Source: an uncultured Candidatus Saccharibacteria bacterium
GTDB taxonomy: Bacteria; Patescibacteriota; Saccharimonadia; Saccharimonadales; UBA4665
Direction of reading: 5' to 3'
DNA length: 64,000 bases
Assembly: GCA_964497565.1 (NCBI GenBank)
Contig: CAZCCP010000006.1
Coordinates: forward strand, 1,449 to 65,448
In this document: piece by piece, positions 1 to 64,000 of the stretch
Layout of the letters: every line of letters starts with the position of its first letter
How positions within the stretch are numbered: position 1 is the stretch's first letter
Program-made: the position numbers and the translations under genes
The notes under the pieces: model-generated
What the model was told of the DNA's origin: nothing
The model's input: only the letters and a program-made list of their open reading frames with translations
The model's database searches: none

Positions 1-1211
1 GCACCGGCCCAGCCGCCATACCGTGAAGCGTAGCCGCTGCACCACTTAAGCTGGGTCACTGGGTTAGATGGCCAGTCTGAGCCAGCACTTGCCATTTTGC
101 TTCCCGGCAAGGCCTGACAGAGACCGTAAGCACCAGATGCGTTATGCGCACCAGGGTTCCACCCAGACTCATGGCTAACGATGTAATCTACGTAAGCATA
201 GTCTCCTTGGGAGATACCTGCAAGCGCCATAACTGCCTTTTTGTCACTTGGAATCTGCACAGCCTTACCCTTGGCGACAATCTGCGCCACTGGCTGTTGC
301 ACGACAACCTCTTGAATTGCACGACGGCTAACCTCGACGCCGTTCTGTAGCTCAACCTCGTATGTTATAACCTTTTTACCAGGAGATCCCTGCTGACGAA
401 TAGCAGTCGTACCAAAGGTTAGCGAGCTGTCTTCAACGTTCTCAACAGGCATAGCGATATCCTCTTGAGAAGACACAATCTGTTTGCCCTTATGGATAAT
501 AAATACTTGCGTATTTGCGGCCAAAGGAGTCGATTCGGCAGGCTGCACGCTGTCTCCATCATGCAGCGTAATGCCCTTTTCCTTCAGAAGTGCGGACACT
601 GTCTTGGCATGTGTGCGCAGACCCACGGCAGTGCCATACAAATTCATATTTACTGGCGTTGCTCGATCGATAACCACACGCTCGCCAATCGAACTGTCGG
701 TTAGGAAGTTCTCTGTTGGCAATAATTTGAGGTTATCTTCTGGGTACACGGTTACGCCAGCCTGCTTAACAATGCTGCGAGGTGTTGCTGCGGCGCTATA
801 CGCAAACGTCTTTTGCTCACCGTCTATAACCGTGACTGGCACAGCGCGATACACGTTTACGCGAAAGTTATCACCGATGATTTGCGTATCACGGCTTGGT
901 TCGACAACGTCGCCTGAGTTGAGGTGAATCGAGAGTTTATCGAGCAATGAGCCAACAGTCTTGGCGCGCGTCGGAACCGTTTGGTGATGTTTGTCGTAGT
1001 CAAGGATAACGATGTTGGTGTCAGATGTCTGGAGCTTTGGGGTGCCGCCGTTCAGTACCAAAACGCCGACCATACCAAGAACAAGGAGCACCATAAATGT
1101 TGCTACCGGGATGGTAAACAGTGGCTTTTTGGCCAGTCGTTTAATATGACGGACGTGCCGACGTCTTGTCATATGAGCGCGACGTTGGAATTGTTGAAGT
1201 TTATTCGGCAT
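1..1211 (-). CDS. Secreted cell-wall protein with DUF348-like repeats, a G5-like domain and a C-terminal lysozyme/transglycosylase-like domain (YabE/RpfB-type architecture). The C-terminus runs off the left edge.
   Basis: Absent from the ORF track because it has no stop codon inside the window. My reverse-complement translation from the ATG at 1211..1209 gives MPNKLQQFQRRAHMTRRRHV. It continues with a TM anchor (LFTIPVATFMVLLVLGMVGVLVL), repeated DUF348-like modules, G5-like TYEVELQNGVEVSRRAIQEVVVQQPV, and then SHESGWNPGAHNASGAYGLCQALPG. Confidence 0.8.
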   Translation of the reverse strand, partial: MPNKLQQFQRRAHMTRRRHVRHIKRLAKKPLFTIPVATFMVLLVLGMVGVLVLNGGTPKLQTSDTNIVILDYDKHHQTVPTRAKTVGSLLDKLSIHLNSGDVVEPSRDTQIIGDNFRVNVYRAVPVTVIDGEQKTFAYSAAATPRSIVKQAGVTVYPEDNLKLLPTENFLTDSSIGERVVIDRATPVNMNLYGTAVGLRTHAKTVSALLKEKGITLHDGDSVQPAESTPLAANTQVFIIHKGKQIVSSQEDIAMPVENVEDSSLTFGTTAIRQQGSPGKKVITYEVELQNGVEVSRRAIQEVVVQQPVAQIVAKGKAVQIPSDKKAVMALAGISQGDYAYVDYIVSHESGWNPGAHNASGAYGLCQALPGSKMASAGSDWPSNPVTQLKWCSGYASRYGGWAG

Positions 1212-1320
1212 AACAAATGACTCGGGCTTGATTTAAAAAAGTAAAACCCCGGCCCAGACGAGTCATAGCTATTGTACCAAATTGCTTAGCTAGATTACCA
1301 CTTTACTCGTGGCTATGATG

Positions 1321-1349
1321 TTGTAATATGTGTATTTTAATTATATAAT
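1321..1349 (+). promoter_or_regulatory. Sigma70-type promoter for the first high-GC membrane-protein unit
   Basis: TTGTAA (1321-1326), a 17-nt spacer, then TATAAT (1344-1349). It sits in an AT-rich stretch immediately before GC-rich DNA. Confidence 0.5.
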
Positions 1350-1435
1350 ATGCTAGTTCTCCACTCCGTGGACCTCAGAACATTCACATTGCAGAGTGGA
1401 AGTGCTTTGGCACTACCCCTCAGGAAGGAATTCCG

Positions 1436-2032
1436 ATGACCGTCATGCCGCCGCCCGCATGGGCGATGGTTGCCGCCGCGCTTGTGATGCTCTTCAGCAT
1501 CGCGTCAGCAACGGTAATGCGCAGCCAGCACAGCACGGACGCCAGCTATTCCCGCCTCTACAGCTTCGTGCTGTCAGGCTTCGGCGGGCTGAACCTCGGT
1601 CTCCTGCTGGCGATGCAACTGGCCTACAAGCCGGGCTTCACCTACGCCGCGGAGCACCCGAAGATCATCTTCGGCTACATCGTCGGCGAGTGGGTCGTGA
1701 TCATCTGCGCCCTATGCAACTCGTTCAGGAACTACGGCGTGTTCACGCTGAAGCCCATCTCGATGGAGCTGTTCCTGAACGGCATGGCGTGCTGCTACCT
1801 GTTCGCACTCGCGTGCAACCAGCTGGCCGCGATCGCAAGCAGCCCCAACGGCGGCCACGAGGCCCTGAAACTGGGAGCGTTCGTCTTCGGGATGACCAGC
1901 GTCGCCGCGATCATGACCCTCGCCAGCTACCTGTCCACCTGGACCGAAAGCCGTTTCAACTCGCCCGCCCCCGCGGACGGCAAGACGGCTCAGTCCAACA
2001 CGGCCAAGCCCAACACGAGCAAGGAGCTCTAA
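1436..2032 (+). CDS. High-GC 5-TM membrane protein (cassette protein A), unknown family
   Basis: ORF track, 198 aa. RBS AGGAAGGA lies 6-7 nt upstream of the ATG. Codon third positions are strongly G/C (ACC GTC ATG CCG CCG CCC ...). Five hydrophobic segments. Overlapping ORFs in other frames look like high-GC shadows. Confidence 0.8.
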   Translation: MTVMPPPAWAMVAAALVMLFSIASATVMRSQHSTDASYSRLYSFVLSGFGGLNLGLLLAMQLAYKPGFTYAAEHPKIIFGYIVGEWVVIICALCNSFRNYGVFTLKPISMELFLNGMACCYLFALACNQLAAIASSPNGGHEALKLGAFVFGMTSVAAIMTLASYLSTWTESRFNSPAPADGKTAQSNTAKPNTSKEL

Positions 2033-2545
2033 ATGCACCTCGACCTCCAGAAGGCCAACGTGGCAGCGCTGCTGACACTCATGCTCATCGGCATCATCCA
2101 CTACGTCATCCTGACGCGGCGGATCGGAAGCAACAAGGTCGACAACGGCTACGGCGTCCGCCTGTTCCTGGTACTCATCAGCCTGGCACTCCTGGACGCC
2201 AACGGCTGGACGATCACCAAGTGGCTGTTCGCCCTGTTCAGCGCGTGCTACTGCGTGGCAACCTTCGGTAAGTTCGTCCGGACTTTCGCCGAGAAGTACA
2301 CACTGGATGCCGCGTTCGAACTGTCGACGACCTTCCTGCTGTTCACCACAGCAACGCTGCTCCTGCAGGTCGCTGTGCACGGCAAGTCCACCGGCTTCAT
2401 CCACGGCATCAACGTCGTCCTGCTGGTGATCGACGCGGCCACGCTCGTGATGGCCCTCATGGTCACCGCCCTGAGCGTCCGTCGCTACACCACCATGTCG
2501 GACATCTACGTGCCCACCCCGGCGGGTAAGCCCCCCATGTTCTAG
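2033..2545 (+). CDS. High-GC 5-TM membrane protein (cassette protein B), translationally coupled to A
   Basis: ORF track, 170 aa. The ATG directly abuts the TAA stop of A (TAAATG). The RBS AAGGAG is embedded in the last codons of A (K-E-L). GC-rich third positions; five hydrophobic segments. Confidence 0.8.
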   Translation: MHLDLQKANVAALLTLMLIGIIHYVILTRRIGSNKVDNGYGVRLFLVLISLALLDANGWTITKWLFALFSACYCVATFGKFVRTFAEKYTLDAAFELSTTFLLFTTATLLLQVAVHGKSTGFIHGINVVLLVIDAATLVMALMVTALSVRRYTTMSDIYVPTPAGKPPMF

Positions 2546-2568
2546 CCCTCGCGGCTGCCTCTACGTAC

Positions 2569-2622
2569 GGTGGGCGCGGGGGGGGGGGGGACTCGGGCTC
2601 ACCCCCCCCCCGCCGCACCACC
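2569..2622 (+). repeat. Inverted homopolymer hairpin: GGTGGGCGC-G13, loop, C10-GCCGCACCACC
   Basis: G run at 2578-2590 (13 nt) and C run at 2602-2611 (10 nt), separated by ACTCGGGCTCA. Flanking bases are also partly complementary. Confidence 0.7.
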
Positions 2623-2653
2623 AAACCACTCTGCAATATCAATCACGTATACG

Positions 2654-2680
2654 CCCCACCTGAGAAAGTGGGGATTTTTA
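2654..2680 (+). terminator. Intrinsic terminator of the A-B unit
   Basis: CCCCAC (2654-2659), loop CTGAGAAA, GTGGGG (2668-2673), followed by ATTTTTA. Confidence 0.6.
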
Positions 2681-2691
2681 GTTCTCACCCC

Positions 2692-2727
2692 TGATAAATA
2701 TTGTGTAAATGTGTATAATATTATAAA
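2692..2727 (+). promoter_or_regulatory. Promoter region for the second membrane-protein unit (exact hexamers ambiguous)
   Basis: TGATAA, 16 nt, then TGTATAAT (TATAAT at 2714-2719). A second TATAAA lies at 2722-2727. AT-rich block between two GC-rich blocks. Confidence 0.35.
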
Positions 2728-2811
2728 ATATGCGCGTATCTTTGCGGCCTTCGCAGAGCGTACCTCGACAACAGAGTGGTTCTCACAAGGAAACCACAGG
2801 AATGAGCAGCA

Positions 2812-3354
2812 ATGCCGCTCACCACAATCGTCGCAGCCAGTGTGCTGGGACTCTTTGCCCTGCTGATCGGCCTGTTCGGCAACAGCTTGGACGAAGACGA
2901 GAACGACTTCTACCGCGGCATCATGTTCGCAGTGGCAGCCGGTGCTGGTTGGATTGTCTTCTGTCTGAGCCACCCGGCTGGGCACATGGAAGATCTCCGC
3001 TACATTGGCGACCACACGGCGCTGGCAATATTCTTCGTTCTCATCGCCAAGGCGGTCTTCGACATCCTCTTCGAGGGTATGAAGGCTCAGCTACGCGATG
3101 TACTCGAAGTTGTCGGCATCTGTGCCCTCATCGGCTCCGTCGGTATGAAAGCCAGAGAAGTAGCCGCTCACGGGGCTCAGCCCAACCTTCACGCAGCCAA
3201 CATCTGGCTCATGATCGCCGGCTACCTGTGCCTCCTGGCGCTCATCATCGGCAGTGTCCTCAAGGGGAGCTGGCGTACGACGACCGCTGAGAGTGACACC
3301 AAAATCCCGAACGGACCACGGCACCGCGCACCCCGCGGACGCAAACACCCCTGA
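2812..3354 (+). CDS. High-GC 5-TM membrane protein (cassette protein C)
   Basis: ORF track, 180 aa. GC-rich third positions. Five hydrophobic segments and a basic C-terminal tail (PRHRAPRGRKHP). Confidence 0.8.
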   Translation: MPLTTIVAASVLGLFALLIGLFGNSLDEDENDFYRGIMFAVAAGAGWIVFCLSHPAGHMEDLRYIGDHTALAIFFVLIAKAVFDILFEGMKAQLRDVLEVVGICALIGSVGMKAREVAAHGAQPNLHAANIWLMIAGYLCLLALIIGSVLKGSWRTTTAESDTKIPNGPRHRAPRGRKHP

Positions 3355-3378
3355 CGTACCGAAAGGACGCGATTCCCA

Positions 3379-3972
3379 ATGACCGCTCTCGCCGTCGCCA
3401 TCGCGCTGTTTCTGACCATCGCCACACCCCAGTTCGTGATGCGCAACCGCGCACGCGACAACAGCAGCATGCCGTACATCGTCGTCGCAGCCGTCTTCAC
3501 CGCAAACGCCCTCTTCGCCACCATCTACCTGAGCATGCCTGGCATGTTCACGGGGCGACTGAGCAGCATCGGAGATGGGATCCTGATGACTGGCATCGCG
3601 TACGCAGCAGCCAAGGCTCTGGCGACCAAGACGGCAGCCCTCACTGACAAGCTGGAGATCTCCCTGGTCATCAGCGGCGCCATCGCGACCGCATCCAGGG
3701 CGTACAGCCTGCACTACACGGGCGCGAACAACCACTTCAATCTGTGGTACTGCGTCTCGGGCGCGACCTTCATCGTGCTGACGACCATCCTCCTGGTGGC
3801 CATCAAGCGCGACAACGACAAGCTCGAAGCCACACTGGCCCAGGCCCGTCGTGACCAAGCGTCCCGCCACCAAGCTCCCATGGAGGAGTGCACCACCGAC
3901 CCGGACCACTGGCTCAAGTATCACGCCCCCAACCCCGGTCCCATCGACCCGCGGTACAAGAAGGAGCTCTGA
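3379..3972 (+). CDS. High-GC 5-TM membrane protein (cassette protein D)
   Basis: ORF track, 197 aa. RBS-like GAAAGGA upstream. Ends in AAGGAGCTCTGA (..KKEL*), almost identical to the 3' end of A (AAGGAGCTCTAA). Confidence 0.8.
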   Translation: MTALAVAIALFLTIATPQFVMRNRARDNSSMPYIVVAAVFTANALFATIYLSMPGMFTGRLSSIGDGILMTGIAYAAAKALATKTAALTDKLEISLVISGAIATASRAYSLHYTGANNHFNLWYCVSGATFIVLTTILLVAIKRDNDKLEATLAQARRDQASRHQAPMEECTTDPDHWLKYHAPNPGPIDPRYKKEL

Positions 3973-4005
3973 ACCAACCGGCCGTCTGGCCTACCTGGAG
4001 TAGAA

Positions 4006-4059
4006 CGCGCGTTCGCGCGGCGGATCCTGGCATCAGCCATCCGTCCGCGCGAACTGCGC
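4006..4059 (+). other. Long GC-rich stem-loop downstream of protein D
   Basis: CGCGCGTTCGCGCGG (4006-4020) pairs with CCGCGCGAACTGCGC (4045-4059) with one bulge. The loop is about 24 nt. Confidence 0.6.
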
Positions 4060-4109
4060 CGCTCCTCTTCAAAAAACCACTCTGTTGTCCTCAAACCCTC
4101 GTCTTATTC

Positions 4110-4141
4110 AAAAGAGCCCCCTGCGTTGGGGGCTCTTTTTA
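4110..4141. terminator. Bidirectional intrinsic terminator shared by the C-D unit (+) and the helicase gene (-)
   Basis: AAAAGAGCCCCC, loop TGCGTT, GGGGGCTCTTTTT. A-run on one side and T-run on the other. It overlaps the helicase stop codon. Confidence 0.7.
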
Positions 4142-6388
4142 TTGCTCGACTTTGGTAATTGGTGCAAAACCTATATTGAGCTTCTTGGCACCTTTGCCCT
4201 TGAAATAAATGGTAGCGTTATCGCCGTCCATCTCCATGACTTGTCCTAACCCAAAGACTGCGTGCTTAACAGCATCACCCTCATACAGCTCGGGGACGTA
4301 GCGCGGTTCATCGTTGTCTACAACAGGGATGTCTTCCGGTTCGGCAGTCGATTCCATTTTGCGAAAACCTTGGCCAAAACCAGACTTCCCCTGGTTACCG
4401 TAGACGCCAGCATCTGGCTGGAAATCGGCGTCAACTTCACTCAAAAAACGTGACGGAGGATTTTGCTGCACTGCGCCGAAAAGCATGCGGCTCACGGTGT
4501 AAAGCATGTAGAGCTCTTCGCGAGCGCGGGTCATGCCGACGTAACAGAGGCGGCGCTCTTCTTCCATCGACGCTTCGTCGTACAGCGAGCGAGAAGTTGG
4601 GAACACCGTTTCTTCCATTCCCACCATAAATACGGCTGGAAATTCCAGACCCTTAGCAGCATGAAGTGTCATGAGCGTAACAGCATTGCCCTCAAAATCA
4701 GCCTGATCAACATCACTCACGAGACTTACTTCCTCAAGAAAAACGTCCAGACCTTCGTCTGTATAATTCTGGGCAACACCGACGAGCTCCTTGACGTTTT
4801 CCGCCTTGGATTCACCGGCAGGAGTACCGTCATTGACGTAGTTTATGTAGTCGAGGCGACGAACGATGCTGTCGATAATGCCGGCAGGCGGTGTGTCTTC
4901 CATGAGGTCGCGAAATGTCGACAGCATCTCACCAAGCTCGCTGAGGCCACGAATAGCGCGATCGGTCAGCATGTCACAATCTTCGACCTGACTCAGTGCC
5001 TGGAACAACGTATATTTGTTGGCCTGCTTCCACAAGAAGAAGTTCTCTACAGACTTCGCGCCCACACCGCGAGTTGGCACGTTGACGACACGCTGGAAAC
5101 TTACGCGATCTTCGGGCTGGTATATAAGACGAACGTACGCCATGAGATCTTTGATTTCTTTGCGGTCGTAGAAACGCTGGCCACCAACGATGCGGTACGG
5201 AATTCCATAATGGATAAATGTTTCTTCGACCATGCGACTTTGAGCGTTGGTACGGTACAGGACGGCGAAGTGGCTATACTTGCGAACACCACTGTCGACG
5301 CCATTACGGATACGGCGAACAATTGCGTCGCCTTCGGCACGTTCGTTAGCCACCTGCAACATCTGCACAGCCAAGCCTTCACCAGACGCCGTCCACAGTT
5401 TCTTGTCGGATCGCTGCTTATTCTTGGTGATAATCGTGTGTGCAGCATCCAAAATCGCTTTTGTACTACGATAATTTTGCTCAAGTTTGATAACCGTCGC
5501 TTGCGGGTAGTCTTTTTCGAAATTCAAAATGTTGCGGAAATCGGCACCGCGCCAGCTGTAAATGCTCTGCCAGTCATCGCCTACTACCGCAATGTTATTG
5601 CTGGCGTTGGTCATCATGCGCACGAGCTTATACTGCGCTGCATTTGTATCTTGGTATTCGTCAATCATAATGTAGCGGAATCGCTTCTGCCACTTCTTGC
5701 GTACTGTTTCTTGGGTGCTCATCATGCGCACCGTTGCGCTAATAAGATCATCAAAGTCTAGTGCGGCTGCTTCACGAAGCGACTGTTCATACAACGGATA
5801 CACTTGCGCCGCTGTTCGTTCTGCCGGGCTAGACTCGTTATTGGCAAATTCCTCAGGACTCATCAGGTCGTTTTTGGCGTTACTTATCATGCTGCCAATG
5901 ACTTTAGCTGGGAATGTCTTCTCGTCGATTGCCAACTGTTTGCATGCTTGTTTTACGGCTGACATGCGATCGGACTCGTCAAAGATGACGAAGCTCTTCG
6001 GAATACCAATGCTTTCACCATCCTGTCGTAAAATACGTACACAAATAGAGTGGAACGTACCCATGTAGGGCATGAAACTTCGGTTATCAGGGTCTTCACC
6101 AAGCAAGTGTGCGACGCGCTCACGCATTTCACGGGCGGCTTTGTTGGTAAACGTCACTGCCAAGATATTAAACGGCGACGCTTTGCGGGTCGAAATAAGA
6201 TACGCGATACGATGGGTTAGTGTTTTGGTTTTGCCAGATCCGGCGCCAGCCTGAATAAGCAGCGGCCCCTCGGTTGTAATAACCGCGCGCTTTTGCTCAT
6301 CGTTGAGCCCCTTAACAAGCTCAGCCTCAGGACCAGTAACAGTACCCGCAGGAACTTCATCGGCCCAGGGGTCAAAAATATCATCCAT
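4139..6388 (-). CDS. pcrA: ATP-dependent DNA helicase, UvrD/PcrA family
   Basis: Walker A AGAGSGKT, DEYQDTN, VGDDWQSIYSWRGA, TLHAAKGLEF, and the C-terminal AVFGLGQV..IYF motif typical of the family. The ORF track starts at a TTG (6418). I prefer the first ATG at 6388 (MDDIFDPW). Confidence 0.92.
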   Translation of the reverse strand: MDDIFDPWADEVPAGTVTGPEAELVKGLNDEQKRAVITTEGPLLIQAGAGSGKTKTLTHRIAYLISTRKASPFNILAVTFTNKAAREMRERVAHLLGEDPDNRSFMPYMGTFHSICVRILRQDGESIGIPKSFVIFDESDRMSAVKQACKQLAIDEKTFPAKVIGSMISNAKNDLMSPEEFANNESSPAERTAAQVYPLYEQSLREAAALDFDDLISATVRMMSTQETVRKKWQKRFRYIMIDEYQDTNAAQYKLVRMMTNASNNIAVVGDDWQSIYSWRGADFRNILNFEKDYPQATVIKLEQNYRSTKAILDAAHTIITKNKQRSDKKLWTASGEGLAVQMLQVANERAEGDAIVRRIRNGVDSGVRKYSHFAVLYRTNAQSRMVEETFIHYGIPYRIVGGQRFYDRKEIKDLMAYVRLIYQPEDRVSFQRVVNVPTRGVGAKSVENFFLWKQANKYTLFQALSQVEDCDMLTDRAIRGLSELGEMLSTFRDLMEDTPPAGIIDSIVRRLDYINYVNDGTPAGESKAENVKELVGVAQNYTDEGLDVFLEEVSLVSDVDQADFEGNAVTLMTLHAAKGLEFPAVFMVGMEETVFPTSRSLYDEASMEEERRLCYVGMTRAREELYMLYTVSRMLFGAVQQNPPSRFLSEVDADFQPDAGVYGNQGKSGFGQGFRKMESTAEPEDIPVVDNDEPRYVPELYEGDAVKHAVFGLGQVMEMDGDNATIYFKGKGAKKLNIGFAPITKVEQ

Positions 6389-6488
6389 GCAAAATGTTCC
6401 AATCCCCGTTTGATCCAACCATATGCTCTATATTGTAGCAGCTAGCGGTACTGCGCGCTGTTGTAACTTATGACGAAAATGAGTAATT

Positions 6489-7298
6489 TTAGAAGAAGTG
6501 AGTATGTGGGATACCGTCTTTGACGAGTATTCCGGAGTCGAGAAGGATATCAACGACGATCACTGCAACAACTGCGAGGATGGCGAATGTTACAAAAAAC
6601 TTGAGCCAGCCATTGCTGTAGTTGTGGTGTGAGACGACAATTTGAGGCTGTGCTGACACGGGTTGTTCATCAGGCATGGTAGGAAGTGGCTCCGCAGTGT
6701 CATCTGGCTTAGACGGTTGCGCCTGTTGTACAGATGCTTGGAAATCGGACGCATCTTCAAACACAATACCCGTCGTACCGGGGTTCTGGGACTCTGGCTT
6801 GGATACTTCAGGTACCGTTGGTTCGGCCGCGGCGGGTACTGGCGGTTCCTGCTCAGACTGTGCTTCGGCTACGCCTGGGTTGCCAGAATCAGATGAGTTC
6901 GTATCGACTGTCGTACTAGTTGCTAACGTTGCTAATTCGTCGGCAACATAGGGCCCATCGTACGGTTTTGTCTGTGTGTCTGACTGGTCCTGCTCAGTAG
7001 GCGTAGGTGCAGTACTAGCGTCTGGCTGTTGATCGCTTGGCTGATCTGCTACGAGTGCATCTGCGACAGGCGCCGGCTTGGACTCATCGTTGGTTGGTTG
7101 AAGTGTGACTTTTTTGTTGCTGTCCATAAGTGAACGCTCCTCATTTCGGTCCGACATCATCGGATCTTTGACCTGCGGCTTGTGGCCCACAATTACCGAT
7201 CGTGCCGTAGGTTCCGCCACTGTTTTGCCAGGGCGCATAACATCAAACACTTTTCGTGGTGCAGTACTTTCAGAATCTTTTTTTGGTTTATGCTTCAT
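6489..7298 (-). CDS. Hypothetical low-complexity protein with a C-terminal TM anchor
   Basis: ORF track, 269 aa. Pro/Glu/Gln-rich body and C-terminal LKFFVTFAILAVVAVIVVDILL. Its start overlaps the end of tpiA by 11 nt, which suggests an operon. Confidence 0.65.
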   Translation of the reverse strand: MKHKPKKDSESTAPRKVFDVMRPGKTVAEPTARSVIVGHKPQVKDPMMSDRNEERSLMDSNKKVTLQPTNDESKPAPVADALVADQPSDQQPDASTAPTPTEQDQSDTQTKPYDGPYVADELATLATSTTVDTNSSDSGNPGVAEAQSEQEPPVPAAAEPTVPEVSKPESQNPGTTGIVFEDASDFQASVQQAQPSKPDDTAEPLPTMPDEQPVSAQPQIVVSHHNYSNGWLKFFVTFAILAVVAVIVVDILLDSGILVKDGIPHTHFF

Positions 7299-8079
7299 GG
7301 TCTAGCTCGTGTTGCATTCGATATGCGGAATCAATGATTCCCGCAAATTTATATGGGTTTATGCTGGCGCCGCCGACAAGTGCGCCGTCACAACCATCGA
7401 CTTCAAGATAGCCGCGAACGAGATGCTCGTCAACGCTTCCTCCGTAAAGAACGCGAATCATGCTTGCCGTGTGTGAGCCATACAGCGACTCAACTTGGGC
7501 GCGAATAAATGTAATAGCCGCTTCGGCTTCGCGAGGTTTAGCAAGCTTGCCACCGAAAGTGCTAATTGCCCAGACTGGCTCATATGCAATGACAACGTTA
7601 GCAACCTCGGCCGTCGTAAGATTACTGAGCGCAGAAGTTACTTGGTCATGTAGTACTTGGTTCGTCAGACCTTCCTCACGCTCGTGTTTGGTCTCGCCAA
7701 CACACAGAATCGGCGTAATATCGTTGCGTACTGCAGCCTGGACCTTGTCACGAATCATATCGAGCGATTCGTTGAAGTAAATGCGGCGTTCAGAGTGCCC
7801 GACAATGACATAATGGACAATGTCACGCAACATTGTAAACGAAACTTCACCCGTAAAAGCACCCTCATCTTTGAGGTAGGCATTTTGGGCCGCGAGTCGG
7901 AACTTGCGGCGGTCAATCTGCGTGCTCATCGGCTGGAGAGCTAACATACTTGGCGCCAGCACAACTTCGATGTCACGATGGATGCGCGTACGCTCCTGTA
8001 AGCGGTGCACAAGCAAACTCGCCTGACTAACATTCAGGTGCATTTTCCAGTTTGCAACTATTAAGAGTTTTCGGGACAT
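7288..8079 (-). CDS. tpiA: Triosephosphate isomerase
   Basis: ANWKMH, VIVGHSERR, AYEPVWAI and YGGSV motifs. Confidence 0.93.
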   Translation of the reverse strand: MSRKLLIVANWKMHLNVSQASLLVHRLQERTRIHRDIEVVLAPSMLALQPMSTQIDRRKFRLAAQNAYLKDEGAFTGEVSFTMLRDIVHYVIVGHSERRIYFNESLDMIRDKVQAAVRNDITPILCVGETKHEREEGLTNQVLHDQVTSALSNLTTAEVANVVIAYEPVWAISTFGGKLAKPREAEAAITFIRAQVESLYGSHTASMIRVLYGGSVDEHLVRGYLEVDGCDGALVGGASINPYKFAGIIDSAYRMQHELDHEA

Positions 8080-8367
8080 ATATACGTTTTTAACTATTTC
8101 TAGCTTAGCATAAGCACGTTACCAATTACAAAGGTTCAACACTTGCATTCGTATATAGCTGGCGCTACACTGCGACTATGGAACAAAGTACACGACTCAC
8201 AAACACCGACCAGTTAAACACTTTAGAGACTATCGACCTGGATGCGACTCCAGATGCAAACCTTGAGGACCGCGTGGTAACCATTGCTACACTTGGTCAG
8301 ATATGTTCACATGGTTGTCGTGACGAAAATGGCGGCTGCCAAGAACCTATCGGTTGCCCTCGCCGCT

Positions 8368-9654
8368 TTAGCGATCTTGAAGCGCCTCAACTCCTGGAAG
8401 CTTACGACCAGCCATTAGTTCTAAGCTAGCACCACCACCAGTTGAAACGTGGTCGAATGCGCCTACAAGGTTACGCTGTTCGATATATCCAACCGTATCG
8501 CCGCCACCAACCAAACTATATGGACGGTGGCCATAATCACCAACAATTGCGTCAATAATGAGTTCCGTACCGCGTGCAAACGGGCCGACTGGCCCCTGTA
8601 AACTCGGCGTCTCTGTCACACCCATAGTACCGTTCCAAACGACGGTATTTGCTAGCTGGATGCCACCAGCGATAAAGGCACCGCTAAATGGACCGATGTC
8701 CAAGATCATTTCGTCATCAGCAATAACGCGGCTCGACTCGGGTGCTTGCTTGGGGTAGTTCTCAACTTCCGCAATCATGTGTGCATCCCAATCGACGATT
8801 CGGGTAGTAGCGTTCTTGTCGAGAGCCGTAGCTATGACGCCATCCTGAGGGATGTAGAAGATAAAGCGCTCTTTTTTGGCCTTTTCACGAGCTTTTGCCA
8901 GGATATCTTTGGCGATTGGCACGTCATTTTCTTCGTATTTGCTTTTGGCGATATCAATACCCTCAGCTGCCAAGAACGTGTTAGCCATAGCGCCGCCAAT
9001 GGCGATAAAGTCAGCAATGTCGATAAAGCGATTCAGGACATCAATCTTATCAGAGATCTTGGCGCCGCCCACAATAGCCATGAGCGGTCGCTCAGGAGTG
9101 TCCATAACACGAGTAATAACATCAACTTCACGTGCCAGCAGCAGTCCCGCCACACTCTCAGGGGCCTGGTGGGTAATAGCCTCTGTGCTCGCGTGAGCAC
9201 GGTGCACAACACCAAAACCATCCTGCACAAACACATCACAATACTGAGCAAGCTGAGCTGCAAAATTGGGATCATTCTTTTCTTCTTCTGGGTGGAAGCG
9301 CAGGTTTTCCAACAGCAAAATCTGACCAGGCTGCAAGCCATCAGCCATCTTCTTGGTTGCTTCACCGATGCAATCAGGCGCCATTTGAACATCGACGCCC
9401 AGCAACTCGCTGAGGCGCTTCGCGACAGGTGCCAAGCTGAGTGCTGCATCTGGCCTACCGTCTGGACGACCAAGATGCGAACATATCACGAGTCGAACGT
9501 TCTTTGCAATCAAGGCCTTTACGGTCTCTAGGGATTGTTTGATGCGGTAGTCATCCGTAATAACGCCGTTCTCGACAGGCACGTTATAGTCTGCGCGCAA
9601 CAGAACCCGCTTGTCCTGCAGCTCGACGTCATTAATTGTCTTTTTTGTAAACAT
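8368..9654 (-). CDS. pgk: Phosphoglycerate kinase
   Basis: RADYNVP, SHLGRP, the GGAKISDKI hinge region and STGGGASLE. Confidence 0.93.
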   Translation of the reverse strand: MFTKKTINDVELQDKRVLLRADYNVPVENGVITDDYRIKQSLETVKALIAKNVRLVICSHLGRPDGRPDAALSLAPVAKRLSELLGVDVQMAPDCIGEATKKMADGLQPGQILLLENLRFHPEEEKNDPNFAAQLAQYCDVFVQDGFGVVHRAHASTEAITHQAPESVAGLLLAREVDVITRVMDTPERPLMAIVGGAKISDKIDVLNRFIDIADFIAIGGAMANTFLAAEGIDIAKSKYEENDVPIAKDILAKAREKAKKERFIFYIPQDGVIATALDKNATTRIVDWDAHMIAEVENYPKQAPESSRVIADDEMILDIGPFSGAFIAGGIQLANTVVWNGTMGVTETPSLQGPVGPFARGTELIIDAIVGDYGHRPYSLVGGGDTVGYIEQRNLVGAFDHVSTGGGASLELMAGRKLPGVEALQDR

Positions 9655-9771
9655 GGCAAACCTCTTATGCTTCTGTCTCGATTATAGATCAGACGAGCTT
9701 ACATCACTAGCGACTTTCCAAAATAAAAACACCCTCGACATAGTGAGGGTGTTTTTAGCAAAAGACGGCTC

Positions 9772-11217
9772 TTATTCGAGAACGCGAACTTTGATGGTAT
9801 CGGTACCGCCGATGAGACCTGGTTGGTGGCCAGAAACGATAACAACACGGTCGCCACTTTCGAAAACGTGCTGTTCCTTAAGCCATTCAGCCAAGTTTGC
9901 ACCAACGTTTTCTACGTCATCGCGCAAGAATGACTTGCTTGCGTACATCAATGCCATCTGGGTAGCAACACGTGGCGTTGAGGTAACAACCACGATTGGC
10001 ATGTTAGGGCGACGAGCAGCGATGCTCAGTGCAGTTGGACCAGACTTGGTCTGTGCAATAATTGCTGCGGCCTTAATCTGCTTAGCAAGCGCCAATGCAC
10101 CAGAGGTGATTGATTCCTGCAAGTTGTCAGTGTTTTCTTCTGCAGTGTAGATTGGGTTAAGCGCAGCGTTGTTCTGAGTGTAGAGAATGATGCGCTTCAT
10201 AGTTGCCACTGCTTCAACAGGATATTTACCGTTGGCAGATTCTTCAGAAAGCATCACGCAGTCAGCGCCCGTAATAACGGCATTCGCGACATCTGAAACT
10301 TCAGCACGAGTTGGATCTGGGTTATCAGTCATGCTCAAGAGCATCTGAGTAGCAACAATACTGATCTTGCCATATTTCTGGCAGAGGCCGAGAATATTGC
10401 GTTGTACAACTGGCACAGCCTCAGGGCTTACTTCGACTGCGAGGTCACCACGAGCAACCATTACACCGTCAGAGACCTTAACAATTGCCTCGAGAGCTGC
10501 ATCTTCGATAGCAGCCTGAGTTTCAATCTTGGCGATAATTTTGGCATCAGAGCCCTTTTCGACCAAGAGCTTGCGCAAGTTGATGATATCGTCAGCTGAT
10601 TGTACGAAGCTCAATGCAACGTAGTCGATGTCTTGTGTTACACCGTAGTCGATATCACGAAGGTCTTTTTCGGTAAGAATGTCGCCACCAAAGTTGGTGT
10701 CAGGAAGGTTCATGCCCTTGCGCTTCAGCAAAAAGCCATCGTTGTCGATCTGCACGGTCAAAACACCTTCTGCAGAAATATCACCAACAATACCGCGCAA
10801 ACGGCCGTCAAAGAGGTAGAGGCGTTCGCCAACTTTCATCTTTTGGCTCAGGTCGTACTGAATAGGAATAATACCGGTAGCTGCGTAATCGCTGCCGTAT
10901 TTGAACTGCAATGCGTCGCCAGCCTTAACGTCAATTTGACCATCGAAGTCACCGAGGCGAATCTTTGGTCCCTGCAAGTCTTGGAGAACTGTTACAGGCT
11001 TACCATATTCAGCACTTGCCTGGCGAACCCACTCGATACGCTGGCCGTGCTCGGCGTGGTCACCGTGGCTAAAGTTAAGACGAAAACCGTTGGCACCGTT
11101 TTTCATCATGTTCAAAATGTGGTCGTAGCTATCACTAGCTGGACCAACGGTAGCAAGGATCTTCGTGCGCTTGAAAACACGTGAAGAAACGTTAGGGGCT
11201 TTATCTGTGTATGTCAT
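9772..11217 (-). CDS. pyk: Pyruvate kinase
   Basis: KILATVGPAS, NFSHG, MVARGDLAVE and the C-terminal regulatory domain. 481 aa. Confidence 0.93.
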   Translation of the reverse strand: MTYTDKAPNVSSRVFKRTKILATVGPASDSYDHILNMMKNGANGFRLNFSHGDHAEHGQRIEWVRQASAEYGKPVTVLQDLQGPKIRLGDFDGQIDVKAGDALQFKYGSDYAATGIIPIQYDLSQKMKVGERLYLFDGRLRGIVGDISAEGVLTVQIDNDGFLLKRKGMNLPDTNFGGDILTEKDLRDIDYGVTQDIDYVALSFVQSADDIINLRKLLVEKGSDAKIIAKIETQAAIEDAALEAIVKVSDGVMVARGDLAVEVSPEAVPVVQRNILGLCQKYGKISIVATQMLLSMTDNPDPTRAEVSDVANAVITGADCVMLSEESANGKYPVEAVATMKRIILYTQNNAALNPIYTAEENTDNLQESITSGALALAKQIKAAAIIAQTKSGPTALSIAARRPNMPIVVVTSTPRVATQMALMYASKSFLRDDVENVGANLAEWLKEQHVFESGDRVVIVSGHQPGLIGGTDTIKVRVLE

Positions 11218-11440
11218 TTTTATTCTCCAAGAATAGATTTGCTTTTGTTGGATATTATTATGCGCCTGGCATACACATAATGCAAACAGGCGCCTAAAAA
11301 TCGGGGTTGAGGTTGCGGGGGTGTGTTTTGTAAAAATGGCGTTATGCCAAACACACCCTCGCGGGCAGAAATCTCGTTGATGAATCGCCTCAGGCGAGTC
11401 AGCTACGCGATAGTTCTACCACCCCTGTACTTCTTGAGCG

Positions 11441-11788
11441 TCAGCCCTTGCGACGCAGCTTGCGCGCGACGAGGACCACGACGATGACGCCGGCGGCGAC
11501 CAGGCCCTTGTTGCGGTGCTTGCGCACCTTGGTGACGGCCAGCTGGCGCTGCTCGGGGTCCTTGGCGGTGTTGACGACGGCGGTGCCGGCGGTCTTGACC
11601 TTGGAACCCGCGCTGCGGACGGTGTCGCTGGTGGCGACCTTCTTGACCGCGGCGACAGTCGTGTCCTTGGCGGACGCGGCGTAGAGGCCGGCGGTAGAAG
11701 CGGCGGTCTTGACCTTGTCGAGCTTGCTCACGTCGGAAACCTCCGTGGTGTCGGTGCCCTCGGCGCCGTTGAGGATGTTGGCGGTCAT
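11441..11788 (-). CDS. High-GC small tail-anchored protein, Ala/Thr/Lys-rich, unknown function
   Basis: ORF track, 115 aa. RBS AAAGGTAGGTAGG upstream. GC-rich third positions. C-terminal TM (LVAAGVIVVVLVA) followed by RKLRRKG. Confidence 0.7.
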   Translation of the reverse strand: MTANILNGAEGTDTTEVSDVSKLDKVKTAASTAGLYAASAKDTTVAAVKKVATSDTVRSAGSKVKTAGTAVVNTAKDPEQRQLAVTKVRKHRNKGLVAAGVIVVVLVARKLRRKG

Positions 11789-12040
11789 GGTGACCTACCT
11801 ACCTTTACATCGAAGTTACAGGAGCTGAGCATGTTCGCTCGATATTCTCAAACGAAAAATCCACCTAAAAGGTGCATACTCAACGATGTATTAAATACTA
11901 TATGAGCTTAAAAATCAAATACATTAGCCAAAATGTAAAACCAAAAGTCCGCGTTAGGTATCTCGGGGAGAGATAACTATCTCTCTACTTAATACGTACG
12001 CGGACTATTCTGGGCAGTCAGCCGGTGTTTCCGGAGGCTA

Positions 12041-12313
12041 TTACGCGGGGCTCATGCCTGGGTTCATACCCGCTTCAGGCCACACATAGGTGATGAGCTG
12101 CTTGCCTTTGGTGCTGAGCCTAATAAGAGAAGACTGGTACCTCGAGCGGCTAAAATAGATCAGCCCTTTGTGATGAAGCGCTTGGATAATATGCGCGAGC
12201 CGTTTCCGATCAAGGCGAAGATATTCAGAAAGTGTGTCCATGTCTTCCTCGCCGTTTTCGTTGACTTGTTGAAGCACTAGCGCGTAGTCTTCTGGTAATT
12301 CGATTGCATGCAT
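12041..12313 (-). CDS. Small winged-helix-like protein, hypothetical
   Basis: ORF track 12041..12334. The internal ATG at 12313 (MHAIELPED) has the RBS AGGGGGA about 8 nt upstream, while the first ATG has none. Confidence 0.6.
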   Translation of the reverse strand: MHAIELPEDYALVLQQVNENGEEDMDTLSEYLRLDRKRLAHIIQALHHKGLIYFSRSRYQSSLIRLSTKGKQLITYVWPEAGMNPGMSPA

Positions 12314-12393
12314 TGTGTTGTTCCCCCTTTGCATTAGGTAACACTACAAGTGTCTCGCCTTATGCTTATAAATTGCTGGGGAAATGCAGAGAT

Positions 12394-12906
12394 CTATTGC
12401 TTGTCAGGGAGAGATTCGACAGCAGCGTGAAACATAGCATTAGTTTTGCGCATAAAGCCGACGATAATCGCCAGTTCTTCGTCATTATATGAGTCAATAA
12501 GTTCGTTGAAAGATTGTTGCAGTGGATCGTACAGTTTGGTAACTTTTTTGCGTGCCTCTACATTATCGATACCACGCACCAAAACACGGCGACGGTCGTT
12601 GGGGTCGGCGTCACGCTGGACGAAACCACGTCGTTCGAGTCGGTCGATCATACCTGTCATGCCACCAGTAGTAATATGGCAGCGCTTAGCTAGCTCGCCT
12701 GCGGTAAACGGACCGTAATCCTGTATGAGGCTCGCGCATTCGAACTCGGCGGCGCTGAGGCCAACATGCTGTGCGATCGCGTGCACCATCAAGACATTGG
12801 TGTTGCCGTTATCCTGTACGGCTTTGTCGAGCTCAGAGATCATCGCCTCACGTTCGGGGCTATCGGATCGTGCTGTATCTAGTATCTTATGTTTTCTTGT
12901 TGACAT
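12394..12906 (-). CDS. MarR-family transcriptional regulator
   Basis: LSAAEFECASLI...TAGELAKRCHITTGGMTGMIDRLERRGFVQRDADPNDRRRVLV is a typical MarR wHTH. It is divergent from an MFS gene. Confidence 0.85.
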   Translation of the reverse strand: MSTRKHKILDTARSDSPEREAMISELDKAVQDNGNTNVLMVHAIAQHVGLSAAEFECASLIQDYGPFTAGELAKRCHITTGGMTGMIDRLERRGFVQRDADPNDRRRVLVRGIDNVEARKKVTKLYDPLQQSFNELIDSYNDEELAIIVGFMRKTNAMFHAAVESLPDKQ

Positions 12907-12923
12907 ATCTTCAGCAAACCTTT

Positions 12924-12940
12924 ATCTTAGTATCTAAGAT
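12924..12940. promoter_or_regulatory. Perfect palindrome in the marR/MFS divergent intergenic region (candidate MarR operator)
   Basis: ATCTTAG-TAT-CTAAGAT. Confidence 0.45.
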
Positions 12941-12998
12941 ATTAAGTAACCTTAATTCTTGTATAGTTAGATAATAACCTAAAACAAAGGACAAATCA

Positions 12999-14690
12999 AT
13001 GGAACACGCCGCCGCGCATAACGCGAGCAAGTTCACTGATAAGCAAAAGAAAATTGCTTTGCTTATTGTGGCCTTCGCATTCGTTATGGACCTGCTCGAC
13101 TCAACTATTGTCAACGTCGCCATTCCTTCTATCCAGGCTAACCTGGGTGCAAGTTACGCCACAATTCAGTGGCTGGTGGCCGGCTACTCACTTACCTTTG
13201 CCCTCCTCCTTATTACTGGTGGACGCATGGGTGACGTGTTTGGCTACAAGAAGATCTTCCTCCTCGGTGTGGGTGGATTTACGATCGCTTCATTATTAAC
13301 AGGTATCGCACCGAACCCAGCATTCCTGGTTGTCGCCCGTCTTGTTCAAGGTGGTATGGCCGCCCTCATGGTGCCGCAGGTGATGTCGCTAATGCAAGTG
13401 ATGTTCAAACCGAGCGAACGCGCAGGCGTCATGGGCATGTTTGGTATGCTTGGTGGTTTGGCCGCCTCACTTGGACCTATCGTTGGTGGTTTGCTTATTA
13501 AGGCAAACATCTTCGGCTGGGACTGGCGCCCAATCTTCCTGATTAACCTTCCCGTTGGTATTTTCGCCCTCATCGCAGGTATGAAATTCCTTCCGGACGG
13601 CAAATCAGAACACCCATTACACATCGACATCAAGGGTACTTTCCTTGTTGTCATCGGATTGAGCTTGCTCGTATTCCCACTTATTGAAGGTCGTGACCTC
13701 GACTGGCCACTCTGGACAATTGCTATGCTGGCTGCATCAATTCCAGCGTTGATGTTCTTCGGTTGGTACGAGACACGCAAGCACAAACGAGACGCTTCGG
13801 CGCTTATCGTGCCGTCACTCTTCAAGATTCGTTCATTCGTCAGTGGTCTATCTCTGAACATTTTGATCGAATCTGTAATGATCGGCTACTTCCTAACCTT
13901 CCAGCTTGCAATGCAGGCAGGCCTTGGCTACAGCCCAATTAAATCTGCGCTTACTGGTGTTCCAACCGCTTTCGGTATGACCATTGGTTTTGCAGTACTT
14001 GGCAACAAGCTTATCCCTAAGTTTGGTCGCTACGTCATTAGCTTTGGTTCAACTGCTTTCGCAGCTGGCCTGGTATACGCAAGTTGGATTCTCAGCCACT
14101 ATGGTTTGGCTGCACATCCATGGCAGTTCATTCCTGGCCTGTTTATCGTTGGCGTTGGTTTGTCACTTGTTATGGCTCCAATCTTCTCAGCTGCACTCCA
14201 AGACGTTGACCCAGGTCACGCCGGCTCAGCATCTGGCATTTTGAATGCCGTACAGCAAGTTGGTGCCGCTATCGGTATCGCCGTTATCGGTGTCATCTTC
14301 TTCGGTCAATTGAATCATGGCGCATACAAGAGCTTTGACGATGTGTCTCCTAAGCTTCGCAAGGATCTCACTGCATTGCACGTTCCCGCACAAGCTCAGA
14401 GCAGTATCATTGCTCAAACTCGTGAATGTTTCCACGACCGCAGTACTGCGGATGATCAAAACATTGTGCCAGAAAGCTGCAAGCAAGCCCAAGCAGCTGC
14501 GCCAACCACTGAAGCCGGCAAGGCTGCCGGTGAAGCAATTTCAGCAAGCGCCAAAAGCGCAAATGCTGCAAACTTTGCACACGGCTTCCGTTCTAGTGTC
14601 ATCTACGTCATCTTGCTACTCGTTGTAGCATGTGGCCTCAGCATGACACTCCCCAAGAAGTTCCGCGTTGTCGAAGAAGGCGCTGTCTAA
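12999..14690 (+). CDS. MFS drug:H+ antiporter, DHA2/EmrB-QacA type (about 14 TMS)
   Basis: 563 aa. LDSTIVNVAIPSI and GGRMGDVFGYKK motifs, with many TM segments. Confidence 0.9.
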   Translation: MEHAAAHNASKFTDKQKKIALLIVAFAFVMDLLDSTIVNVAIPSIQANLGASYATIQWLVAGYSLTFALLLITGGRMGDVFGYKKIFLLGVGGFTIASLLTGIAPNPAFLVVARLVQGGMAALMVPQVMSLMQVMFKPSERAGVMGMFGMLGGLAASLGPIVGGLLIKANIFGWDWRPIFLINLPVGIFALIAGMKFLPDGKSEHPLHIDIKGTFLVVIGLSLLVFPLIEGRDLDWPLWTIAMLAASIPALMFFGWYETRKHKRDASALIVPSLFKIRSFVSGLSLNILIESVMIGYFLTFQLAMQAGLGYSPIKSALTGVPTAFGMTIGFAVLGNKLIPKFGRYVISFGSTAFAAGLVYASWILSHYGLAAHPWQFIPGLFIVGVGLSLVMAPIFSAALQDVDPGHAGSASGILNAVQQVGAAIGIAVIGVIFFGQLNHGAYKSFDDVSPKLRKDLTALHVPAQAQSSIIAQTRECFHDRSTADDQNIVPESCKQAQAAAPTTEAGKAAGEAISASAKSANAANFAHGFRSSVIYVILLLVVACGLSMTLPKKFRVVEEGAV

Positions 14691-14715
14691 GCCCCGAACT
14701 CGTAACAACAAAAGA

Positions 14716-14749
14716 AGAGCACGTTCCCTACTGTGGACGTGCTCTTTTA
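14716..14749 (+). terminator. Intrinsic terminator after the MFS gene
   Basis: AGAGCACGT, loop, ACGTGCTCT, followed by TTTAT. Confidence 0.7.
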
Positions 14750-14866
14750 TATGAACGTATCTGTTGACTCGGCCAATCTAGACATACGGCTTATATATTG
14801 TATACTTATACAGTTCACCTCTAGAGGGTATCTACACTACGCGAAAACCGAAAGGCATCGCCACCA

Positions 14867-15208
14867 ATGGCATATCGTACGTTTGACGTCGACTATCCCA
14901 ATGGCGACATGGACTGCACTGTCCGCGTCCGCACACACGATGCAGATGACGTCAGATTTCTCAGCCTGAACGGTACGGCTATCGACTTCCCTGTCGAGCT
15001 CGAAGATGGTTGGAAAATCATCATCTTCGTTCAGGCCGCACCCCATAGCAGGGCAGCCGAAAGCACAGACCTCCCGTACATCACGGGCGTCACCGAGCTC
15101 GCACCCAAGGAGGAAGATACGCCCAGCGGCGTAGCCGTACGGCATATGCAGCGCATCCGCGCTGTCACGCGAGTTATGCCGATCTATCCGGAAGACAGTT
15201 CCGGCTGA
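14867..15208 (+). CDS. Elevated-GC hypothetical protein (113 aa)
   Basis: In the + frame most third positions are G/C with GAC/GTC/CGC/ATC codons. The overlapping minus ORF 14837..15280 has its third positions on + first positions, which marks it as a shadow. The gene is bracketed by GTTCACCTC (14813-14821) and GAGGTGAAC (15207-15215), like the other cassettes. Confidence 0.55.
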   Translation: MAYRTFDVDYPNGDMDCTVRVRTHDADDVRFLSLNGTAIDFPVELEDGWKIIIFVQAAPHSRAAESTDLPYITGVTELAPKEEDTPSGVAVRHMQRIRAVTRVMPIYPEDSSG

Positions 15209-15282
15209 GGTGAACATAGGGTCGCAGGTGTGATAGCCGAAGCGTTCTGCTTCAATTATCGCGCCTGCACCCTCCACCAAAA

Positions 15283-15678
15283 CTACTTGTCTTTTACTTC
15301 AATAAATCTGCTTGGATCTGTGCGGTAGTATTCCGCCCACTTACTGCCTTCATCAGGGCTTACCGTTTCAACAAAGAGAGCTTTCTTAAAACCGCCGGCC
15401 TTTGCTTCGCGGTTTTTTTGTACGTCTGCGACTTCTTGCGAGGTAATTTCCAGAGAGGCCTTGAGGTCGTCGAGCACCTGCTGGACATCAGCAATTTCTT
15501 TGACCGCTTCCTGTCTGTTGTCTGCTGGAATTTCTTTGGCTTCTTCAATAATTTTTGCTATGAGCGCTGTCACGTGTTGCTCCGGGTCGAGTGTGTGATA
15601 AACAGGCCGCTGACCGGACTGCAGCTGGTCATCAACGATCTTGTCGCGAACGAGCTTGTTGAGAATAAATGTAGGCAT
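15283..15678 (-). CDS. MazG/HisE-like all-alpha nucleoside triphosphate pyrophosphohydrolase
   Basis: N-terminal NKLVRDKIVD and acidic helices (EEAKE...EIADV). 131 aa. Family assignment is from memory of the LVRDKI signature. Confidence 0.7.
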   Translation of the reverse strand: MPTFILNKLVRDKIVDDQLQSGQRPVYHTLDPEQHVTALIAKIIEEAKEIPADNRQEAVKEIADVQQVLDDLKASLEITSQEVADVQKNREAKAGGFKKALFVETVSPDEGSKWAEYYRTDPSRFIEVKDK

Positions 15679-15856
15679 AAGCCCATCCTAGCAGGTGTTC
15701 GTTGTTAGAGCTATTGTAAAACTGACAAGACATTGCCCGTTAAATGCTTGTGAATCGTGCAGCATATACCCTCCTGTTATGGAGTTGGCTATACGCCTGA
15801 CGTCAAAAGGATTAGCGGGGTGCCCTTGAAAGCAGGACACCCCTAGGGTGCGACCG

Positions 15857-17062
15857 TTACCGAACGTATTTCATAAATGTCCGGTATGCGGGTAGCGCGC
15901 AGCTAAGACCGAACACGGCTATCGCGATATAGGCCGCGCCCACTGAGACATGATCGATGAGTGCCCCTACGAGCGGGCCAATCACTGCATACAGCAGCGA
16001 TATGATGCTCGTCATCACCGACAGCTCAGTTGTTCGTGAACTGGGGTCATGGGGTAGTACTTCGTGCAGATAGCTTCTAATGATCACCCCGAGTAGGTTG
16101 ATTGCGTACACGGAAACCAGCATGTATACCAGGACCGGCAACAGGCTCGTCGTCACGCCAGCGCAAAGCGCCAAGCTGGTGATGGCAATGATCGACCACA
16201 GCCAGATGCGCTCGTCATGTTGCTTCTTTTCGCCACGAACCTTGCGGTTTAGCAGCGTCAGGGAGGCGACGATCGCATACTGACAGAAGTAAATCACTCC
16301 GAAATACTTCGGCTCCACGCCAGCGACCTTCAGCCGCGGCTGAAAGATCCAGAACGCCACGAATGTGCAGCAGGAGACCGAAGCGTACAGCAGAATCGCG
16401 TAACGAACTGCCGGGCGATCTCGAAGCATCAGCTTGACGATATCCCGCAAGCTACGGCGTGTTGTGTGTATCTGTATCTGGTGTGTTGGCTTACGAAGCC
16501 CAAACCCCAGGCAGAGACAAACCAGCCATATGAAAGGCTGCACCATGAATGGCACACTAATGCCGCCCAAGTATACCGCCATGCCACCGCCCAGTGTTCC
16601 GACGCAAATCCCCCAGCTTCGGGCTCGACTTGCGGCGGATTCGTAGGCCTCGTATCGAGCGGCTCGCTCCTCGCCATCCTTGATGTATGCCACGCTCGCA
16701 GTTATGAGCGAGCTGCTCGAGTTTGACTGTGCCGAAACATACAACCCGGTTCCAATCAGCGCGAGCTGAAACTGCCAGAAGGTCGTACACAGCATAAAGC
16801 CGCTGCCCTGGGCGAGCTGCAGGAGATTGCCTGTAAAGATGACTCGCCGTACGCCGAACTTGTCGGCGAGGTAGCCGAAAGGCATGTCGCTCAGAACGAA
16901 CACGACGTTCAACGTTGTCTGTAGCCAGAAAATCTGGGTCTGCGTTAGGCCATGAGCATCCGTGTAGTAGGTGTTCATTACCGACGAGCCGAGAAAGATC
17001 TGGCGCACGAAGTCTAGTGCTACGCAAACGCGTGTGTTTCGGCGCTCAATTTCCTCGTCCAT
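15857..17062 (-). CDS. MFS transporter (12 TMS type), intermediate-to-high GC
   Basis: 401 aa with many TM segments and a GYLADKFGVRR-type loop motif. Several shadow ORFs around it indicate raised GC. Confidence 0.8.
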   Translation of the reverse strand: MDEEIERRNTRVCVALDFVRQIFLGSSVMNTYYTDAHGLTQTQIFWLQTTLNVVFVLSDMPFGYLADKFGVRRVIFTGNLLQLAQGSGFMLCTTFWQFQLALIGTGLYVSAQSNSSSSLITASVAYIKDGEERAARYEAYESAASRARSWGICVGTLGGGMAVYLGGISVPFMVQPFIWLVCLCLGFGLRKPTHQIQIHTTRRSLRDIVKLMLRDRPAVRYAILLYASVSCCTFVAFWIFQPRLKVAGVEPKYFGVIYFCQYAIVASLTLLNRKVRGEKKQHDERIWLWSIIAITSLALCAGVTTSLLPVLVYMLVSVYAINLLGVIIRSYLHEVLPHDPSSRTTELSVMTSIISLLYAVIGPLVGALIDHVSVGAAYIAIAVFGLSCALPAYRTFMKYVR

Positions 17063-17156
17063 CAGGTATGGACAACCTCTCTGTGAAAGTGCAAAGTCTT
17101 AGCCCTCTAGTTATACCACAGAGGTCTGCGCAGACGATGCTTGGTGCAAAATAGAA

Positions 17157-17209
17157 CAAAATGAAAAGCACCTACAGGTATTGACCGGTCGGGTCGACAC
17201 CTGTAGGTG
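17157..17209 (-). terminator. Terminator hairpin downstream of the CHAP gene
   Basis: CACCTACAGGT (17169-17179) pairs with ACCTGTAGGTG (17199-17209), with a 19-nt loop. On the minus strand it is followed by GCTTTTCATTTT. Confidence 0.6.
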
Positions 17210-17244
17210 TAATGCTTTTCAGAGCTCGGTGTCGAGCAGGGCCG

Positions 17245-17757
17245 TTACTTCTTGTAGATGAAGAAGTCCGGCTTGGGCGACTTCGACGCGTGCGGACCGA
17301 TGCCAGTGGCACCGATGTCCCGGAACGAAGGTCCCACTGTGTTCCAGCGGACCTCCCTCACTCGGAACGTGGCAGCACCAGCCCTGTAGCTGTAGACGTA
17401 CGCGAAGTGCGTACGGTGCGAAGTCCACACTGCCAGCGCGCCGGCCTTCGGCTTCGTACCGACCTTGTAGCCCCTGTTGAGGGCAGTCGACTTGAAGTTT
17501 TGGGTCCGCACATGGTCGAATTTGGTCCCAGTCCAGTGCTCCCACGCCCAGACGGCGTAGTCAGCGCACCAGCCCTTCGTGAGGGCTGCAGGGCTGTTGC
17601 CGCTGCTGTAGCCCGCGAAGGGATAGGACTTCGTGCTGTAGAACTGAGCGAGGGTCATGCTCTTGGCCTCGGCCAAGGGCGCAACCACGACGCCAGCCGT
17701 CAGCGTGAACACCAGTGCGGTGCCACCGACAGCCAGGCGTTGTTTTACTCGATTCAC
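17245..17757 (-). CDS. Secreted CHAP-domain (NlpC/P60-superfamily) peptidoglycan hydrolase, high GC
   Basis: Cys motif GWCADYAVWAW, His motif HRTHFAYVY and downstream REVRWN. Signal peptide ...VVVAPLAEA/KS. I place the start at the GTG at 17757, preceded by GGAGAA. The ORF track extends to 17823. Confidence 0.8.
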   Translation of the reverse strand: MNRVKQRLAVGGTALVFTLTAGVVVAPLAEAKSMTLAQFYSTKSYPFAGYSSGNSPAALTKGWCADYAVWAWEHWTGTKFDHVRTQNFKSTALNRGYKVGTKPKAGALAVWTSHRTHFAYVYSYRAGAATFRVREVRWNTVGPSFRDIGATGIGPHASKSPKPDFFIYKK

Positions 17758-17831
17758 GAGTTCTCCAGAGGTTCGCGACAATGTCGCACCGAAAACTGTT
17801 TGCCACTGATGTGGCGAAAGCACAGTTGTAC

Positions 17832-17859
17832 ATTATACACCTATTATGTGTATGTCCAA
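17832..17859 (-). promoter_or_regulatory. Promoter of the CHAP gene
   Basis: On the minus strand: TTGGAC, 16 nt, then TGTATAAT. Confidence 0.5.
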
Positions 17860-17875
17860 GGAGCTATCATAAAAT

Positions 17876-18379
17876 CTATGTATCGAGGGAGAACGTATAG
17901 TTCCCGGGCCAACATTCAGTCGGAACATATTCTTTGAAGTCGAGTTTTTTCTGGTATATTGCGGCTAGTGTCGGATTGTGCAATATTTCTTGTTCGGGAT
18001 GAGAGCTGGTGCCCGCCTGGATATACACGAAACCACTCGCACCGCCATACGGGAATGTACTTGGCGGATTGGCATGCAATGTCAACGTGCAGACTTTGTT
18101 GTTGGGGTTATCGTCCCGCCCCTGTCTTTTATAGTGACCGCTGTATCTGTAGGTAACGATGTCTGTCATGGTGGAAAGATCGCTGGAGCTGAAGCCTCGC
18201 GCGTCAAAACCGCGCTCGTTGATAGCAGTCTGTGCGATAGGGCCGTCGAATAGTCGGCTGTTGCTACTGTGTGTTATCGCAGCATGGATCATGGGAGCTA
18301 GCGCAATAAGCGCCGCGAGGGCGCCAAAAATACCCGCGATAGCACCGACTTTCTCCCAGTTGAATGAAGCAGCTTTCAT
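17876..18379 (-). CDS. Hypothetical N-terminally anchored protein
   Basis: ORF track, 167 aa. N-terminal TM VGAIAGIFGALAALIALAPMI. Confidence 0.65.
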   Translation of the reverse strand: MKAASFNWEKVGAIAGIFGALAALIALAPMIHAAITHSSNSRLFDGPIAQTAINERGFDARGFSSSDLSTMTDIVTYRYSGHYKRQGRDDNPNNKVCTLTLHANPPSTFPYGGASGFVYIQAGTSSHPEQEILHNPTLAAIYQKKLDFKEYVPTECWPGNYTFSLDT

Positions 18380-18536
18380 GGGCTCAGTATAACACTAGCG
18401 ATAAAATGTCTCGTGATGCATGCTTCGCGTAACTTACGAAAAGCCCCTCCCCAAGGATGGATCTCACGGAGAATAGTTTTGAGTTTTCACAGAGCAATTT
18501 GAATTTTAAGTATTTTTATTATAAAATACTACTAAT

Positions 18537-19550
18537 ATGGCTGATCGGGAATCGATAATCAACCCCTTTGAACAAGAGGGGATACTCAACACATTTGACG
18601 AGATACAAGCTGAGTCATTCTTTGCTACGCCAGAACTGCGAAGCGCTTTTTTACGCGACCTTACGTTCGAAGACTATACGAATTTCCTAACACTTATCAA
18701 TGAATCGTTTCAATTTGACGTAAGCGAGGTGCTTGACCCTACGAACACTAGTCAACATATGATCATAAGAAGCGATACAAACCAGGAGACGGGCAAGGTC
18801 CAAGATAAATGGCCGATATACATTGCACCAGGCCATGAACACAGGCCCTTACTACTTAATGAAGCGTTCACCGTCGCACAAGAGTTAGAAGATGTCGAAC
18901 AGGCAGCTACGCTATTGGGGCTATCGCTAAGTATGGTTCATCCTTTTAATGATGGTAACGGCCGTACAAGTAGAATTTTGTATAGCCTACTGACGCATGG
19001 CTATGATGGATCAAGTGCAGATAGACAATATTTTACTGAGCTCAGTAGTCACGAAGGAAGAGAGATAGTCTACTTTTCCCAAGAAGCTGCTAATCTACCT
19101 GGTTTGTTCGTAGGACGCGAGCTACGAACAAAGCAACTTTACGATGAGCCAAAGCAGTTGATCGATTTGCAACCACGAAAAGGCGACAGTTGGAAGTGGA
19201 GAACACGAGAGTTCCTGCTTGGTAAAACAGGCGTTGACCTCATGCTTCAAGAAGGCTACTTTGGCTTACCACTACTCATGGAAAAAGTGAAAGAAGACGG
19301 CCGTCGGCTTCAAGACTGCAGCGCTGTCACAATAAGCGTATCAGGGCAAACAATACAAAGGCTTGACATAGGAGAAGTCTACGCACGACCCAAAGACATA
19401 GACCAGCGTGCAACCACAGCCAGACATACACAACTCAAGCTTGAATATATACGCACTGTCATTGATTGTTTTCGGCCAGAAACACCAGACCCACTAATCA
19501 GTTCCGACGAAATCACTCGTGTATACGCTTCGCCCACAAAGAATGCTTAG
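18537..19550 (+). CDS. Fic/DOC-family protein (putative AMPylase)
   Basis: Canonical Fic motif HPFNDGNGRTSR, matching HxFx(D/E)GNGRxxR. Confidence 0.85.
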   Translation: MADRESIINPFEQEGILNTFDEIQAESFFATPELRSAFLRDLTFEDYTNFLTLINESFQFDVSEVLDPTNTSQHMIIRSDTNQETGKVQDKWPIYIAPGHEHRPLLLNEAFTVAQELEDVEQAATLLGLSLSMVHPFNDGNGRTSRILYSLLTHGYDGSSADRQYFTELSSHEGREIVYFSQEAANLPGLFVGRELRTKQLYDEPKQLIDLQPRKGDSWKWRTREFLLGKTGVDLMLQEGYFGLPLLMEKVKEDGRRLQDCSAVTISVSGQTIQRLDIGEVYARPKDIDQRATTARHTQLKLEYIRTVIDCFRPETPDPLISSDEITRVYASPTKNA

Positions 19551-19803
19551 TACAGGACTGCAGCGTAGTCGATTCTTTTATAAACAAGAAAAAAGCCCCA
19601 AGCGTACGCTTGAGACTCTTTTCTTGGTGAACCTACCCGCCCAGTTTTGGAAGACCTTTTGGCCTAGTCTGGAATTATTGCATGACAACTTAATCATGTT
19701 GGGTGTGTCCGACCACGAACTAATGCTGGAGGGTGGCGCTAATGTTGGCGTGGCTTCGGCTCGTGCATATAGAGAAGGAATCTAGTAGCAGACGGATTCA
19801 ACC

Positions 19804-21105
19804 CTATTTCTTAAGAGACACATTGAGTAGGGCTTTGGCGGTGGCATCTAATAGAAGCTCGAACTTGTTGTAGTCAGCCTTTGTGTCAACTAATGGATGA
19901 AAAAGCACCATAGCGATTTCGCGTTTTTCGTTGTCATAATATTTAATCTCCATTGCATCCCTTGTGAGAATCTCATGGTCTTCGTGCATTCGGACTATAA
20001 ATCGTCCCATCTCTTTTTGTGACTCGACGTATTCGTCGCCAATCAGTATGCGAAACGCGTCCCATTTTTGCATGGCATCAACTTTAGCATTTACTTCAGT
20101 ATCGCTTAGCTTAGCCTTTTTCTCTCTAATGACATTTGTATAACTAGCTTCTGACTCGTGCGCGACATAATTACGCTTTCGTTTTATCCACTTTATCCAC
20201 TTATTCATTGTTAATTCTGAATATAGAGCATAAAGATCATCATTCTTTGTTTTTAACTGCTCCAAGAACTTTTCATGTTCTATGTTAGGACGAACGTCCT
20301 TCCCACTTATACTAAAGAGCTCAGTGAGTAATCTTCCAATGATGTCGAATGAGCCAGAAAATAAGAAGTAGAGGTTGCTAAGATGGTAATTAAGCTCAAA
20401 TGAATAATCGTAAAAACTATCATAACCATAGGAGTCTTTAATCTTGTAGTTACGCTCAGCGTAATGCTTTCTTTGAACTAGAGACAGTATGGTTTCTTCA
20501 CAATACCTTATTTGTATGGCTTTATGTTGCAGGGCTCGGACGAAACTCATGTGCGTATTCGTGTAACCTAGTTCTCTAGGTGCTACGTTATTCAGATTCC
20601 GAAGGTTATCTAGAAGCGGTTTAGTTTCGATATATTTCGAGAACCAAGTCGCGTTCCATACTGGCTGGTTAAAATCCCATGGTACATTCTTTCCTGTTAC
20701 GTATGCTTCTATCTCGTTTTCAAGCTGTGCCGTAGTTTCAGCGTACTGGAACGGTTTACCAGTTTTGTAGAGATCGGCTATAAGTTTTAGATCATCGCTA
20801 TAAATAAGGTCAATATTATTCGAGTGAGCATAACTCAGTATTGGATCTACACCCTTATTGAGATCGTCAAATACGCTGTATCTATACTTTTCTTGGTTAG
20901 AAGCAAGACTTTCAGTGTTCGCAACTCTTATCTCGATTTCAAAATCAGCACCTATGTCGCTAACATAGTGCTTTAATATCTCTAGTTTTTGCATTAAAGA
21001 GTACAAGTAGCTCTCATTAGTATCCAGCAGCATTACTCTAAAAATAGCATTAGGTGCAGGATGTATGTTTAACTCTGGGAAGGTCGTACCATTTATTGTT
21101 GGCAT
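19804..21105 (-). CDS. Hypothetical 433-aa protein with a candidate HEPN Rx4H motif
   Basis: ORF track 19804..21108, which starts at a GTG. The ATG at 21105 follows the RBS GAGGAG. C-terminal region KRKRNYVAHESEAS contains R-x4-H. AT-rich codon usage. Confidence 0.75.
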   Translation of the reverse strand: MPTINGTTFPELNIHPAPNAIFRVMLLDTNESYLYSLMQKLEILKHYVSDIGADFEIEIRVANTESLASNQEKYRYSVFDDLNKGVDPILSYAHSNNIDLIYSDDLKLIADLYKTGKPFQYAETTAQLENEIEAYVTGKNVPWDFNQPVWNATWFSKYIETKPLLDNLRNLNNVAPRELGYTNTHMSFVRALQHKAIQIRYCEETILSLVQRKHYAERNYKIKDSYGYDSFYDYSFELNYHLSNLYFLFSGSFDIIGRLLTELFSISGKDVRPNIEHEKFLEQLKTKNDDLYALYSELTMNKWIKWIKRKRNYVAHESEASYTNVIREKKAKLSDTEVNAKVDAMQKWDAFRILIGDEYVESQKEMGRFIVRMHEDHEILTRDAMEIKYYDNEKREIAMVLFHPLVDTKADYNKFELLLDATAKALLNVSLKK

Positions 21106-21356
21106 CACAACTCCTCTAGATTGGTATTATCGTTTGAATTCTTCGAAGCTCTCACGAGCTGTTTTGAAGATCAACTTCACAATGTTGTAGTGGGGGTCGT
21201 TCTTATCTTCATCGTGCAGATCTGTTATTTTTGATCGCATTCGCTGCGAGAGTTCTTATATGTATATTACATCTCAAAACGCTGCTGCTTGCAATTTCAA
21301 CTCCTCTTAGGCATGCTTAAGAAAAGTAACGTGGTGGGCATGTGAGGGGGTAGCAC

Positions 21357-21977
21357 GTGGCCAAAGAAAACGAACAGCTCGATACGCTTCTTAAAATTAA
21401 AGAGTTGCTAAAGCCTTTGGAAAATAAAGAACTGCTTAGCGCAAATGAAAAAGAAGTTTCTGAAATTGCGCTAGAAGAAAATAAAAAAGAACTAATCCAG
21501 CTTTCGCTAGTAGAATTACGGCGTGTATACGATGGCGTACTCAGTTCACTGGATGCCTTACGCACTAAAGCTCTTGCGCTTCTTGCTGCTGAGGTTGCGA
21601 TTGTTGCATTTCTTTTCGCACCTACAGGAAGATCAGACACGGCATTCTTTGCATATGACACACCTGTTTATGGCGTTGTACTCTTTGGCCTAGGCCTATC
21701 GCTATTGTTCTCCTCGTTTGTACTTTTCTTAATTTCCATATCCTCAGTCAATGTTACCCACCCCCCTGACGAAAAAGATATTGTCGACATTTATGGACGT
21801 TTCCAAAATAGCCCTCTAAAATTTTTAGAGTATCTGAAATCAGAATATATGCGTGCTCTTTCGCAGTGTATCTCTAGAGTTAACCATCGCTCAAAAAGAT
21901 TTACGTGGGGAGTGTACTCGTTTGCTATTGGCATAGCCCTACTTATCTTGGTAAAATATTGTAGCAACGTAATATGA
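21357..21977 (+). CDS. Hypothetical protein: N-terminal coiled-coil-like region plus 3 TM segments
   Basis: ORF track, 206 aa. GTG start preceded by GAGGGGG. TM segments ALALLAAEVAIVAFLFA, VVLFGLGLSLLFSSFVLFLISI and VYSFAIGIALLILV. Confidence 0.7.
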   Translation: MAKENEQLDTLLKIKELLKPLENKELLSANEKEVSEIALEENKKELIQLSLVELRRVYDGVLSSLDALRTKALALLAAEVAIVAFLFAPTGRSDTAFFAYDTPVYGVVLFGLGLSLLFSSFVLFLISISSVNVTHPPDEKDIVDIYGRFQNSPLKFLEYLKSEYMRALSQCISRVNHRSKRFTWGVYSFAIGIALLILVKYCSNVI

Positions 21978-22030
21978 CGGGGGCGCAAACTATGACAAAA
22001 CAATATGACTACACAACAGCCTAAATAGGT

Positions 22031-22055
22031 AGAGCCCCCGTAAGGGGCTCTTTTT
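22031..22055. terminator. Bidirectional terminator between convergent genes
   Basis: GAGCCCC, loop CGTAA, GGGGCTC, then TTTTT. Confidence 0.7.
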
Positions 22056-22176
22056 ATTGTGGTAGTGGTGCTGTAAATGGCGGTACACCTGTAAGTTCAG
22101 TGCCACATGTAGGGCAATTGGTCTCTTCGTTCGAAACCCCCACTTCGCACTGAGGACACCATTTAAGTTCTGCCAT
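22054..22176 (-). CDS. Unlisted 40-aa zinc-ribbon protein
   Basis: My translation is MAELKWCPQCEVGVSNEETNCPTCGTELTGVPPFTAPLPQ*, with two CxxC pairs. RBS AAGGAG lies 6 nt upstream of the ATG (22176). The stop is embedded in the terminator. It falls below the ORF-track length cutoff. Confidence 0.55.
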   Translation of the reverse strand: MAELKWCPQCEVGVSNEETNCPTCGTELTGVPPFTAPLPQ

Positions 22177-22333
22177 ATTTAACTCCTTGTTATTTGGTAA
22201 CCTTACTGTAGCTTTGTCAATAAGAGTTTAGCAAGTATATTTTTTGCAACAGACATGATTTCATCCCCGTAGCCGAATCTCAAACTCCCCTTCGTTTACA
22301 GAGAGGATTAAAATTAACAGGGGGTCAAAGTTT

Positions 22334-22358
22334 TGGTGACCGGCGTGGAGAATCCACC
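22334..22358 (-). repeat. Degenerate copy of a tRNA 3' end (T-loop and acceptor-CCA-like)
   Basis: The plus strand TGGTGACCGGCGTGGAGAATCCACC resembles the tRNA-Glu 3' end TGGTGATCTCGCGGAGAATCGAAC, sharing TGGTGA...GGAGAATC. It does not fold into a full tRNA. Confidence 0.35.
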
Positions 22359-22461
22359 AGGTTGGCAGAACTATGCTCCCAGCATAGTTCCTACTATTCG
22401 TCGATTCTCTACTCAGCAATGACCAAAGAAAAACGCCCATCTTGCGATGAGCGCCTTTCTT

Positions 22462-22536
22462 TGGTGATCTCGCGGAGAATCGAACTCCGATTGCCGGGAT
22501 GAAAACCCGGTGTCCTAACCGTTAGACGACGAGACC
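22462..22536 (-). tRNA. tRNA-Glu (anticodon UUC), CCA encoded
   Basis: The minus strand reads GGTCTCG..GTCTAACGGTTAGGAC..CCGGG-TTTTCAT-CCCGG..CGGAG-TTCGATT-CTCCG-CGAGATC-A-CCA, which folds into a cloverleaf by hand. Confidence 0.9.
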
Positions 22537-22799
22537 ATTTTTGTGTTGGCATGACTGCCAATAACTGCTCTATTCTAACACATCTTTGTTAAAAAGAAAA
22601 TCCCCTGTCTCTCGATAGAGGATTAAACTTAGAGCGGTCAGTCACGATCGTTACTCTTACGTTAACATACGGTGTGTATGATTACTACGGTTATCCACAG
22701 CTTTGTTGTAAAAACGTTGTCATGCGGTGATAGCCAGCACAGTAATTCAGCGCCCTATTGGGGTAAACTATACGGTACATGTCAGCCCCAAGTGGCAGC

Positions 22800-24995
22800 T
22801 TACTTCGTTGGAACAACCAGTTCTTTGGTCTTGGCAAAGGTAAAACCAAACATGCTCCCCTTGCCCTCTTGGCTCTTGAAGATAACGGCGCCGCCCTGGG
22901 CGATGATCACTTTCTTGGCCATAAACAAGCCGAGGCCCGTTCCATCAGGCCGCGCTCTTTTGGCATTATTGGCACGATAGAATTTAGAAAATAGGTGGTG
23001 TTGCTCGGATTTGGGTACGCCAATGCCATCGTCGATTACAGCTAGTTCGATAGACTGTTGCTTGTCGACAAGGCTAATCGTAATGTGGCCACCACTTGGC
23101 GTGTAATAAATAGCGTTGTCAATGAAGTTCATGATGACCTGGCGCGTTTTAGTTTCATCGAGCCTGAGCGTTGGGAAGTGCTCTGGCTTGTGATACGTCA
23201 GCTCAAGGTTGCGGCCCTTGGCAGTCTCTACGAGCTGCTTTACTTCCTCGGCAACCATGTTGGCAAGGTTTGTTGGTACCGGTTCAATCACAAACTTGCC
23301 AGTACGCAAACGTGAGACGTTGAGGAGGTCAGAGATAAGGTAGACCATACGCTGGGCGCTGATGAAGGATTGGTTGAGCAGCTTCTTTTGGAGCGGCGTG
23401 AGGTCGCCCGCGTCACCATCGAGCACCATACTGACATAGCCCTTTACGCTGGTAAGCGGCGTGCGCAACTGGTGTGACGCCATACTAATGAAGTCATCCT
23501 TGGTTTCATCGAGTTGGCGAAGCTTATCGTTAGTGCGGCGCAATTTGCGGGTCGCGTCATCAACTTTTTGTTGCAGCGTCGCGTTAAAAGTTTCGATTTC
23601 CTCGAAGCGCAAAGCGTTCTGAATAGCGATCACCAGCTCGTTGGCGATAGTTTCGATAATTGTAATGTCTTGCGTTGTATACGGGTTTCCGCTTTTCTTT
23701 GGTCCTAATATAAGGTGTCCCATATCACGGCCAGATGCGCTCAACTGCACGAGTACGGCAATGTCATTTTTCTCCAGTACTTTACGGAGATTTGCCTCAT
23801 CATAGTCGAGTTCGTCGGTTGCAATGATCGAGGAATGGTTCTTGCTGCGGACCGATCGTGCGTGCGCTATCTTGATATCTTCACTACTAAATTTCTTGTT
23901 AGCGTTTCCCACTATGTGGCTTGGCCTGCCCTCCTGGTCTATAAGGGCAACTATAAAGAACTCGCACTTAAGGCTGTTGCTTACTGTTTCTACGACGCTG
24001 TTCAACAGCCTGTTAAGGTCGGCAGTTGTGACCAAGACTTTGTTCAAGCGGTTGAGCAACTCTTGCGGATCATAGGCATCGCGATAGAATAGTCGGTTGG
24101 TTAGCTTATCGAAGAATCTCTTGAGAACCGGAAAAACAAGCGCAGCAATAATCGCAAGCGTCACGTATAGCACACGTTCTAGCGGCGGGATGGTCTGCCC
24201 ACCTGGCAAAATCAACGAGATGACAATACTCAATGCACCGTACAGAATGACAAGTGCCGACAGTACAAATATATAAGCAATGGAGCGCGCTACAACCAGA
24301 CGCACATCAAAGAGACGGTGCTTCACAATCGCGTAGGTAATAAGCGCAATAAAGAACAGAAGTCCTATATATGAGACATTGCCGGCAAAAAGATTTATGG
24401 TCTCAGAGCTCGTAAGCTGGGGCACAATGAGATTGGCTGACATAAGAGCAACCGCCGCAATAGCCACCGCCCAAAGAATAATCATTAGCTGCGCGCGCGT
24501 AGAGTTACGGGCAACCCTCTTGGCGGTAATAAGATTGCCGATACTGGATAGTGCGATGATTGCTACTGCAGCCGTGTAAGGCACAAACATGTATCGATAG
24601 GTTATCGCAAGCTCACCGTCAACAAAGTGTGGGTGAGCAACAATGCCCGTTAATACAAGGAGGGAGAAAACTACCGCAAGCCCAAAGAAGACCATGCTGC
24701 TGGGCGTCTTAATGTTCTTCTTTTCCTTGGCTTGAACAAGCTGGCTATACGTAAAGCGCCAGAACGTATATACGAGTACTGGACCTAAGAAAAAGTCGGC
24801 GTACGTAAAATACAGTGCGTAACTATGTGTTTTGAAGTTCGCACCAATACAGTTTGCAATGACCCATATAGCCAAAAAGAATGTAAAGACGGCAAAGCTG
24901 CGATTAACATCAGCTTTGGTATTGCGCACATAGGTAAAGGAGCCTAGTCCCATCAAGGCCATTGCGATAAGTGCTACCCAGAAAGTCAGAATCAT
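22800..24995 (-). CDS. Sensor histidine kinase with a large polytopic N-terminal membrane domain
   Basis: H-box SHQLRTPLTSVKGY, N-box NFIDNAIYYT and G-boxes DDGIGV / GTGLGL. About 8-10 TM segments in the first ~290 aa. Confidence 0.9.
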   Translation of the reverse strand: MILTFWVALIAMALMGLGSFTYVRNTKADVNRSFAVFTFFLAIWVIANCIGANFKTHSYALYFTYADFFLGPVLVYTFWRFTYSQLVQAKEKKNIKTPSSMVFFGLAVVFSLLVLTGIVAHPHFVDGELAITYRYMFVPYTAAVAIIALSSIGNLITAKRVARNSTRAQLMIILWAVAIAAVALMSANLIVPQLTSSETINLFAGNVSYIGLLFFIALITYAIVKHRLFDVRLVVARSIAYIFVLSALVILYGALSIVISLILPGGQTIPPLERVLYVTLAIIAALVFPVLKRFFDKLTNRLFYRDAYDPQELLNRLNKVLVTTADLNRLLNSVVETVSNSLKCEFFIVALIDQEGRPSHIVGNANKKFSSEDIKIAHARSVRSKNHSSIIATDELDYDEANLRKVLEKNDIAVLVQLSASGRDMGHLILGPKKSGNPYTTQDITIIETIANELVIAIQNALRFEEIETFNATLQQKVDDATRKLRRTNDKLRQLDETKDDFISMASHQLRTPLTSVKGYVSMVLDGDAGDLTPLQKKLLNQSFISAQRMVYLISDLLNVSRLRTGKFVIEPVPTNLANMVAEEVKQLVETAKGRNLELTYHKPEHFPTLRLDETKTRQVIMNFIDNAIYYTPSGGHITISLVDKQQSIELAVIDDGIGVPKSEQHHLFSKFYRANNAKRARPDGTGLGLFMAKKVIIAQGGAVIFKSQEGKGSMFGFTFAKTKELVVPTK

Positions 24996-25051
24996 ATCTA
25001 CCTCTAAGTATATTGCAACATAACCGATTTGGGTAGTAGGGACTCCTTGGT

Positions 25052-25717
25052 CTATACGTCTTTTTGGGTGTTGCGCTTGATGCCGCTCAGCATTGCCTTA
25101 CGCACTGCAACGGTAACCGCAAGGTCAGCTGCAGCAAAGCTGAGCATGCCGTACGACTCTGGAGGCAATTCGGCTATAATACCCGTCGAGATAATTGCGG
25201 CCGATCCTACAGCTCCTACGGTATTAACCCAGAAACCAGCTTTAAAAAGCTTGCTGTCATTGGCTTTTTCGCAGATGTCGGGCAAGCGTTCCTTGAGTTT
25301 GAGCGGGTTGCCAACTTTGGTACCGACAGCAGTTGCCATCATCGCCAGACCACCAACAAACATTGTCTCGCTGGTCGCGATACCAATGCCAACCATGGGG
25401 GCTGCATCGACAACTTCGTGGGTCACTTCACCGAGGGGATTGAGTGTGAGCGTGAGCGTTGCACTTGCGACGGCGGCGCCTAAGGCCAGTTTACCTTTGT
25501 GACGAGCTGCCCATTCACGGGCACGCTGCCAGCCATTGCGATGCTCATTGACATCGACAGCACTGAGAGCATTGAAGTCTGCGGCAGTTGGTTCGACAAC
25601 ATCAATACTGCGTTCATCTGTAGCAAGAAAATCTTGCTCGAGATTCGTGTCATCAACTGGAGCAGACTCAACCGGCAAGAGCGGCTGCCTTGCCAGTGCA
25701 AAATCTTCGTTATACAT
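25052..25717 (-). CDS. Hypothetical membrane protein
   Basis: ORF track, 221 aa. Acidic N-terminus, then Gly/Ala-rich TM segments. Confidence 0.65.
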   Translation of the reverse strand: MYNEDFALARQPLLPVESAPVDDTNLEQDFLATDERSIDVVEPTAADFNALSAVDVNEHRNGWQRAREWAARHKGKLALGAAVASATLTLTLNPLGEVTHEVVDAAPMVGIGIATSETMFVGGLAMMATAVGTKVGNPLKLKERLPDICEKANDSKLFKAGFWVNTVGAVGSAAIISTGIIAELPPESYGMLSFAAADLAVTVAVRKAMLSGIKRNTQKDV

Positions 25718-25718
25718 A

Positions 25719-26915
25719 TTAGAATGCCTTGCTCATCAACCAGCGTGATTTGGCGACTGCCTGCACGGTCTTACCGACAACTTTGCGAGCGAAGAGGTTC
25801 TTTTGGAGTGACTCAGGAAGTGGGTTTTCAAAGATACCAACAGCACCAAAGTTCATCGATTGAGCATCATCATAAGCATCAGCTACCACGCGAGTAAATC
25901 TACAGCCGGCGCCATCGTAGATACGGATAAGACGATCGAGTGGCACTTCCTTGCCCTTTGAGTTGGTTTTCGTAGAGTGGAAGTAGCGCTCAGCAAGTTC
26001 CATCTGTTCATCCTTAGTAAGGTTTTCGTAGTCGCGACCAGATTCCTTACATTCGCGTTGTGCCCAAGCGCCAAGGCCTGGAAGACGACTTTCGAAGAAT
26101 GCGCGCTTGCGGCCTCCCTCAATAAGCTTACCGATCTGGTTGGTAAAGAGCATGTTACGTGCTGCTTCACCCACACCCGGGAGCATACTGAGGCTTACAA
26201 CGTAGACGTTCTCTCCGTCAGGGTCATACGTTGACTCTAACGTACCGTTATCGGTGGTCTTTTCCCAAGATTCAAAGTCTTCAGGAGTCTTGCTGGTTGG
26301 GCAGCAAGTCATAAAGCCAGCAATGATACCGTCTCGTTCAACGAGGCGCATCCAGTCGCCGCCGACCATGTCAAAGCGACCAGTAAACTTTTCGATAAGG
26401 TCAGCGCGCAATGCGTCACCCTTAAGTTCATAGTCCTTGTAAACATTGGCGAAAGCGATCATATCAACTTCTACCAATTGTGCGATATCCTCGCGTGTAA
26501 CAGCACGTTCCTTCAGTTGGTGTTTCGTGATAACTGCTTCGTGAGTTGGCACGTAGTTCTTATCCACCAACTGTGGAGCTGGTGCTGTTTCAGCAATTTT
26601 GGGGGTAGGAAAAAGTTCGGTAGCCGTGCCTGTAGGAAGTAGCTGCAACGTGTCGGCTAGCGGTTTGATGCCATATGCTTCATTGATCGCATTGCGAGCT
26701 ACTTCAAGGTCAACAACCTCAGCAAGAGTGTCGAGTGCTTCCTGATTGACCGTATTACGGAGAATAGCTTCGCTCAAGTGGTGGACAGTTGCGAGCTCCT
26801 CATTCTCTTCTTGAGGTAGTTGCGCTACCTCTTGTTCTGGTGAATGATTCTGCTCCATAACACCCCCACCTAACATAAATACATTGTCACTAAAACCTAT
26901 TTCATATGCAGCCAT
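25719..26915 (-). CDS. Hypothetical protein with a GNAT-like acyltransferase C-terminal region
   Basis: The ORF track starts at a TTG (26930). The ATG at 26915 follows the RBS GGAGG. The region VDMIAFANVY...IIAGFMTC...VYVVSLSMLPG...GKLIEGG resembles a GNAT fold, from memory only. Confidence 0.6.
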   Translation of the reverse strand: MAAYEIGFSDNVFMLGGGVMEQNHSPEQEVAQLPQEENEELATVHHLSEAILRNTVNQEALDTLAEVVDLEVARNAINEAYGIKPLADTLQLLPTGTATELFPTPKIAETAPAPQLVDKNYVPTHEAVITKHQLKERAVTREDIAQLVEVDMIAFANVYKDYELKGDALRADLIEKFTGRFDMVGGDWMRLVERDGIIAGFMTCCPTSKTPEDFESWEKTTDNGTLESTYDPDGENVYVVSLSMLPGVGEAARNMLFTNQIGKLIEGGRKRAFFESRLPGLGAWAQRECKESGRDYENLTKDEQMELAERYFHSTKTNSKGKEVPLDRLIRIYDGAGCRFTRVVADAYDDAQSMNFGAVGIFENPLPESLQKNLFARKVVGKTVQAVAKSRWLMSKAF

Positions 26916-27581
26916 TACGTAAGCCTCCAAAAATTCAACATATATATAGCCGGGGAAACAACACCACCCGGACGGGTGGTGGATTTTTCAACATTAATAA
27001 ACTGGTTCGCGGCGACACACAAGTCACCACGTGCACTGTCGTCGTGCACAAAGTCTGAAGTTACTGCCAATTTTGGCAAACGTGTTACAACCAGTTCTGT
27101 ATTCTTGCTTTTCACTCTCATTTACCACGGTGTCACCGTGATACTCCACTTATATAAACAAAAAACGACACCAGCGATTTGATTCGCTAGGTGCCGCTAT
27201 AGTTTACTAATCTGCGATCTGACTAATTTCAGATACTGTTAGGTATAATACTACGAAAAGGTGTAATTGTCAATGATGATTTTTGCACAATACCCGTCTG
27301 GTGATATACGCATGTGATGTGTATGTACGATTTTATATCTGTTTTAGCTGTTTATACACCATAACGGCTATATATTTATATTAGAAATTGCTTAACTATG
27401 ATACATTAGCTATACGCCATGCCATGTATGGTGTAAATAAGTCAATACTGCGTTCGTATCTGTTAATCGTGACATAAACGCATGTTTTGATGAGTGCCAC
27501 AGCAGTATACCTTGCTATGCACTAGCGTAATATGCTACTACTTACAGTAGTTAGTTCTAACTAGAAAGCTCATAGGAATCA

Positions 27582-27971
27582 ATGTCACCAACCAGTTTTA
27601 AGGCAGCAGTCATCGAGGACGACCCAGACTTGCAGTTCATCTACAAGCTGAAACTGGAACGTGAAGGTTTTATGGTCAAAACCGCCGCTAACGGTGAAGA
27701 AGGCCTCGAGATTGCCCAACAATTTCAACCACATATCATTTTACTGGACCTTATGATGCCGGTCATGAATGGCACAGAGATGCTCACGCGTCTCCGTGCC
27801 CAAACATGGGGTACAGAGGTTCGTGTTGTCGTGTTAACCAATATTAGTAAGGATGAAGCGCCGCAAGCGCTTCGTTTTTTACACGTGGACCGTTACATCG
27901 TAAAGGCGCACCACACACCGGCCCAAGTTATCGAAATAGTACGCGAGATACTTGGCAAACCATCGTACTGA
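27582..27971 (+). CDS. Stand-alone response-regulator receiver (REC) protein
   Basis: VIEDD, LLDLMMPVMNG and LTN..K motifs. 129 aa, no output domain. Confidence 0.85.
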   Translation: MSPTSFKAAVIEDDPDLQFIYKLKLEREGFMVKTAANGEEGLEIAQQFQPHIILLDLMMPVMNGTEMLTRLRAQTWGTEVRVVVLTNISKDEAPQALRFLHVDRYIVKAHHTPAQVIEIVREILGKPSY

Positions 27972-28024
27972 TGGTCTCGATAGAGAAAAGTGATACACTT
28001 ATAATTACAGAAAAAGAGGGCAAT

Positions 28025-28396
28025 ATGACTAAAATAGCAATCATCGAAGACGACCAAGCAATCTCTCAGATGTACCGCATCAAATTTGAAGCGGAAGGAT
28101 ACGACGTTGAGACTGCCGAAAATGGCAAGCTCGGCTTTGAGCTTGCTGAGTCGATGCAGCCCAACATTATTCTCTTGGACCTTATGATGCCAGTGATGAA
28201 CGGCGAAGAAATGCTCGCCAAGCTTCGCAAAACAGAATGGGGCAAGGATATGAAGGTGATTATCCTGACCAACCGCGGTGAGCAAGAAATCCCACCAGAG
28301 GTCAAAGAGCTCGGCGTGACAGCTCTCATTCTTAAGGCAGACATGACACCTCGTCAGGTTGCTGAACTTGTCAAAACCAAACTAAGCGAAAAATAA
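28025..28396 (+). CDS. Stand-alone response-regulator receiver (REC) protein
   Basis: IIEDD, LLDLMMPVMNG and LTN..LKAD. ATG at 28025 preceded by AGAGGG. The ORF track starts earlier, at 27971. Confidence 0.85.
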   Translation: MTKIAIIEDDQAISQMYRIKFEAEGYDVETAENGKLGFELAESMQPNIILLDLMMPVMNGEEMLAKLRKTEWGKDMKVIILTNRGEQEIPPEVKELGVTALILKADMTPRQVAELVKTKLSEK

Positions 28397-28407
28397 GGAG
28401 TACGTCT

Positions 28408-29703
28408 GTGCGGGTAGCAATTATTGGGTTTGCTTTGGAAGGTCAATCAGCACTGAGCTATTGGCAAAAACAGGGCGCGGACATCACTATCTGCGATCAG
28501 GACACTTCTAAGGAAATTCCGAACGGCATTAGCAGCCAACTCGGCGAAGGCTATCTTCACGACCTTGGCCGCTTTGACATCGTGATGCGCTCTGCGGGCA
28601 TTAACCCAAACATTATTTTGGCCAAAAACCCAGGCATTGAAAGCAAAATCACCACTGTTATTGACGAGTTTCTGCGCGCCTGCCCTACCAAGAATGTTAT
28701 CGGCATTACCGGCACCAAGGGCAAAGGTACAACCTCTACCCTGACAGCACAAATGCTCGAAGCTGCTGGCAAGGAAGTGTTCTTGGGCGGCAACATTGGC
28801 GTCTCGCCATTTGATTTCATCGACCAGCTTACCCCTGATTCTTGGGTTGTTCTGGAGCTTTCCAGCTTCCAACTCTACGATCTTAAGCACAGCCCGCATA
28901 TTGCACTGTGCTTGATGATTGTTCCAGAACATCTCAACTGGCACAGCGATATGAATGATTATATCCGCGCCAAATCTCAGTTATTTGCGCACCAGACACC
29001 CGATGATACAGCCATTTACTTCGCTGAGAACCCCATCTCGCACCAGATCGCCAGCGCCAGTCCAGGCAAGAAAATTGCCTACTATGCCAAACCGGGTGCA
29101 TATATCGATGGCACTAAGATCGTTATCGATAACCACGAGATCTGTGACGTATCTGAGCTGAAATTACTCGGTAAACACAACTGGCAAAATGTCTGCGCCG
29201 CGGCAACTGCTGTCTGGCAAGTTGTGCAGTCACCAGACGTCATTCGGAAGGTTGCAATTAGCTCTGCCGGATTGCCGCATCGCATCGAATTCGTTCGGGA
29301 GCTCGATGGCGTTAGCTACTATGATGATTCATTCGGCACCACACCAGAAACTGCCATCGTGGCGCTTGAAGCATTCGAACAACCCAAAGTTGTAATTCTC
29401 GGTGGTGGCGTTAAAGGGGTGACCTTTGACCATCTCATCGACGCGGTACTCAAAAATAACGTTCGTCACGTTATTGCCATCGGTACTACCGGCCCAGAAG
29501 TAACCCAAAAATTGCTTGAAAAAGGCTTTACCGATGTAACTGCTGGCGGCCAAACCATGCAAGAAATTGTCGGTGCAGCTCGCAGCTTTGCACAATCTGG
29601 CGACATCGTACTACTTTCGACCGGCTTCTCGAGCTTTGGTCTCTTTAGCGACTACAAAGACCGTGGTAACCAGTTCAAGCAAGTCGTCACCGACCTCCGC
29701 TAG
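28408..29703 (+). CDS. murD: UDP-N-acetylmuramoylalanine--D-glutamate ligase
   Basis: Mur-ligase P-loop GITGTKGKGTTSTL, N-terminal Rossmann-like VAIIGFALEG, and length and architecture typical of MurD. Confidence 0.88.
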   Translation: MRVAIIGFALEGQSALSYWQKQGADITICDQDTSKEIPNGISSQLGEGYLHDLGRFDIVMRSAGINPNIILAKNPGIESKITTVIDEFLRACPTKNVIGITGTKGKGTTSTLTAQMLEAAGKEVFLGGNIGVSPFDFIDQLTPDSWVVLELSSFQLYDLKHSPHIALCLMIVPEHLNWHSDMNDYIRAKSQLFAHQTPDDTAIYFAENPISHQIASASPGKKIAYYAKPGAYIDGTKIVIDNHEICDVSELKLLGKHNWQNVCAAATAVWQVVQSPDVIRKVAISSAGLPHRIEFVRELDGVSYYDDSFGTTPETAIVALEAFEQPKVVILGGGVKGVTFDHLIDAVLKNNVRHVIAIGTTGPEVTQKLLEKGFTDVTAGGQTMQEIVGAARSFAQSGDIVLLSTGFSSFGLFSDYKDRGNQFKQVVTDLR

Positions 29704-30279
29704 CTAGATACCACGTACTATCTTTTTTGGCGGATCCATCTTTTTAAAGGAGTCTACGTAGGTGTCTAGCTCAGACATAGAGATAACATGACCTTTTTTG
29801 GTCGGGAATCTAGAGTCAATGGCTGCATTGCCTTTCGCAAACTTTATCTCGTAGACGCTAATTCTCCCATAGTCAAGCCAGTGGCATAGCCTATAACTCT
29901 GATTAAGTTTAGTGGCCCGTTGGGCACATGTAGGTGTTACGCTATTAATGTCAAAATCCTTCAGGCCTGTCGTCTCGGATTGTCCATTACTGCGATATTC
30001 GCCAACCGAATACACCCAGTCCTCTGTTCGAAAGTTTAATTCTGCGCTTACTGAATAGATCTCATCAGCCTCTTCAAATACGCTGATACGGGAGTCCGTT
30101 ATATGGATTCCTTGAGGTAACTTTTGGGGCATGTAAAACTGGAAGCTCCATTTTGGGTCGGATAACGGATGGTCATATATCCATTTCTTCTGGTGTGATT
30201 TAAAGCCGCACCAAACGCCCAAACAAATTGCTATGATAGCAAACGCCCAAACAAGTATTTGATTTCTCGATTTTATCAT
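29704..30279 (-). CDS. Hypothetical N-terminally anchored protein
   Basis: ORF track 29704..30288. The second ATG (30279, MIKSRNQ) is 9 nt downstream of AGGAG. One TM segment. Confidence 0.65.
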   Translation of the reverse strand: MIKSRNQILVWAFAIIAICLGVWCGFKSHQKKWIYDHPLSDPKWSFQFYMPQKLPQGIHITDSRISVFEEADEIYSVSAELNFRTEDWVYSVGEYRSNGQSETTGLKDFDINSVTPTCAQRATKLNQSYRLCHWLDYGRISVYEIKFAKGNAAIDSRFPTKKGHVISMSELDTYVDSFKKMDPPKKIVRGI

Positions 30280-30499
30280 TGCACTCATCTCCTAAAATTA
30301 AGAAACTATAGCTCATCTTCTGAGCGAACATGCACCAACCATGCTCGCATATTGCCGTAACCGGGCTCTTGCTGCAACCACATCTTGTGTAGCGCAGACC
30401 AGGTCCATCCTCTTTGACTATACGAGACCGCGCGGCTCCCATCTTCACTCCATCCAGAGACTAACGGATATTCTGAGTTATTACTAGCGAAACCTGTCA

Positions 30500-31333
30500 C
30501 TAAATCTGCATGATGATTTGGTCGAGCAACTGCTCGGCTTTTTCGGGCTGTTCGCGCAAGCGAGGCGCAATCGAATGGTCGCAACCCGCAACTTCGATGA
30601 ACTGCTTTCGTCCATCCGGCGCAGCGGCCATAATCATGTCAATAACTTCTTTAGGGATAGGGCTGTAGTAGGGCCGACCATCAATTTCAATGTGGCCAAC
30701 TGAGCCGCCGGCTGGTTTGCCATAAGCTACGGGGTCGAGGCCATCGTATTCACCACAGATCAAAAGTACCTTGCCCGGAAACGAACGTAGCAGTTCAATT
30801 GTGTCATTGTTGCGATAGCTGTATGGCTGGCTGATGACAGATCTGAAGGGTTCGCCAAAATGTTTATCATAACTAGCTGCGTCATAAATACCGGGGTAAA
30901 ACAATATGAGCTTCTCGATGTCGTCGGCGTGTTCCCTTAACAAGTTAAGGGCTGATGTTCCACCCATGCTATACCCAATGACAATCTTCTTGCGATCAGG
31001 GTTGAGATATTCAAAGAAAGCCGCAGCTTCACGTATATTATTGCCAAGCGACGTGTCCTCCGGCGCGACCCCACTCGCCACGCTATGGCCAGAGAGCGTC
31101 ATGCTCAAAACGGAATAGCCCCGGTCGCGCAAACCAAGCGTAAACAGGTCATTCTTGGTGTAGTCGCCTTTGGCGCCGTGCATTGAGATAACCCATGGAG
31201 TTTCATGAGCCTGATTGTAGACAATGCGTGCCTCTGAGCTGTAATCACCGAAATCATGTGTAAGATACTGCGCGTTATCGGGCAGCTCATCAGAGAATAG
31301 TCCCTGTGATTTTGGCTGATCGTACATATCCAT
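30500..31333 (-). CDS. Alpha/beta-fold hydrolase
   Basis: Nucleophile elbow GYSMGG, a later acidic residue (GEYDGLD) and a C-terminal His (CDHS). Confidence 0.8.
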   Translation of the reverse strand: MDMYDQPKSQGLFSDELPDNAQYLTHDFGDYSSEARIVYNQAHETPWVISMHGAKGDYTKNDLFTLGLRDRGYSVLSMTLSGHSVASGVAPEDTSLGNNIREAAAFFEYLNPDRKKIVIGYSMGGTSALNLLREHADDIEKLILFYPGIYDAASYDKHFGEPFRSVISQPYSYRNNDTIELLRSFPGKVLLICGEYDGLDPVAYGKPAGGSVGHIEIDGRPYYSPIPKEVIDMIMAAAPDGRKQFIEVAGCDHSIAPRLREQPEKAEQLLDQIIMQI

Positions 31334-31980
31334 TACTTCCTTTCGAGTACTTTGACGAGTTGGCGAATGACGGCTTGCTCCGGCTGCATAACCTCAGCGC
31401 GACCTTTGGTCATTCCGCGAATCTTTTCTTCAATCCAGTGGTAATGGGTGCAGCCCAGCACAATGACATCGGCACCGCGCTCACACATGGCATTAACTTG
31501 GGCAGCGATATACACGTCGTTTACCTTGTTGTGCTCGATCATGTATGACCATTGGCTGCAGTCTGGTTCAATAATAGTTTTATCGCTCGCATACGTAGTT
31601 TTGAGCCACTGGTAGCGTTCGCTACTAAGAGTTGTGGGTGTCGCACATACTGCAATCACTCCAGTTTTGGTGTGTTCGGCAGCCGGTTTGACCATTGGTT
31701 CGATACCGATCAACGGCACAGGTATAATTTCTCGCAAACGCGCAATCAGTGTCGTCGTCACCGTATTGCAGGCGATAACAATCGCATCGCAGCCATCATG
31801 CACAAGCTTTTGCAAGATAGGCGTTACAAAACCCAGCAAAACTTCGGGCGTTTTGCCGCCATAGGGTACATGCTTGCGATCATTAACGTATATAACCTCG
31901 TGGTCTGGATAGGCACGTTCGATGGCATTCGCTACAGAGAGACCGCCAACACCTGAATCGAAGACTCCGATCTTGGCCAT
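31333..31980 (-). CDS. murI: Glutamate racemase
   Basis: GVFDSGVGGLSV, ACNT and GCTHY catalytic motifs. At 215 aa it is shorter than I would expect for MurI. Confidence 0.85.
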   Translation of the reverse strand: MAKIGVFDSGVGGLSVANAIERAYPDHEVIYVNDRKHVPYGGKTPEVLLGFVTPILQKLVHDGCDAIVIACNTVTTTLIARLREIIPVPLIGIEPMVKPAAEHTKTGVIAVCATPTTLSSERYQWLKTTYASDKTIIEPDCSQWSYMIEHNKVNDVYIAAQVNAMCERGADVIVLGCTHYHWIEEKIRGMTKGRAEVMQPEQAVIRQLVKVLERK

Positions 31981-31988
31981 ACGACAGG

Positions 31989-32813
31989 TTAGGCCTCGAG
32001 CTCTTGTGTTTCGGCTGCCCGCTTGGCGGCGCGAATCACATTGTCGAAGAGAGCGCAGACGGTCAGAGGACCAACGCCACCCTTGGTTGGCGTAATACTA
32101 AGGTCATCACGTTCGTATACTTCAGGGGCAACATCACCAACGGTCTTGCCTTCTTCACCAGCAACGCCAGCGTCAACAACAACTGCGCCTTGCTTTATCA
32201 TGTTTGAGTACAAAATTGCAGGGCTGCCTGTCGCCGTAATAATAATGTCAGCTTCGCTCGTTACAGCCTTAAGGTCTTCGGTCGAACGATCGGCAACAGA
32301 TACGTCAACGCCAGAGGCTTTAAGCATATGCTCCAGGGGTGCCCCCACGAGCTTACCGCGCCCGATGAGCAAGACTTTTTTGCCCCTAAAGTCCACGTTG
32401 TAGCCAGCCAACAGCCACAAAATAGCCATTGGTGTTGCTGGGTCAAACGCTGGCTTTGGACCCAAACCATCGACGTCCTTTTCTGGCGCCACAAGGCTAA
32501 CGATAGCCTCGGTTTCCTCAGGTCGTTCCAGGGGTAGTTGCACGATAATGCCATGTACGCTTGGATCTTCGTTAAGCTGCTGGATCGTTGCTGCTGCCTC
32601 ATCTTGGGCAACGCGATGAACGTCTACATCTACGAGAATATCAGCACCGTAGCGCTGTTTCATGCGCATGTAGACATTAATCACCGGGTGATCAATTGTC
32701 ACGACAATAGCGAGCTTGGGTTGTATGTCCCACGCTTGGCGTAATGCGCGTACCTGAGACGACTGGCGCTCTTCAATATAACTGGCAAGTTCTTTGCCAT
32801 TCAATAATTTCAT
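31989..32813 (-). CDS. folD: Bifunctional methylenetetrahydrofolate dehydrogenase/cyclohydrolase
   Basis: HGIIVQLPLP-like motif, DVDG, GRGKLVGAPL and VVDAGV. Confidence 0.9.
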   Translation of the reverse strand: MKLLNGKELASYIEERQSSQVRALRQAWDIQPKLAIVVTIDHPVINVYMRMKQRYGADILVDVDVHRVAQDEAAATIQQLNEDPSVHGIIVQLPLERPEETEAIVSLVAPEKDVDGLGPKPAFDPATPMAILWLLAGYNVDFRGKKVLLIGRGKLVGAPLEHMLKASGVDVSVADRSTEDLKAVTSEADIIITATGSPAILYSNMIKQGAVVVDAGVAGEEGKTVGDVAPEVYERDDLSITPTKGGVGPLTVCALFDNVIRAAKRAAETQELEA

Positions 32814-32861
32814 GTCACAATTATACCAGATAATCAGATGGTGGGAGATAGCGGAGCGTAA

Positions 32862-33260
32862 ATGTCAGTCGAAACCAATCTTCCGGAGATCGTAGAAGAG
32901 CAATTGCCGGATGAGCTCGATGAGCTTTTAATGCGGGCACGAGGGCTTGCGTGGCACGAAGACGCCAGATGTAGTACCGCCGAAGACAAGTCCGTCTTTT
33001 ACCACGCTGAAGGTGAGCGTGGTGCCGATAAGATCAGCCGCGATGAAGCTGCCAGAGAAATCTGTCGCCTGTGTATCGTACGCTTCGAATGTATCGCCTC
33101 ATCTGTTCAGAACCGCGAAACCTATGGGTTCTGGGGTGTCAGCGAAGATGAACGCTCCATAGCACTTCACCACGCAAAGAATGCCCAGCAGCGCCGACAG
33201 CTAACTGATCATGAAGCAAATCGACTAGCTTACGACCGACTTATTGAGACAATTGAGTAA
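32862..33260 (+). CDS. WhiB-like (Wbl) iron-sulfur transcription factor with an N-terminal extension
   Basis: Four Cys in the Wbl pattern (ARCSTAE ... CRLCIVRFEC), followed by YGFWGVSEDER, a G(V/I)WGG-like turn. Confidence 0.75.
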   Translation: MSVETNLPEIVEEQLPDELDELLMRARGLAWHEDARCSTAEDKSVFYHAEGERGADKISRDEAAREICRLCIVRFECIASSVQNRETYGFWGVSEDERSIALHHAKNAQQRRQLTDHEANRLAYDRLIETIE

Positions 33261-33328
33261 TTTTTGTCACGTGATTGGCTTGCAAAAACAGAGGTAATGG
33301 TGTACTATAGTTCTTGTCTACAGACTGT

Positions 33329-33405
33329 GGGCCACTAGCTCAGCTGGTTAGAGCGTCTGCCTCTTAAGCAGAATGTCCTGGGTTCGAGTCCCAGGTGGCC
33401 CTCCA
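33329..33405 (+). tRNA. tRNA-Lys (anticodon CUU), CCA encoded
   Basis: GGGCCAC-TA-GCTC-AGCTGGTTA-GAGC-G-TCTGC-CTCTTAA-GCAGA-ATGTC-CTGGG-TTCGAGT-CCCAG-GTGGCCC-T-CCA. Confidence 0.9.
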
Positions 33406-33408
33406 AAA

Positions 33409-33444
33409 GAAAACATCCTTCCTCGCCGAAGGATGTTTTCTTTT
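33409..33444 (+). terminator. Intrinsic terminator after tRNA-Lys
   Basis: GAAAACATCCTTC, loop CTCGCC, GAAGGATGTTTTC, then TTTT. Confidence 0.75.
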
Positions 33445-33513
33445 GTTGAGCTAATCTGGGCGAGATGGAGAATGTGAAAGACCGCCAGTGGCGGTTTTTC
33501 TTCGCACAGAGAA

Positions 33514-33577
33514 CGAGTCCCAGGTGGCCCTGCAGAGAGCCAAAAGAAACCATTCTTCCTCGCCGAGGAGTGTTTCT
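33514..33577 (+). repeat. Duplicate of the tRNA-Lys 3' end plus its terminator (att-like scar)
   Basis: CGAGTCCCAGGTGGCCCT (33514-33531) is identical to 33385-33402. It is followed by a diverged copy of the terminator whose stem is preserved through G-U pairs. Confidence 0.7.
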
Positions 33578-33764
33578 AGAGAGTGAATATATATTCTACG
33601 GGTTTATCAAATAGACTGGCAATTTTAAAGGCCAGTGGCAGACTGGGGTCATAGCGTCCAGTTTCGATAGCGTTAACTGTCTGTCGCGACACACCAAGCA
33701 GATCGCCAAGCTCAGCTTGGCTCCATTTTTGCTCCACGCGTAGTTGTCTGACTATATTGGTCAC
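33576..33764 (-). CDS. Small XRE-family helix-turn-helix regulator
   Basis: WSQAELGDLLGVSRQTVNAIETGRYDPSL is a classic Cro/C1 HTH. 62 aa. Confidence 0.85.
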   Translation of the reverse strand: MTNIVRQLRVEQKWSQAELGDLLGVSRQTVNAIETGRYDPSLPLAFKIASLFDKPVEYIFTL

Positions 33765-34192
33765 TAACGAGATCTGTATTCAATCATTTTTTGCAACATC
33801 GTCCACAATACGATACCTCCAATAAACAGTATCTGAAGTATGGGATTGAGGTTTATCTGCTTCAACGCATTCACCATTTCGGCTGTGAATAGTCCGAGTA
33901 AAATCGCCAAAAAAGTGATTGCGGCAGCCTTAAGCTGGACAAGCTGCTGTCGTTCGTCGGCACGGCGGTACGCTAAATATGAAGCGAGCAGTAGTGTTAG
34001 TACGCCAACAAAAGAAATGAGCGCCCAGATGATATCTCTAGCGCTAGGATTGTGAGAATCAACTTGTGGCGCAGAGCCTATCAGCAGAGCTATAAGTAAT
34101 ATCGCCCCGACTGCTATCCCGTCACGCAAATTAGTTTTGCGACGTTTAATTTCATTTGCGCTTTCCGGTAGATTTGTAAGTTTTTTATTCAT
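33764..34192 (-). CDS. Membrane protein co-transcribed with the XRE regulator
   Basis: ORF track, 142 aa with four TM segments. Its stop overlaps the XRE start. Confidence 0.7.
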   Translation of the reverse strand: MNKKLTNLPESANEIKRRKTNLRDGIAVGAILLIALLIGSAPQVDSHNPSARDIIWALISFVGVLTLLLASYLAYRRADERQQLVQLKAAAITFLAILLGLFTAEMVNALKQINLNPILQILFIGGIVLWTMLQKMIEYRSR

Positions 34193-34313
34193 ATTTTGAG
34201 TGTAATTTTTGTCACTACATATGTCAAGTAAACTTTACATTATTATTTTTTATCGGACTCGAATGAGCAAAAATGAGGGGTAAACCCGCTGCCGCATGTG
34301 CGCTCTGTGATGC

Positions 34314-35231
34314 CTATACGGGAACGGGTTTATACTCAATTTGTAGCGGAAGCCAGAAGCCATAGCGACTGGTGTCGTGGACTACGGACTGCGACTGTTC
34401 GCTCAATGGCAAATAAATGCCCGGTTCTGTGTTTGAATCATCGTACGATGCCCACCGGCTTCGTTTTGAGACAAAGGGCGTAACGGAGCGTGGGGTGCCG
34501 ACAATTGTTCGACCATCTTCAGTTACAACTAGGTCATCAAGGCTATGAATAATCGTAACATTGGGTGGTACCTCTCCCATTTGGCTCAACAACAGTGGGC
34601 CACGCTGCAGCCAAAAACCCTTGTATGCAGCCGTATCAGGGAAGCCATCGAAGGCTTTGGCCTTGTCGTCGATAAACGTTAAGGTTTGTGCGGCATATTT
34701 GGCTCGCCCTGGGGTTGCCAGATACATATCGAACGTCCCTGTATCGGATGAGCTCGGTGTGCGCAAACTCATGAGTGCTAAACTCTTATGCGGTGTATCG
34801 GTAAGTACAAAACCCATGGGATAACCGCTAGCTGCTAGCTTTAGCTTTTGCCACTCAAAGTTTGGGCCGTAGGTCATGATGATATGCGGCACATCAGCAT
34901 GCTGCAAGCGACCCAGAAATCGGCGGGCATCAGGGTACAAAATATCACCTTCGGCGTTTGTGAAGCTGTAACACAGGCGATCATAGCCTTCCGTGGTCAA
35001 ACTGTCCTTAAGAAAAGAGAGCGGTTCAAACGTTTTACCGTCGTCCTCAGTAGCTTGGCGCGCAGCATCGATATGCGCTACGTCCACACCTTCGGTCTCG
35101 GCGACGCGATACAAACGCTTCATATACTCAGCGTTATCGCTCAGCATACGATCAAAATCCAGCACCAATACTTCCGGAATAGCGAACTCGGGGGTACTGT
35201 CCCACTCAGGGCTTGTCACCAACGTTTCCAT
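34314..35231 (-). CDS. Hypothetical protein, possibly HAD-superfamily-like
   Basis: LVLDFDRML (DxD-like) and FIDDKAKAF. I favour the ATG at 35231 (METLVTSPEW), which is preceded by TTGCAT, 18 nt, ATAAAT. The ORF track starts at a GTG at 35291. Confidence 0.6.
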   Translation of the reverse strand: METLVTSPEWDSTPEFAIPEVLVLDFDRMLSDNAEYMKRLYRVAETEGVDVAHIDAARQATEDDGKTFEPLSFLKDSLTTEGYDRLCYSFTNAEGDILYPDARRFLGRLQHADVPHIIMTYGPNFEWQKLKLAASGYPMGFVLTDTPHKSLALMSLRTPSSSDTGTFDMYLATPGRAKYAAQTLTFIDDKAKAFDGFPDTAAYKGFWLQRGPLLLSQMGEVPPNVTIIHSLDDLVVTEDGRTIVGTPRSVTPFVSKRSRWASYDDSNTEPGIYLPLSEQSQSVVHDTSRYGFWLPLQIEYKPVPV

Positions 35232-35342
35232 GCCTGTATTTATGCCGCACTGTGCCGAGATATGCAAGTCAATGCTTATTCCCAGCTCCACCAGAACGCC
35301 TTCGACCTAGGTGGAGCTGGTGCTCTATGTCATACTAAAGAC

Positions 35343-35681
35343 ATGACTGAAATCGATGGCTTTTTGCAGCACGTCCCCAAGGCTCAACGCCAGACACTCG
35401 AGCACATTCGCGATATTGTACGTCGTATGGTGCCAGATGCTGAGGAGCGTATTAGCTACGGCATACCCTCATTCAAGTACAAAAACCACTATATGATTGG
35501 GTTTGCTGCGTATAAAGACCATCTGAGCCTCTTTCCCTCTTCTGAGCCTATTGAATTCTTCAAGGATCAGCTCAAAGAGTTTACGACGTCGAAGGGAACC
35601 ATCCAGTTTAGCGTTGATCATCCGCTGCCCGATACGCTCATCGAGGCAATTGTCCAGCATCGTCTTGATGCTATGAAATAA
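35343..35681 (+). CDS. DUF1801/YdhG-like small protein
   Basis: Only the last 112 aa of track ORF 34848..35681 are non-overlapping. MTEIDGFLQHVP...ISYGIPSFKY...GFAAYKDHLSLFP matches my memory of the YdhG-like family. Confidence 0.7.
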   Translation: MTEIDGFLQHVPKAQRQTLEHIRDIVRRMVPDAEERISYGIPSFKYKNHYMIGFAAYKDHLSLFPSSEPIEFFKDQLKEFTTSKGTIQFSVDHPLPDTLIEAIVQHRLDAMK

Positions 35682-35688
35682 CTAAAAA

Positions 35689-35718
35689 AGACCCGAGCTT
35701 GCGAGCTCGGGTCTTTTG
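35689..35718. terminator. Bidirectional terminator
   Basis: AGACCCGAGC, loop TTGCGA, GCTCGGGTCT, then TTTT, with an A-run upstream. Confidence 0.7.
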
Positions 35719-35732
35719 CGAAAACGGTTCTA

Positions 35733-36218
35733 CTAGAGCATTGCTGCCATTTTGTCGAAGGACTGATTCCATCCTTGTTCCATTTGGTCAGATGGTGCAC
35801 CAGCTGCCATACCGACATGGGTGAGCGTCATCTTGGTTTTGCCGTCGTCAGTATCTTCAAAGACGATGGTCACACCAAGTTCGAGCGGGATATCACCAGG
35901 CATACCATAGTGGCTTGCCGGCACAACATTGCCCTTTTCATCAGCAAAGCTATCCGTGCAAACAATCTTTTCAAGAGGCACGATTTCTTTGTATGTACCG
36001 GTACTCCAGAAATCTACTTCTGCCATTCCTGGAGCAGGGGCACCTCGCATGCAATACAGGTACGAGCCGCCTACGCGGAGGTCTACTTTGATAGTTGGTG
36101 CCGTAAAGCCAGCTGGACCCCACCACTTCTTAAGTTCTTCGGGGTCGGTCCATGCCTGCCACACGCGTTCACGTGGTGCGTCAAAAATACGAGTGATAAC
36201 AACTGTGTTGTCTGCCAT
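35733..36218 (-). CDS. SRPBCC-superfamily protein (Aha1/AHSA1 domain)
   Basis: ITRIFDAPRERVWQAWTDPEELKKWWGP is the typical N-terminal signature. Confidence 0.85.
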   Translation of the reverse strand: MADNTVVITRIFDAPRERVWQAWTDPEELKKWWGPAGFTAPTIKVDLRVGGSYLYCMRGAPAPGMAEVDFWSTGTYKEIVPLEKIVCTDSFADEKGNVVPASHYGMPGDIPLELGVTIVFEDTDDGKTKMTLTHVGMAAGAPSDQMEQGWNQSFDKMAAML

Positions 36219-36219
36219 A

Positions 36220-36552
36220 CTATTGCTCCTTTGTTTCCTTTAAATACGCGTCCAACGAATCGAGACGATTCTCCCACAAGCTGCGATACGCCTCAAGGTA
36301 GTCTGCTGCTGGTGCTAGGCTGGCCGGTGCCAATTGCACAAACTGCTCTTTACCTTTTTTGTGCTTTACCACGAGCTTGGCTTTTTCCAGCACTTTAATA
36401 TGCTTCGATATGGCCGCAAACGTTAGATCATAGAACTTTGCAATTTCACCAATAGTCAGGGAAGTACCAGACACTCGCTGCAAAATATCGCGACGTGTTG
36501 GGTCCGCTAGTGATGAAAAGACAGAATCTAGTGTTTGTGGATATTCAACCAT
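36220..36552 (-). CDS. ArsR/SmtB-family transcriptional regulator
   Basis: LADPTRRDILQRV...IGEIAKFYDLTFAAISKHIKVLEKAKLV. Confidence 0.85.
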   Translation of the reverse strand: MVEYPQTLDSVFSSLADPTRRDILQRVSGTSLTIGEIAKFYDLTFAAISKHIKVLEKAKLVVKHKKGKEQFVQLAPASLAPAADYLEAYRSLWENRLDSLDAYLKETKEQ

Positions 36553-36602
36553 ATAGTTGAATATTACTGCACGGGCCTTTGTTTGTCAAATATACTACTG
36601 GC

Positions 36603-37628
36603 CTACTCCGTGCGCGCTAGTTCGATGAGACCAGTGAGAAGCTCGGCATATGTCATACCAGCATGCTGCATAAGCTGCGGATACATACTGATCCCCGTAA
36701 ACCCTGGTAACGTGTTTATCTCGTTGAGGTATATCTTACCTACCGGGTCCAAAAAGAAGTCGATACGAGACAGACCTTCGCATTCCAAAGCCATGAAAGC
36801 TTTTTGAGCGTATGTGCGAATTTGCTGCGAGACATTCTCTGGAATATCAGCTGGAACTTTAACCTGTGAGACTGCTGCCTCATCATATTTTGCCTCAAAA
36901 CTATAGAATTCTCGGTCAGGGATAATTTCACCCACCACGCTCACCATAGGGGTTTGGTTGTGACCAAATGCCGCAACCTCAAGTTCACGTGCCGTAATGC
37001 CGGCTTCGATAAGAACCTTGGAGTCATAGTCGAATGCCGTCTGCAGCGCAGCATGGAATTCATCTTCATTAGTTACTTTGCTGACACCAACAGATGATCC
37101 GAGCCGTGCCGGCTTCACAAAAAGTGTTGTTCCAAGTTCCTTTGATAGTTTAGTGTAATCAGGCACTGGCGATTCCTTGCCACACACGACAAACGGCACG
37201 ATTGGAATGTCGTTATAGTCGAGTAGCTGCTTGGCTATACCTTTGTCGATGCACATGCTTGAGGAAGCGATGCCACAGCCCACAATTGGCACATGCAGCA
37301 GTTTCGCCAGACCCTGTACGGTGCCATCCTCGCCATGCTCACCATGCAAAACAGGGAACAACACGTCAATCCTATATCTTTGGCCTTCGCACTCCACAGC
37401 TGACTGGCCTAAGAGCGGCGTAAGTGCTCGTTTGTGCGTCGGCTTAATGGCGTCAGTGAGCCACCAGGCTCCGTGCACATCGATATAACACAAAAGAATA
37501 TCGTAGACAGAGGCATCGAGTGCTTCATAGACATTCGTGGCCGATACAATTGATACTTCATGCTCTGGAGATTCACCGCCGTATGCAAGCAAAACGACTG
37601 GCTTGGATGGATGGATTTGCTGTTTCAT
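36603..37628 (-). CDS. ddl: D-alanine--D-alanine ligase
   Basis: EHEVS, HGEHGEDGTVQGLL, the ATP-grasp region FVKPARLGSSVG, and NEINTLPGFT. Confidence 0.92.
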   Translation of the reverse strand: MKQQIHPSKPVVLLAYGGESPEHEVSIVSATNVYEALDASVYDILLCYIDVHGAWWLTDAIKPTHKRALTPLLGQSAVECEGQRYRIDVLFPVLHGEHGEDGTVQGLAKLLHVPIVGCGIASSSMCIDKGIAKQLLDYNDIPIVPFVVCGKESPVPDYTKLSKELGTTLFVKPARLGSSVGVSKVTNEDEFHAALQTAFDYDSKVLIEAGITARELEVAAFGHNQTPMVSVVGEIIPDREFYSFEAKYDEAAVSQVKVPADIPENVSQQIRTYAQKAFMALECEGLSRIDFFLDPVGKIYLNEINTLPGFTGISMYPQLMQHAGMTYAELLTGLIELARTE

Positions 37629-37771
37629 ATGTTCCAGTGTAGATCAGCGTGTTACGTCTGTAAAAAACGGACGACTCGGCGTACTTTATTACCCCTGTTC
37701 TTTATCTGTTCCATACATATCGTCCAATTCTATTAGACATTCATGCGTATACAGGTGCTATACTAGACACT

Positions 37772-38527
37772 ATGGATAGAATACTCGTGCAATGCCTTAT
37801 GCAGCTTGGCTGCTCCGACAAACATATCAAGTTTTATCGCGCCAATTTGGCGCTTGGTGCAGCAACGCTCAGCGAAATTATTAAAGCAGCCCATCTGCAA
37901 CGATCAACAGCTTACCTTATTGCCAGCGAAATGGTCACCATGGGACTCGCCCAAGAAGATCACAAGGCGTATAAGAAGCTTTTCGTGGCAGCCGAGCCGG
38001 AAGTGCTTTTGCGTAAACTCGAAGCCAAGCATCGCAGCCTGGGCCGCAGCACAATTACGTTCAAAGAAGCATTGCCCGAGCTACAGGCAGCGCACCATGC
38101 CACCACAACTCGACCGAGCGTACGAACATTCGAAGATAAGACCGGTCTTCAGGCGGTCTGGAAAGATATTCTCGAGTCTAAGAGTGAGATTTTACTGTGG
38201 TCAAATCAAAGTAGTGAGGAACATATTTTTGATGCTGAGGCGCATGGTTCGTTCATTCGTGAACGCATCGCCAAGAACATTCCCATACGCGTGCTGGCAG
38301 TCAATAATGACCTTGGCCGAGAGCTACAGGCCAATGACAGTGGCAATCTCAGGCACACCAAACTACTCCCCGATTCAGTCCCTTTCACGAGCGAGACCTA
38401 CATGTACGACGACAAGGTTGCGGTGCTCGATTTTGGCAAAAAAGTATTTGGCGTCATCACGCAAAATCAGCAGATTGCGGAGTCCCAGCGTGCAATTTTT
38501 GAGTACGTGTGGGCACAGCTCTCGTAA
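37772..38527 (+). CDS. TrmB-like transcriptional regulator
   Basis: N-terminal wHTH (LMQLGCSDKHIKFYRANLALGAATLSEIIKAAHLQRSTAYLIASEMVTMGL) plus a C-terminal domain. The +1-frame ORF 37806..38546 looks like basic, Ser-rich junk. Confidence 0.7.
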   Translation: MDRILVQCLMQLGCSDKHIKFYRANLALGAATLSEIIKAAHLQRSTAYLIASEMVTMGLAQEDHKAYKKLFVAAEPEVLLRKLEAKHRSLGRSTITFKEALPELQAAHHATTTRPSVRTFEDKTGLQAVWKDILESKSEILLWSNQSSEEHIFDAEAHGSFIRERIAKNIPIRVLAVNNDLGRELQANDSGNLRHTKLLPDSVPFTSETYMYDDKVAVLDFGKKVFGVITQNQQIAESQRAIFEYVWAQLS

Positions 38528-38610
38528 GTTGCCAGGACAGCTATAAGCATAGGCTTACATACCGTAAAAATATCACAGCGTGAGCTATTTGAGCCGTATA
38601 TCGTTGGTAT

Positions 38611-39843
38611 ATGTTACGTTTACCGGAGAACGAAAAATCATTGTGGCGAGAAGCCTATTCGCCGCCCCTATATCCAACACTACGCGAAGACATCGAGGTT
38701 GACGTCGCCATTGTCGGCGCAGGTATTACCGGTTTGACTGCCGGACATATACTAAAGCAGGCTGGCATGCGTGTGGCGGTTATCGATAAAAGCTCAGTTG
38801 GCGGTGGTACAACGGGACGTACTACGGGCAAAGTTACGGCCCAACATAATCTTATTTACATGGAACTGCAAAAGCGCCACGGCAATAGTGTCGCTCGCTC
38901 GTATGCGCAAGCGAACTTAGCTGCGTTGGAACGCATCGCCAAAACCATCCAAAAAGAACATATTGATTGTGACTGGCAACGCGATGACGCCTATATATTC
39001 ACAACCGACAAGCAGCAGGTTGCCGAGTTTAAGCACGAAGCCAGGGCCGCCGAAGCACTCGGTTTGCCTGCCAGCTTTGAGCCGTCAGCACCATTGCCCT
39101 TTGACGTCGAAGGTGCAGTTAAGTTCGCAAATCAGGGAAAGTTTCATGCTCAGAAATATCTCATGGGTTTGGCTCGCGCAATTGAGGGGGATGGTAGTTA
39201 TATTTTTGAGAAAAGCACGATTACCAGTATTCATGATGGGCTGCGCTGTGTCGTCAAAGCTCGCACGGCAGCAGTACTCGCCAATCATGTCATTATCGCA
39301 ACCAATGTGCCGACGTTCCCGCTCGCTGCACGTGGCGGCTATTGCCTCATGGAATTTCCAGTAGAATCGTATATAGTCGCGGGAAAATTGCCCAAAAAAC
39401 AGTCCGGCATGTATATATCATCTGGTAAAAAGTATCGCTCAATTTTGCCAATTACCATCAACGACGAGCGCATGATACTTATTGGTGGCAATGCTCACCT
39501 CTCTGGCTTGCGTGGGAATAAAACCGCTCGATATCAACAGCTTGCGGATTATGCCGAAGAGCATTTTGGCGTTACGGAAATCACACATCGGTGGTCGGAC
39601 CGGGATTACATCGCGTACGACGACATACCACTTGTAGGCAAGATGTACCCGTGGTCCAAAAATCTGTACGTTGCCACCGCTTTTCACAAATGGGGACTTA
39701 CCAATGGCACCGCCGCAGCCATGATGCTTAGCGATGCAATTCTGGGAGTTGAAAACCCATGGGCACATGCCTTTGACAGTCAACGGCTAAAGCCAATCGC
39801 CTCGATTCCACATGCATTGACAAAGATTATTCGCAGCACGTAA
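38611..39843 (+). CDS. FAD-dependent oxidoreductase (DAO family)
   Basis: Dinucleotide-binding VAIVGAGITGLTAGHILKQAGMRVAVIDK. Confidence 0.8.
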   Translation: MLRLPENEKSLWREAYSPPLYPTLREDIEVDVAIVGAGITGLTAGHILKQAGMRVAVIDKSSVGGGTTGRTTGKVTAQHNLIYMELQKRHGNSVARSYAQANLAALERIAKTIQKEHIDCDWQRDDAYIFTTDKQQVAEFKHEARAAEALGLPASFEPSAPLPFDVEGAVKFANQGKFHAQKYLMGLARAIEGDGSYIFEKSTITSIHDGLRCVVKARTAAVLANHVIIATNVPTFPLAARGGYCLMEFPVESYIVAGKLPKKQSGMYISSGKKYRSILPITINDERMILIGGNAHLSGLRGNKTARYQQLADYAEEHFGVTEITHRWSDRDYIAYDDIPLVGKMYPWSKNLYVATAFHKWGLTNGTAAAMMLSDAILGVENPWAHAFDSQRLKPIASIPHALTKIIRST

Positions 39844-39860
39844 GAGAGTCTTGAATAGGG

Positions 39861-40658
39861 TTACATATCCATTGAGGACATGTTGTGGGATGATGAACTG
39901 CCCGAGCTACAGGTAATCTTTTGTTCATCAGCGTATGAGATCATCGAGAGCACGATATGGTAGTGCGGCTCGCTGAATCCAGCATGGCCGGCGGCCTCGT
40001 ACATGACATCAATGTGATCGTATTTCTGGCCGTGTAGCGCCAAGTCTAATGTCTTGTTGTTAGCGATGTTACTCTGCGCGAGCATGTACTCAATACCCGT
40101 TACTTTATTGTTCCATACATTATAGATGGGACCTTCAGGTATATTGCTCGGTAGCACATACTGAGTTCCCTCACCGACAGCGCATTGCGCAACCATAGTC
40201 GCATTTTGAGGGATCTTAAGGGCGGTCATCGCTGTGGCTGCGGCTTGATCGCTTTTACCGTTTTTGTACCCGCGGCTATTTCCAATTTTGTAGGTGGCGA
40301 ATGCAGCAGCTGCCAATACCATGATAGCCAGCACTACGGCTATCATCACCATCAAAGGCTTACGGATCCGGGATTCCTTCGGAGGGACTGGCGCATGTGT
40401 TTCGGCAGGCAAAAGTGGCTCAGCCGGAGCTGGCGGCAAGATAGGTGCAGGAGGCACTGGGGAAGAAGGTTCTACCTTGGCTTCCATAGTTGTTTGAGAA
40501 GTAGGCGATTCGATAGATTCGGGCGCCTGGGGAGTGTCAAGAGTATCAGCTAGTGGAGCTTTGCTGTCGATATTTTCCGGAGTAATTGAGGGGATATCGC
40601 TATCCATATCAGGTACTACGGGTTTGTTGCTGTCTGGCTTAATAAGATCATCATTCAT
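39861..40658 (-). CDS. Hypothetical Pro-rich, single-TM anchored protein
   Basis: ORF track, 265 aa. PVPPAPILPPAPAEP region, then TM MVMIAVVLAIMVLAAAAFA. Confidence 0.65.
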   Translation of the reverse strand: MNDDLIKPDSNKPVVPDMDSDIPSITPENIDSKAPLADTLDTPQAPESIESPTSQTTMEAKVEPSSPVPPAPILPPAPAEPLLPAETHAPVPPKESRIRKPLMVMIAVVLAIMVLAAAAFATYKIGNSRGYKNGKSDQAAATAMTALKIPQNATMVAQCAVGEGTQYVLPSNIPEGPIYNVWNNKVTGIEYMLAQSNIANNKTLDLALHGQKYDHIDVMYEAAGHAGFSEPHYHIVLSMISYADEQKITCSSGSSSSHNMSSMDM

Positions 40659-40759
40659 AGCTATCCACCTTTATATATGTACTAAACGTAACCGTGTTAC
40701 CCACTGACTGTCAATATGCAGTTTACATGCAAGGGTTTGATCACTATAGTTTACCTATA

Positions 40760-43030
40760 ATGCTTAAGCCCATAAAACTTGGCATCCGCCCTAAAATCTT
40801 GCTGCTGATTATGGCTGCAACTATTATTCCTTTGCTGTCGCTTAACCTCTTCTGGACCAACTCACAGCGCCAGTCTCTCGTTGATGATGTGCGTTCGCGT
40901 CAGGCGCTGCTTACCGAAAATAATGCGAGTGAAGTCAATAACTTTATCACTGAAAAAGTACGCACACTTATTATTCATTCGCAAAGTCCAAGCTTGCAGC
41001 AATTCAATACTGCTAAGACGCCGCTTGAGATTAGCACCCTGCTCTATCAGGATAAGGACCTCATGCGCGCCGCTCTCGTTAACCAAAGTGGCCAAGAAAC
41101 TGTAGCGCTCACGAGTGACCTCAAAAATGCTTCTCTAAAAAACGTCAAGGATAGCGATGCCTTCAAAGTTGTCACCTATTACGCTGGCAACGACTATGTG
41201 AGCCCTATTAGTATGGATAGCGCCGGACATCCGACGATAACCATTGCTGTGCCACTCGTGCAGTTTACGACGCCACAGGAGCTCGGTACGTTATCTACTG
41301 CTGAGCCTGGGCTCGTACGTAACCCTCAGGACATTAGAGGAGCTCTGATTGCCCAGGTAAGCCTAGAGAACTTATGGAATTCGGTGCTCTCGTCTGCCAG
41401 CACTTCGAGCAAAGGGTACGCCTACGTCGTTGACGACAAGGGCATCGTCATTGCTCATCCAGACAGCTCATATGCCAACAGCCACAAAGACCTATCGTCC
41501 ACACCGATTATCTCCCTCTTCAAGCAAAGTCTGGCGAGCTCGAGCTCAACGCCACACAGCCTGCAAGGAAAGTCTGAGAAAAATATCGAAGTCATGGCGA
41601 CCTATCAAAAGATTTCTGCAACCGACTGGGGCGTCGTCTACGAGCAACCAATGAGTGCTATATATAAGAACGTTAACCACGTTTCCTACCTTGGCCTAGG
41701 CTTATCGGCAGCGGCAATTATCTTCATGGCCCTCCTGAGCCTTTGGCTGAGCCGCTTCATCAGCAAACCGATTCTCCAGATTGCACGTGTCGCTGAACGC
41801 ATCGGTAAGGGTAATTTCACTGAACATATCACTATGAACCGCAGCGACGAAATTGGCGCCTTGAGCGATAGCGTTAACGCCATGGGCGCCAACCTACAAT
41901 CGTTCATTGACCGTATCGATCACCAGCGACGACAACTGGAAGTTATCCTCAACAGCACGACTGACAGTATTCTCTTGCTTGATGCCAGTGGTGTGATTTT
42001 GATCGCCAACCAAGTAACTGCCGACCTTTGCGGGCGGCCCACCTTGCCAATTGGCGAAAACATTTCTACCCTCTTTACCTGGACACAAAACCAACGCCCT
42101 TACAATGTTGACTACAAGGCCGAGGGCACGAACACACACTACGATCTTCAGTACGTTAACAAAGATGGCGCGATTCACTTTGTAAACCTTATTGTCGTTA
42201 AGGCTGGGGAGCGCACGATTGTCACTGTCCATGACGAGACCAAAAGCCGCGAGCTTGAAGACATGAAGCTCGACTTCGTATCAATGGCTGCGCACGAACT
42301 GCGCACACCACTTTCAACTATTCGAGGCTACCTGGAGCTCATATCCTACAAGTCAACTGATACATCTGAGAATACCCAGCACTACATCAAGCAAGCACGT
42401 CGTAGTGCAGAAGAGTTAGCGTCACTCATCAGCAACCTGCTCGATGTTTCGCGCATTGAACGCGGCACACTCGTACTCACCATGGACAAACTCGACATTG
42501 CTGCAAGCATCAAACAATCTGTTCAGAATCTTCACTTTAATGCCGAGGGCAAACACACCACATTGAGCTACGAAGGTCCCGATGAGGGTAGTTACGTTGT
42601 GGCCGACGGCGTAGCCATCCGTGAAGTTACCGACAACCTTATAGATAATGCCATCAAATACACGCCAAACAATGGTCATGTTGCTGTTCGCCTCAGCGAG
42701 CAGGCTGACCGCTACACTATTTCCATAACAGATAATGGCGTCGGTATTCCTGCCAATGCGCTGCCGTATCTCTTTACCAAATTCTACCGCGTTCACGGCG
42801 GGCTTGAGAGTGGCAGCACGGGCACGGGCCTTGGATTGTTTATTTCAAAATCAATTATTGAGCGTCATGGCGGTACAATTACAGTAGAGTCTAAACACGG
42901 TGAGGGTTCAACGTTTACCGTGACCATTCCGAAATTTACTGAAGAGAAATTTGCCGAGACGCGCAAAGCAAAAGGAGCAGAAAATGTCAGCAGACGGCGT
43001 GGCTGGACTACAAAAAATATTGCTCGTTGA
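40760..43030 (+). CDS. Sensor histidine kinase (periplasmic Cache-like domain, HAMP, PAS, HisKA, HATPase)
   Basis: H-box AAHELRTPLSTIRGY, N-box DNLIDNAIKYTP, and DNGVGI / GTGLGL. HAMP-like region after the second TM. I prefer the ATG at 40760 (MLKPIKLG) over the track start at 40694. Confidence 0.88.
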   Translation: MLKPIKLGIRPKILLLIMAATIIPLLSLNLFWTNSQRQSLVDDVRSRQALLTENNASEVNNFITEKVRTLIIHSQSPSLQQFNTAKTPLEISTLLYQDKDLMRAALVNQSGQETVALTSDLKNASLKNVKDSDAFKVVTYYAGNDYVSPISMDSAGHPTITIAVPLVQFTTPQELGTLSTAEPGLVRNPQDIRGALIAQVSLENLWNSVLSSASTSSKGYAYVVDDKGIVIAHPDSSYANSHKDLSSTPIISLFKQSLASSSSTPHSLQGKSEKNIEVMATYQKISATDWGVVYEQPMSAIYKNVNHVSYLGLGLSAAAIIFMALLSLWLSRFISKPILQIARVAERIGKGNFTEHITMNRSDEIGALSDSVNAMGANLQSFIDRIDHQRRQLEVILNSTTDSILLLDASGVILIANQVTADLCGRPTLPIGENISTLFTWTQNQRPYNVDYKAEGTNTHYDLQYVNKDGAIHFVNLIVVKAGERTIVTVHDETKSRELEDMKLDFVSMAAHELRTPLSTIRGYLELISYKSTDTSENTQHYIKQARRSAEELASLISNLLDVSRIERGTLVLTMDKLDIAASIKQSVQNLHFNAEGKHTTLSYEGPDEGSYVVADGVAIREVTDNLIDNAIKYTPNNGHVAVRLSEQADRYTISITDNGVGIPANALPYLFTKFYRVHGGLESGSTGTGLGLFISKSIIERHGGTITVESKHGEGSTFTVTIPKFTEEKFAETRKAKGAENVSRRRGWTTKNIAR

Positions 43031-43379
43031 GGATGATCAGCTTATCCGCGAAATGTACCAATTGTTCTTGGCGGACAAAGGGTTCACTGTAGGAGTTGCT
43101 GGCGATGGCGACGAGGCACTTACTGTTGCTAAAACATTTCAGCCAGACCTCATCTTCCTCGATATCATGATGCCGAAACGAAATGGGCTTGAGGTGCTCG
43201 ATATACTGCGCAAAGACCCTAGCTATGGCTGCACAAATTGCAAGATTGTCATGCTCACCAACCTGGGCGACGATACCATTGCCGAGCGCGTTCAGGACAA
43301 AATTGATGGGTATGCTATTAAGGCCGAGATTACACTGTCTGACCTCCTCCACATTATTGATTCATTTAAAGAGAGCTAG
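42984..43379 (+). CDS. Stand-alone response-regulator receiver (REC) protein
   Basis: LVEDDQ, FLDIMMPKRNG, LTN and KA motifs. ATG at 42984 preceded by AAAGGAG. It overlaps the kinase 3' end by 47 nt. Confidence 0.85.
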   Translation: MSADGVAGLQKILLVEDDQLIREMYQLFLADKGFTVGVAGDGDEALTVAKTFQPDLIFLDIMMPKRNGLEVLDILRKDPSYGCTNCKIVMLTNLGDDTIAERVQDKIDGYAIKAEITLSDLLHIIDSFKES

Positions 43380-43420
43380 ATTTTTTAGCGCTCGTTACAT
43401 TTAAGCGATATACTTACATT

Positions 43421-43759
43421 GTGAATATTCTTAAAGCCCTCAACCTTGGCCTTGCATTCTTCCTAGAGCTCTTCATGTTAATCGCATTCGTCTGGGGCGG
43501 TTTCTCATTGCACGTCTCCACCGGTCTCAAAGTACTCATCGGCATTGGTGTGCCGCTTGTAGTAGTCGTAATCTGGGGCATGTACTTTGCTCCCAACAGT
43601 AACCATCGTCTAGCCACACCCTGGCTCCAGCTCGCAATTTTTGCACTCTACGGTATTGCAGCATTCGTCCTTGCCAGAGGCGCCAGCAAGCACGCTGCCA
43701 TAACATTCCTGACGCTAGGGCTCGTCAATCTACTGCTCAGTATCATCTGGAAGCAGTAG
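43421..43759 (+). CDS. Small 4-TM membrane protein (DUF2568/YrdB-like, from memory)
   Basis: ORF track, 112 aa. GTG start. Four hydrophobic helices. Confidence 0.6.
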   Translation: MNILKALNLGLAFFLELFMLIAFVWGGFSLHVSTGLKVLIGIGVPLVVVVIWGMYFAPNSNHRLATPWLQLAIFALYGIAAFVLARGASKHAAITFLTLGLVNLLLSIIWKQ

Positions 43760-43820
43760 TCTCTGAAGTTTTCCCCAAGAATCCAACCACCGCACCTTGC
43801 GACAACAGCCCCAGGGCAAT

Positions 43821-43842
43821 ATAGTTAATCAATAGTAACTAT
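43821..43842. promoter_or_regulatory. Inverted repeat upstream of the MMPL gene (candidate MarR operator)
   Basis: ATAGTTA, 8 nt, TAACTAT, immediately upstream of the MMPL-marR operon. Confidence 0.4.
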
Positions 43843-43859
43843 TATTATAAAGGACTCTT

Positions 43860-45968
43860 ATGCTCCAAAAACTTGGAACTTTTATTACGAAATGGCGCTG
43901 GGTCGTCATTGCAGTTTGGATCGTAGCCGCCGGGCTCATCATCAACTTCTCGCCAAAACTGAGCGATGTCAGCTCAACTGACCAGTCGAGCTTCCTGCCG
44001 ACTCACTATGAGTCAATTCAGGCACAGCAAATTTCTGAAAAATACTTCTCGACAAGTCGTGGCGCGACTGCGATGGTTGTCTTCAAGCGCGACGATGGCC
44101 AGGCCCTGACCAAGAACGACCAAGACAAAATCACACAAACGATGCACGCGATAGAGAGAGCCGACCTACCCAAAGTAACGAGTGCTGGCACCGATAAATC
44201 GCAGCTATCAGGCGATAAGAAGATGCAGCTCGGCGTCGTGCAATTCGACGGCACAGCTCAAGACGAAAAGGTTATCAATGCTGTCAAAAGCTTGCGTACC
44301 GAGTTGCACAGCCAACTTGATGGCAGTAGCCTGAAATCTGGTGTAACTGGCGACGTTGCCATTCAGCTCGACACAGAAGATTCTGCGAAGAACGCTGAAA
44401 AAATCGTGAGCATGGTGACTATCCTTCTCATTCTTATTCTGCCTGGATTCATTTTCCGTAGCCCTGTTGCTGCGATCCTGCCAGTTCTTGCAGTTAGCCT
44501 CGTGTTTAGTATTTCAAATGCATTGCTCGCACTTGCGGCTCAAACGTTTAACTTCAAGGTTGACGGCCAGCTCACGACGCTACTCATCGTTGTTCTGTTT
44601 GGCATCGGTACTGACTACATTCTGTTCCTGCTTTTCCGCTACCGTGAACGTTTGCGCAGTGGCGACCACAGCCGTGGCGCAGTAAGTTTTGCACTGTCGC
44701 GTGCCGGCGAACCGATCTTATCGGCCGCACTAGTTGTAACTGCAGCTTTTGCAGCTCTCTTTGCTGCATCACTCGGTTTCTTTAGTTCACTTGCTCCAGG
44801 ATTGGTTATCTCTGTTATCGTCATGTTGCTCGCCGCGCTAACACTCGTGCCGGCACTGATCGCTATTGTCGGTGACAAGATTTTCTGGCCATCCAAAAAG
44901 TGGCAGCACGAGCCAGCTGAAGGCACAATCGCCAAGAAAGTTGGTGTGTTTGTTTCTCGGAAACCAGGCCGTGTAACTGTTGCCCTGACGCTCGTGCTCC
45001 TCGTGCTTGCTGCATTCGTCACGCAGTACAAAGGCACATTCGACACAATTAGCCAGCTGCCAGCCAAGGCTGAATCAACCGCAGCATACAAAGACCTGAC
45101 TCACAGCTTTGCAGCTGGTGTAGCCAGCCCAACTCTCGTATATGTAAAGAGTGATGAGCGCCTTACTGATGCACAGCTCACAGCAATTCGCAGCAAACTG
45201 AGTGCTGTTCCCGGCGTATCATCAGTAAGCATGGCGCAAACCAGCAGCAACGACAAAGCTGCCCAAATTTCTGTGATTCTTAAAGACAGCCCAACATCCG
45301 ACAAGGCAATGGAAACTGTTAAGGGTCCTATTCGTACTGCCGCACACAACACAGGCGTCAACAATGTCACCATCGTTGTTGGTGGCGAAACTGCAACCTA
45401 TGTCGACCTCCAGGCCGCAGTCAATCGCGACCTGCGCGTGGTCTTCCCGCTCGCCGCAGTCCTCATCCTCGTCATTCTGGCCCTACTACTTCGCAGCCTT
45501 GTTGCGCCGTTCTATCTCCTCGGAACCGTCGGCCTCGGCTTTGTGGCCACATTGGGTGCCTGTGTGATTGCGTTTATCACACTTGGTGGCAATAGCGGAC
45601 TAAACTTCATCTTCCCGATTTTCCTCTATGTCTTCGTCGTGGCAGTTGGCACCGACTACAACATTCTGATGATTACTCGATTGCGCGAAGAAGTTCGTAC
45701 TGAGGGCAACAAGCCCGCACTAGCAGCCGAACGTGCAGTTGAACACAGCTCGGCAACACTAGCATCTGCAGGGCTCATCCTTGCCGGTACGTTCGTTTCC
45801 CTGACCTTCACCGGCCTCAGCATGCTGACCCAGATTGGCGTTGGCGTAGCACTTGGCATTAGCCTTGGCGCATTCGTCATCTCTATGCTCCTGATCCCAG
45901 CAATTTCTACATTGCTTGGCTATAAGGTGTGGTGGCCTGGACACCGTCCAACCAAAAAGTCTCAGTAA
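43860..45968 (+). CDS. MMPL-family (RND-superfamily) membrane transporter
   Basis: 702 aa. Two blocks of 5-6 TM helices, each preceded by a soluble loop, with the repeated motif GTDY(I/N)(L/I)(F/L). Confidence 0.9.
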   Translation: MLQKLGTFITKWRWVVIAVWIVAAGLIINFSPKLSDVSSTDQSSFLPTHYESIQAQQISEKYFSTSRGATAMVVFKRDDGQALTKNDQDKITQTMHAIERADLPKVTSAGTDKSQLSGDKKMQLGVVQFDGTAQDEKVINAVKSLRTELHSQLDGSSLKSGVTGDVAIQLDTEDSAKNAEKIVSMVTILLILILPGFIFRSPVAAILPVLAVSLVFSISNALLALAAQTFNFKVDGQLTTLLIVVLFGIGTDYILFLLFRYRERLRSGDHSRGAVSFALSRAGEPILSAALVVTAAFAALFAASLGFFSSLAPGLVISVIVMLLAALTLVPALIAIVGDKIFWPSKKWQHEPAEGTIAKKVGVFVSRKPGRVTVALTLVLLVLAAFVTQYKGTFDTISQLPAKAESTAAYKDLTHSFAAGVASPTLVYVKSDERLTDAQLTAIRSKLSAVPGVSSVSMAQTSSNDKAAQISVILKDSPTSDKAMETVKGPIRTAAHNTGVNNVTIVVGGETATYVDLQAAVNRDLRVVFPLAAVLILVILALLLRSLVAPFYLLGTVGLGFVATLGACVIAFITLGGNSGLNFIFPIFLYVFVVAVGTDYNILMITRLREEVRTEGNKPALAAERAVEHSSATLASAGLILAGTFVSLTFTGLSMLTQIGVGVALGISLGAFVISMLLIPAISTLLGYKVWWPGHRPTKKSQ

Positions 45969-45975
45969 ACTCACT

Positions 45976-46401
45976 ATGAACATTGCAACAAAGCTGGCAG
46001 TACTGAGCGACCGTTTTGCAGTTTGCATGCTCAAGCGACCACAGATAGCCCATGAAGGCCTTAGCATCCTGGGCCTTCGGACGCTAGCATTAGTCCACTT
46101 TAGCGACCAGCCGCCGACTATGAAGCAGCTTGCCAGCCAGCTTGGCGTACGCCTGCCAAGCGCTAGTGTTATTGTCGATAAGCTGGAGCACGAAGGCTAC
46201 GTTGAGCGGCACCACGAAGATTCAGACAAGCGCATTATCCGGGTGCATCTGACTGGGAAGTCTCAGAATTTTCTCAAGCACCACCGCGACCAACGTTTGA
46301 GCCTCATGACGAGTGCGCTCGATCAGCTCTCGCTACAAGAACAGCAGGCAGTCATACGTTTCTTTGAGAACTGTATCAAAATTGCCGAAAAACAAGATTA
46401 A
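45976..46401 (+). CDS. MarR-family transcriptional regulator
   Basis: MKQLASQLGVRLPSASVIVDKLEHEGYVERHHEDSDKRIIRVHLT. ATG at 45976, just after the MMPL stop. Confidence 0.85.
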   Translation: MNIATKLAVLSDRFAVCMLKRPQIAHEGLSILGLRTLALVHFSDQPPTMKQLASQLGVRLPSASVIVDKLEHEGYVERHHEDSDKRIIRVHLTGKSQNFLKHHRDQRLSLMTSALDQLSLQEQQAVIRFFENCIKIAEKQD

Positions 46402-46459
46402 TTTGCGGCAAAGCACAACCTTTATCTATACTGTATAAAGATAAAAGGACATATCCATA

Positions 46460-47944
46460 ATGGCTCGCTTACCACAACCTGGCGGTGATACTAACCAATG
46501 GGGCGACGTGCTCAATACATTTCTGCTTGTTGAGCACAATAACGATGGTAGCCTTAAGCTTCGCACAGACGGTACGTTTTATCAGAAGCCAGGCAGTGGT
46601 ATCCCTGCAAGTGATCTTACCTCGAGTCTGCAAAACAGCATCGCCAACGCCGTCGCCAAAGGATCGCAAATTCTCTACAGTGCTGATTACGGCGTAACCG
46701 CTGACGGCACAACTGACGATGCGGCAAACTTGCAAACAGCGATTGGTGCTGCTGTAAGTACCGGGAAGATGCTCGTGTTGTCGCCGGGCACAATGATCGT
46801 TGGCACAACGCTCACTATCACCGACTCTGTAACAATTATTGGCAGTGGCCGCGAAGCGACCATCCTCAAAGCCAAAAATGGCCTTAACGCTGATGTCATC
46901 ACATTCAACCCGGGCAGTGACGGTATTGTAGGCGCGCACTTGTCCGACTTCACCATTGATGGTAACTCTGCCAATATGACAAGTGGCAATGGCATTACCG
47001 CAGACGGCGCGGTTCAGTGTAGTTTTGAGCGCATTCATTTCACCAGCATCTACAACTGGGGACTTCAGCTTGGCCCACTCCCTAGCAGCGGCTTTGGCCA
47101 TCATAACCGTGTTAGCGCATGTTTGTTCGACAACGCTGGCAGTAGTGCAGGTTTTGGCGGTGGCGTACGCACGACTTCGAGCGATGAAAACTGGTTTATC
47201 GCCAGCGACTTCGAGTTCCTTGGTGGGGCAACAGCGCCTGCAGGGTCCGGAAATCCTGTTATGTTCTATGACCAGGCAGGCCTGCAAACTATTATGGGAT
47301 GCTGTTTCGTGTCTGGATCGCACAACTGTATCGGTGTCCGTGTCCAGAACACCAAAGGTACCAAGATCGTCAATTCAACCTTTGACGGCATCGGTGGCGA
47401 CAGCGTGTTCATCGTAGCCAACAAGTGTGTCGTTAGCAACAATCTCTTCACCGGTATCGGCGATGCTGGCTCTACACCCATCTCTGGTATTCACCTAGAG
47501 TTCAATACGCACTACAACACTATTACCGGTAACTCACTCGAGACTTCAAACACTGCCGGCAAGACGCATAGCCTTATCCGCGAGGAAGGCATCGGTGGTG
47601 CTGGTGACAACGTCATTACTGGCAATACTCTGTCCCAAAACTCAGCCCCGACGATTACCATGCTCGAAACTGGTGGCGCTAATACTATTGTGCGCAACAA
47701 CATCGGCTATGCCACTGAGGCAAACGGCACCGCGACGATTACGACAGCCGCAACAAGTGTCAACGTCACGCATGGCCTTGGCATGACGCCAGCGCTCGCC
47801 AATATCACCGTTACACCGAGTAACAATCTTGGCACTGCCACAAGATTCTGGGTTAGCAATGCAGGTGGTACGACATTTACGATTAACGTCGATGCTGCCC
47901 CCGGCGCTGGTACCGCGACATTCGTGTGGTCGGTTCGATCCTAA
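46460..47944 (+). CDS. Right-handed parallel beta-helix protein (pectate-lyase superfamily / tailspike-like)
   Basis: YGVTADGTTDDAANLQTAIGAA...LVLSPGTMIVGTTLTI, followed by many Gly/Asn/Thr-rich approximately 22-25-aa repeats. The N-terminus PQPGGDTNQWGDVLNTFL resembles phage fibre or surface proteins, from memory. Confidence 0.7.
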   Translation: MARLPQPGGDTNQWGDVLNTFLLVEHNNDGSLKLRTDGTFYQKPGSGIPASDLTSSLQNSIANAVAKGSQILYSADYGVTADGTTDDAANLQTAIGAAVSTGKMLVLSPGTMIVGTTLTITDSVTIIGSGREATILKAKNGLNADVITFNPGSDGIVGAHLSDFTIDGNSANMTSGNGITADGAVQCSFERIHFTSIYNWGLQLGPLPSSGFGHHNRVSACLFDNAGSSAGFGGGVRTTSSDENWFIASDFEFLGGATAPAGSGNPVMFYDQAGLQTIMGCCFVSGSHNCIGVRVQNTKGTKIVNSTFDGIGGDSVFIVANKCVVSNNLFTGIGDAGSTPISGIHLEFNTHYNTITGNSLETSNTAGKTHSLIREEGIGGAGDNVITGNTLSQNSAPTITMLETGGANTIVRNNIGYATEANGTATITTAATSVNVTHGLGMTPALANITVTPSNNLGTATRFWVSNAGGTTFTINVDAAPGAGTATFVWSVRS

Positions 47945-47948
47945 TAAA

Positions 47949-47980
47949 ATAAGCCCCTGGAAATCCGGGGGCTTATTTGT
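47949..47980. terminator. Bidirectional terminator
   Basis: AAATAAGCCCC, loop, GGGGCTTATTTG. Confidence 0.7.
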
Positions 47981-47998
47981 TTGCAAACGCTACACGGT

Positions 47999-49468
47999 TT
48001 AGTGCATAGCGATAGGCGTTGGAGTGCTACCATCTTGGTTAGCGTACTTAGCCAAGTGGTGCTTGTGCTGCTTGACAACAGTCGTTGCAACAAAGGCAGC
48101 CAGAAGGGCAAAGGCAAAACCGACATAGAAGGCATTCGTCCAACCACCAACAGTTGCCGTAACAATCTCGTTGGCAGATGGCATGTGGCCAAGCTTGCTC
48201 AGAACGTCAGTGGTGTGTGATGCAGCAACTCCAGAGAGAACTGCAAGACCCAACGCGCCACCAATCTGCTGCGAAGTGTTAAACAGACCAGAAGCAAGAC
48301 CTGCTTCGTTGCCTGGAACACCTGAAGTAGCAGTAATTGTGGCTGTCACAAAGATTGCGCCCATACCAACAGCGACGAGCGACAAACCTGGGAGAATATT
48401 ACCCACGTAGGTACCGTCAACTGGAAGGTGACCGAGCCAGAACAAACCGCCAGCGACAAACAATGGGGCGACCATCAGAATGCGCTTATAACCAATCTTG
48501 GCGACCTGTCCCGACATAACTGTCGCGACAATACCAATGATAAAGGTTACTGGCAGGAGGCTCACACCAGTCATAACTGGCGAGTAGTCCATAACTGTCT
48601 GGATGTAGAGTGATACAAAGAAGAACATCGACATCATGGCAGCCGTAATTGGCATCATGACGAGGTTAGCACCAGTAAGGTTGCGGATGCGGAAAATTGA
48701 CAGTGGCATAAGCGGGTGCTTAACACGTGACTCGTTCCAGACAAATGCACCAAGTAATGCTATAACGGCTACGAACAAACTCAGTGTCGTACCGTTGGTC
48801 CAACCCCATTCAGGAGCCTTCGTAAGCGCAAACACCAAGGTCATAAGACCACCGGTTACCGTAATGGCGCCAGGAAGATCGAGGTCGTTGTGATCTGCTT
48901 CACTCTCGTGCAATGGAATAATGCGACGAGCGATAAGGATCACGAACAAACCAACAGGGATGTTTACAAAGAAGTTCCATTCCCAGCTTGTGTATTCAGT
49001 AAGAAGTCCGCCGAACACAACACCCGCTGCAGCACCACCGGCTGCAACTGCGCCCCAGATACCAAGGGCTTTGTTTCGGTCAGCGCCTTCCTTGAATGAC
49101 GTCAGAACAATAGACAATGCTGCTGGTGACATCAAGGCCGCGAACAAACCTTGTAGACCACGAGCTATAATCATCATTGTGCTGTCTTGTGACAAGCCGA
49201 CGAGTAGTGACATAGCAGTAAAACCGGCAACACCGATGATGAACATCTTGCGACGCCCGTAAAGGTCAGCTGCGCGACCACCGAGGAGCAAGAAACCGCC
49301 AAACGCAAGCGTATACGCAGTAATCACCCATTGCAGGTCACTGGCATTGAAGTCCAGCGCTTTTTGGATAGCCGGCAATGCAACGTTTACGATCGATGTA
49401 TCGAGAACGACCATAAACTGCGCAAGCGCAAGCAATCCAAGCAAACCCCATTTAAAAGGTTGCTTCAT
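47999..49468 (-). CDS. MFS drug:H+ antiporter, DHA2 type (14 TMS)
   Basis: LDTSIVNVALPAI and GGRAADLYGRRK motifs. 489 aa. Confidence 0.9.
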   Translation of the reverse strand: MKQPFKWGLLGLLALAQFMVVLDTSIVNVALPAIQKALDFNASDLQWVITAYTLAFGGFLLLGGRAADLYGRRKMFIIGVAGFTAMSLLVGLSQDSTMMIIARGLQGLFAALMSPAALSIVLTSFKEGADRNKALGIWGAVAAGGAAAGVVFGGLLTEYTSWEWNFFVNIPVGLFVILIARRIIPLHESEADHNDLDLPGAITVTGGLMTLVFALTKAPEWGWTNGTTLSLFVAVIALLGAFVWNESRVKHPLMPLSIFRIRNLTGANLVMMPITAAMMSMFFFVSLYIQTVMDYSPVMTGVSLLPVTFIIGIVATVMSGQVAKIGYKRILMVAPLFVAGGLFWLGHLPVDGTYVGNILPGLSLVAVGMGAIFVTATITATSGVPGNEAGLASGLFNTSQQIGGALGLAVLSGVAASHTTDVLSKLGHMPSANEIVTATVGGWTNAFYVGFAFALLAAFVATTVVKQHKHHLAKYANQDGSTPTPIAMH

Positions 49469-49490
49469 ATAAAATCCCTTTCAGTTATTA

Positions 49491-49505
49491 ATTGATTTCA
49501 TCAAT
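49491..49505. promoter_or_regulatory. Palindrome in the MFS/marR divergent region (candidate operator)
   Basis: ATTGAT-TTC-ATCAAT. Confidence 0.4.
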
Positions 49506-49529
49506 GATTGTAAATCTAAATATTTGAGG

Positions 49530-49559
49530 TTGTCAAGTATTTGCTACATGACGTATAAT
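49530..49559 (+). promoter_or_regulatory. Promoter predicting a near-leaderless marR transcript
   Basis: TTGTCA (49530-49535), 18 nt, TATAAT (49554-49559). The ATG at 49569 begins 10 nt after the end of the -10 element. Confidence 0.45.
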
Positions 49560-49568
49560 AACTATGTT

Positions 49569-50060
49569 ATGCAAGATAAGTACGAAGACCTCAACACGTT
49601 TTGGCTAACTTTCGAGCTCATGCTGCGGATGAAACCGCGATTTATTGAGTCGGCTGTTAAGCGCGGTCTTACGACGCAGCAATTGCACGTGCTTGGGTTT
49701 TTGAGTGATAACCGCCCTCACCCTATGAGCTGGATGGCTGCACTCTTGTCTTGCGATGCCTCCAACGTTACTGGTATCGTTGACCGATTGGTCGCCATGG
49801 ACCTCGTTGAGCGCGTCGAGAACGAAAAAGATCGTCGCGTTAAAATGATTCAGCTCACCAAACACGGAGAAAAGATGCGCGCCGAAGTTATGGCTGAGCT
49901 GACACACGACAGCCAGGAGCGTATCGATAGCATGCTTACACGTGAGGAACAAAAAGTCTTCCGTGACATTGTCATCAAGCTACTCAAAACGACCGAAGCA
50001 GAAGCGCTTGAGGCCTGCCCTGTCGCCAAGATCTACGAAAAAATCAAAAGCCGCTCCTAG
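49569..50060 (+). CDS. MarR-family transcriptional regulator
   Basis: LTTQQLHVLGFL...VTGIVDRLVAMDLVERVENEKDRRVKMIQLT. The track ORF starts at a TTG at 49524. I prefer 49569. Confidence 0.85.
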   Translation: MQDKYEDLNTFWLTFELMLRMKPRFIESAVKRGLTTQQLHVLGFLSDNRPHPMSWMAALLSCDASNVTGIVDRLVAMDLVERVENEKDRRVKMIQLTKHGEKMRAEVMAELTHDSQERIDSMLTREEQKVFRDIVIKLLKTTEAEALEACPVAKIYEKIKSRS

Positions 50061-50075
50061 ATAAGAGCGGCTTTT
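50046..50075. terminator. Bidirectional terminator
   Basis: AAAAGCCGCTC, loop CTAGATAA, GAGCGGCTTTT. It overlaps the marR stop codon. Confidence 0.7.
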
Positions 50076-50181
50076 CTGGTAGCAAAGTAGGTGGGCTCTT
50101 GAGTGTATGCGTAAAAATGCCAGTGGCATCACATACACCCGAGAGCCGGACGGCTACCTCCTTAATTGAGAGCGGTTTGGA

Positions 50182-51099
50182 CTATCGGCGAGGCCGACGT
50201 ATCGGGAAGCGCTGCGCGAGATGCAGATCGTTGTCGTGTGATCCGCCAGGTGTGCGGTGCGATTGGTCGAGAACGACCTTCAGCTCGCCGCTGAGCTGCG
50301 GGTGAATGCCGAGGGTGTACATGAAGTGCACCACATCGACCTCCAGTCCCTTGAGCAACTCCAGCGGATCCAGTTCGAAGAGCGTTGAGCTCTCGTAGGT
50401 TGCCGTGACCGCCTGAGCGCGTACAGAACGCACGTCCAGGAAGTACGCCAGCCCGCAGGTAGCCTCAAGGCTGGGAACAAAAGACCGCTGCTGCTTGGTG
50501 ATGCGGACGGTGACCGTCGCCGTACACATGCGTCCCAGCCTGCTGTCATACGGAATACGTACGATGGCATGGCCGGTAGCCTCGTAGATCGGCTTGATCG
50601 CGCTGGAAAGCACGAGGCGTGCTGCCTCCGAGTTGCAGAGCGTCAGACAGTTGTTCTCGATGCAGAGCTGCCAGTCGCCCGCCAGGCCCGGATCTTGCTG
50701 GATCCAGCCGTCGACCAGCTCATTGAGCCGTTGTACGGTGAACGCCTGCTCGGGCCGCAGTACCACGATGTCGTCGTTCATGCTGTTGGTGTCGATGAAG
50801 AGTACGTCTGGCACACTCTTGTCGAACTCCGCCTGAAGCACGCGCAGCGGGATCTCCAGGTTGTACAGAGCCTCCTGGTCAATCGGATGCTCGTCGTCAT
50901 TCGGAAGTACGAAACACAGCCCAGACCTTCGGTCCCAGCTGACGCTCGCGCTGCCCTCCACGATGAGCACCTGCAGTGCCTGCAGCGTTGCGTTGATGCT
51001 GGCTGCCGTAAACGGCACCTCAGCAGGAACGCCAAGGACCAGTCTGTGCTGATCCCGGTTCGGCTGCTCAAGCAGTCCCTCTCCCCTGACGGTTGCCAT
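50182..51099 (-). CDS. High-GC paralog P1 (305 aa), unknown family
   Basis: RBS GAGAGGA upstream. GC-rich third positions (CTG/GAG/ATC/GAC codons). Shares VPFTAASINATLQAL, GLCF and C-terminal LGIHP..ELKVVLD with P2-P4. Confidence 0.8.
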   Translation of the reverse strand: MATVRGEGLLEQPNRDQHRLVLGVPAEVPFTAASINATLQALQVLIVEGSASVSWDRRSGLCFVLPNDDEHPIDQEALYNLEIPLRVLQAEFDKSVPDVLFIDTNSMNDDIVVLRPEQAFTVQRLNELVDGWIQQDPGLAGDWQLCIENNCLTLCNSEAARLVLSSAIKPIYEATGHAIVRIPYDSRLGRMCTATVTVRITKQQRSFVPSLEATCGLAYFLDVRSVRAQAVTATYESSTLFELDPLELLKGLEVDVVHFMYTLGIHPQLSGELKVVLDQSHRTPGGSHDNDLHLAQRFPIRRPRR

Positions 51100-51150
51100 G
51101 GGAATGTCCTCTCAATTGGTCCACGATGTGGAACGGTAGCTGACAAATAT

Positions 51151-51179
51151 ATTATACAATCAAAAAATAATAATCACAA
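51151..51179 (-). promoter_or_regulatory. Promoter of P1
   Basis: On the minus strand: TTGTGA, 17 nt, TATAAT (as TGTATAAT). The surrounding 40 nt are about 15% GC by hand count. Confidence 0.55.
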
Positions 51180-51190
51180 AGGTGTGCTTC

Positions 51191-51247
51191 GGCTGGGTGG
51201 TGTTCGGTAAAGATGGTCGCTATGCAACCGATGAACACCACCCAACC
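51191..51247 (-). other. Long-stem, large-loop hairpin downstream of P2
   Basis: 15-nt arms, GGCTGGGTGGTGTTC and GAACACCACCCAACC on the plus strand, with one G-U position in the minus-strand RNA. 27-nt loop. Confidence 0.6.
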
Positions 51248-51257
51248 CTGGCAACTA

Positions 51258-52169
51258 CTACGACCTGGCGCTTACGGCTCCAGGGAGAAAACTCAACGCT
51301 CGCTGGCTGTCGATGTTGACTCGGAACTCTGTGACATCTGGGTGGTATCCCAGTGCCCGAGCGAAAGCCAGCGACTGCTGCCAGACGATGTTGTCAGTGA
51401 CCAAGTCGGTCATCAGCCCGGTGTACGTAGTGCCCTGAGGCAAACCGATGAGCCGGGCGCGGGCAACTCCTTCAGCAGTCTGTTCGACGCCAACGATGTT
51501 GGGCACGAGTCGTGCTGCATCGAGGTCGAATGACAGGTCGATCCGATAGCCGGGCGTGCCGGTGACCGTGATCCAGATGCGCTCGATGAAGCCCTGGTCG
51601 AGCTCACATGTCACGTCGAGTTTGCAGTGCTTGTAGCGGGGACTGAAGCTGTACCGGAAGTCGCTCATAGACGAGCTGTCGCCGTCTCGCAAGGCGAGGT
51701 AGGGACGTGACATGTCGAACGACAGGTACTTGCTGCTGTGGCCCAGCTGCTCGAAGAGCGACTTAAAGCTCGCTGTTGTCACCGGCTGATCTGGTTCAAG
51801 GATCGCCAAGCACTCATCTCTGCCATATGGCTCACGGGCCGTCAGGAACAGGATGTCCTGCGTTGCTTCCGGCTTGTCATCGACTGCGAAGTCGAAGTCA
51901 AAGGCCTTGAGCTGGCGTCGAACGTCCTGCTCCTCGCGGAAGTAGTGACTGATCCGGAAGTGCAGAGCTGTACCGCCCACAACCGCGAGCTCAGACTTGG
52001 TGAGCACGCTGTCGATAGACGAGTCGCCAGCAAGGTGCTGCCGCAGTCGTTGGAGATCCCGGTACAGTGTACGGGTCGTAAAGACCTCCCTGGGGTCGAT
52101 GTAGATGTAGAAGTGCGAGTGATCGTCGAAAGATGGCATCGACAATACGGGCCGGCGCTTTGGGCGCAT
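51258..52169 (-). CDS. High-GC paralog P2 (303 aa), unknown family
   Basis: The track ORF starts at a TTG (52217) inside the promoter. The ATG at 52169 (MRPKRRP) follows the RBS GAGGGAAG. C-terminal ALGYHPDVTEFRVNID. Confidence 0.8.
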   Translation of the reverse strand: MRPKRRPVLSMPSFDDHSHFYIYIDPREVFTTRTLYRDLQRLRQHLAGDSSIDSVLTKSELAVVGGTALHFRISHYFREEQDVRRQLKAFDFDFAVDDKPEATQDILFLTAREPYGRDECLAILEPDQPVTTASFKSLFEQLGHSSKYLSFDMSRPYLALRDGDSSSMSDFRYSFSPRYKHCKLDVTCELDQGFIERIWITVTGTPGYRIDLSFDLDAARLVPNIVGVEQTAEGVARARLIGLPQGTTYTGLMTDLVTDNIVWQQSLAFARALGYHPDVTEFRVNIDSQRALSFLPGAVSARS

Positions 52170-52205
52170 TCTCTTCCCTCTCGTCGTGTAGTTGACGTGG
52201 GATAT

Positions 52206-52234
52206 ATTATGCAACAAATAAATAATAATTACAA
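52206..52234 (-). promoter_or_regulatory. Promoter of P2
   Basis: On the minus strand: TTGTAA, 17 nt, CATAAT (as TGCATAAT). It is nearly identical to the P1 promoter block over about 45 nt. Confidence 0.55.
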
Positions 52235-52248
52235 AGGTGGTGCTGGCT

Positions 52249-52301
52249 CTTGGGGTACGTTATCTTTGCGATGGAAGTCCATCAGACAAACATACCCCAA
52301 G
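52249..52301 (-). other. Long-stem, large-loop hairpin downstream of P3
   Basis: CTTGGGGTA (52249-52257) pairs with TACCCCAAG (52293-52301). 35-nt loop. Confidence 0.5.
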
Positions 52302-52328
52302 GGCCGTGTCAGCAGCCGAGCACATTGC

Positions 52329-53189
52329 TCAGCTTCGATCGCTCATCGGCGGTGGCTTGTAGAGCAGCTCATGGCTGTCATCGATCCTGATACGGAACTC
52401 CAGGTCACGCGGGTGGTAGCCCAGAGCTTTGGCGAACTTGACCGTGAACTTCCACACCTTAGCGGCGTTGACGAAGTCGGCCATGAAGCCCGGATAGGTC
52501 AGGAGCCAGGGTTGGCCCGCCAGACGTGCGGTGACGGCACTATGCTCCTCCACGACGTCCGCAGCGAAGTTGAGCGCTTTTGCGGCGTCCAGGTTGTAGC
52601 CAATCTGGCCCTCAGCGGCCCGAGTACCCTCGACATGCATGATGATGCGGTCGATGTAGTGGTTGCGGACAGTTGCCACGGCGTAGACGCGAGCCTGCTT
52701 GTAGCGAGGCTTGAGCACCCGGACTGCGTTCTCACCCAGGCGGTCGTGCCAGACCTGACAGACCCAGAGGTACGGCGCATCCGCCTTGATGTACCAGTCC
52801 TCGCCTTGGTCGTTGAGGCCAGCCAGGTAGGTGTTGATCGTCGTTACGCTCAGCGGCTGCTCGGGGTCGATTGCACCGCCACACTGGCCGGCAACGAAGA
52901 GAATCTCCGGAACTTCCGGCACGGCGTCCACTGCATACGTGAACTTGTATGCCATCAGTCGCTCGCGAAGCTCGTCGAGCTCGTCCGGGTTGCCGCCGAA
53001 GCGGAAACACAGACCCTTGTCGGAGCTGGTCTTCAATGCAACCCTGTTGAACTCGAACTCAGCGCGAAGCTTCTCCAGCTGAGCGATCACGCTATTCGGC
53101 GTGAACACCTCGTCCCGGTGCATGTGTACGAGCACCTCTCGGTGGCTGGTACTCACTTCGACAGCAGGCTGTCGGCTTTCAAAGTGCAT
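52329..53189 (-). CDS. High-GC paralog P3 (286 aa), unknown family
   Basis: RBS GGGAGAGG upstream. GC-rich third positions across the whole ORF, checked codon by codon. Contains GLCFRFGGNPDEL and ALGYHPRDLEFRIRID. Confidence 0.8.
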   Translation of the reverse strand: MHFESRQPAVEVSTSHREVLVHMHRDEVFTPNSVIAQLEKLRAEFEFNRVALKTSSDKGLCFRFGGNPDELDELRERLMAYKFTYAVDAVPEVPEILFVAGQCGGAIDPEQPLSVTTINTYLAGLNDQGEDWYIKADAPYLWVCQVWHDRLGENAVRVLKPRYKQARVYAVATVRNHYIDRIIMHVEGTRAAEGQIGYNLDAAKALNFAADVVEEHSAVTARLAGQPWLLTYPGFMADFVNAAKVWKFTVKFAKALGYHPRDLEFRIRIDDSHELLYKPPPMSDRS

Positions 53190-53234
53190 GAACCTCTCCC
53201 TACTCGTTCGTGCGAAGTATAGCTGACAAGACTA

Positions 53235-53263
53235 ATAATATAATGTTCTTCATACATTGGCAA
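53235..53263 (-). promoter_or_regulatory. Promoter of P3
   Basis: On the minus strand: TTGCCA, 17 nt, TATTAT, followed by the TTGTCAGCTA 5'UTR element shared with P1. Confidence 0.45.
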
Positions 53264-53324
53264 CGTAGCTACTCTATCGAAATGACACGAGTATCATCTT
53301 TAAGAACAGCTAGGTTGTGTGTTC

Positions 53325-53380
53325 GGGTCTCCTGGGGTTGTATGTTGATACCATACTGGCATCGCAACCCCGGGAGACCC
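53325..53380 (-). other. Long-stem, large-loop hairpin downstream of P4
   Basis: GGGTCTCCTGGGGTTG (53325-53340) pairs with CAACCCCGGGAGACCC (53365-53380), 15 of 16 positions. 24-nt loop. Confidence 0.6.
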
Positions 53381-53406
53381 TCGCAACTACATGTCATTCA
53401 CCTCTT

Positions 53407-54372
53407 TCAGGCGCGGTCGGACAGGATGTCGAAGTGGTGACTCAGTTCGATGGTCTGGAGGGCGCTGCCGTAATCCAGCGTGATGCTGTACTTCGGCATG
53501 CCGACCACCGGGAAGATGTTCAGGGCCTTGGCCAGTTCGACGCTGAGGGCGTGGACTGCGAAGATGAACTTCCTCGGATCACCGAAGGTGAACAGCTCCG
53601 AACCGGCGGTTTCGACGTGAACCTGGTTGAACTGGTCAACCTCGACGTTTACGACGCCAGCGACGAGCTTCACGCGGCTGAGGTCGAACTCGTGCGGCTC
53701 GATCGGCGAAATGACGCGGATCATGTGGTGGACGGAGGCCAGTTGGTCTTCCTCGTTGTACCCGCAGGAGGCCGTGATGATGCCACAGTACGGGTACTTC
53801 GCGACCACACGGAGTGCCATGGCGCTGTAGTCGATGGCGGTGTCGCGCAGGTCCTCCTGGTCGTCCTCGTCCAGATCGTCGTCGTAGCCGCAGTCCTCGT
53901 CGTCGAGATGCTCCAGCAGGAACGCTCCCCAGCCGACTGATGCCGTCCAGTCTTCCCGCCGTTTAGCGAGCTTTCCGGTGAAGCGGTCGATCAAGTCGAT
54001 GAACATGGCACCGGTGAGCACCTGTAGCGGCTCGATAACGAGCTGCGGGTACTTACTGGTGCAGTCCAGTGACAGGACTTCGAGAGCTTCGCTCGTGACT
54101 TTGCCATCAGCCCTGAGGGACGTCTTGATGTTGGCGGCTCGCTCGAGAACTTCTGGCGACGTTTCGTAGCCGAACCGTACGATCAGCCCGTTGTTCTCAC
54201 CCGAATAACGGATGGACACGTCGTCCAGTTCCTCGTCGGTGAGCTCTTCGATTGTGGCGGTGACGCTGGCGGCCGTAAACGGCATGTCCAGCGGCATCAG
54301 GAATGCCGGGCAGCTTTCGTCGGTGACAAGCTTGCCGCCGAGATCTGCGATTGAGTACACTTCTTCTCCCAT
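53407..54372 (-). CDS. High-GC paralog P4 (321 aa), unknown family, with an acidic insert
   Basis: MPFTAASVTATIEEL, GLIVRF and C-terminal AKALNIFP are homologous to P1-P3. Asp/Glu-rich insert DDEDCGYDDDLDEDDQED. Confidence 0.8.
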   Translation of the reverse strand: MGEEVYSIADLGGKLVTDESCPAFLMPLDMPFTAASVTATIEELTDEELDDVSIRYSGENNGLIVRFGYETSPEVLERAANIKTSLRADGKVTSEALEVLSLDCTSKYPQLVIEPLQVLTGAMFIDLIDRFTGKLAKRREDWTASVGWGAFLLEHLDDEDCGYDDDLDEDDQEDLRDTAIDYSAMALRVVAKYPYCGIITASCGYNEEDQLASVHHMIRVISPIEPHEFDLSRVKLVAGVVNVEVDQFNQVHVETAGSELFTFGDPRKFIFAVHALSVELAKALNIFPVVGMPKYSITLDYGSALQTIELSHHFDILSDRA

Positions 54373-54409
54373 CGTCGTCCACTGAGGTGAAATGGTAGTT
54401 GACGTGCAT

Positions 54410-54438
54410 ATTATACAATATTCTACTGCAATTAAAAA
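54410..54438 (-). promoter_or_regulatory. Promoter of P4 (clear -10, weak -35)
   Basis: On the minus strand: TGTATAAT, followed by ATGCACGTCAACTAC, which is shared with the P2 5'UTR. Confidence 0.35.
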
Positions 54439-54481
54439 TGATCGTTTGCTTGCCCACCCAAAAAGCAGGTATTATAGGGGC

Positions 54482-55135
54482 ATGACTACTGAACCAGAGA
54501 TTTCCCAAACCACAAAAACAGCATCCCGGCTTACGAGTAAGTTAGCGTTTCTGCTCTACGGCTTACTGCTAGGCGTTGTTGTTATTCTGGGCATCCGCTT
54601 CTTTACCTACAATCCGGCACATACGCACTACCACGCCAACTTCCAGGTTTACATCAATGGCAAACGCGAACTGTTCAAAGACTCAACCTATTACGAAGAC
54701 GTGGCCGCCTGCTCTGCCTACGACAACATTACGCCAGCCGAGCGCGCACATATGCATGATGAAGTTAACGACGTCATACACGTCCACGACCACGCCGTCA
54801 CATGGGGTCAGTTCTTCGAAAATATCGGCTGGTTTGTTGGTGATGATTTCGTAAAAACCAAAGATGGCACGCTGTACGTAGCCAACGGCAACGAAAAACT
54901 ACACATTATGTTAAACGGCCAAGATTACACAGACCTGACGCCTATCACCGATATGACTATTGGTGACCAGGACAAGCTACTCATAAGTTTTGGCGACCTT
55001 TCCGATTCGACTATCAAAACTGAGTACAACGGCATCAAAAATAATGCCAAGAAGAGCGATGAGACCAAAGATCCCGCCTCGTGTAGTGGCGATATCAAGC
55101 CTTCGACGACCGACCGCTTGAAGCATTTATTCTAG
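54482..55135 (+). CDS. Hypothetical single-TM protein with a His-rich extracytoplasmic domain
   Basis: ATG at 54482 (MTTEPEIS). TM LAFLLYGLLLGVVVILGI. HTHYHANF and HMHDEVNDVIHVHDH suggest metal binding. Confidence 0.7.
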   Translation: MTTEPEISQTTKTASRLTSKLAFLLYGLLLGVVVILGIRFFTYNPAHTHYHANFQVYINGKRELFKDSTYYEDVAACSAYDNITPAERAHMHDEVNDVIHVHDHAVTWGQFFENIGWFVGDDFVKTKDGTLYVANGNEKLHIMLNGQDYTDLTPITDMTIGDQDKLLISFGDLSDSTIKTEYNGIKNNAKKSDETKDPASCSGDIKPSTTDRLKHLF

Positions 55136-55585
55136 GTTAGGATCTCTCTTTTCTGTCTCTCGGACAGCTATCGTGCATGCTGCTGCCACCGCCAAAGATC
55201 CAGCTGCACCGTACGCAAAATCATAAACATCGCCCGTAGTGTCTTCCGCAAATATAGCCGAGAACTGTGGTTCGTGTGCCAAGGAAGTTTCGCTGACCAT
55301 GTTCATGCCCAACCCAACGCCCATCACCATTCCGCCAACAGCTACAGCTTTGCGGAGCGGTAGGTTGCGTGGTGACTTTGCGACATCAATAGCGAGCGAT
55401 GCCGCACTCGTAACTATGAGGCTATCGAAAAAATTATTGGCGTGAGCTACTACATCAAGTGGGCCTCCATCAGATATCCAGCCTTTGCTGCGTGCGTATT
55501 CAACACCGACAACGTTACCCAAAAAACCAATGACTGCAGCGGGCAGTGCGAAGCGAACCACCCTTAGTTTCTCTTTTATGCTCAT
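55127..55585 (-). CDS. Hypothetical membrane protein
   Basis: ORF track, 152 aa. Gly/Ala-rich TM segments. Convergent with the previous gene, overlapping it by 9 nt. Confidence 0.6.
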   Translation of the reverse strand: MSIKEKLRVVRFALPAAVIGFLGNVVGVEYARSKGWISDGGPLDVVAHANNFFDSLIVTSAASLAIDVAKSPRNLPLRKAVAVGGMVMGVGLGMNMVSETSLAHEPQFSAIFAEDTTGDVYDFAYGAAGSLAVAAACTIAVRETEKRDPNLE

Positions 55586-55657
55586 GCCCCACTTATAGCA
55601 GCTTGGCTTGACGCTCGCAAATTGTTACCATGAGGGCATTACTTTAAGGGGGATCTC

Positions 55658-55918
55658 ATGGAAAAATCGTTGCGACCAATTGTAGACCACATTAAAGAAA
55701 AAGCTCCCGCCTATGCGCTTGCCGTCGTTGTCGGTGTTGGCTCCCTAGCCCTTATGGGCGAAGGTGATGGCCAAAACCCAGGCAAAGTGACTCATGGCGA
55801 CACTCCCGCTGTAGGCATACCGGTCCCGACCCCTGAGCCAATTGCGCCTCAAGAAATGAGCTTTGGCGAGTTTCGTGACCAGCAAATGCAACAACACGAA
55901 CTACTAGAGGATCGTTAG
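55658..55918 (+). CDS. Small hypothetical single-TM protein
   Basis: RBS AAGGGGGA. TM YALAVVVGVGSLALM. 86 aa. Confidence 0.6.
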   Translation: MEKSLRPIVDHIKEKAPAYALAVVVGVGSLALMGEGDGQNPGKVTHGDTPAVGIPVPTPEPIAPQEMSFGEFRDQQMQQHELLEDR

Positions 55919-55943
55919 CTCAACCTGTGCTAACATAAGAGGT

Positions 55944-56711
55944 ATGCGACCAATCTGGACAGGATCAATTAGTTTCGGGCTCGTAAACATCCCCGTTAAG
56001 ATGTTTAGCGGCGTTCACCCACATGAAGGCCTCGATCTGGATATGCTCCACAAAGAAGACCACGCACCAATCCGTTATGCGCGCATTTGCCGCAAAGATG
56101 GCAAAGAAATTGCATGGGACGACATCGTTAAGGGCTACGAGTACCAGGACGGCGACTATGCCGTGCTTACCGAGGCCGATTTTGACAAAGCAAACCCCAA
56201 GAAAACCCAAACTGTTGATATCCACCAGTTTGTCGATGACAGCGAAATCGACATTCGCTACCTCGAAAAGCCCTATTATCTCGAACCTATTAAGGGTGGC
56301 GAGAAAGCCTACGCACTCTTACGTGCTGCGCTCCAGAAGTCCAACAAGCTAGCACTCGCTCGCTTTGTCATTCACCAGAAGGAACACCTGGGCGTCATTA
56401 AGCCTGTTGGTCGGGCATTAGTGCTCAACCAAATGCGCTTTCCGACTGACCTTCGTGAGCCTACTTCATTAAAATTCCCGACCGATAGTGACCTTACCGA
56501 AAAAGAAATTGAAGTCGCCATGAAGCTCATCAAGCAAGAGACAAAGCACTTTATCCCTGAAGATTTCCATGATACCTATACCGAGGAACTTGAGGAAATT
56601 ATCAAGGCAAAGACTAAGGGCAAAAAACCAGCCCATCACGATAAGGCACCCAAAGACACACCAGCCAGCGACCTCATGGAAGCGCTAAAGGCTAGTCTAA
56701 ACCAGTCATAA
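55944..56711 (+). CDS. ku: Ku protein (non-homologous end joining)
   Basis: MRPIWTGSISFGLVNIPVKMF is the canonical bacterial Ku N-terminus. Basic C-terminal tail. Confidence 0.92.
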   Translation: MRPIWTGSISFGLVNIPVKMFSGVHPHEGLDLDMLHKEDHAPIRYARICRKDGKEIAWDDIVKGYEYQDGDYAVLTEADFDKANPKKTQTVDIHQFVDDSEIDIRYLEKPYYLEPIKGGEKAYALLRAALQKSNKLALARFVIHQKEHLGVIKPVGRALVLNQMRFPTDLREPTSLKFPTDSDLTEKEIEVAMKLIKQETKHFIPEDFHDTYTEELEEIIKAKTKGKKPAHHDKAPKDTPASDLMEALKASLNQS

Positions 56712-56715
56712 CGCT

Positions 56716-59226
56716 ATGGGACTTGGCAAGTATTTCTCGAAACGACGCTTCGATAAAACGCCTGAACCAAAAGGTTCCGTTCGTAACCAGCACGGTAAAC
56801 AACTCGCCTTCGTAATTCAGGAACATCATGCCTCCAGTTTGCATTATGATTTTCGGCTTGAACTCGATGGCGTACTCAAGAGCTGGGCCGTTCCTAAAGG
56901 CCCGAGTATGGACCCACATGTACGACATCTGGCCGTGCCTGTCGAAGATCACCCATACGAATATCGGAAGTTCGAGGGTGTTATTCCCGAGGGCCAGTAC
57001 GGAGCCGGGAATGTTATTATCTGGGACCAAGGTACATACGAGCCACGGGCCGAAACAGACAACCCCGAAGCGACGTTGCGCAAGGAGCTTGAGGCCGGGC
57101 ATCTGACGTTTATACTGCATGGCACAAAGCTCCATGGAGAATTCGCACTGATAAAAATGCATGGTCAAGACGAAGACGCATGGCTGCTTGTCAAAAAAAC
57201 CGACGACTACGCTTCGGGCAAAGACATCACGCAAGAAACAGCGTCTGTTGTTAGTGGCAAAGCGGTCGATGATCTTGGTGCCCACAATAAGCTGCCAGAC
57301 CTCTCGAGTTACCCCAAAGAGAAGCAGCCCTGGCACGTAAGACCTATGCTCTGCACACTCGTCGAAGAACCGTTCGACCGCGATAACTGGCTGTTTGAAA
57401 TCAAGTGGGACGGCTACCGAGCAATCGCGAGCAAACACGGCGCTGCGCGCACGCTCTACTCGCGCAATAGTCTCGACTTTAGCGAAAAATTTGCACCAGT
57501 TTACGAAGCACTCAACGGCCTCGATCACGATGTCATCCTCGATGGCGAAGTTGTTGTTGTCGATCAAGAAGGTTCACCGCACTTTGAGTGGCTCCAGAGT
57601 TGGCGCAAAGCACCGCAAGGCTCACTCCACTACTATGTCTTTGATATTTTGTGGTGCGATGGACGCGACGTGCGCACAATGCCGCTCGTTAAGCGCAAGG
57701 CATTGCTCAAGGCTGTATTGCCCCAAAACTCACTACTTCGTTACAGCGATCATATTGAGACCAAAGGCGCAGCACTCTTTCATCAGATGCAAGAACGAGG
57801 GCTTGAAGGGATTGTCGCCAAACGGGCCGACAGCGAATATCGCGAGGCAAATCGTGGTGACGATTGGCTCAAGATCAAAACGCACCTGCGGCAAGAAGTC
57901 GTTATCGGTGGCTTTACCGAACCGCGAGGTAGTCGCGACTATTTGGGCGCCCTCATTGTGGGTGTCTACGACAAGGGCGAGCTTCGGTATGTTGGCCACT
58001 CAGGTGGTGGTATTCCCGACAATCAGCGCAAGCTGCTCCGTGCCAAGCTCGACAAACTGGAGCGCAAAACTTCGCCGTTCTCAACCGAGCCAAAACCCAA
58101 CGCGCCTGTTCACTGGGTGAGGCCAGAGCTGGTGTGCGAAATGAACTTTGCTGAATGGACAAGCGACGGCTCGATGCGCCAACCGAAGTTCGTCGGTATG
58201 CGTGAAGACAAGAAGCCCGTTAACGTGAAGCGAGAGAGATCACGCGCGACCCCTTTGGATAAAAGTGGGTCAAGCGTAGTGCAGCCGGGCTCGCCAAAAG
58301 ACGATCCGCGCGAAACGCACACTTTTAAGCAAAGGGAGAAGAAAGTGATTGAGCAAGAGTTTACACATCTGGACAAGGTGTTCTTCCCGAAACACAAGTA
58401 CACAAAAGGTGACCTGATCCACTACTACGAAAGCGTGGGCGACTTTATGCTTCCGTATCTCAAAGATCGCCCTCACTCGCTCTTGCGGCAGCCAGGTGGC
58501 GTTACCGACCATGGATTCTTCCAGAAGAATATGGAGCATTTGCCAGATTGGGTCCCAGCAACTGATATTTATTCTGAGTCAAATAACGGCAATCTCCACT
58601 GGATTGTCGGTGGCTCAATCGAAACGCTTACCTACATGGTGCAACTTGGCTGTATTGAGATAAATCCGTGGAATTCGCGCATCCAGAACCTCGACAAACC
58701 AGATTGGCTCGTTATCGATCTGGACCCTGAGGGTGTAACGTTCGAGGACGTCATTACTGTAGCCAAAGCCACCCATGAAGTCTGTGACGAACTGCACATT
58801 GACGCCTTCCCTAAGACCTCTGGCAAAACTGGTATTCACGTCTATATTCCGCTCCATGCAAACTACAACTATGAACAAGCCAAAAATCTGGCACACTTAC
58901 TCGCAATTGAGATTAATAAGCGGGTTCCAAAGCTCACGAGTTTAGAGCGCATGCCCGTGAAGCGGCAACATCGTATTTACCTTGATTATTTACAAAACCG
59001 CGAAGGCCAGACACTCGCCGCACCATATTCAGTCCGCCCGACACCAGATGCAAATGTCGCCACCCCGCTCCACTGGGACGAAGTAAAGAAAGGCTTGAAG
59101 CCAGAGAATTTCACCATCGCAAACATCCATAAACGACTGGCACGCACGGGTGATCTCTGGAAACCAGTTTTGGGCAAGGGTGTCGATATTGGTCGCATTA
59201 TCGAGGAGCTCGAGAAGCGCGCCTAG
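56716..59226 (+). CDS. ligD: Multidomain ATP-dependent DNA ligase LigD (phosphoesterase, ligase, polymerase/primase)
   Basis: N-terminal PE domain (FVIQEHHASSLHYDFRLE), ligase motif I (EIKWDGYR) and C-terminal Pol domain (...KTSGKTGIHVYIPL). 836 aa, immediately downstream of ku. Confidence 0.92.
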   Translation: MGLGKYFSKRRFDKTPEPKGSVRNQHGKQLAFVIQEHHASSLHYDFRLELDGVLKSWAVPKGPSMDPHVRHLAVPVEDHPYEYRKFEGVIPEGQYGAGNVIIWDQGTYEPRAETDNPEATLRKELEAGHLTFILHGTKLHGEFALIKMHGQDEDAWLLVKKTDDYASGKDITQETASVVSGKAVDDLGAHNKLPDLSSYPKEKQPWHVRPMLCTLVEEPFDRDNWLFEIKWDGYRAIASKHGAARTLYSRNSLDFSEKFAPVYEALNGLDHDVILDGEVVVVDQEGSPHFEWLQSWRKAPQGSLHYYVFDILWCDGRDVRTMPLVKRKALLKAVLPQNSLLRYSDHIETKGAALFHQMQERGLEGIVAKRADSEYREANRGDDWLKIKTHLRQEVVIGGFTEPRGSRDYLGALIVGVYDKGELRYVGHSGGGIPDNQRKLLRAKLDKLERKTSPFSTEPKPNAPVHWVRPELVCEMNFAEWTSDGSMRQPKFVGMREDKKPVNVKRERSRATPLDKSGSSVVQPGSPKDDPRETHTFKQREKKVIEQEFTHLDKVFFPKHKYTKGDLIHYYESVGDFMLPYLKDRPHSLLRQPGGVTDHGFFQKNMEHLPDWVPATDIYSESNNGNLHWIVGGSIETLTYMVQLGCIEINPWNSRIQNLDKPDWLVIDLDPEGVTFEDVITVAKATHEVCDELHIDAFPKTSGKTGIHVYIPLHANYNYEQAKNLAHLLAIEINKRVPKLTSLERMPVKRQHRIYLDYLQNREGQTLAAPYSVRPTPDANVATPLHWDEVKKGLKPENFTIANIHKRLARTGDLWKPVLGKGVDIGRIIEELEKRA

Positions 59227-59253
59227 ACGCTTATGCTATAGTTGAGAGTACGC

Positions 59254-59706
59254 ATGCAACTACAAACAATCGATCTCAAACTGATCAGCTGGCTCCGAAA
59301 GGCCTTTGTGCCGATGGCTCGCGTTGCAGTATTTATTGTCTACTTTTATTTTGGTATTCTGAAGCTTCTCGATTTGAGCCCAGCAAGCCCGCTCGCGGCA
59401 TCGCTTACAGCCAAAACAATTGGTGCCGAGCATTTTCACGCAGCCTTTATACTTTTGGCAGTGTTTGAGTGCCTGATCGGCCTGCTCTTCTTGTTCCCAC
59501 GCGCAACGCGTGTCGTCATACCGCTGCTGCTCGTCCACATGGCTATAGTTTGTGCACCACTTGTACTCATCCCAGATCAAGTCTGGTCTCGTATGTTTGT
59601 GCCGAACCTTGAAGGTCAATACATAATCAAAAACGTTGTAATTATCGCAGTAGCCATTGGCATCGCCTCACAAACGCCACCGCTTGCCAAGCCTACACAT
59701 CGCTAA
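59254..59706 (+). CDS. Hypothetical 4-TM membrane protein
   Basis: The first ATG of track ORF 59242..59706 is at 59254. Four hydrophobic helices. Confidence 0.6.
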   Translation: MQLQTIDLKLISWLRKAFVPMARVAVFIVYFYFGILKLLDLSPASPLAASLTAKTIGAEHFHAAFILLAVFECLIGLLFLFPRATRVVIPLLLVHMAIVCAPLVLIPDQVWSRMFVPNLEGQYIIKNVVIIAVAIGIASQTPPLAKPTHR

Positions 59707-59851
59707 CACCTCTCGTTCGCTAAGTGTGCCGATTATATAACCGCGTCCCCGTTATATTCTTACGTCCCTCATGTAAGCTATTTCCTAGTTGTACTTCTAC
59801 CCGAGCCCTATACTACTAAATGCAAACTAACTGACTAAGGAGGGATGCGAT

Positions 59852-60070
59852 ATGGCAACTGGACAAGGACGAGGCTGGCATGGTGACTCAGCAGGTCATG
59901 CAGCTGCAGGTAGAATTGGCGGCCAGAAAAGCGGTGGAAATTTTGCTCGCGACCGCGTTAAGGCCAGTCGGGCCGGCAGCAATAGCGGTGGAAATTTTGC
60001 TCGCGACCGTAAGAAAGCAAGCACTGCTGGAAGAGTTGGCGGACAACGCTCAAGTCGCGTCACAGCCTAA
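59852..60070 (+). CDS. Small Gly/Arg-rich stress-protein-like repeat protein (KGG/GsiB-like)
   Basis: Strong RBS AAGGAGGGA. The peptide repeat SGGNFARDR(V/K)KAS is encoded by a 25-26-nt perfect direct DNA repeat (59931-59955 and 59985-60009). Confidence 0.7.
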   Translation: MATGQGRGWHGDSAGHAAAGRIGGQKSGGNFARDRVKASRAGSNSGGNFARDRKKASTAGRVGGQRSSRVTA

Positions 60071-60095
60071 TAGTAAACGAGCAACGTATACCTAT

Positions 60096-60125
60096 AAAAG
60101 AGACCGGATTATCCGGTCTCTTTTA
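60096..60125. terminator. Bidirectional terminator
   Basis: AAAAGAGACCGGA, loop TTA, TCCGGTCTCTTTT. Confidence 0.75.
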
Positions 60126-60141
60126 TGTAGTAGCCCCATAG

Positions 60142-61647
60142 CTAGCGAATACTGCTACGAGCGTCTAGTTCGGCGAATTCGTCATTGTCATGATTGGACA
60201 TGATCGTTAGATACACCGATGCCAAGCCCGATACGACCATCAAGATACATGGCAGCGGGCTTCTGTCGAGCGTCATTGTTGCCGCCAGCAGCACGAGTAC
60301 AAACGTGATCTCGTGCAAGTTGGCACGCACTGCAGCGCCCCACTGTATGTGCTGCCCTGTCTTGGGCGTTACGATAAATGTAGAGCTACCAAACAGCGAC
60401 TTTGCACTTGCCCGAAGGCTTGTGTAAAACATTGAGCCATATAGCAGCGATGTCTGGAAAAGATATACCATAAGTGAATGGAACCGGCGCTTGCGGACGT
60501 AGTAGAAGAAGTCATTAAGCATCGGCGCCAGCAAGAAGAGCGCTGTCGGAACAACCATCCACATAGGATAAATGATCGAGTAGTCCAACATCGGCAACGC
60601 CACCACATTGATAATGAGATAGAACGAGAAGAAAACGGTTAATGGTAGGCTGTATGTAAACAATATGATGTCTAGTTTTTCGTACCATTTCATCGGTGAA
60701 GTAATGATAACACCGGTGAACTTTTTGATAAATTCCATGTTGCCCTGCGTCCACTTGGAATGTCGCTTCTTGAACGCCAAATAGTCCACGGGGTATTCTT
60801 CTTCACACATAATATCTGGCGCAAACACCACCAGGTAGCCGCAGTTGCGTGCTTTGATGCTCAAGCACAGATCCTCGGCAACCATGTGCGGAAAGCCACC
60901 AGCGGCCGTGTAGCACTCCTTGCTGACCATTGCACCGTGCCCTAGAAGTGACAAGAACCCATGATGGTCCTTAACAGCCTGGTATGTCCCCCAATGCGAA
61001 TCGACGCCGATAGCATAGGTACGCATGAACTTGTTACGATTACGCGTTGCTATGTGATTTGCCTGGACAATGCCGGCGTTGTCGTACGCTGCAAAATAAT
61101 CGAGTGCACGAGTGATAAAGTCCGCTGGGATAATTTCATCACTGTCCAAAATGACAAAGTAGTCGAACAAGCCTTTGCTCAAGAAATGGTTCAAGTTGCC
61201 AGCCTTGAAGCCTTCGTGTGTCTGGCGACGGATGATCGGCACGCCATGACGCGCCGAAAAGTCATTCACCTTTTTGATGTACTCGGGCTTCTGCGAATCG
61301 TCCAAAATAACGGTATAGCAGTTCTCGTAATCCTGCTGCATGCTCTTGAGCAAACTTGTTCCATCAAAGTCATTGCAGGTGCAGTACACCATAACCACGC
61401 GGGGCTGGTTATCAACCGAGCCAATACCGCGAGTTGGGGTTTTTAATAATTCTTTTTTGTGTCGGTAAAAATAAAATGTATAGACGAGGTCTTTGAGACC
61501 GTTAAGCCAAAAATATCCGACGAATGCCGTACTTACTACTACCAAGCCCGCGATGAGCGGGCCGGCACGGAAAGCTTCATCTATTTGCTTCATGAATGGC
61601 AAGAACGCCACCGCCAAAAGAGCAAACCAGCACAATAGAATCTGCAC
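60142..61647 (-). CDS. Family-2 glycosyltransferase, processive membrane-embedded type (cellulose-synthase/OpgH-like)
   Basis: D, DxD and D motifs (YCTCNDFD, ILDDS, ILDSDE) and a Q/RxxRW-like KRHSKWTQG. TM helices at both ends. GTG start. Confidence 0.85.
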   Translation of the reverse strand: MQILLCWFALLAVAFLPFMKQIDEAFRAGPLIAGLVVVSTAFVGYFWLNGLKDLVYTFYFYRHKKELLKTPTRGIGSVDNQPRVVMVYCTCNDFDGTSLLKSMQQDYENCYTVILDDSQKPEYIKKVNDFSARHGVPIIRRQTHEGFKAGNLNHFLSKGLFDYFVILDSDEIIPADFITRALDYFAAYDNAGIVQANHIATRNRNKFMRTYAIGVDSHWGTYQAVKDHHGFLSLLGHGAMVSKECYTAAGGFPHMVAEDLCLSIKARNCGYLVVFAPDIMCEEEYPVDYLAFKKRHSKWTQGNMEFIKKFTGVIITSPMKWYEKLDIILFTYSLPLTVFFSFYLIINVVALPMLDYSIIYPMWMVVPTALFLLAPMLNDFFYYVRKRRFHSLMVYLFQTSLLYGSMFYTSLRASAKSLFGSSTFIVTPKTGQHIQWGAAVRANLHEITFVLVLLAATMTLDRSPLPCILMVVSGLASVYLTIMSNHDNDEFAELDARSSIR

Positions 61648-61854
61648 ATAAAGCTTTCCGCTCTTACTCTTTGTGACACTAATAGGCGATCCTCCTTATG
61701 AATAACATGTTTCATGTTTGTCCAAGGTGGTTGTGCATGTCAAATTACGCAGCATATGCGTAGGACCAAAGTTTCAGCTAAAAATCTCACATGCGCATAA
61801 CAGGGAGGCTGTTGTAGAAATAATTATCTCTATTTTGTTGTGGAATTACCTACA

Positions 61855-63120
61855 TTAAGCGCCATTTTGAGCAAGAGCGAGTGGGCGAACGTGGTTGAGC
61901 AAATACAGCGATCCGGCTACTACGACGACGGGTTCTGGAGCTTCTAGGAGCGCCTTGAATGCTTGAGCTGGCTGCACTTCGGCAATGATCCGTGTCAATC
62001 CCAAATGCTTACCCTTCTGAATGATGTCACCGACTGGTACGCTCACGTGTGGCGCATCCTCGGGGCCACCGAACTGCGTTGCGATCAATGTAGTAGCAGC
62101 TTTGCCGCATAGGCTCAGACAGTCATCGAGGCGAGCATCCGCACCGGCACTCTCGATAAAACCAAGCAACATTGCGATTGGCTGTCCAGGGTACATGGCC
62201 TGCACGCTCTGCAGCAGTGCGTTCATTTTCTGGCCATTGTGCGCGCCATCCAAGATAACATGCTTGCCGCCGATCATCACTGTCTCCATACGACCCGGAA
62301 TAAGAATTTTGGATGCCGACTGTACCATATCGTCAGTTAGTTTCCGGCCATCCTTTTCACATACATAGGCAACTGCTTGGCGCGCCAAGCTAAAGTTCCG
62401 CCTCTGGAAGAGCGGCAGATCAAGCTTGAGTATATCGTCCTCGGAATATATGTGCACCTCCGCCTGCTTGAGTCGTGATCGATCGTGAATTGCACCCAAT
62501 ACAGCACTGCCCTGGTCGTAGGTAAAGGCCACGTTGTGGCTCTGAATAATGCCGGCCTTTTGTGCAGCGATTTCGGGTATCGTATGGCCCAGAATGTGCA
62601 TATGATCAAAACCAATGTCCGTAATAATGCACACTTTGTCTGGAGCAGTTAAGACGTTTGTCGTATCGAGCAAGCCGCCAACGCCCACTTCAACCACAGC
62701 GTGTGACGCGCCTAAGCGGGCAAATTCCCAGAGCGCAAAACCAAACATAATCTCAAAATACATCGGTCGCAAACCGCTGTCGACAATCAGCTGGAGAAAT
62801 TCTTCGAAGTCTCGTGCAAACGTCTCTTCAGCCAAAGGTTGACCGTCAATCTGTACGCGATCATTCATCTCAATAGTGTGAGGCGATATCGTCAGGCCCA
62901 CCCGGTAGCCTGCCCGCTTCAATAATGCAGCAGTGTAGTACGCCGTCGACGTTTTGCCTGACGTTCCGGCCACGTGAATAATCTTGAGTGATTCCTGGGG
63001 GCTGCCAAGGACGGCAAGGAGCTGGTGCATGCGCTCAATACTCTCTCCGGGCAGCATACTGCCTGACGGAAAATATGTGTCGAGCTTAGCTCGTACATCA
63101 CTGAACGTACTCATTGTCAT
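61855..63120 (-). CDS. folC: Folylpolyglutamate synthase/dihydrofolate synthase (Mur-ligase family)
   Basis: HVAGTSGKTSTAYY P-loop, VVEVGVGGLLDTTNV and DGAHNGQ. Confidence 0.88.
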   Translation of the reverse strand: MTMSTFSDVRAKLDTYFPSGSMLPGESIERMHQLLAVLGSPQESLKIIHVAGTSGKTSTAYYTAALLKRAGYRVGLTISPHTIEMNDRVQIDGQPLAEETFARDFEEFLQLIVDSGLRPMYFEIMFGFALWEFARLGASHAVVEVGVGGLLDTTNVLTAPDKVCIITDIGFDHMHILGHTIPEIAAQKAGIIQSHNVAFTYDQGSAVLGAIHDRSRLKQAEVHIYSEDDILKLDLPLFQRRNFSLARQAVAYVCEKDGRKLTDDMVQSASKILIPGRMETVMIGGKHVILDGAHNGQKMNALLQSVQAMYPGQPIAMLLGFIESAGADARLDDCLSLCGKAATTLIATQFGGPEDAPHVSVPVGDIIQKGKHLGLTRIIAEVQPAQAFKALLEAPEPVVVVAGSLYLLNHVRPLALAQNGA

Positions 63121-63234
63121 GCACGTATTGTATCGGATTTATGCGAGGTAACATACTCATTGAGGCCGCGTTCTCCGGCAGCCATCAAAAACCATATCCA
63201 GCAAAGATGTGCAGATTTGTGATACAATCCGCTC

Positions 63235-63609
63235 ATGCACCATTCAAAATCTGACATATTTTGGAAATGCTGGCTCTGGGCAGCAATCTTCGGTAGTGTC
63301 CTTGCGGGATTCTACGCATTCGTTTCCAATATTGGACCTCGCTGGATCAACGGCGGCGATTTCTTCGCTATTATGATTGTTTTCGGAATTGTTGGCTCGT
63401 ACTTTGGCGCTGGCCTCGTGGGTTGGCGCATTGCTGACAAATATTTCCACGCATATGAAAAAATCTTCATCAAGCGCTACATACGCTACTGTCTTATTAC
63501 ACTCGCCGTGCTCATCGCGATTAGTTATTCGCCACTGTCTATTCTTGGTCTGCTGTGGAGCTTTGCTGCACCGTTCTGCGTCTTGCAGGCGCTCAAAGAA
63601 AAGCTCTAG
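63235..63609 (+). CDS. Hypothetical 4-TM membrane protein
   Basis: ORF track, 124 aa. Four hydrophobic helices. Confidence 0.6.
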   Translation: MHHSKSDIFWKCWLWAAIFGSVLAGFYAFVSNIGPRWINGGDFFAIMIVFGIVGSYFGAGLVGWRIADKYFHAYEKIFIKRYIRYCLITLAVLIAISYSPLSILGLLWSFAAPFCVLQALKEKL

Positions 63610-64000
63610 TTAGTTCGCAGGCGCAAGTAGCTTAATGTTGGCAAAAAATTCAGATACGAGCAGCTGATCCCAGGGCAAGAAAAGCGGCACGGGTAGCTCT
63701 CCAAATGTAATCCATTTTTGCGCAAGGCATTTGTCTGGCTCAACGATACGCGCCTCTCCGCTATCCCAATCACTCACCATCCAAATCGTGACGTAATGTT
63801 TGTCTTCAGCCTCAAAATAGTCATTCGTAACCGCGCCAAAGTGCACGTTCTTAATAGCTATTCCTGTTTCCTCCATAACTTCACGGCGTGCAGTATCCTC
63901 AAATGATTCGCCAAACTCGAGGTGGCCGCCCGGAACCGACCATGAGCCTGCTCCATGCGCACCCTGGCGCTGCTGTATCAGAAACTTCCCGTCCTTAAAT
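63610..64000 (-). CDS. NUDIX hydrolase; the N-terminus runs off the right edge
   Basis: Extending track ORF 63610..63876 upstream in frame gives ...GGHLEFGESFEDTARREVMEETGI, which is a Nudix box (GX5EX7REUXEEXGU). Confidence 0.85.
   Translation of the reverse strand, partial: FKDGKFLIQQRQGAHGAGSWSVPGGHLEFGESFEDTARREVMEETGIAIKNVHFGAVTNDYFEAEDKHYVTIWMVSDWDSGEARIVEPDKCLAQKWITFGELPVPLFLPWDQLLVSEFFANIKLLAPAN

What the first reader, a model, noticed from the sequence alone, without database searches (positions are those of the whole stretch)
18461..22480. A ~4-kb AT-richer island at the 3' end of tRNA-Glu, bounded by a 14-nt direct repeat, carrying Fic and candidate defence genes
- The last nucleotides of tRNA-Glu (plus strand ATCTCGCGGAGAAT, 22467-22480) recur as ATCTCACGGAGAAT at 18461-18474. 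Orientation is the same and 13 of 14 positions match. This is the classic attL/attR signature of integration into a tRNA 3' end.
- A rough expectation for such a match anywhere in 64 kb is well below one.
- The enclosed segment is more AT-rich than the backbone. It encodes a Fic protein (HPFNDGNGRTSR), a 433-aa protein with an Rx4H motif, a coiled-coil/3-TM protein and a 40-aa zinc-ribbon peptide.
- No integrase is present, so this is probably a decayed element.
Basis: partly seen in the sequence, partly recalled or inferred. Interest (0 to 1): 0.6.

Follow-up and report, generated by a model that had tools for sequence, protein, structure and literature searches.

The report
Stacked gene islets behind tRNA-Glu
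The 4-kb AT-rich stretch behind tRNA-Glu in this Saccharibacteria-like genome is real foreign DNA. It is a recombinase-less stack of small gene cassettes lodged between two copies of a repeat module that follows most tRNA genes here, not a single integrated element.

Summary
tRNA-Glu(UUC) lies at 22462-22536 (minus strand). Its 3' 14-mer recurs once, with one mismatch, at 18461-18474. These are the only two copies in the 1.15-Mb genome. The enclosed DNA has 41.8% GC against 50.1% for the genome.

The single-element reading does not hold. The distal repeat is the terminal piece of a ~130-nt trailer module (terminator hairpin, antisense T-arm copy, core hairpin, sense 3'-end copy). This module follows about 17-20 of the 29 tRNA genes in the genome.

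The island is composite:
- A Fic cassette replaces the core of the distal module.
- A mosaic 2.7-kb cassette sits at a TCACCA|hairpin junction between two modules. It carries a HEPN gene with the stub of a lost KAP-NTPase partner, a membrane protein and a zinc-ribbon peptide.

Large serine recombinase (LSR) islands use the same junction type at tRNA-Pro in this genome and at tRNA-Glu in at least one relative. In six relatives the LSR gene ends 41 nt inside tRNA-Glu. A 2.05-kb cassette at this junction is present or absent within the sister species' assembly.

The window holds no recombinase or recombinase remnant. The closest analogues are the Dehalococcoides ssrA islands and tycheposon/cis-mobilisable-element (CIME) accretion. 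Which recombinase acted remains inferred.

The parts
17876..18379 (-). Conserved 167-aa flank gene. It marks the outer (distal) border of the variable region.
   Evidence: It is 93% identical to the orthologue in sister species G002, where it also borders the tRNA-Glu trailer.
18461..18474 (-). R3: distal sense copy of the tRNA-Glu 3' part (ATTCTCCGTGAGAT in tRNA sense). It is the terminal element of trailer module M2.
   Evidence: Searches show it is unique in the genome. One search aligns it with the R elements of intact modules. One search shows its T variant matches the tRNA-Glu of five congeners. The copy starts in the T-loop, like the R elements of other tRNAs.
18475..19567 (+). Cassette A: Fic gene (ORF 18537-19550) with a promoter-like site at 18499-18527. 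It occupies the place of the module core (the ~45-nt hp2 region).
   Evidence: Pfam Fic 5.6e-8, and PADLOC SoFic on the core only. The orthologous G002 module has a normal core and no Fic. The family has 281 distant relatives, the best at 44% identity. The AF2 model has pLDDT 87, and its best but weak PDB hits are SoFic-type Fic proteins.
19568..19630 (-). M2 proximal half: antisense-arm remnant GTCGATTCTTT (19568-19578), terminator hairpin hp1 (19585-19626) and TTGGTGA (19624-19630, which is TCACCAA in tRNA sense).
   Evidence: palindrome I2. Searches show 88% identity to G002 C13 and to the 49-nt end of G002 C39, which abuts the tRNA. One search gives the module alignment.
19631..19697 (-). 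Conserved distal end of cassette B. It is a pseudo-tRNA 3' end (..TTCCAAAACTGGGCGGGTAGGT|TCACCA in tRNA sense).
   Evidence: It is conserved at 78-89% in G002, G003, G004, G068 and G276, next to unrelated cargo. The LSR islands at G001 tRNA-Glu and G000 tRNA-Pro have the same layout at their distal ends.
19804..21105 (-). 433-aa HEPN_Cthe2314-family protein: an N-terminal alpha/beta domain followed by a helical HEPN domain with RNYVAH.
   Evidence: Pfam 31.1 bits against a 27.1 cut-off. About 30 full-length homologues exist. R311, N312 and H316 are invariant. The AF2 model has pLDDT 85.8 with no PDB fold match. Homologues lie in tRNA-linked islands.
21127..21240 (-). 37-codon stub: the 3' end of a lost KAP-NTPase gene that precedes the HEPN gene in the closest homologous locus.
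   Evidence: 89% amino-acid identity to the C-terminus of the 529-aa KAP_NTPase gene in L026. Nucleotide homology runs 21257-19808 at 83% and stops there.
21357..21977 (+). Membrane protein of 206 aa as an ORF. Homologues are 165-195 aa, so the true start may be later or the N-terminus is a local extension.
   Evidence: Ten homologues, all solitary genes in unrelated contexts. Nucleotide homology to L088 over 21277-21348 and 21474-22054. No Pfam family.
22031..22051 (.). Bidirectional terminator hairpin between the membrane-protein gene and the zinc-ribbon ORF.
22054..22176 (-). 40-aa zinc-ribbon ORF (two CxxC pairs) with AAGGAG upstream.
   Evidence: Weak Pfam DZR match below the cut-off. No homologue found in the fetched loci.
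22282..22333 (-). Proximal end of cassette B (TCACCA|AAACTTTGACCCCCTGTTAATTTT.. in tRNA sense).
   Evidence: A metagenome contig (L070) carries ..TCACCA|AACATTTGACCCCTGTTAATT directly behind an identical tRNA-Glu. This is a short match and only suggestive.
22334..22354 (-). R1: degenerate sense copy of a tRNA-Glu 3' end (GATTCTCCACGCCGGTCACCA). It is the terminal element of module M1.
22355..22461 (-). M1: intact trailer-module body. It holds core hairpin hp2 (22368-22390), antisense arm GTCGATTCTCT (22400-22410) and terminator hairpin hp1 (22419-22468).
   Evidence: I5. One search shows ~85% identity to the trailer of tRNA-Glu(ctc) on contig C1..
22462..22536 (-). tRNA-Glu(UUC) gene with encoded CCA.

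Best explanation
The region 18461-22461 is a composite variable region in the trailer of tRNA-Glu(UUC), with no recombinase of its own. It is not one integrated element.

Its skeleton is two copies of a ~130-nt tRNA trailer module. Each module has a terminator hairpin hp1 directly after CCA, an antisense copy of the T-arm, a core hairpin hp2, and a sense copy 'R' of the tRNA's 3' part that starts in the T-loop. M1/R1 (22334-22461) is intact and abuts the tRNA. M2/R3 (19568-19630 plus 18461-18474) is the older, distal copy.

Two foreign insertions sit in this skeleton:
1. A 1.1-kb Fic cassette replaces the core of M2.
2. A 2.7-kb cassette B (19631-22333) lies between R1's TCACCA and M2's hp1.

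That junction type (a tRNA 3' end, or a copy of it, followed by hp1) is the one used by islands elsewhere. Large-serine-recombinase (LSR) islands use it at tRNA-Pro in this genome and at tRNA-Glu in relative G001. A recombinase-less islet uses it at tRNA-Ala in this genome. A recombinase-less cassette family with the same conserved distal end uses it in four or five other species.

Cassette B is itself a patchwork of single-gene pieces: a HEPN gene with the stub of its lost KAP-NTPase partner, a membrane-protein gene, and a zinc-ribbon peptide.

Inferred mechanism: site-specific recombination at the CCA|hp1 junction, by a recombinase supplied in trans or once carried and then lost. An LSR is the most likely candidate. 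This was followed by accretion, deletion and gene-sized recombination.

The cargo probably acts as stand-alone conflict genes. The Fic protein has a canonical AMPylation motif and the HEPN protein has an invariant Rx4H RNase motif. These functions are inferred from motifs only.
For: SHOWN
- Repeat, tRNA gene and GC dip.
- Module behind most tRNAs: sense copies of 10-24 nt at +96..+113 and antisense copies at +49..+54 behind at least 17 of 29 tRNAs. The same layout occurs behind tRNA-Glu in other genera and in metagenome contigs.
- M1/R1, the tRNA-Glu(ctc) trailer, G002's module and G001's module all align. M2 aligns up to the antisense arm, and then the Fic cassette begins.
- G002: the same flank genes, three R copies, no Fic, the same hairpin and distal end, and a different 2,055-nt cargo (Schlafen AlbA_2/HATPase_c_4).
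- G002 short form: contig C39 joins the hairpin directly to the tRNA. The exact overlaps are 55 nt and 54 nt, so both forms exist in the reads.
- Synteny: the histidine-kinase side is syntenic and the 3' side differs in every species.
- LSRs occur in 31 of 41 relatives. In six of them the LSR ORF ends 41 nt inside tRNA-Glu.
- G001's 32-kb LSR island and G000's own 9.3-kb LSR island at tRNA-Pro both end in a pseudo-3'-end followed by hp1 and a displaced module.
- A 5.5-kb recombinase-less islet at tRNA-Ala has the same junction.
- Cassette B's distal ~70-85 nt is conserved in G002, G003, G004, G068 and G276 next to unrelated cargo: RT+Fic, Schlafen-like, isochorismatase.
- Mosaic structure of cassette B.
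- HEPN homologues lie in tRNA-linked islands, one of them LSR-led.

LITERATURE
- Dehalococcoides ssrA islands have a CcrB-like serine recombinase whose 3' end overlaps ssrA, 20-bp repeats that start in the T-loop, tandem islands, and some islands without integration genes (PMC3146451).
- Tycheposon islands carry partial tRNAs and stacked integrations (10.1101/2020.12.28.424599).
Against: - No recombinase or remnant lies in or next to the island.
- G000's only LSR sits at tRNA-Pro, and its junction sequences are different.
- G002 shows the presence/absence polymorphism but has no LSR hit in a 99%-complete bin. The acting enzyme is therefore unidentified.
- Cassette B lacks the ~110-nt proximal end shared by most relatives of its family. 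It abuts R1 rather than the tRNA itself.
- The L070 match that supports its proximal end is only ~19 nt.
- The origin and function of the trailer module are unknown, so 'older' and 'younger' copies are inferences.
- Defence or toxin roles are untested. The HEPN protein has no PADLOC hit, and the SoFic hit covers ~75 residues only.
Confidence: 0.65

Rival explanations
1. One ~4-kb element integrated into the tRNA-Glu 3' end by a tyrosine integrase, creating the 14-nt attL/attR pair. It later lost its integrase.
For: - The repeat is unique in the genome and correctly oriented.
- The enclosed block is low in GC.
- The repeat starts in the T-loop, a classical integrase sublocation (PMC3146451).
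Against: - The same kind of copy follows about 17-20 tRNAs at a fixed ~108-nt distance with no island.
- G002 keeps three such copies at the orthologous place without Fic.
- Internal junctions at 19630|19631 and 22333|22334 carry their own tRNA-end copies.
- The HEPN and membrane-protein pieces have separate homology blocks elsewhere.
- There is no integrase remnant.
Confidence: 0.07
2. No site-specific recombinase is involved. Cargo is swapped by homologous recombination, for example after natural transformation. The conserved arms would be tRNA-Glu on one side and the hairpin/module plus the conserved ~70 nt on the other.
For: - The flanks are conserved while the cargo is unrelated across six species.
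- No recombinase occurs in any of these cassettes.
- Gene-sized mosaic blocks are present.
Against: - G002's short form lacks the conserved ~70 nt and joins the hairpin to the tRNA exactly at TTGGTGA. The ~70 nt therefore belongs to the inserted unit and is not a host arm.
- LSR islands use the identical junction.
- The arms are very short (75 nt and ~110 nt).
Confidence: 0.15
3. The cassettes were inserted by the same unknown machinery that spreads the tRNA trailer modules. In this model the Fic cassette and cassette B are cargo-bearing versions of that miniature element.
For: - The Fic cassette sits exactly where the ~45-nt module core normally lies, between the antisense arm and R.
- Modules occur in tandem and border islets.
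- Earlier scan notes report modules that come and go between strains (these are unchecked leads).
Against: - No mechanism or enzyme is known.
- Cassette B sits between modules, not inside one.
- LSR islands explain the CCA|hp1 junction without this assumption.
Confidence: 0.1
4. The region is ancestral and the differences between species reflect differential gene loss.
For: The distal flank and the R copies are shared with G002.
Against: - GC is 3.4 SD below the genome mean.
- Fic has no close relative anywhere; the best match is 44% identical.
- The HEPN and membrane-protein homologues sit in unrelated loci.
- Every species has different genes at this position.
Confidence: 0.03

Closest known systems
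Dehalococcoides ssrA-specific genomic islands (McMurdie et al. 2011, PMC3146451)
   Same: - Islands stack downstream of one small RNA gene.
- They are bounded by ~20-nt direct repeats of its 3' end that begin in the T-loop.
- In relatives the agent is a large (CcrB-like) serine recombinase placed at the gene-proximal edge, whose ORF runs into the RNA gene on the opposite strand.
- Some tandem islands lack integration genes and are read as cis-mobilisable.
   Different: - The target here is tRNA-Glu (also Pro and Gly), not tmRNA.
- The window's island has no integration module at all.
- The junction used by the cassettes is the CCA|terminator boundary, with a pseudo-tRNA end on the element.
- The repeats belong to a genome-wide trailer module that Dehalococcoides is not reported to have.
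Tycheposons and tRNA-flanked islands of Prochlorococcus (Hackl et al., bioRxiv 10.1101/2020.12.28.424599)
   Same: - A small streamlined genome in which islands lie next to tRNA genes.
- Partial tRNAs are scattered through the islands.
- New arrivals push older ones outward.
- The recombinases are tyrosine or large serine types.
- Cargo includes defence genes.
- Populations are heterogeneous for element presence.
   Different: - Tycheposons carry their integrase and often replication genes.
- The cassettes here are 1-3 kb and carry neither.
Cis-mobilisable elements (CIMEs) and accretion at tRNA att sites (concept cited in PMC3146451; from established knowledge of Streptococcus ICESt elements)
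   Same: - The units are flanked by att-like tRNA-end copies.
- They have no integrase.
- They are stacked in tandem.
- One member (in G002) is present or absent within a population.
   Different: - Mobilisation by a resident element has not been shown.
- No cognate ICE or IME is present in G000.
SoFic / class II Fic AMP-transferases (SO_4266, PDB 3eqx)
   Same: - Canonical HxFx(D/E)GNGRxxR motif.
- Similar size (~340-370 aa).
- These are the best structural and PADLOC hits.
   Different: - Matches are weak: Foldseek E 0.04 and TM 0.23, and the PADLOC match covers ~75 residues.
- No clear (S/T)xxxE(G/N) inhibitory motif is present.
- Anti-phage activity is untested.
HEPN_Cthe2314 family (Anantharaman et al. 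2013, PMC3710099; Pfam PF18730)
   Same: - The score is above the Pfam cut-off.
- The Rx4H motif is invariant.
   Different: - The paper lists no operon partner for the family.
- Here the closest locus pairs it with a KAP NTPase gene, of which only a 37-codon stub remains in the window.
- The N-terminal alpha/beta domain has no solved relative.

Membership tests
tDNA-integrated genomic island (Islander-type definition) | Intact tRNA gene at one end and a displaced fragment of its 3' end as a direct repeat at the other end. | tested here: inconclusive
   Both are present. However, the distal fragment is the terminal element of a trailer module that also follows tRNAs with no island. It therefore does not mark this island's own integration.
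tDNA-integrated genomic island (Islander-type definition) | Integrase gene inside the island, usually next to the tRNA. | tested here: not met
   PF00589 and PF07508 searches place G000's recombinases on contigs C16, C19 and C4 only. tblastn of nine recombinases against 17000-23000 finds no remnant.
tDNA-integrated genomic island (Islander-type definition) | Atypical composition, and absence from related genomes. | tested here: met
   GC is 41.8% against 50.1%, the third-lowest region of the genome. None of the four genes is at this locus in seven congeners.
Large-serine-recombinase tDNA islands (Dehalococcoides ssrA-GI type) | LSR gene at the gene-proximal edge, with its 3' end overlapping the RNA gene. 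| tested here: not met
   Absent in the window. Present at tRNA-Glu in G001, G022, G029, G031, G037 and G038, and at tRNA-Pro in G000.
Large-serine-recombinase tDNA islands (Dehalococcoides ssrA-GI type) | Same insertion junction and element-end architecture as LSR-bearing islands. | tested here: met
   Cassette B's distal end is a pseudo-tRNA 3' end followed by TCACCA and hp1. The G001 tRNA-Glu and G000 tRNA-Pro LSR islands have the same arrangement.
Cis-mobilisable element (CIME) | Flanked by att sites and lacking its own integrase. | tested here: met
   Cassette B lies between R1..TCACCA and ..TCACCA+hp1. No recombinase is present.
Cis-mobilisable element (CIME) | Excision or integration when a cognate integrase is supplied. 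| not testable with these tools
   The only indirect evidence is that the related G002 cassette is present or absent within one assembly.
SoFic single-gene defence system (PADLOC PDLC03963) | Full-length match to the SoFic profile. | tested here: not met
   The match covers residues 78-152 of the protein and positions 141-211 of the 361-position profile, E 1.8e-8.
Fic/DOC family (PF02661) | Score above the gathering cut-off, and an HxFx(D/E)GNGRxxR motif. | tested here: met
   33.9 bits against a cut-off of 24, with HPFNDGNGRTSR. The motif residues are nearly invariant in 25 relatives.
HEPN_Cthe2314 (PF18730) | Score above the cut-off, and a conserved Rx4-6H motif. | tested here: met
   31.1 bits against 27.1. 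R311, N312 and H316 are invariant in 23 sequences.
Saccharibacteria tRNA trailer module (undescribed; defined here by layout) | hp1 directly after CCA, an antisense T-arm copy at about +50, core hairpin hp2, and a sense 3'-end copy at about +108. | tested here: met
   M1/R1 (22334-22461) has all four parts. M2/R3 has hp1, the antisense arm and R, but its core is replaced by the Fic cassette.
RtT RNA (Rfam RF00391) | Match to the covariance model. | tested here: not met
   No RtT hit at E<=1 in 18300-22700, or at E<=10 in 33300-33650.
Integron | An IntI integrase with attI and attC-flanked cassettes. | tested here: not met
   The genome holds only a Xer-like recombinase and one other tyrosine recombinase, and neither is at this locus.

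The most novel reading that the evidence does not exclude
In Saccharibacteria, the trailer modules behind tRNA genes may act as standing landing pads. In this reading, each tRNA 3' end or its module-borne copy, followed by the conserved A-rich terminator hairpin, forms a reusable attachment site. Serine recombinases, acting in cis or in trans, would deposit, stack and exchange small promoter-bearing gene cassettes at that site. These cassettes carry Fic, HEPN, RT+Fic or Schlafen-type ATPase genes. This would be an integron-like cassette-capture system spread over many tRNA genes in a phylum with few other known routes of gene gain.
Probability: 0.18. Interest if true: 0.8.

Novelty: new variant of a known kind. 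Interest (0 to 1): 0.5.

Why it matters
Saccharibacteria are tiny epibiotic bacteria with reduced genomes, and their mobile elements and defence repertoire are poorly charted.

This locus shows that their tRNA 3' flanks are active gene-gain sites. It also shows that the recombinases found there in relatives are large serine recombinases whose genes read into the tRNA. Gene-sized cassettes without any recombinase accumulate at one precise junction.

The locus carries a practical warning. In this lineage a tRNA 3'-end repeat is not in itself an island boundary, because most tRNAs carry such a copy in an undescribed trailer module. Island-calling software that relies on displaced tRNA fragments will mis-delimit islands here.

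The cargo comprises a rare Fic family, a HEPN_Cthe2314 protein with an unsolved N-terminal domain, and remnants of a KAP-NTPase/HEPN pair. These give testable candidates for toxin or anti-phage functions.

Tried and rejected
- Orthologous loci in metagenomes via the 167-aa flank protein: no relative found. An exact-sequence look-up also found nothing on record.
- Genome-collection scan for cassette B's distal end with an 18-mer pattern: too unspecific. It returned 120 chance hits in unrelated phyla, and only the already known G004 contig was relevant.
- Integrase remnants: none. The only match is the trivial one of LSR tails to the antisense strand of the tRNA.
- HEPN and membrane protein as a two-gene system: rejected. 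Their homologues never co-occur.
- Pycsar-type membrane effector: one homologue carried a precomputed PF18967 label. hmmscan of eight family members gave no significant family.
- Fold searches: the HEPN model has no PDB match with E<0.1. The Fic model matches only Fic proteins, and weakly.
- An 88-aa ORF at 19519-19785: rejected as a gene. It reads through the hairpin and has no family hit.
- Rfam: nothing but the tRNA in the island.
- The G073 hit to the distal end: a 28-nt match with no tRNA within 20 kb, treated as chance.

Full report
**Observation**

ARAGORN and Rfam place tRNA-Glu(ttc) at 22462-22536 on the minus strand, with an encoded CCA. Its 3' 14-mer ATCTCGCGGAGAAT (22467-22480, plus strand) recurs once as ATCTCACGGAGAAT at 18461-18474, in the same orientation. 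With up to one mismatch, these are the only two copies in the 1,146,628-bp, 31-contig assembly.

The enclosed 3,987 nt have 41.8% GC against 50.1% for the genome. That is 3.4 SD below the mean of 4-kb windows and the third-lowest region of the genome. The four ORFs exist as described. No recombinase lies in the window. The genome's tyrosine recombinases are on C16 (Xer-like, present in all congeners) and C19, and its one large serine recombinase is on C4. tblastn with nine recombinases finds no remnant.

Named homologue records and a congener's record title indicate Candidatus Saccharibacteria.

**Comparison with relatives**

The histidine-kinase side of the tRNA is syntenic in G001-G005 and G007. 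The side downstream of the tRNA's 3' end differs in every species. Only the sister species G002 (about 75-80% nucleotide identity) shares the MFS-CHAP-167-aa flank.

In G002, the 167-aa gene is followed by three tRNA-Glu 3'-end fragments and no Fic gene. Next comes a hairpin 88% identical to window 19585-19697, then 2,055 nt of different cargo, then tRNA-Glu. The cargo is a Schlafen AlbA_2/HATPase_c_4 protein.

A second G002 contig runs from the kinase through the tRNA and then directly into that hairpin. Its first 55 nt equal C13 positions 7096-7150, and C13's last 54 nt equal the tRNA. The assembly therefore contains both a form with the 2-kb segment and a form without it, joined exactly at TTGGTGA. 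This is an empty site for a cassette at this junction, although not for G000's own cassette.

**What the 14-mer is**

Aligning tRNA-Glu trailers showed a second degenerate 3'-end copy at 22334-22354. It also showed that the ~190-nt trailer is ~85% identical to the trailer of tRNA-Glu(ctc) on contig C1. That trailer ends in a perfect 20-nt copy of its own tRNA's 3' end. The same layout follows tRNA-Glu in many genera and in metagenome contigs.

A scan of all 29 tRNAs of G000 then gave the following:
- At least 17 carry a 10-24-nt exact sense copy of their own 3' part at +96 to +113. A few carry it at about +150 or +200, in tandem arrangements.
- Most carry an 8-11-nt antisense copy of their T-arm at +49 to +54.
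- Between the two lie a perfect terminator hairpin (hp1), a conserved purine-rich motif, a covarying hairpin (hp2) and a second conserved motif.
- The sense copy starts inside the T-loop.

Rfam has no matching family. Earlier notes of this scan describe the same module family in at least 18 Saccharibacteria genomes. I treat those notes as leads, and the pattern above is my own result.

In the alignment of modules, the window's distal 14-mer is the 'R' element of a second module, M2. M2's hp1 and antisense arm lie at 19568-19630. The Fic cassette sits where the ~45-nt core lies in G002, in G001 and in both intact G000 tRNA-Glu modules. The repeat is therefore real and non-random, but it is not the attR of a 4-kb element.

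**Anatomy**

Reading from the tRNA outward:
- tRNA-Glu
- M1 (hp1, antisense arm, hp2)
- R1 (22334-22354)
- cassette B (22333 down to 19631)
- TCACCA plus hp1 and the antisense arm of M2 (19630-19568)
- Fic cassette (19567-18475)
- R3 (18474-18461)
- the 167-aa gene

Cassette B ends distally in a pseudo-tRNA 3' end (..TTCCAAAACTGGGCGGGTAGGT|TCACCA). This ~70-85-nt end is conserved at 78-89% in G002, G003, G004, G068 and G276, which represent three genera. It always lies next to an hp1-type hairpin and, where the contig allows, a tRNA-Glu lies 1.2-9.6 kb away. The cargo between them is unrelated: a Schlafen-like ATPase, isochorismatase+DUF1653, or reverse transcriptase+Fic plus metabolic genes. 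No recombinase domain turned up among the ORFs I listed, ten of which I scanned against Pfam.

Cassette B is itself a mosaic:
- 21257-19808 is 83% identical to a soil-metagenome locus in which the HEPN gene follows a 529-aa KAP-NTPase gene. Only that gene's last 37 codons survive in the window.
- 21277-21348 plus 21474-22054 match the membrane-protein gene of another contig.
- HEPN and membrane-protein homologues never co-occur.

**Who inserts at this junction**

Large serine recombinases are common in this family, with 31 of 41 relatives positive. In G001, G022, G029, G031, G037 and G038 an LSR ORF of 511-571 aa converges on tRNA-Glu and stops 41 nt inside it. Its tail ..SL(M/V)VTSR(R/G)IE(L/P)(R/L)LPG is therefore encoded antisense to the tRNA.

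G001's island is 32 kb. It ends in a pseudo-3' end followed by ..TCACCAT, hp1 and a complete displaced module. G000's own LSR island at tRNA-Pro(tgg) spans 9.3 kb of low-GC DNA, and its LSR ORF ends 13 nt inside the tRNA. It ends the same way. A 5.5-kb low-GC islet at tRNA-Ala(ggc) has the same distal junction and no recombinase. A HEPN homologue is cargo of an LSR island at tRNA-Gly.

The junction that bounds cassette B is thus the one used by LSR islands. This is the basis for inferring a serine recombinase acting in trans, or one that was once present and then lost.

Three facts weaken the inference:
- G002, the polymorphic species, has no LSR hit.
- G000's only LSR has different junction sequences.
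- Cassette B abuts R1, not the tRNA itself, and lacks the ~110-nt proximal end that most family members share. A 19-nt match to a metagenome contig, where this proximal sequence follows the tRNA directly, is only suggestive.

**Cargo**

- *Fic.* It has the canonical HPFNDGNGRTSR motif. It belongs to a sparse family: 281 hits among 1.84 billion representatives, four at E<=1e-30, and a best match of 44% identity. Its model is confident (pLDDT 87), and the best but weak structural neighbours are SoFic-type proteins. The two homologue loci I examined hold solitary genes.
- *HEPN protein.* It passes the Pfam cut-off for HEPN_Cthe2314 and has invariant R311/N312/H316. Its model is confident (pLDDT 86), with an N-terminal alpha/beta domain and no solved relative. 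The family paper lists no partner.
- *PADLOC.* It recognises only the Fic core.

A toxin or defence role is therefore a reasonable inference from motifs and neighbourhoods. It has not been demonstrated.

**Comparison with known systems**

The nearest described system is the Dehalococcoides ssrA island family. It has a serine recombinase overlapping the RNA gene, 20-nt repeats that start in the T-loop, tandem stacking and integrase-less members. Tycheposon islands show the same stacking with partial tRNAs.

The window's region fails the integrase criterion of a tDNA island. It meets the criteria for a cis-mobilisable, accreted remnant as far as these can be tested.

Two features are new relative to those systems:
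- the interleaving with a genome-wide, undescribed tRNA trailer module;
- a recombinase-less cassette family with conserved ends at the CCA|terminator junction.

**Verdict**

The island itself is a fairly ordinary decayed and accreted tDNA hotspot. Its context raises the interest to moderate: trailer modules as scaffold, and LSR genes that read into tRNAs.

Noticed in passing
Whole G000 genome; in the window, tRNA-Lys(ctt) 33329-33405 with its module at about 33406-33540: About 17-20 of 29 tRNA genes are followed by the same ~130-nt module. It has a perfect terminator hairpin, an antisense T-arm copy at +49..54, the conserved motif GAAnAATGAG, a covarying hairpin, the conserved motif CTTCGCACAGAGAA, and then a sense copy of the tRNA's 3' part that starts in the T-loop at +96..113. 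There is no Rfam match. Its origin and function are unknown.
   Followed up: partly
L025 12732-14447; L044 218-1789; L045 193-1908; L046 1349-3064; L047 216-1808; L048 179-1714: In six related species a large serine recombinase ORF converges on tRNA-Glu and ends 41 nt inside it. This gives a conserved C-terminal tail (..VTSRRIELRLPG) encoded antisense to the tRNA. Dehalococcoides DsiB shows the same oddity at ssrA.
   Followed up: partly
G000 contig C4 44682-54230 (outside the window): This is the genome's own LSR island at tRNA-Pro(tgg). The 563-aa LSR ends 13 nt inside the tRNA, and the island spans 9.3 kb of 38-45% GC. Its distal end is a pseudo-3' end followed by a displaced full trailer module.
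   Followed up: partly
G000 contig C10 12743-18400 (outside the window): A 5.5-kb low-GC islet of six ORFs lies behind tRNA-Ala(ggc). It has no recombinase and ends in ..TTAGGCTCCACCA followed by an hp1 hairpin.
   Followed up: partly
window 22282-22316 and 22597-22631: Imperfect 35-nt direct repeats (74% identical, sharing AGAGGATTAAA) flank the unit of tRNA-Glu, M1 and R1. One lies downstream of the histidine-kinase gene and the other at the proximal end of cassette B. They may be chance or a duplicated terminator-like element.
   Followed up: no
G000 contig C19 (8.2 kb): A separate small contig carries a 340-aa tyrosine recombinase, an HTH protein, a Dcm-type methyltransferase, two large genes of restriction-enzyme appearance and a RadC-like gene. 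It is probably another mobile restriction-modification (R-M) island.
   Followed up: no
window 21357-21474: The membrane-protein ORF has a ~35-40-residue charged N-terminal extension that is absent from all ten homologues. Nucleotide homology to the closest loci skips 21349-21473. This is either a local insertion or a mis-called start.
   Followed up: partly
L213 606-3149 (G068): A cassette with the same conserved distal end carries a reverse transcriptase (RVT_1) next to a 391-aa Fic protein. This may be an RT-Fic defence pair.
   Followed up: no
window 18475-18500: Next to R3, the plus strand reads TTTTCACAGAGCAA. This is a near-copy of the module's 3' motif CTTCGCACAGAGAA, but in inverted orientation.
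   Followed up: no

Follow-up and report, generated by a model that had tools for sequence, protein, structure and literature searches.

A syntenic array of diverged, GC-rich paralogues with covarying 5'/3' boxes in Candidatus Saccharibacteria and its possible closed-loop mRNAs

Genes and regulatory elements of the array

The window is the whole 64,000-nucleotide stretch of an uncultured Candidatus Saccharibacteria contig (CAZCCP010000006.1) that was analysed. It contains four same-strand open reading frames (G1 to G4; Table 1), which the initial annotation had proposed to be strongly diverged paralogues. All four are present on the minus strand where they had been placed, and they are transcribed in the order G4, G3, G2, G1. 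The ATG chosen for G2, giving 303 aa, is the start used in the public protein collection. Pairwise identity among the four proteins is 19-27%, and alignments together with profiles show them to be true homologues at the sequence level. In a four-sequence database, G2 aligns with G3 over the full length (27.5% identity, E 4e-34), and G1 matches G3 (E 3e-6) and G4 (E 4e-4). Profiles built without a protein's own subfamily still retrieve G1 (9.8e-44), G4 (1.6e-31), G3 (3.4e-21) and G2 (1.2e-17). When 796 six-frame ORFs of the window were searched, G1-G4 matched one another only.

An AT-rich promoter precedes each gene, as had been described, but the TTGnnn-17 spacing of that description holds for only three of the four. 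A consensus scan recovered TTGnnn-17-(T/C)AT(A/T)AT upstream of G1, G2 and G3, whereas G4 has an extended -10 whose motif and position recur upstream of G4 orthologues in three relative loci (L004, L003 and L015). The similarity noted between the P1 and P2 blocks amounts to 38 nt at 87% identity; P1 and P4 have 36 nt in common at 78%. Two alternating leader types were likewise recovered, TGTCAGCTA in G1 and G3 and CGTCAACTAC in G2 and G4. The leader-hairpin motif of G1 recurs in the leaders of L003_a, L004_a and L014 and at positions 1360-1372 of the window. A long hairpin is predicted after each of the four genes (z -3.8 to -7.1), and comparison with relatives shows covariation in these predicted stems: 4 of 24 predicted pairs are compensatory between G1 and L004_c, and 4 of the 27 predicted for G3 carry compensatory double changes (three genomes).

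Table 1. Features of the array in order of transcription (positions in the window)
Feature	Position	Strand	Remarks
P4 extended -10 TGTATAAT	54410-54417	-	TTG hexamer 17 nt upstream absent (sequence read)
G4 box A GTCAACTACC	54394-54403	-	6 nt after -10; predicted 5' end; complementary to 53384-53390
G4	53407-54372	-	321 aa, family member; acidic insertion DDEDCGYDDDLDEDDQED; GC3 0.81, W4 8.3 per kb
G4 box A' GTAGTTG	53384-53390	-	17 nt past stop codon; complementary to box A
G4 3' nested hairpin	53325-53380	-	~16-bp outer stem plus inner hairpin; -40.7 kcal/mol, z -3.8
P3 promoter TTGCCA-17-TATTAT	53235-53263	-	
G3 box A TGTCAGCTATA	53218-53228	-	
G3	52329-53189	-	286 aa; sequence used for structure model; GC3 0.77, W4 2.3 per kb
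G3 box A' GCTGACA	52307-52313	-	16 nt past stop; covaries with box A in L004_b, L003_b
G3 3' nested hairpin	52245-52305	-	z -6.3
P2 promoter block TTGTAA-17-CATAAT	52202-52239	-	
G2 box A GTCAACTAC	52188-52196	-	
G2	51258-52169	-	303 aa; nearest paralogue G3; GC3 0.74
G2 box A' GTAGTTG	51252-51258	-	overlaps stop codon
G2 3' nested hairpin	51191-51247	-	-37.2 kcal/mol, z -6.75
P1 promoter block TTGTGA-17-TATAAT	51147-51184	-	
G1 box A GTCAGCTACC	51135-51144	-	
G1 5' leader hairpin TCCACATCGTGGA	51120-51132	-	
G1 box B AATTGAGAG	51109-51117	-	contains Shine-Dalgarno purines; complementary to 50164-50172
G1	50182-51099	-	305 aa; C-terminus Arg-rich; GC3 0.76, W4 3.3 per kb
G1 box B' CTCTCAATT	50164-50172	-	10 nt past stop (starts 11 nt downstream); predicted Shine-Dalgarno pairing
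G1 box A' GGTAGCCG	50151-50158	-	
G1 3' nested hairpin	50094-50147	-	z -7.1
Bidirectional canonical terminator	50046-50075	.	shared with convergent MarR gene (49524-50060, + strand)

Distribution, fold and evolution of the family

An exhaustive profile search of 1.84 billion (1.84e9) protein representatives returned 26 matches, one of them spurious (a TPR protein), leaving 25 family representatives over which the sense frames are conserved at full length. No relatives outside this small family were found among these representatives, and none in the phage and viral sets and contigs searched; as far as these searches reach, the family is shown to be restricted to a small set of proteins. It has no match in Pfam, NCBIfam, PHROG or PADLOC and nothing credible in a sequence profile search of the PDB. 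The AlphaFold2 model of G3 is of high confidence (pLDDT 91.9, pTM 0.88), and Foldseek found no match to it in PDB or BFVD at E<=1e-3. The family protein would be cytoplasmic and ~300 aa long, and its three-module alpha/beta fold, predicted with confidence, has no detectable known relative. The idea that the N-terminal module occurs twice is weakly supported: the strand/helix order bbabba appears two times in the model, but the profile-profile alignment that sets PxDxPFTAxS in register with EPxQxLTA (E 1.3e-3) has a probability of 18%.

Thirteen distinct relative loci were compared, ten of them with flanks sufficient for judging the site (the flanks of L012, L014, L015 and L017 are insufficient). 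All ten judgeable loci lie at one site (Ku-LigD-TM gene, one to four family copies, MarR-MFS), recognised by its MarR(-MFS) side, its TM gene-Ku-LigD side or both, which shows the synteny of the locus. The copies stand beside the convergent MarR(-MFS) pair in L002, L003 (from a MAG of an uncultured Candidatus Saccharibacteria bacterium), L004, L006, L007, L010 and L013; L016 adjoins the small TM gene on the Ku-LigD side, and the window has the same site. Identity to the flanking proteins of the window is 66-91% in the relative loci, and family copies show subtype-level orthology across syntenic loci. The locus may be read as vertically inherited and lineage-specific in a clade of Candidatus Saccharibacteria, with one to four anciently separated paralogues, a view that forms one reading with the mRNA proposal below and is rated with it just below an even chance.

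Comparison with the flanking genes shows that the family proteins evolve fast, as estimated from the alignments. Between the window and L004, identity is 67-91% for flanking proteins but 36-50% for family orthologues; L004 and L003 give 85-94% and 64-65%, respectively. In the family, dN is higher than in the neighbours by a factor of 2-8. The layout of leader, 3' box and hairpin is kept across genomes, so the contrast first drawn between conserved regulatory DNA and fast-diverging coding DNA stands. The diversifying (positive) selection read from it is not shown: over whole genes dN/dS stays under 1, at ~0.24-0.5, and dS is close to saturation. Fast evolution and the lack of invariant polar residues make a non-enzymatic role, as a putative binding or structural factor at an interface of conflict or with a host, the likeliest one for the protein.

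Composition of the coding regions and complementarity of the UTRs

Coding GC of G1-G4 is 0.59-0.61 and GC3 0.74-0.81, while GC3 of the other window genes is 0.34-0.68 (mostly ~0.5), which agrees with the compositional contrast of the initial annotation. The same is true of every locus, with GC3 of 0.66-0.90 in the family against 0.40-0.60 in neighbours. The excess persists in all genomes despite protein identities that have fallen to 15-40%, and is therefore a maintained equilibrium. Codon families rich in A/T carry a strong bias and Ala carries none (Ile ATC is 0.88 in the family versus 0.40), Arg CGC is below background, and two-fold pyrimidine families prefer C-ending codons. The other genes of the window have 38-70 A/T runs (W4) per kb, the family 0-21. 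Relative to synonymous-codon shuffles, the observed/expected ratio in 19 family genes is 0.56 for W4 (z -7.7) and 0.70 for W3 (z -10.6), compared with 0.94 and 0.96 in 13 control genes. Depletion is of similar size for A-rich and T-rich runs (0.55 vs 0.63), and the boundary between AT-rich promoter and GC-rich body is sharp. These statistics show the high GC3 to be caused by a purge of A/T runs that is codon-family-specific and context-dependent. A codon-family-specific excess with A/T runs depleted beyond codon usage points to selection against A/T tracts, unlike donor composition. The high GC thus resembles a design trait kept by selection, probably at the level of the mRNA, and does not look like the trace of a foreign source.

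The predicted 5' end of the transcript, box A, has the form GTCA[A/G]CTAC[C] and lies 2-7 nt past the -10. A 3' box complementary to it over 6-11 nt (box A') is found in 19/19 units, usually 8-27 nt past the stop codon (0-38 nt over all 19). Duplex energy between box A and its own 3'UTR sums to -179.9 kcal/mol, against -145.2 +/- 8.4 for permuted partners, which matched the observed value in 4/100,000 cases, and -113.5 +/- 7.7 for shuffled 3'UTRs. Partners change together, as in L007 (GTCAATCACC/GGTGATTGGC) and in L004_b (GTCAGTA/TACTGGC) versus G3 of the window (GTCAGC/GCTGAC). Energies and paired changes show a predicted 5'/3' complementarity that is gene-specific and covarying. The A:A' helix appears in the cofold MFE of 13/16 units, and a second helix, between the start-proximal part of the leader and the nucleotides directly past the stop, in ~10/16; pairing analogous to that of boxes B and B' of G1 is seen in L004_c, L013 and L014. 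Helix A is only 6-11 bp long and is weak in G2, L010, L012_b and L017, and its non-Watson-Crick positions comprise 12 G-U and 8 A-C.

A second GC-rich island (1.3-4.1 kb) holds two unrelated membrane-protein operons, which are A/T-purged with GC3 of 0.73-0.91. Inverted repeats with one arm in the leader and the other in the 3'UTR bracket these operons (18 nt at 89%, 15 nt at 100%). Global duplex energies of this island show no excess over shuffles, so that its signal is confined to the exact inverted repeats. By its predicted layout the island is an independent replicate of the leader/3'UTR bracketing design. This island, the long 3' hairpins, the match between each leader and its own 3'UTR and the conserved synteny had not been noted in the initial annotation.

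A possible closed-loop mRNA and its alternatives

A tentative proposal, which we rate just below an even chance, is that every copy forms a self-contained monocistronic module and yields a closed-loop, nuclease-resistant mRNA. A block of ~15% GC with a near-consensus or extended -10 promoter would drive each copy, and promoter geometry predicts that the transcript begins at box A. A small 5' hairpin, the Shine-Dalgarno (SD) sequence, the A/T-purged ORF, box A' and the nested hairpin, with an outer stem of 15-20 bp, would follow. Boxes A and A' would pair in the mRNA and sequester the 5' end against the 3'UTR; in several copies, the SD region would be sequestered there too. Such pairing would act with the 3' hairpin and the absence of AU-rich cleavage sites to give a closed-loop, ribonuclease-resistant, long-lived message that is possibly translation-gated. 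If so, the proteins could be produced in abundance, or while ordinary AU-rich mRNAs are being destroyed. There is precedent for 5'/3'-UTR pairing in icaR, where it controls translation and RNase III cleavage (PMC3868564), and in hbs mRNA, where it controls access of RNase Y and RNase J1 (PMC5737220). Several points weigh against a closed loop: helix A is short and in some units weak, the pairing partners are separated by a ~900-nt ORF, translating ribosomes would compete with SD pairing, and the G-U and A-C counts and the symmetry of A- and T-run depletion fit selection on RNA or DNA alike.

Covarying repeats would be equally expected of recombination sites, and the boxes could belong to a DNA inversion switch in which a site-specific recombinase flips the whole coding segment relative to a fixed promoter, giving phase-variable ON/OFF expression of a surface or host-interaction family. 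The repeats do lie on either side of the coding region and leave the promoter beyond them, those of the second island are 15-18 nt and nearly perfect, the G-U and A-C counts do not favour RNA, and a contingency locus is consistent with fast evolution. However, the ON orientation is seen throughout, in the 19 family units as in the two operons of the second island, and a recombinase gene is found neither beside the array in loci with sufficient flanks nor in the subset of window ORFs scanned. The arms, only 6-11 bp, mismatched and differing between units of one genome, are unlike single-invertase sites, and the A/T purge and 3' hairpins would be left unexplained, making a switch unlikely. The purge could instead reflect a constraint on DNA composition, with A/T tracts removed to let the genes escape an AT-binding nucleoid silencer or a nuclease or transposon that targets AT, or to avoid spurious promoters, internal or antisense, in a lineage that uses AT-rich extended -10 promoters. 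Under such a constraint, the UTR complementarity would be incidental or separate in role. The context dependence of the purge implies action on oligomers rather than individual codons, and the symmetric depletion and the sharp promoter border also fit. To our knowledge no silencer is known or has been identified in these genomes, 38-70 W4 runs per kb are tolerated by the neighbouring genes, and the covarying boxes, present in the same units and again in the second island, are not accounted for; we consider this constraint unlikely.

The closed-loop proposal must also be set against processes that raise GC3 directly. GC-biased gene conversion is suggested by the tandem array and its homogenised P1/P2 block, and translational selection, as on genes of very high expression, by the C-ending preference usual for such genes; fast evolution would be a side effect of frequent recombination or relaxed constraint. 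A uniform GC3 drive is contradicted by the unbiased Ala GCN and the low Arg CGC, and A/T runs are depleted about two-fold beyond the family's own codon usage, which is not so in control genes. The glycolytic genes for PGK and pyruvate kinase have GC3 of ~0.5, and at 19-27% identity the coding parts are too diverged for ongoing conversion. Such processes are quite improbable. The foreign origin put forward initially, recent acquisition from a high-GC actinobacterial host or phage with donor composition retained and promoters domesticated later, draws on the GC3 contrast and a superficially Actinomycetota-like codon choice (CTG/CTC, GAC, AAG, no TTA), and Saccharibacteria live on Actinomycetota. 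The synteny in 10/10 loci with subtype-level orthology, the lack of outside homologues in the representatives, phages and viral contigs searched, and a GC3 that stays high everywhere without amelioration argue against it. Integrase, tRNA and direct repeat are all absent at the array borders, the Ala codons are unlike those of Actinomycetota, and because GC3 is high through A/T-run purge, recent transfer is not supported. We regard it as very unlikely.

There is next to no likelihood that the ORFs are non-coding or that the real gene is the antisense 494-aa ORF (51738-53222, + strand), although the latter is a long open frame. The sense frames show GC1/GC2/GC3 periodicity, conservation over the 25 representatives, dN/dS below 1 and a high-confidence fold, whereas the antisense frame lies codon-for-codon opposite a sense frame, traverses an AT-rich promoter and differs in extent from comparable ORFs of other loci. 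Only the rarity of TTA, CTA and TCA in G2 and their absence from G3 keep it open, and it was rejected as a by-product.

An orphan protein family at a conserved locus

The four ORFs named in the initial annotation (G1 to G4) are real and encode homologous proteins, all from the minus strand. G2 and G3 are 27.5% identical over their full length (E 4e-34), the similarity of G1 to G3 and of G1 to G4 is weaker, and profiles built without a protein's own subfamily recover G4 at 1.6e-31, G1 at 9.8e-44, G3 at 3.4e-21 and G2 at 1.2e-17. Among the 796 six-frame ORFs of the window, the four match one another only. G1 to G4 have no match in Pfam at E<=1, and the PHROGs, NCBIfam and PADLOC profiles return only noise (best E 0.003 at 15 bits), in agreement with the earlier remark that no known family could be recognized. 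A word-indexed search of 5.8 billion proteins with G3 as query found G3 itself only, while the same kind of search with a 25-sequence alignment found at least six proteins (8000 candidates scored); each of G1 to G4 and of their neighbours is a singleton cluster. Searched exhaustively with an HMMER profile, a set of 1.84 billion representatives yielded 26 proteins. One is a spurious TPR repeat protein; the remaining 25 match over their full length (274-325 aa) and group into G1-like, G2/G3-like, G4-like and several single-copy types. Viral contigs, phage genomes (tblastn) and two metagenome pattern scans contained no relative.

Thirteen distinct relative loci were recovered, and all 10 whose flanks are long enough to judge share the context found in the window (contigs L012, L014, L015 and L017, too short to show neighbours, were left out of this count). 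One flank carries Ku, LigD and a small, divergently transcribed membrane protein (about 220 aa); the other carries a convergent MarR and an MFS transporter, to which longer loci add a beta-helix protein and MMPL. Between the two sides are one to four family copies. Identity between the flanking proteins of the relative loci and their counterparts in the window is 66-91%, which together with the synteny suggests that the organism of the window and the relatives belong to one clade.

A His-rich single-pass membrane protein (about 215-220 aa, no Pfam match) is always divergent from the first family gene and may be functionally linked to the family. It probably begins at the ATG near 54482, since a 247-aa ORF beginning at 54392 overlaps the G4 promoter. 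Three of the short contigs barely exceed one unit (L014, 1084 nt; L015, 1062 nt, which begins inside the 5' box of the leader; L017, 1255 nt). Contigs of near-unit size could mean that assembly broke off where the promoter/leader blocks repeat, or that the assemblies derive from transcripts.

Positions of the features in the window and of related genes at other loci
Feature	Position	Strand	Remark
G4	53407-54372	minus	first in transcription order
G3	52329-53189	minus	second in transcription order
G2	51258-52169	minus	third in transcription order
G1	50182-51099	minus	fourth in transcription order
G2 promoter block (P2)	52202-52239		similar to P1
G1 promoter block (P1)	51147-51184		similar to P2
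G1 3' hairpin and terminator	50038-50148	minus	resembles RF01772
His-rich membrane protein	54482-55135	+	conserved
His-rich membrane protein, relatives	L004 7101-7745; L007 7226-7897; L010 7176-7832; L016 415-1077
Second island	1300-4140	+	two 2-gene operons
Second island, operon 1	1436-2032, 2033-2545	+	small four-helix membrane proteins
Second island, operon 2	2812-3354, 3379-3972	+	small four-helix membrane proteins
Second island, leader hairpin	1360-1372		TCCACTCCGTGGA
Second island, G/C hairpin	2569-2622		G13/C10 stem
Leader-3'UTR inverted repeat, operon 1	1382-1399/2626-2643		18 nt, 89%
Leader-3'UTR inverted repeat, operon 2	2767-2781/4075-4089		15 nt, 100%
AT-rich patch	18537-21977		GC 0.38-0.45

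The AlphaFold2 model of G3 (25-sequence alignment) has a pLDDT of 91.9 and a pTM of 0.88, and consists of two successive beta-beta-alpha-beta-beta-alpha modules followed by a larger C-terminal sheet-and-helix module. The internal duplication proposed earlier is weakly supported: PxDxPFTAxS of module 1 aligns with EPxQxLTA of module 2 at E 1.3e-3 and a probability of 18%. A fold match was defined as a Foldseek hit at E<=1e-3 or with TM>0.5 to a confident model, and none was obtained at E<=1e-3 for G3 against PDB or BFVD. The best values were E 0.011 with TM 0.11-0.14 in PDB and E 0.026 in BFVD, and the hits amount to noise, in part antibody Fabs with a TM of 0.1, in part small alpha/beta domains with TMt <0.5. 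A short 'THR1' match (E 5e-4) and KH-domain matches (E about 0.3) from the PDB sequence profile were judged not credible. The family is thus flagged as an orphan with a confident fold that has no match in any searched library. Across the 25 representatives only one Pro and one Tyr are at least 90% conserved, which argues against a conserved catalytic centre.

The C-terminal end is kept as xSDR(S/A/R) in most members, including G2, G3 and G4. The G1 type (G1 and its relatives P0009 and P0019) ends in the Arg-rich RFPIRRPRR and the subgroup of another relative, P0029, in GRYPFPN. This conserved end could be a recognition or export tag.

Each gene had been assigned its own promoter. A TTGnnn-17-(T/C)AT(A/T)AT promoter indeed lies upstream of three of the four, and G4 has an extended -10 only (TGTATAAT). 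The near-identical promoter blocks of G1 and G2 (P1 and P2) are present, sharing 38 nt at 87%, as are the two alternating leader types. The similarity of P1 and P2 ends at the -10/start site, where the two leader types begin, and at locus L004 the orthologous spacer, upstream of family copy L004_c, carries a different promoter sequence. Together these suggest that the promoter module alone was recently copied or converted within the genome of the window.

Composition and rate of evolution

The coding DNA of G1 to G4 is rich in GC, as first noted (GC 0.59-0.61, GC3 0.74-0.81), while most other genes of the window have a GC3 near 0.5. A GC3 excess is found in 19 of 19 family genes examined (0.66-0.90 versus 0.40-0.60 in neighbours). 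It outlasts protein divergence far beyond synonymous saturation and is therefore an equilibrium specific to the family genes. The excess is non-uniform: ATC (Ile) stands at 0.88 in the family and 0.40 in the background, TTC (Phe) at 0.86 and 0.50, AAC (Asn) at 0.90 and 0.63, and AAG (Lys) at 0.86 and 0.55, while the Ala GCN codons are unbiased and Arg CGC is below background. Runs of four A/T (W4) occur 0-21 times per kb in family genes compared to 38-70 times per kb in other window genes. Relative to per-gene shuffles that preserve the protein sequence and the gene's own codon usage, W4 runs in the family have an observed/expected ratio of 0.56 (z -7.7) and runs of three (W3) one of 0.70 (z -10.6), compared to 0.94 and 0.96 in 13 control genes. 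A-rich and T-rich runs are depleted equally, as selection on either RNA or DNA would allow. Because this depletion exceeds what the genes' own codon usage gives and leaves the controls unaffected, the GC3 excess is due to selection against oligomers rich in A/T. GC pressure from mutation or gene conversion, like ordinary translational (codon) selection, was rejected as the cause, as none of these predicts the A/T-run pattern. Nothing relevant on GC-rich gene classes in Saccharibacteria was found in the literature.

The compositional contrast had been read as a sign of foreign origin from a high-GC donor. That origin is contradicted by synteny at all 10 judgeable loci, by the lack of outside homologues and by the purge of A/T runs, which donor composition does not predict. 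The locus resembles horizontally acquired islands in its sharp contrast with the flanking genes; however, the contrast is the reverse of that of the usual AT-rich islands, and the locus is syntenic and vertically inherited. A recently transferred island was rejected, there being no donor lineage and no mobility genes, with tRNAs 17 and 28 kb away. Odd composition is thus distinct from foreign origin: here a GC-rich island is inherited vertically and kept by selection against A/T runs, which calls for caution in composition-based calls of horizontal transfer in candidate-phyla genomes. An antisense ORF of 494 aa, raised earlier as possibly the real gene, is a side effect of the sense gene; it stays open because it lies codon-for-codon opposite the G3 frame, which has no TTA, CTA or TCA codon.

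The rate of evolution in the family is 2-8 times that of its neighbours. Between the window and L004, flanking proteins are 67-91% identical and family orthologues 36-50%; between L004 and L003 the values are 85-94% and 64-65%. L007 and L010 each have a single-copy gene that is only 24-29% identical to any copy in the window, although the flanks of these loci are 66-88% identical. For L004 versus L003, dN is 0.03-0.10 in flanking genes and 0.23-0.25 in the family, and dN/dS is 0.03-0.07 and about 0.24, with dS near saturation. This comparison of orthologues with flanks bears out the earlier description of fast-diverging coding DNA beside conserved regulatory DNA. Of the pattern of diversifying selection that the initial annotation saw, the fast divergence stands; positive selection itself does not follow from a dN/dS of about 0.24 with dS near saturation, and diversifying selection on the family is possible.

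Complementary ends of the transcription units

The flanks of all units follow a common plan (-10, box A, hairpin, Shine-Dalgarno (SD) sequence, ORF, box A', nested hairpin). Box A, the predicted 5' end of the transcript, is GTCA(A/G)CTAC(C) and lies 2-7 nt past the -10; the positions of the boxes within the transcript rest on promoter and terminator geometry. It is followed by a small leader hairpin (for example TCCAC-N3-4-GTGGA in G1, L003_a, L004_a and L014), the SD sequence and the ORF. Box A', complementary to the unit's own box A, is present in 19 of 19 units, usually 8-27 nt after the stop codon (0-38 nt over the 19 units). A long nested 3' hairpin (z -3.8 to -7.1) closes each unit.

The complementarity between leader and 3'UTR is gene-specific. 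Summed over the units, the duplex between the 12-nt box A and the 3'UTR of the same unit has an energy of -179.9 kcal/mol, compared to -145.2 +/- 8.4 for permuted partners (a value as low as the observed one arises in 4 of 100,000 permutations) and -113.5 +/- 7.7 for shuffled 3'UTRs. The boxes also covary: the 5' and 3' boxes are GTCAATCACC and GGTGATTGGC in L007, GTCAACTATTG and CAATAGTTGAT in L016, GTCAGTA and TACTGGC in L004_b, and GTCAGC and GCTGAC in G3 of the window. Comparison of L004_b and L003_b with the window G3 shows pairing kept by covariation across orthologues and paralogues. The A:A' helix appears in the minimum-energy cofold of 13 of 16 units, and its non-Watson-Crick positions comprise 12 G-U versus 8 A-C, a count compatible with selection on RNA or on DNA. 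A second helix, in about 10 of the 16 cofolds, joins the start-proximal leader, often including the SD region, to the first nucleotides after the stop (in the G1 cofold, AATTGAGAG with CTCTCAATT); nucleotides after the stop are complementary to the SD region in G1, L004_c, L013 and L014. Compensatory changes affect 4 of the 27 pairs in the 3' hairpin of the G3 type, compared over three genomes, and 4 of the 24 pairs in that of the G1 type, compared over two. Nine 3'UTRs of mixed types are too diverged for MAFFT, and their alignment yielded no consensus structure; only subtype-level alignments are informative. Rfam finds nothing at gathering thresholds and a single sub-threshold match at E<=1: the 3' hairpin and terminator of G1 resemble the Pseudomonas rnk leader (RF01772; 33.7 bits versus a gathering score of 55 bits, E 0.005), most likely a generic hairpin-terminator resemblance.

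A second island in the window shares the design of the family. Its proteins are orphans unrelated to G1-G4, and its genes have a GC3 of 0.73-0.91 and 0-9 W4 runs per kb. It has AT-rich TATAAT promoters, a leader hairpin, long G/C hairpins and, in both operons, an inverted repeat between leader and 3'UTR. Global duplex energies in this island do not exceed those of shuffles; the exact inverted repeats alone are significant. [quoted passage not shown]

Interpretation and comparison with known systems

At a conserved locus of Saccharibacteria, the family carries an orphan fold in modules that are bracketed and purged of A/T runs; it lies outside every family and system tested. The best-supported reading is that the units are self-contained expression modules whose mRNA would be closed and nuclease-resistant: the 5' end, and sometimes the SD region, would pair with the message's own 3'UTR, a strong 3' hairpin would cap the mRNA, and the message would be stripped of AU-rich sites. 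End pairing, 3' hairpins and the loss of AU-rich sites are known determinants of ribonuclease resistance.

There are two main rivals to the closed-message reading. The boxes could be the inverted repeats of a DNA inversion switch, in keeping with their position on either side of a coding segment in both the family and the second island; however, 21 of 21 units are in one orientation (weak negative evidence, coming from assemblies only), neither the annotated neighbours nor the scanned ORFs include a recombinase, and the arms are heterogeneous as well as short. The other is a constraint against A/T tracts at the level of the DNA. A further proposal, that the modules are designed to function within, or against, the cell of a high-GC actinobacterial host, is very improbable. 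The proteins would be epibiont-host effectors expressed across cells: with A/T tracts and TTA codons removed and host-like codons used, the DNA or mRNA would escape the AT-targeting silencers and RNases of the host and be translated there, the closed 5' and 3' ends protecting the message in transit. The same slim chance covers a milder form, in which the G1-G4 family, together with the island of membrane-protein genes (1.3-4.1 kb), would make up a dedicated class of 'armoured' mRNAs that survive AU-specific RNases, for example during host-RNA scavenging or toxin activation.

Two mRNAs offer precedents for the closed-message reading. In Staphylococcus aureus, a 3'UTR motif of the icaR mRNA pairs with the SD region of the same mRNA, which represses translation and creates an RNase III site (PMC3868564). 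The complementarity of the post-stop nucleotides to the SD region in four units is alike. However, icaR is a single regulator gene, whereas here the complementarity covaries across a paralogue family and occurs in a second gene set; additionally, the predicted pairing takes in the very 5' end and is combined with an A/T-purged ORF. In Bacillus subtilis, the abundant, stable, monocistronic hbs mRNA has a 14-bp interaction between its 5' and 3' UTRs that limits attack by RNase Y and RNase J1, the duplex shielding the leader from entry of the endonuclease and the 5'-exonuclease (PMC5737220). A long-range 5'/3'-UTR duplex is likewise predicted here, and leader protection is the mechanism proposed. 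The product of hbs is a known nucleoid protein and the composition of the gene is normal, unlike the ORFs without AU-rich sites described here, and the predicted duplex here is 6-11 bp with a second helix. Complementarity specific to the transcript and covariation that keeps the pairing, as expected of an interaction of the icaR or hbs type, are both found in the family.

Other arrangements are alike in part. The tandem ORFs in the same orientation, each followed by an imperfect inverted repeat that forms a long hairpin, recall integron cassettes (attC), but each unit has its own promoter and a fixed syntenic position with subtype orthology. An integron array was rejected: the hairpins have no consistent RYYYAAC/GTTRRRY cores (a GTTGGGT-like core occurs in the G2 hairpin only, in the wrong orientation) and no integrase is found among the neighbours. 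Fast-evolving, lineage-specific multigene families include the mycobacterial PE/PPE and the mycoplasma variable proteins. These likewise consist of tandem paralogues that outpace their neighbours and vary in copy number between related genomes; however, the present family is related to none of them in sequence or fold, lacks repeats, a lipobox and a signal peptide, and occupies one fixed locus with 1-4 copies. The target of a diversity-generating retroelement was also rejected, as a TR/VR pair is absent and none of the neighbours encodes a reverse transcriptase; no near-identical direct repeat longer than 38 nt occurs in 49900-54700.

To our knowledge, such a gene class has not been described, 5'/3'-UTR pairing was previously known from isolated mRNAs (icaR, hbs), and RNA turnover in Saccharibacteria is essentially unstudied. 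If the pairing is real, it would represent a reusable 'armour' design for mRNA, with the 5' end paired, the body AU-free and a long hairpin at the 3' end, and a handle on RNA turnover in these bacteria. The family is a plausible candidate for a host or phage interface because, at a fixed locus in an obligate epibiont, it evolves at 2-8 times the rate of its neighbours.

Elsewhere in the window, an AT-rich patch encodes a Fic/DOC protein, a Cthe_2314-like HEPN protein (a predicted RNase) and one further, unassigned ORF. The patch resembles a toxin or defence islet and shows that predicted RNase toxins occur in this genome.

Follow-up and report, generated by a model that had tools for sequence, protein, structure and literature searches.

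Locus organization

The window analysed, a 64-kb stretch of Saccharibacteria DNA (64,000 nucleotides), carries four sister genes, P1–P4, which are tandem paralogs, all on the minus strand. Their coding sequences lie at 50182–51099 (P1, an ORF of 305 aa), 51258–52169 (P2, 303 aa, beginning MRPKRRP like database protein P0002), 52329–53189 (P3, 286 aa) and 53407–54372 (P4, 321 aa), and the proteins show a mutual identity of only 18–27%. The P1 coding sequence matched no Pfam, NCBIfam, PHROG or PADLOC family. P1–P4 belong to a tiny orphan family, with ~25–30 representatives among 1.84 billion proteins, and P1 is among the genes with family profile hits.

The two named genomes that carry the family are Candidatus Saccharibacteria. 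In the looked-up contigs that show neighbours, the family adjoins a convergent MarR gene and is present in 1–4 copies, with Ku/LigD on its other side in longer contigs. The sole exception is locus L018, where the family gene retains both motifs and the hairpin described below in another genomic context; no MarR gene was called on its 4-kb contig, and the gene that follows is presumably uvrA-like, as recognised from its translation. L008, L013, L015, L016 and L018 contain one family gene each.

A long compound hairpin lies just past each stop codon (minus strand; 50094–50147 after P1, 51191–51247 after P2, 52245–52305 after P3 and 53325–53380 after P4). The P1 hairpin comprises a 16-bp outer stem, an inner stem and an A/U-rich asymmetric internal loop, with no U tract. 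Across 22 family genes from 12 loci, these hairpins span 37–98 nt (mostly 50–73) with folding energies of -18 to -40 kcal/mol. They are not ordinary terminators, because they lack a U tract, because the other hairpins in the window differ (short-loop, with A and U tracts on their flanks) and because their structure is conserved, with nine compensated pairs in the P3 clade. Beyond the long hairpin, the final gene in most arrays, like some single-copy genes, has a canonical terminator; none was found between the internal family genes of the window.

Complementary ends of P1–P4

The initial annotation had described, for each paralog, a 5' untranslated sequence complementary to a sequence at or after the stop codon, and all of its coordinates and strings proved exact on re-checking. 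The 3' partners lie between stop codon and hairpin (that of P2 overlaps the stop), and the 5' partners 6–9 nt downstream of a -10 box. Predicted +1 positions were placed from these -10 boxes only.

In P1, the 5' motif GTCAGCTACC (51135–51144, minus strand, as are all motifs, helix arms and promoter-like sites below) sits at the predicted +1, 6 nt past the -10 box (51151–51156) of a promoter-like site, TTGTGA-17-TATAAT (51151–51179). Its GCUACC is complementary to the 3' motif GGTAGCCGTC (50149–50158), which lies 1 nt upstream of the hairpin; on the plus strand, this is GCTACC (50153–50158) against GGTAGC (51135–51140). A second helix could form between AAUUGAGAG (51109–51117), which overlaps the ribosome-binding region GAGAGGAC, and the pyrimidine-rich, anti-Shine-Dalgarno (SD)-like CUCUCAAUU (50164–50172), 10 nt past the stop; the plus-strand strings are AATTGAGAG (50164–50172) and CTCTCAATT (51109–51117). 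This second helix is retained in the orthologues L3c (with a G:U pair) and L1c (UUUGAGAG/CUCUCGAA).

P2 has the 5' motif GTCAACTAC (52188–52196), the 3' motif GTAGTTGCC (51250–51258), overlapping the stop codon, and a promoter-like TTGTAA-17-CATAAT (52206–52234). Its plus-strand complement, CAACTAC (51252–51258) against GTAGTTG (52188–52194), continues into the last codons through ACGAC/GUCG to give 12 bp with one bulge. In P3, UGUCAGC and GCUGACA match between the 5' motif TGTCAGCTAT (53219–53228) and the 3' motif GCTGCTGACA (52307–52316), whose GCUGACA pairs with UGUCAGC (plus strand, TGTCAGC at 52307–52313 against GCTGACA at 53222–53228), and the promoter-like site is TTGCCA-17-TATTAT (53235–53263). 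P4 combines the 5' motif GTCAACTACC (54394–54403), 6 nt past a -10 box (54410–54415) that forms part of the extended -10 box TTGTATAAT (54410–54418), with the 3' motif GTAGTTGCG (53382–53390); the outer complement on the plus strand is CAACTAC (53384–53390) against GTAGTTG (54395–54401). Its second helix would join UUCACCUC (54384–54391) to the SD-like GAGGUGAA (53397–53404), or TTCACCTC (53397–53404) against GAGGTGAA (54384–54391) on the plus strand.

Complementarity relative to chance

We compared 60-nt upstream and 45-nt downstream windows for 51 ordinary ORFs of the same stretch. The longest exact 5'/3' complement reached at least 7 nt in eight of these (16%), at least 8 nt in three and at least 9 nt in none, against 9, 7, 7 and 8 nt for P1–P4. 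A single 7-nt pair is therefore at chance level, as the initial annotation had stated. Broad 5'/3' duplex energies were not significant for the four window genes (z of -0.2 to -1.4). In a more focused comparison, which folded only the leading 14 nt (counted from the predicted +1) against the stop-to-hairpin stretch with shuffled 3' regions as controls, P1, P2, P3 and P4 gave p = 0.10, 0.006, 0.025 and 0.038 (Fisher, 3.5e-4, for genes that are not phylogenetically independent), and 16 of the 22 family genes gave p<0.05. The motif is array-specific and gives no genome-wide signal: GTCARCTAC has 25 matches in the window against 24 expected, with three of the four exact matches at the array.

The initial annotation had also argued from the identical placement of the partners in four genes. 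That argument weighs less than claimed, since flanking sequence is inherited along with a duplicated gene. The case depends on covariation and not on repetition, and it is the homologous loci, not the window alone, that decide it.

Conservation and covariation across relatives

The 22 genes from 12 loci share one layout: -10 box, 5' motif, leader, ORF, 3' motif and compound hairpin. GUCARCUACC begins at the predicted +1 and complements GGUAGYUG (more fully, GGUAGYUG(N)C) just before the hairpin, from which 0–9 nt separate it. Over an 11-bp register, pairing holds in 76.9% of cells compared with 69.6% in shuffles (0/500 reach the observed value). Both sides change in eight of the 11 pairs, and the covariation score is 0.290 versus 0.171 (0/500). 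Within the 7-bp core, 90.9% of cells are paired, five of seven pairs show double (compensatory) changes and the covariation score is 0.362 versus 0.185; slid registers pair at only 10–63%. Anchoring the 3' register on the conserved GTAG/CTG core biases these counts in favour of the structure, and the relatedness of the sequences makes shuffle controls overstate significance; we count roughly 5–6 independent compensatory events.

Individual cases illustrate the pattern. Position 5 of the motif alternates between A:U and G:C among clades, L16a (GUCAAUCACC/GGUGAUUGGC) carries two double changes and a U:G, L13a (GUCUGCUAC/GUAGCA) replaces A:U with U:A, and the UGUCAGC/GCUGACA of P3 corresponds to UGUCAGUA/UACUGGCA in L1b. 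Both motifs persist in the single-gene loci L008, L013, L015, L016 and L018, where the two ends of one gene have no partner but each other, and these loci show the strongest compensations. Two members fit poorly, namely L8a (A:C in the core, only five contiguous pairs) and L5c (two mismatches).

Every 5' end is specific for its own 3' end: cognate ends outperformed non-cognate family pairings in 20000/20000 permutations, by score and by duplex energy alike. RNAcofold included the terminal helix, adjoining the hairpin, in its minimum-energy fold for 19 of 20 genes. Less favourable to closure, the helices are short: in the window their cores are 6–7 bp, with 5' 14-mer duplex energies of about -10.6 to -12.7 kcal/mol, and the loop to be closed is ~900 nt. 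Wobble pairs are not commoner than A:C mismatches in the register (G:U in 15 cells, A:C in 17; 11 versus 5 among internal cells by hand, not significant), so wobble asymmetry is no proof of strand-specific RNA pairing.

In many members the leader can form a further, inner helix with the sequence immediately past the stop. For the P1 clade, L8a and L15a, this helix spans the ribosome-binding region, and its 3' partner is pyrimidine-rich. Translational control through SD and anti-SD look-alikes, raised earlier as an option, is only partly borne out by these members; the P4-specific TTCACCTC/GAGGTGAA helix is cut down to CUCC/GGAG in orthologues (5' arm reduced to CUCC, UUCC or CAUCUCC).

Because relatives keep the 5'/3' match through paired mutations, each mRNA most likely closes on itself, the option that we favour of those in the initial annotation: a conserved long-range helix between the untranslated regions probably closes each family mRNA.

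Alternative explanations

Two separately conserved signals might be complementary by accident, for example if +1 carried an operator or initial-transcribed element and the sequence before the hairpin a separate protein-binding or termination-related one, or the two could be inverted operator copies for a looping repressor. We consider this unlikely. The 5' motif does occupy a stretch, from the -10 box to +10, where repressor operators are frequent, almost all loci have an adjacent MarR-family regulator, the G-type motif comes close to the perfect palindrome GGTAGCTACC and G:U pairs are not in excess. A shared protein site would, however, fix one consensus, whereas the two ends change together and complementarily, with L16a and L13a departing from consensus on both sides. 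Moreover, the MarR/MFS divergent promoter region of the 64-kb window holds no motif match (≤1 mismatch), and the L018 gene keeps both motifs with no MarR called on its contig.

Pairing might instead cross the intergenic region of a read-through RNA, the 3' motif of one gene joining the 5' motif of the next and enclosing the hairpin and AU-rich promoter stretch in a large stem-loop that could govern RNA processing or stability at the boundary between cistrons. Read-through is plausible because the internal window genes have no canonical terminator between them, and a local span of 110–190 nt is entropically easier than 900 nt. Adjacent-gene motifs within arrays pair in 80/110 cells against 85/110 for same-gene motifs (G:U allowed), with perfect cores for P4-3'/P3-5' and P2-3'/P1-5'. 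We nevertheless give this reading a low probability: it leaves unexplained the 5' motif of first genes, the 3' motif of last genes and both motifs of the five single-copy loci, where compensatory changes are clearest, and A-type 5' motifs facing G-type 3' motifs create A:C mismatches (P2-5'/P3-3', L1c/L1b and L3b/L3a each pair at 4/7).

The repeats could also mark, at the DNA level, a recombination unit (gene cassette, invertible segment or IS-like element) served by a site-specific recombinase, as the initial annotation proposed for mobile-cassette termini; we judge this very unlikely. In its favour, one site holds anywhere from 1 to 4 copies, L018 carries gene, motifs and hairpin in another context, and L001 lacks the P2 unit, the promoter that precedes the P2-type L3b being fused, exactly at the motif, with a P1-type leader. 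That deletion is explained by recombination between direct 5'-motif copies or similar intergenic regions, with no need for an inverted pair. The repeats are only 6–10 bp, often imperfect and not enriched elsewhere in the window, and each promoter lies outside them; being truly inverted (direct identity of CAACTAC/GTAGTTG, 2/7), they are not target-site duplications. The family also keeps its place beside the convergent MarR gene in almost all loci. No recombinase, integrase or transposase was found in any syntenic locus, and all copies in all loci share one orientation and hence give no sign of inversion. Integron attC cassettes resemble the arrays in their tandem single-gene units, the imperfect long hairpin after each and variable copy number, but the family genes have their own promoters and are paralogs at a fixed chromosomal site, and their hairpins lack attC RYYYAAC/GTTRRRY (R/L) boxes. 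The mobile-cassette, integron and inversion readings are unsupported.

An accidental ancestral complement copied by duplication and without function would accord with the 16% of ordinary genes that have a 7-mer complement, the non-significant broad duplex energies and the inherited flanks, but it is disfavoured by the present data and hardly credible, as neutral untranslated sequence would be erased between paralogs 18–27% identical, yet the motifs persist in 22 genes with compensatory changes and cognate ends win every permutation.

A closed-mRNA model and comparison with known systems

In the closed-mRNA model, pairing between its two untranslated ends most likely makes an RNA unit of every gene in this Saccharibacteria-specific family. 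The predicted transcript opens with GUCARCUACC (~10 nt), 6–9 nt past a strong -10 box, which would pair with GGUAGYUG(N)C, 0–9 nt upstream of the very stable compound hairpin, and in many members an additional inner helix would join the leader to the post-stop stretch, covering the ribosome-binding region in the P1 clade. Closure would probably shield the 5' terminus from 5'-end-dependent RNases, though only in complete transcripts, those that include the 3' partner; in some members it would probably also reduce translation initiation. Closure of mRNA by pairing of its 5' and 3' ends is known from few bacterial genes only.

5'-terminal stem-loops, as in the ompA, ermC and aprE leaders, stabilise bacterial mRNAs and block 5'-end-dependent decay. 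Here too, base-pairing is predicted right at the 5' terminus, leaving 0–3 nt unpaired, but the partner is ~900 nt away in the 3' untranslated region (UTR) rather than within a local hairpin.

In icaR of Staphylococcus aureus, a UCCCC motif of the 3' UTR pairs with the SD region (Ruiz de los Mozos et al. 2013, PMC3868564), and anti-SD-like sequences pair with ribosome-binding sites in vivo from hundreds of nucleotides away (PMC12697547). Similarly, pyrimidine-rich 3'-UTR sequences in the P1 clade, L8a and L15a (for example CUCUCAAUU, UUCGCCUC and CGUUUCUC) complement the ribosome-binding region, and pairing of this kind would prevent initiation and present RNases with a double-stranded target. 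The helix conserved family-wide is, however, the 5'-terminal one rather than the SD helix, the P3 clade has no SD masking, and the family 3' UTR runs for 10–55 nt before the hairpin, compared with several hundred nt in icaR.

The hbs mRNA of Bacillus subtilis, short and monocistronic, pairs its leader just upstream of the 3' terminal stem-loop through a 14-bp perfect duplex, located within the leader downstream of hairpin 2, with a proposed role in protecting the leader from RNases (Braun, Durand & Condon 2017, PMC5737220). The family shares the site just upstream of a 3' stem-loop, the structured 5' UTR with small hairpins beside the pairing site and the proposed RNase protection. It differs in that its duplex, in many cases accompanied by a second helix, measures 6–10 bp and begins at the predicted first nucleotide, that its 3' stem-loop is a compound hairpin rather than a U-tract terminator, and that the arrangement, judging from sequence covariation, appears common to a whole gene family. 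By analogy, the closed-mRNA logic would be the same as that of the hbs 5'/3' and icaR 3'UTR/SD interactions.

Gene array, protein family and relatives

Four tandem sister genes, P1 to P4, occupy window 50182-54372 on the minus strand (P1, 50182-51099; P2, 51258-52169; P3, 52329-53189; P4, 53407-54372) and are divergent paralogs with 18-27% identity. The array is flanked on one side by a convergent MarR gene and an MFS transporter gene, and on the other by a small membrane-protein gene, Ku and LigD, with the Pfam labels for both flanks taken from syntenic loci. Each paralog has its own promoter-like site, and on the transcribed strand all follow a common layout: the promoter-like site, a 5' motif GTCARCTAC(C) 6-9 nt later, leader, ORF, stop codon, a 3' motif (G)GTAGYTG (GCTGACA in P3) and, 0-9 nt further on, a long hairpin. 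By prediction, both motifs would fall inside one transcript, the 5' motif starting 6-9 nt past the -10 box and the 3' motif preceding the hairpin or terminator. The paralogs have ~60% G+C versus ~50% in the flanks, and a GC3 of 0.74-0.81 versus 0.45-0.60 in all neighbours (47999-50060, 54482-59226). Paralogs with only ~20% identity share this bias, which therefore seems to have been maintained and not brought in by a recent transfer.

The P1-P4 proteins matched no family in Pfam, NCBIfam, PHROGs or PADLOC. An AlphaFold2 model of P1 built from a 27-sequence alignment reached a mean pLDDT of 93.8 and a pTM of 0.88, and a Foldseek search with it found no match in PDB or BFVD (best TM ≤0.22). A profile search yielded ~25-30 family representatives among 1.84 billion representative proteins, and a word-indexed protein search returned 3 members. 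On these results, the family seems to have an orphan fold confined to Saccharibacteria.

Relatives were gathered as loci L001-L019 by look-ups of thirteen family members and searches with the neighbouring MarR, of which the MarR alignment search gave two Saccharibacteria genomes and one metagenome contig, and a locus search with a single MarR protein found no relatives. The named genomes behind two of the contigs are Candidatus Saccharibacteria MAGs. Where contigs were long enough to show neighbours, 1-4 family copies adjoin a convergent MarR in constant orientation, and in the longer contigs the opposite flank is a small membrane-protein gene beside Ku/LigD. The exception is L018, in which a single family member (1133-2014) lies away from the Ku/MarR site, flanked by an unrelated gene of 313 aa and by a gene that, from its translation alone, we take to be uvrA-like. 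This member keeps the 5' motif, the 3' motif and the compound hairpin, followed by a canonical terminator; the GC3 contrast with its neighbours is the same as in the window. Among the loci looked up, none combined these flanks with an absence of family genes.

Complementarity of the transcript ends

The initial annotation described each paralog as bracketed by inverted repeats, the 5' UTR being complementary to the sequence just after the stop codon, and all its strings and coordinates are exact against the sequence. Its caution that a single 7-nt complement is near chance level also held, with at least 7 nt occurring in 8 of 51 other window ORFs, at least 8 nt in 3 and 9 nt in none; the longest complements in P1, P2, P3 and P4 are 9, 7, 7 and 8 nt. 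A broad RNAduplex comparison of 60 nt upstream with 45 nt downstream was not significant against dinucleotide shuffles (z -0.2 to -1.8). As that span was too wide and took in GC-rich hairpin arms, it was replaced by a focused test in which 14 nt from the predicted +1 were folded against the stretch from stop codon to hairpin, giving p values of 0.10 (P1), 0.006 (P2), 0.025 (P3) and 0.038 (P4), and 3.5e-4 by Fisher's method for these four paralogs, which are not phylogenetically independent. Of the controls that the annotation had proposed, comparison with shuffled 3' regions gave p <0.05 in 16 of 22 genes. When leader plus 3' region was folded with RNAcofold, 19 of 20 genes had the terminal helix in their minimum-energy structure. 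At the level of sequence, the complementarity is beyond chance once homologues are included, and the observation is confirmed.

Covariation of the terminal helix

Covariation in homologous loci, a further check proposed at the outset, was likewise found, with compensatory changes present among the 22 family genes for which both ends were available, all of which share one architecture. We compared 5' positions 0-13, counted from the base that precedes GUCA, with a 3' segment fixed in place by the conserved GTAG/CTG core; the 3' register was chosen by the analyst and the sequences are related. In the 11-bp helix, 76.9% of cells are paired, a level attained by none of 500 column shuffles (69.6%), both sides have changed in 8 of 11 pairs, and the covariation score is 0.290 versus 0.171. 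Pairing rises to 90.9% of cells in the core 7 bp CARCUAC/GUAGYUG, with double changes in 5 of 7 pairs, and slid registers of this core give 10-63%. The fit between a gene's own ends exceeds that of non-cognate family pairs, no sum among 20,000 permutations reaching the observed one by score or by energy.

The changes involved are diverse. Motif position 5 and its partner are A:U in the P2 and P4 clades (each paralog with its orthologues) versus G:C in the P1 and P3 clades. The single-copy gene L16a (5' GUCAAUCACC, 3' GGUGAUUGGC) carries two double changes and one U:G, and L13a (5' GUCUGCUAC, 3' GUAGCA) converts A:U to U:A. Between P3 and L1b, 5' UGUCAGC versus UGUCAGUA is matched by 3' GCUGACA versus UACUGGCA, amounting to C:G to U:A, an added A:U pair and a U:G. 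Two further genes, L15a and L18b, combine a G-type 5' motif with a U-type 3' motif and pair via G:U, and L8a and L5c fit the helix poorly. We estimate only five or six independent compensatory events. Wobble asymmetry, as a sign of sense-strand RNA pairing, was absent (G:U 15 versus A:C 17), so this argument was dropped and does not separate the RNA from the DNA level.

Complementary co-variation is not what a protein operator present twice would predict, and the motif is absent from the MarR/MFS promoter region; we consider such a twin operator unlikely. A second alternative is that, in read-through RNA, the 3' motif pairs across the intergenic region with the 5' motif of the next gene. Inside arrays this pairing is nearly equal to that within genes (80 versus 85 of 110 cells), but it leaves first, last and single-copy genes unexplained and is, in our judgement, quite improbable. 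An intergenic element of the MITE or Correia-like kind is tenable within arrays but fails for the same three kinds of gene.

Inner helices and leader elements

In many genes an additional inner helix joins the leader to sequence just past the stop codon, and in the P1 clade it spans the ribosome-binding region. Its arms are 5' AAUUGAGAG and 3' CUCUCAAUU in P1, the same with one G:U in L3c, UUUGAGAG and CUCUCGAA in L1c, UCAGA..GGAC and GUCC..UCUGA in L5b, GAGGCGAG and UUCGCCUC in L8a, and GAGAGGCG and CGUUUCUC in L15a. In all six the 3' partner is complementary to the Shine-Dalgarno region; such pairing is absent or of opposite polarity in the P4 and P3 clades. The inner helix of P4 is UUCACCUC/GAGGUGAA, reduced in its orthologues to CUCC, UUCC or CAUCUCC versus GGAG(GUG), and in P2 the core helix is lengthened by ACGAC/GUCG into the last codons.

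Two small elements accompany these regions. A leader hairpin (U)CCAC-N3-4-GUGG(A) lies directly 3' of the 5' motif at window 51118-51134 (P1) and 54372-54393 (P4), and also in L001, L003, L005, L006, L007, L008, L011 and L019, with compensatory variants GCCGC/GCGGA in L1c and CGUGA/UCACG in L8a. Near-perfect Shine-Dalgarno-like AAGGAGG or GGAG occurs in 3' UTRs, at window 50159-50163 plus the 3' motif (AAGGAGGTAGCC) and at 53397-53406, and again in L001, L003, L005, L007 and L011; it is placed directly before the 3' motif in the P1 clade and just after the stop codon in the P4 clade, with no plausible ORF downstream of it.

Long hairpins

Every gene is followed by a compound hairpin of 37-98 nt (mostly 50-73 nt; -18 to -40 kcal/mol), built from a long outer stem, an inner stem of 5-7 bp and an A/U-rich internal loop on the 3' side. 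We rejected its reading as an intrinsic (Rho-independent) terminator: there is no U tract, the compound stem lacks a short loop, and a terminator scan called none of the long hairpins. The sequences that follow them begin CACCTAC, AGCACC or GAACAC; ordinary hairpins of the window have short loops with A and U tracts on either side, and canonical terminators do occur at other places in the window. In most arrays the last gene has both, the long hairpin first and then a canonical terminator, as do single-copy L16a and L18b and the internal L6a; the long hairpins are therefore a separate conserved element. In the P3 clade, 9 of 22 hairpin pairs are kept via double changes (RNAalifold), the 19 hairpins of all clades not being alignable by MAFFT. 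An Rfam scan gave nothing above gathering threshold; the only match, to the Pseudomonas rnk leader rnk_pseudo (33.7 bits against a gathering threshold of 55, E 0.005; window 50038-50148, minus strand), extends over both the P1 hairpin and the MarR terminator that is shared, and in all likelihood is due to chance.

Smaller features occur nearby. A C-rich tail, (GC)ACCACCTAC or CACCTTTGT, is kept after the long hairpin in many genes (window 50076-50093, 51170-51190 and 52228-52244; L003, L005, L008, L011 and L014), also in last genes without a downstream promoter. The P3 clade has an extra small hairpin, GAGC-loop-GCUC, of variable loop sequence, that begins in the stop codon (UGAGC...; window 52317-52331 region; L001, L003, L006, L011 and L014). 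Elsewhere, at window 2569-2623, an odd hairpin sets a run of ~13 G facing one of ~10 C (GGTGGGCGCGGGGGGGGGGGG ... CCCCCCCCCCGCCGCACCACC).

Readings at the DNA level

A DNA-level cassette or inversion unit is very unlikely. In its favour is the sole structural difference seen, the loss of the P2 unit from L001 with its junction at the motif, but recombination between direct copies explains this loss. In L001, which is without a P2-type gene, the promoter found ahead of the P2-type gene in L003 stands before the P1-type gene, the two being joined at the 5' motif (L001 9885-10003 versus L003 1340-1451 and 2385-2502). Taken with the P2 and P1 promoters of the window, near-copies of each other (87% over 38 nt), this arrangement points to exchange between intergenic modules through recombination or gene conversion. 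The mobile cassettes entertained in the initial annotation did not find support: no locus contains a recombinase or transposase, the repeats are short, and there is a single orientation with no dispersed copies.

Classical mobile structures were rejected individually. Target-site duplications would be direct, and these copies are inverted. Integron cassettes disagree with a promoter-like site for each gene and with syntenic loci that contain no integrase, and the outer hairpin stems (GGCTC..., GGGTT..., GGCCC..., GGGTC...) have no R boxes of the attC form RYYYAAC...GTTRRRY. For an IS or MITE with terminal inverted repeats, the repeats span 6-10 bp, the window shows no enrichment of the motif, the family sits beside a convergent MarR in almost all loci, and the protein matches no transposase family. 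An invertible, phase-variable segment is contradicted by the single orientation relative to MarR and Ku in all assembled loci with visible neighbours, and by the lack of a recombinase.

Discussion

Among the readings of the initial annotation, closure of the mRNA by 5'-3' UTR pairing is best supported, being favoured by covariation and cognate specificity in homologues, all of it evidence from sequence. In the simplest account, the first nucleotides of each transcript would pair, at the RNA level, with that transcript's own pre-hairpin motif, and this terminal helix might stack on the long hairpin. Decay in bacteria can depend on the 5' end, which is the general basis for supposing that closure would shield the transcript 5' end, and the hbs mRNA offers a case in point. 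There, RNase Y and J1 are held in check by a 14-bp interaction whose 3' arm immediately precedes the terminator (PMC5737220). A second helix over the ribosome-binding site would also dampen initiation, for which pairing of the icaR 3' UTR at the ribosome-binding site is a precedent (PMC3868564), and long-range pairing of anti-Shine-Dalgarno-like sequences with ribosome-binding sites was recently demonstrated in vivo (PMC12697547).

The GC3-rich body and strong 3' hairpin would fit a design for stable RNA. That the terminal helix, the non-terminator hairpin with its conserved tail and the GC3-rich body form a dedicated, portable 'closed mRNA' module is a speculation that we regard as improbable. 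If true, such a module would travel with an orphan-fold gene family of Saccharibacteria and do more than stabilise an mRNA in the hbs manner: its RNAs would have an exceptionally long life or receive special handling, for example by being protected, stored or processed as whole units in an epibiont whose RNase set is minimal.

A whole family in the little-studied, largely uncultivated Saccharibacteria retains the predicted helix through compensatory changes, and would provide a natural test set for mRNA closure acting on decay or translation, the practical value being modest at present. Experimental proof of 5'-3' UTR pairing in bacterial mRNAs comes from a few individual genes, icaR and hbs among them, and to our knowledge covariation in evolution has seldom been at hand for a helix of such long range. 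Of the features expected of an interaction of the hbs or icaR type, complementarity above chance and conserved, compensated pairing are seen here; on this comparative evidence, the array and its relatives are a new family-wide, evolutionarily supported example of a known but rare feature of bacterial mRNA.
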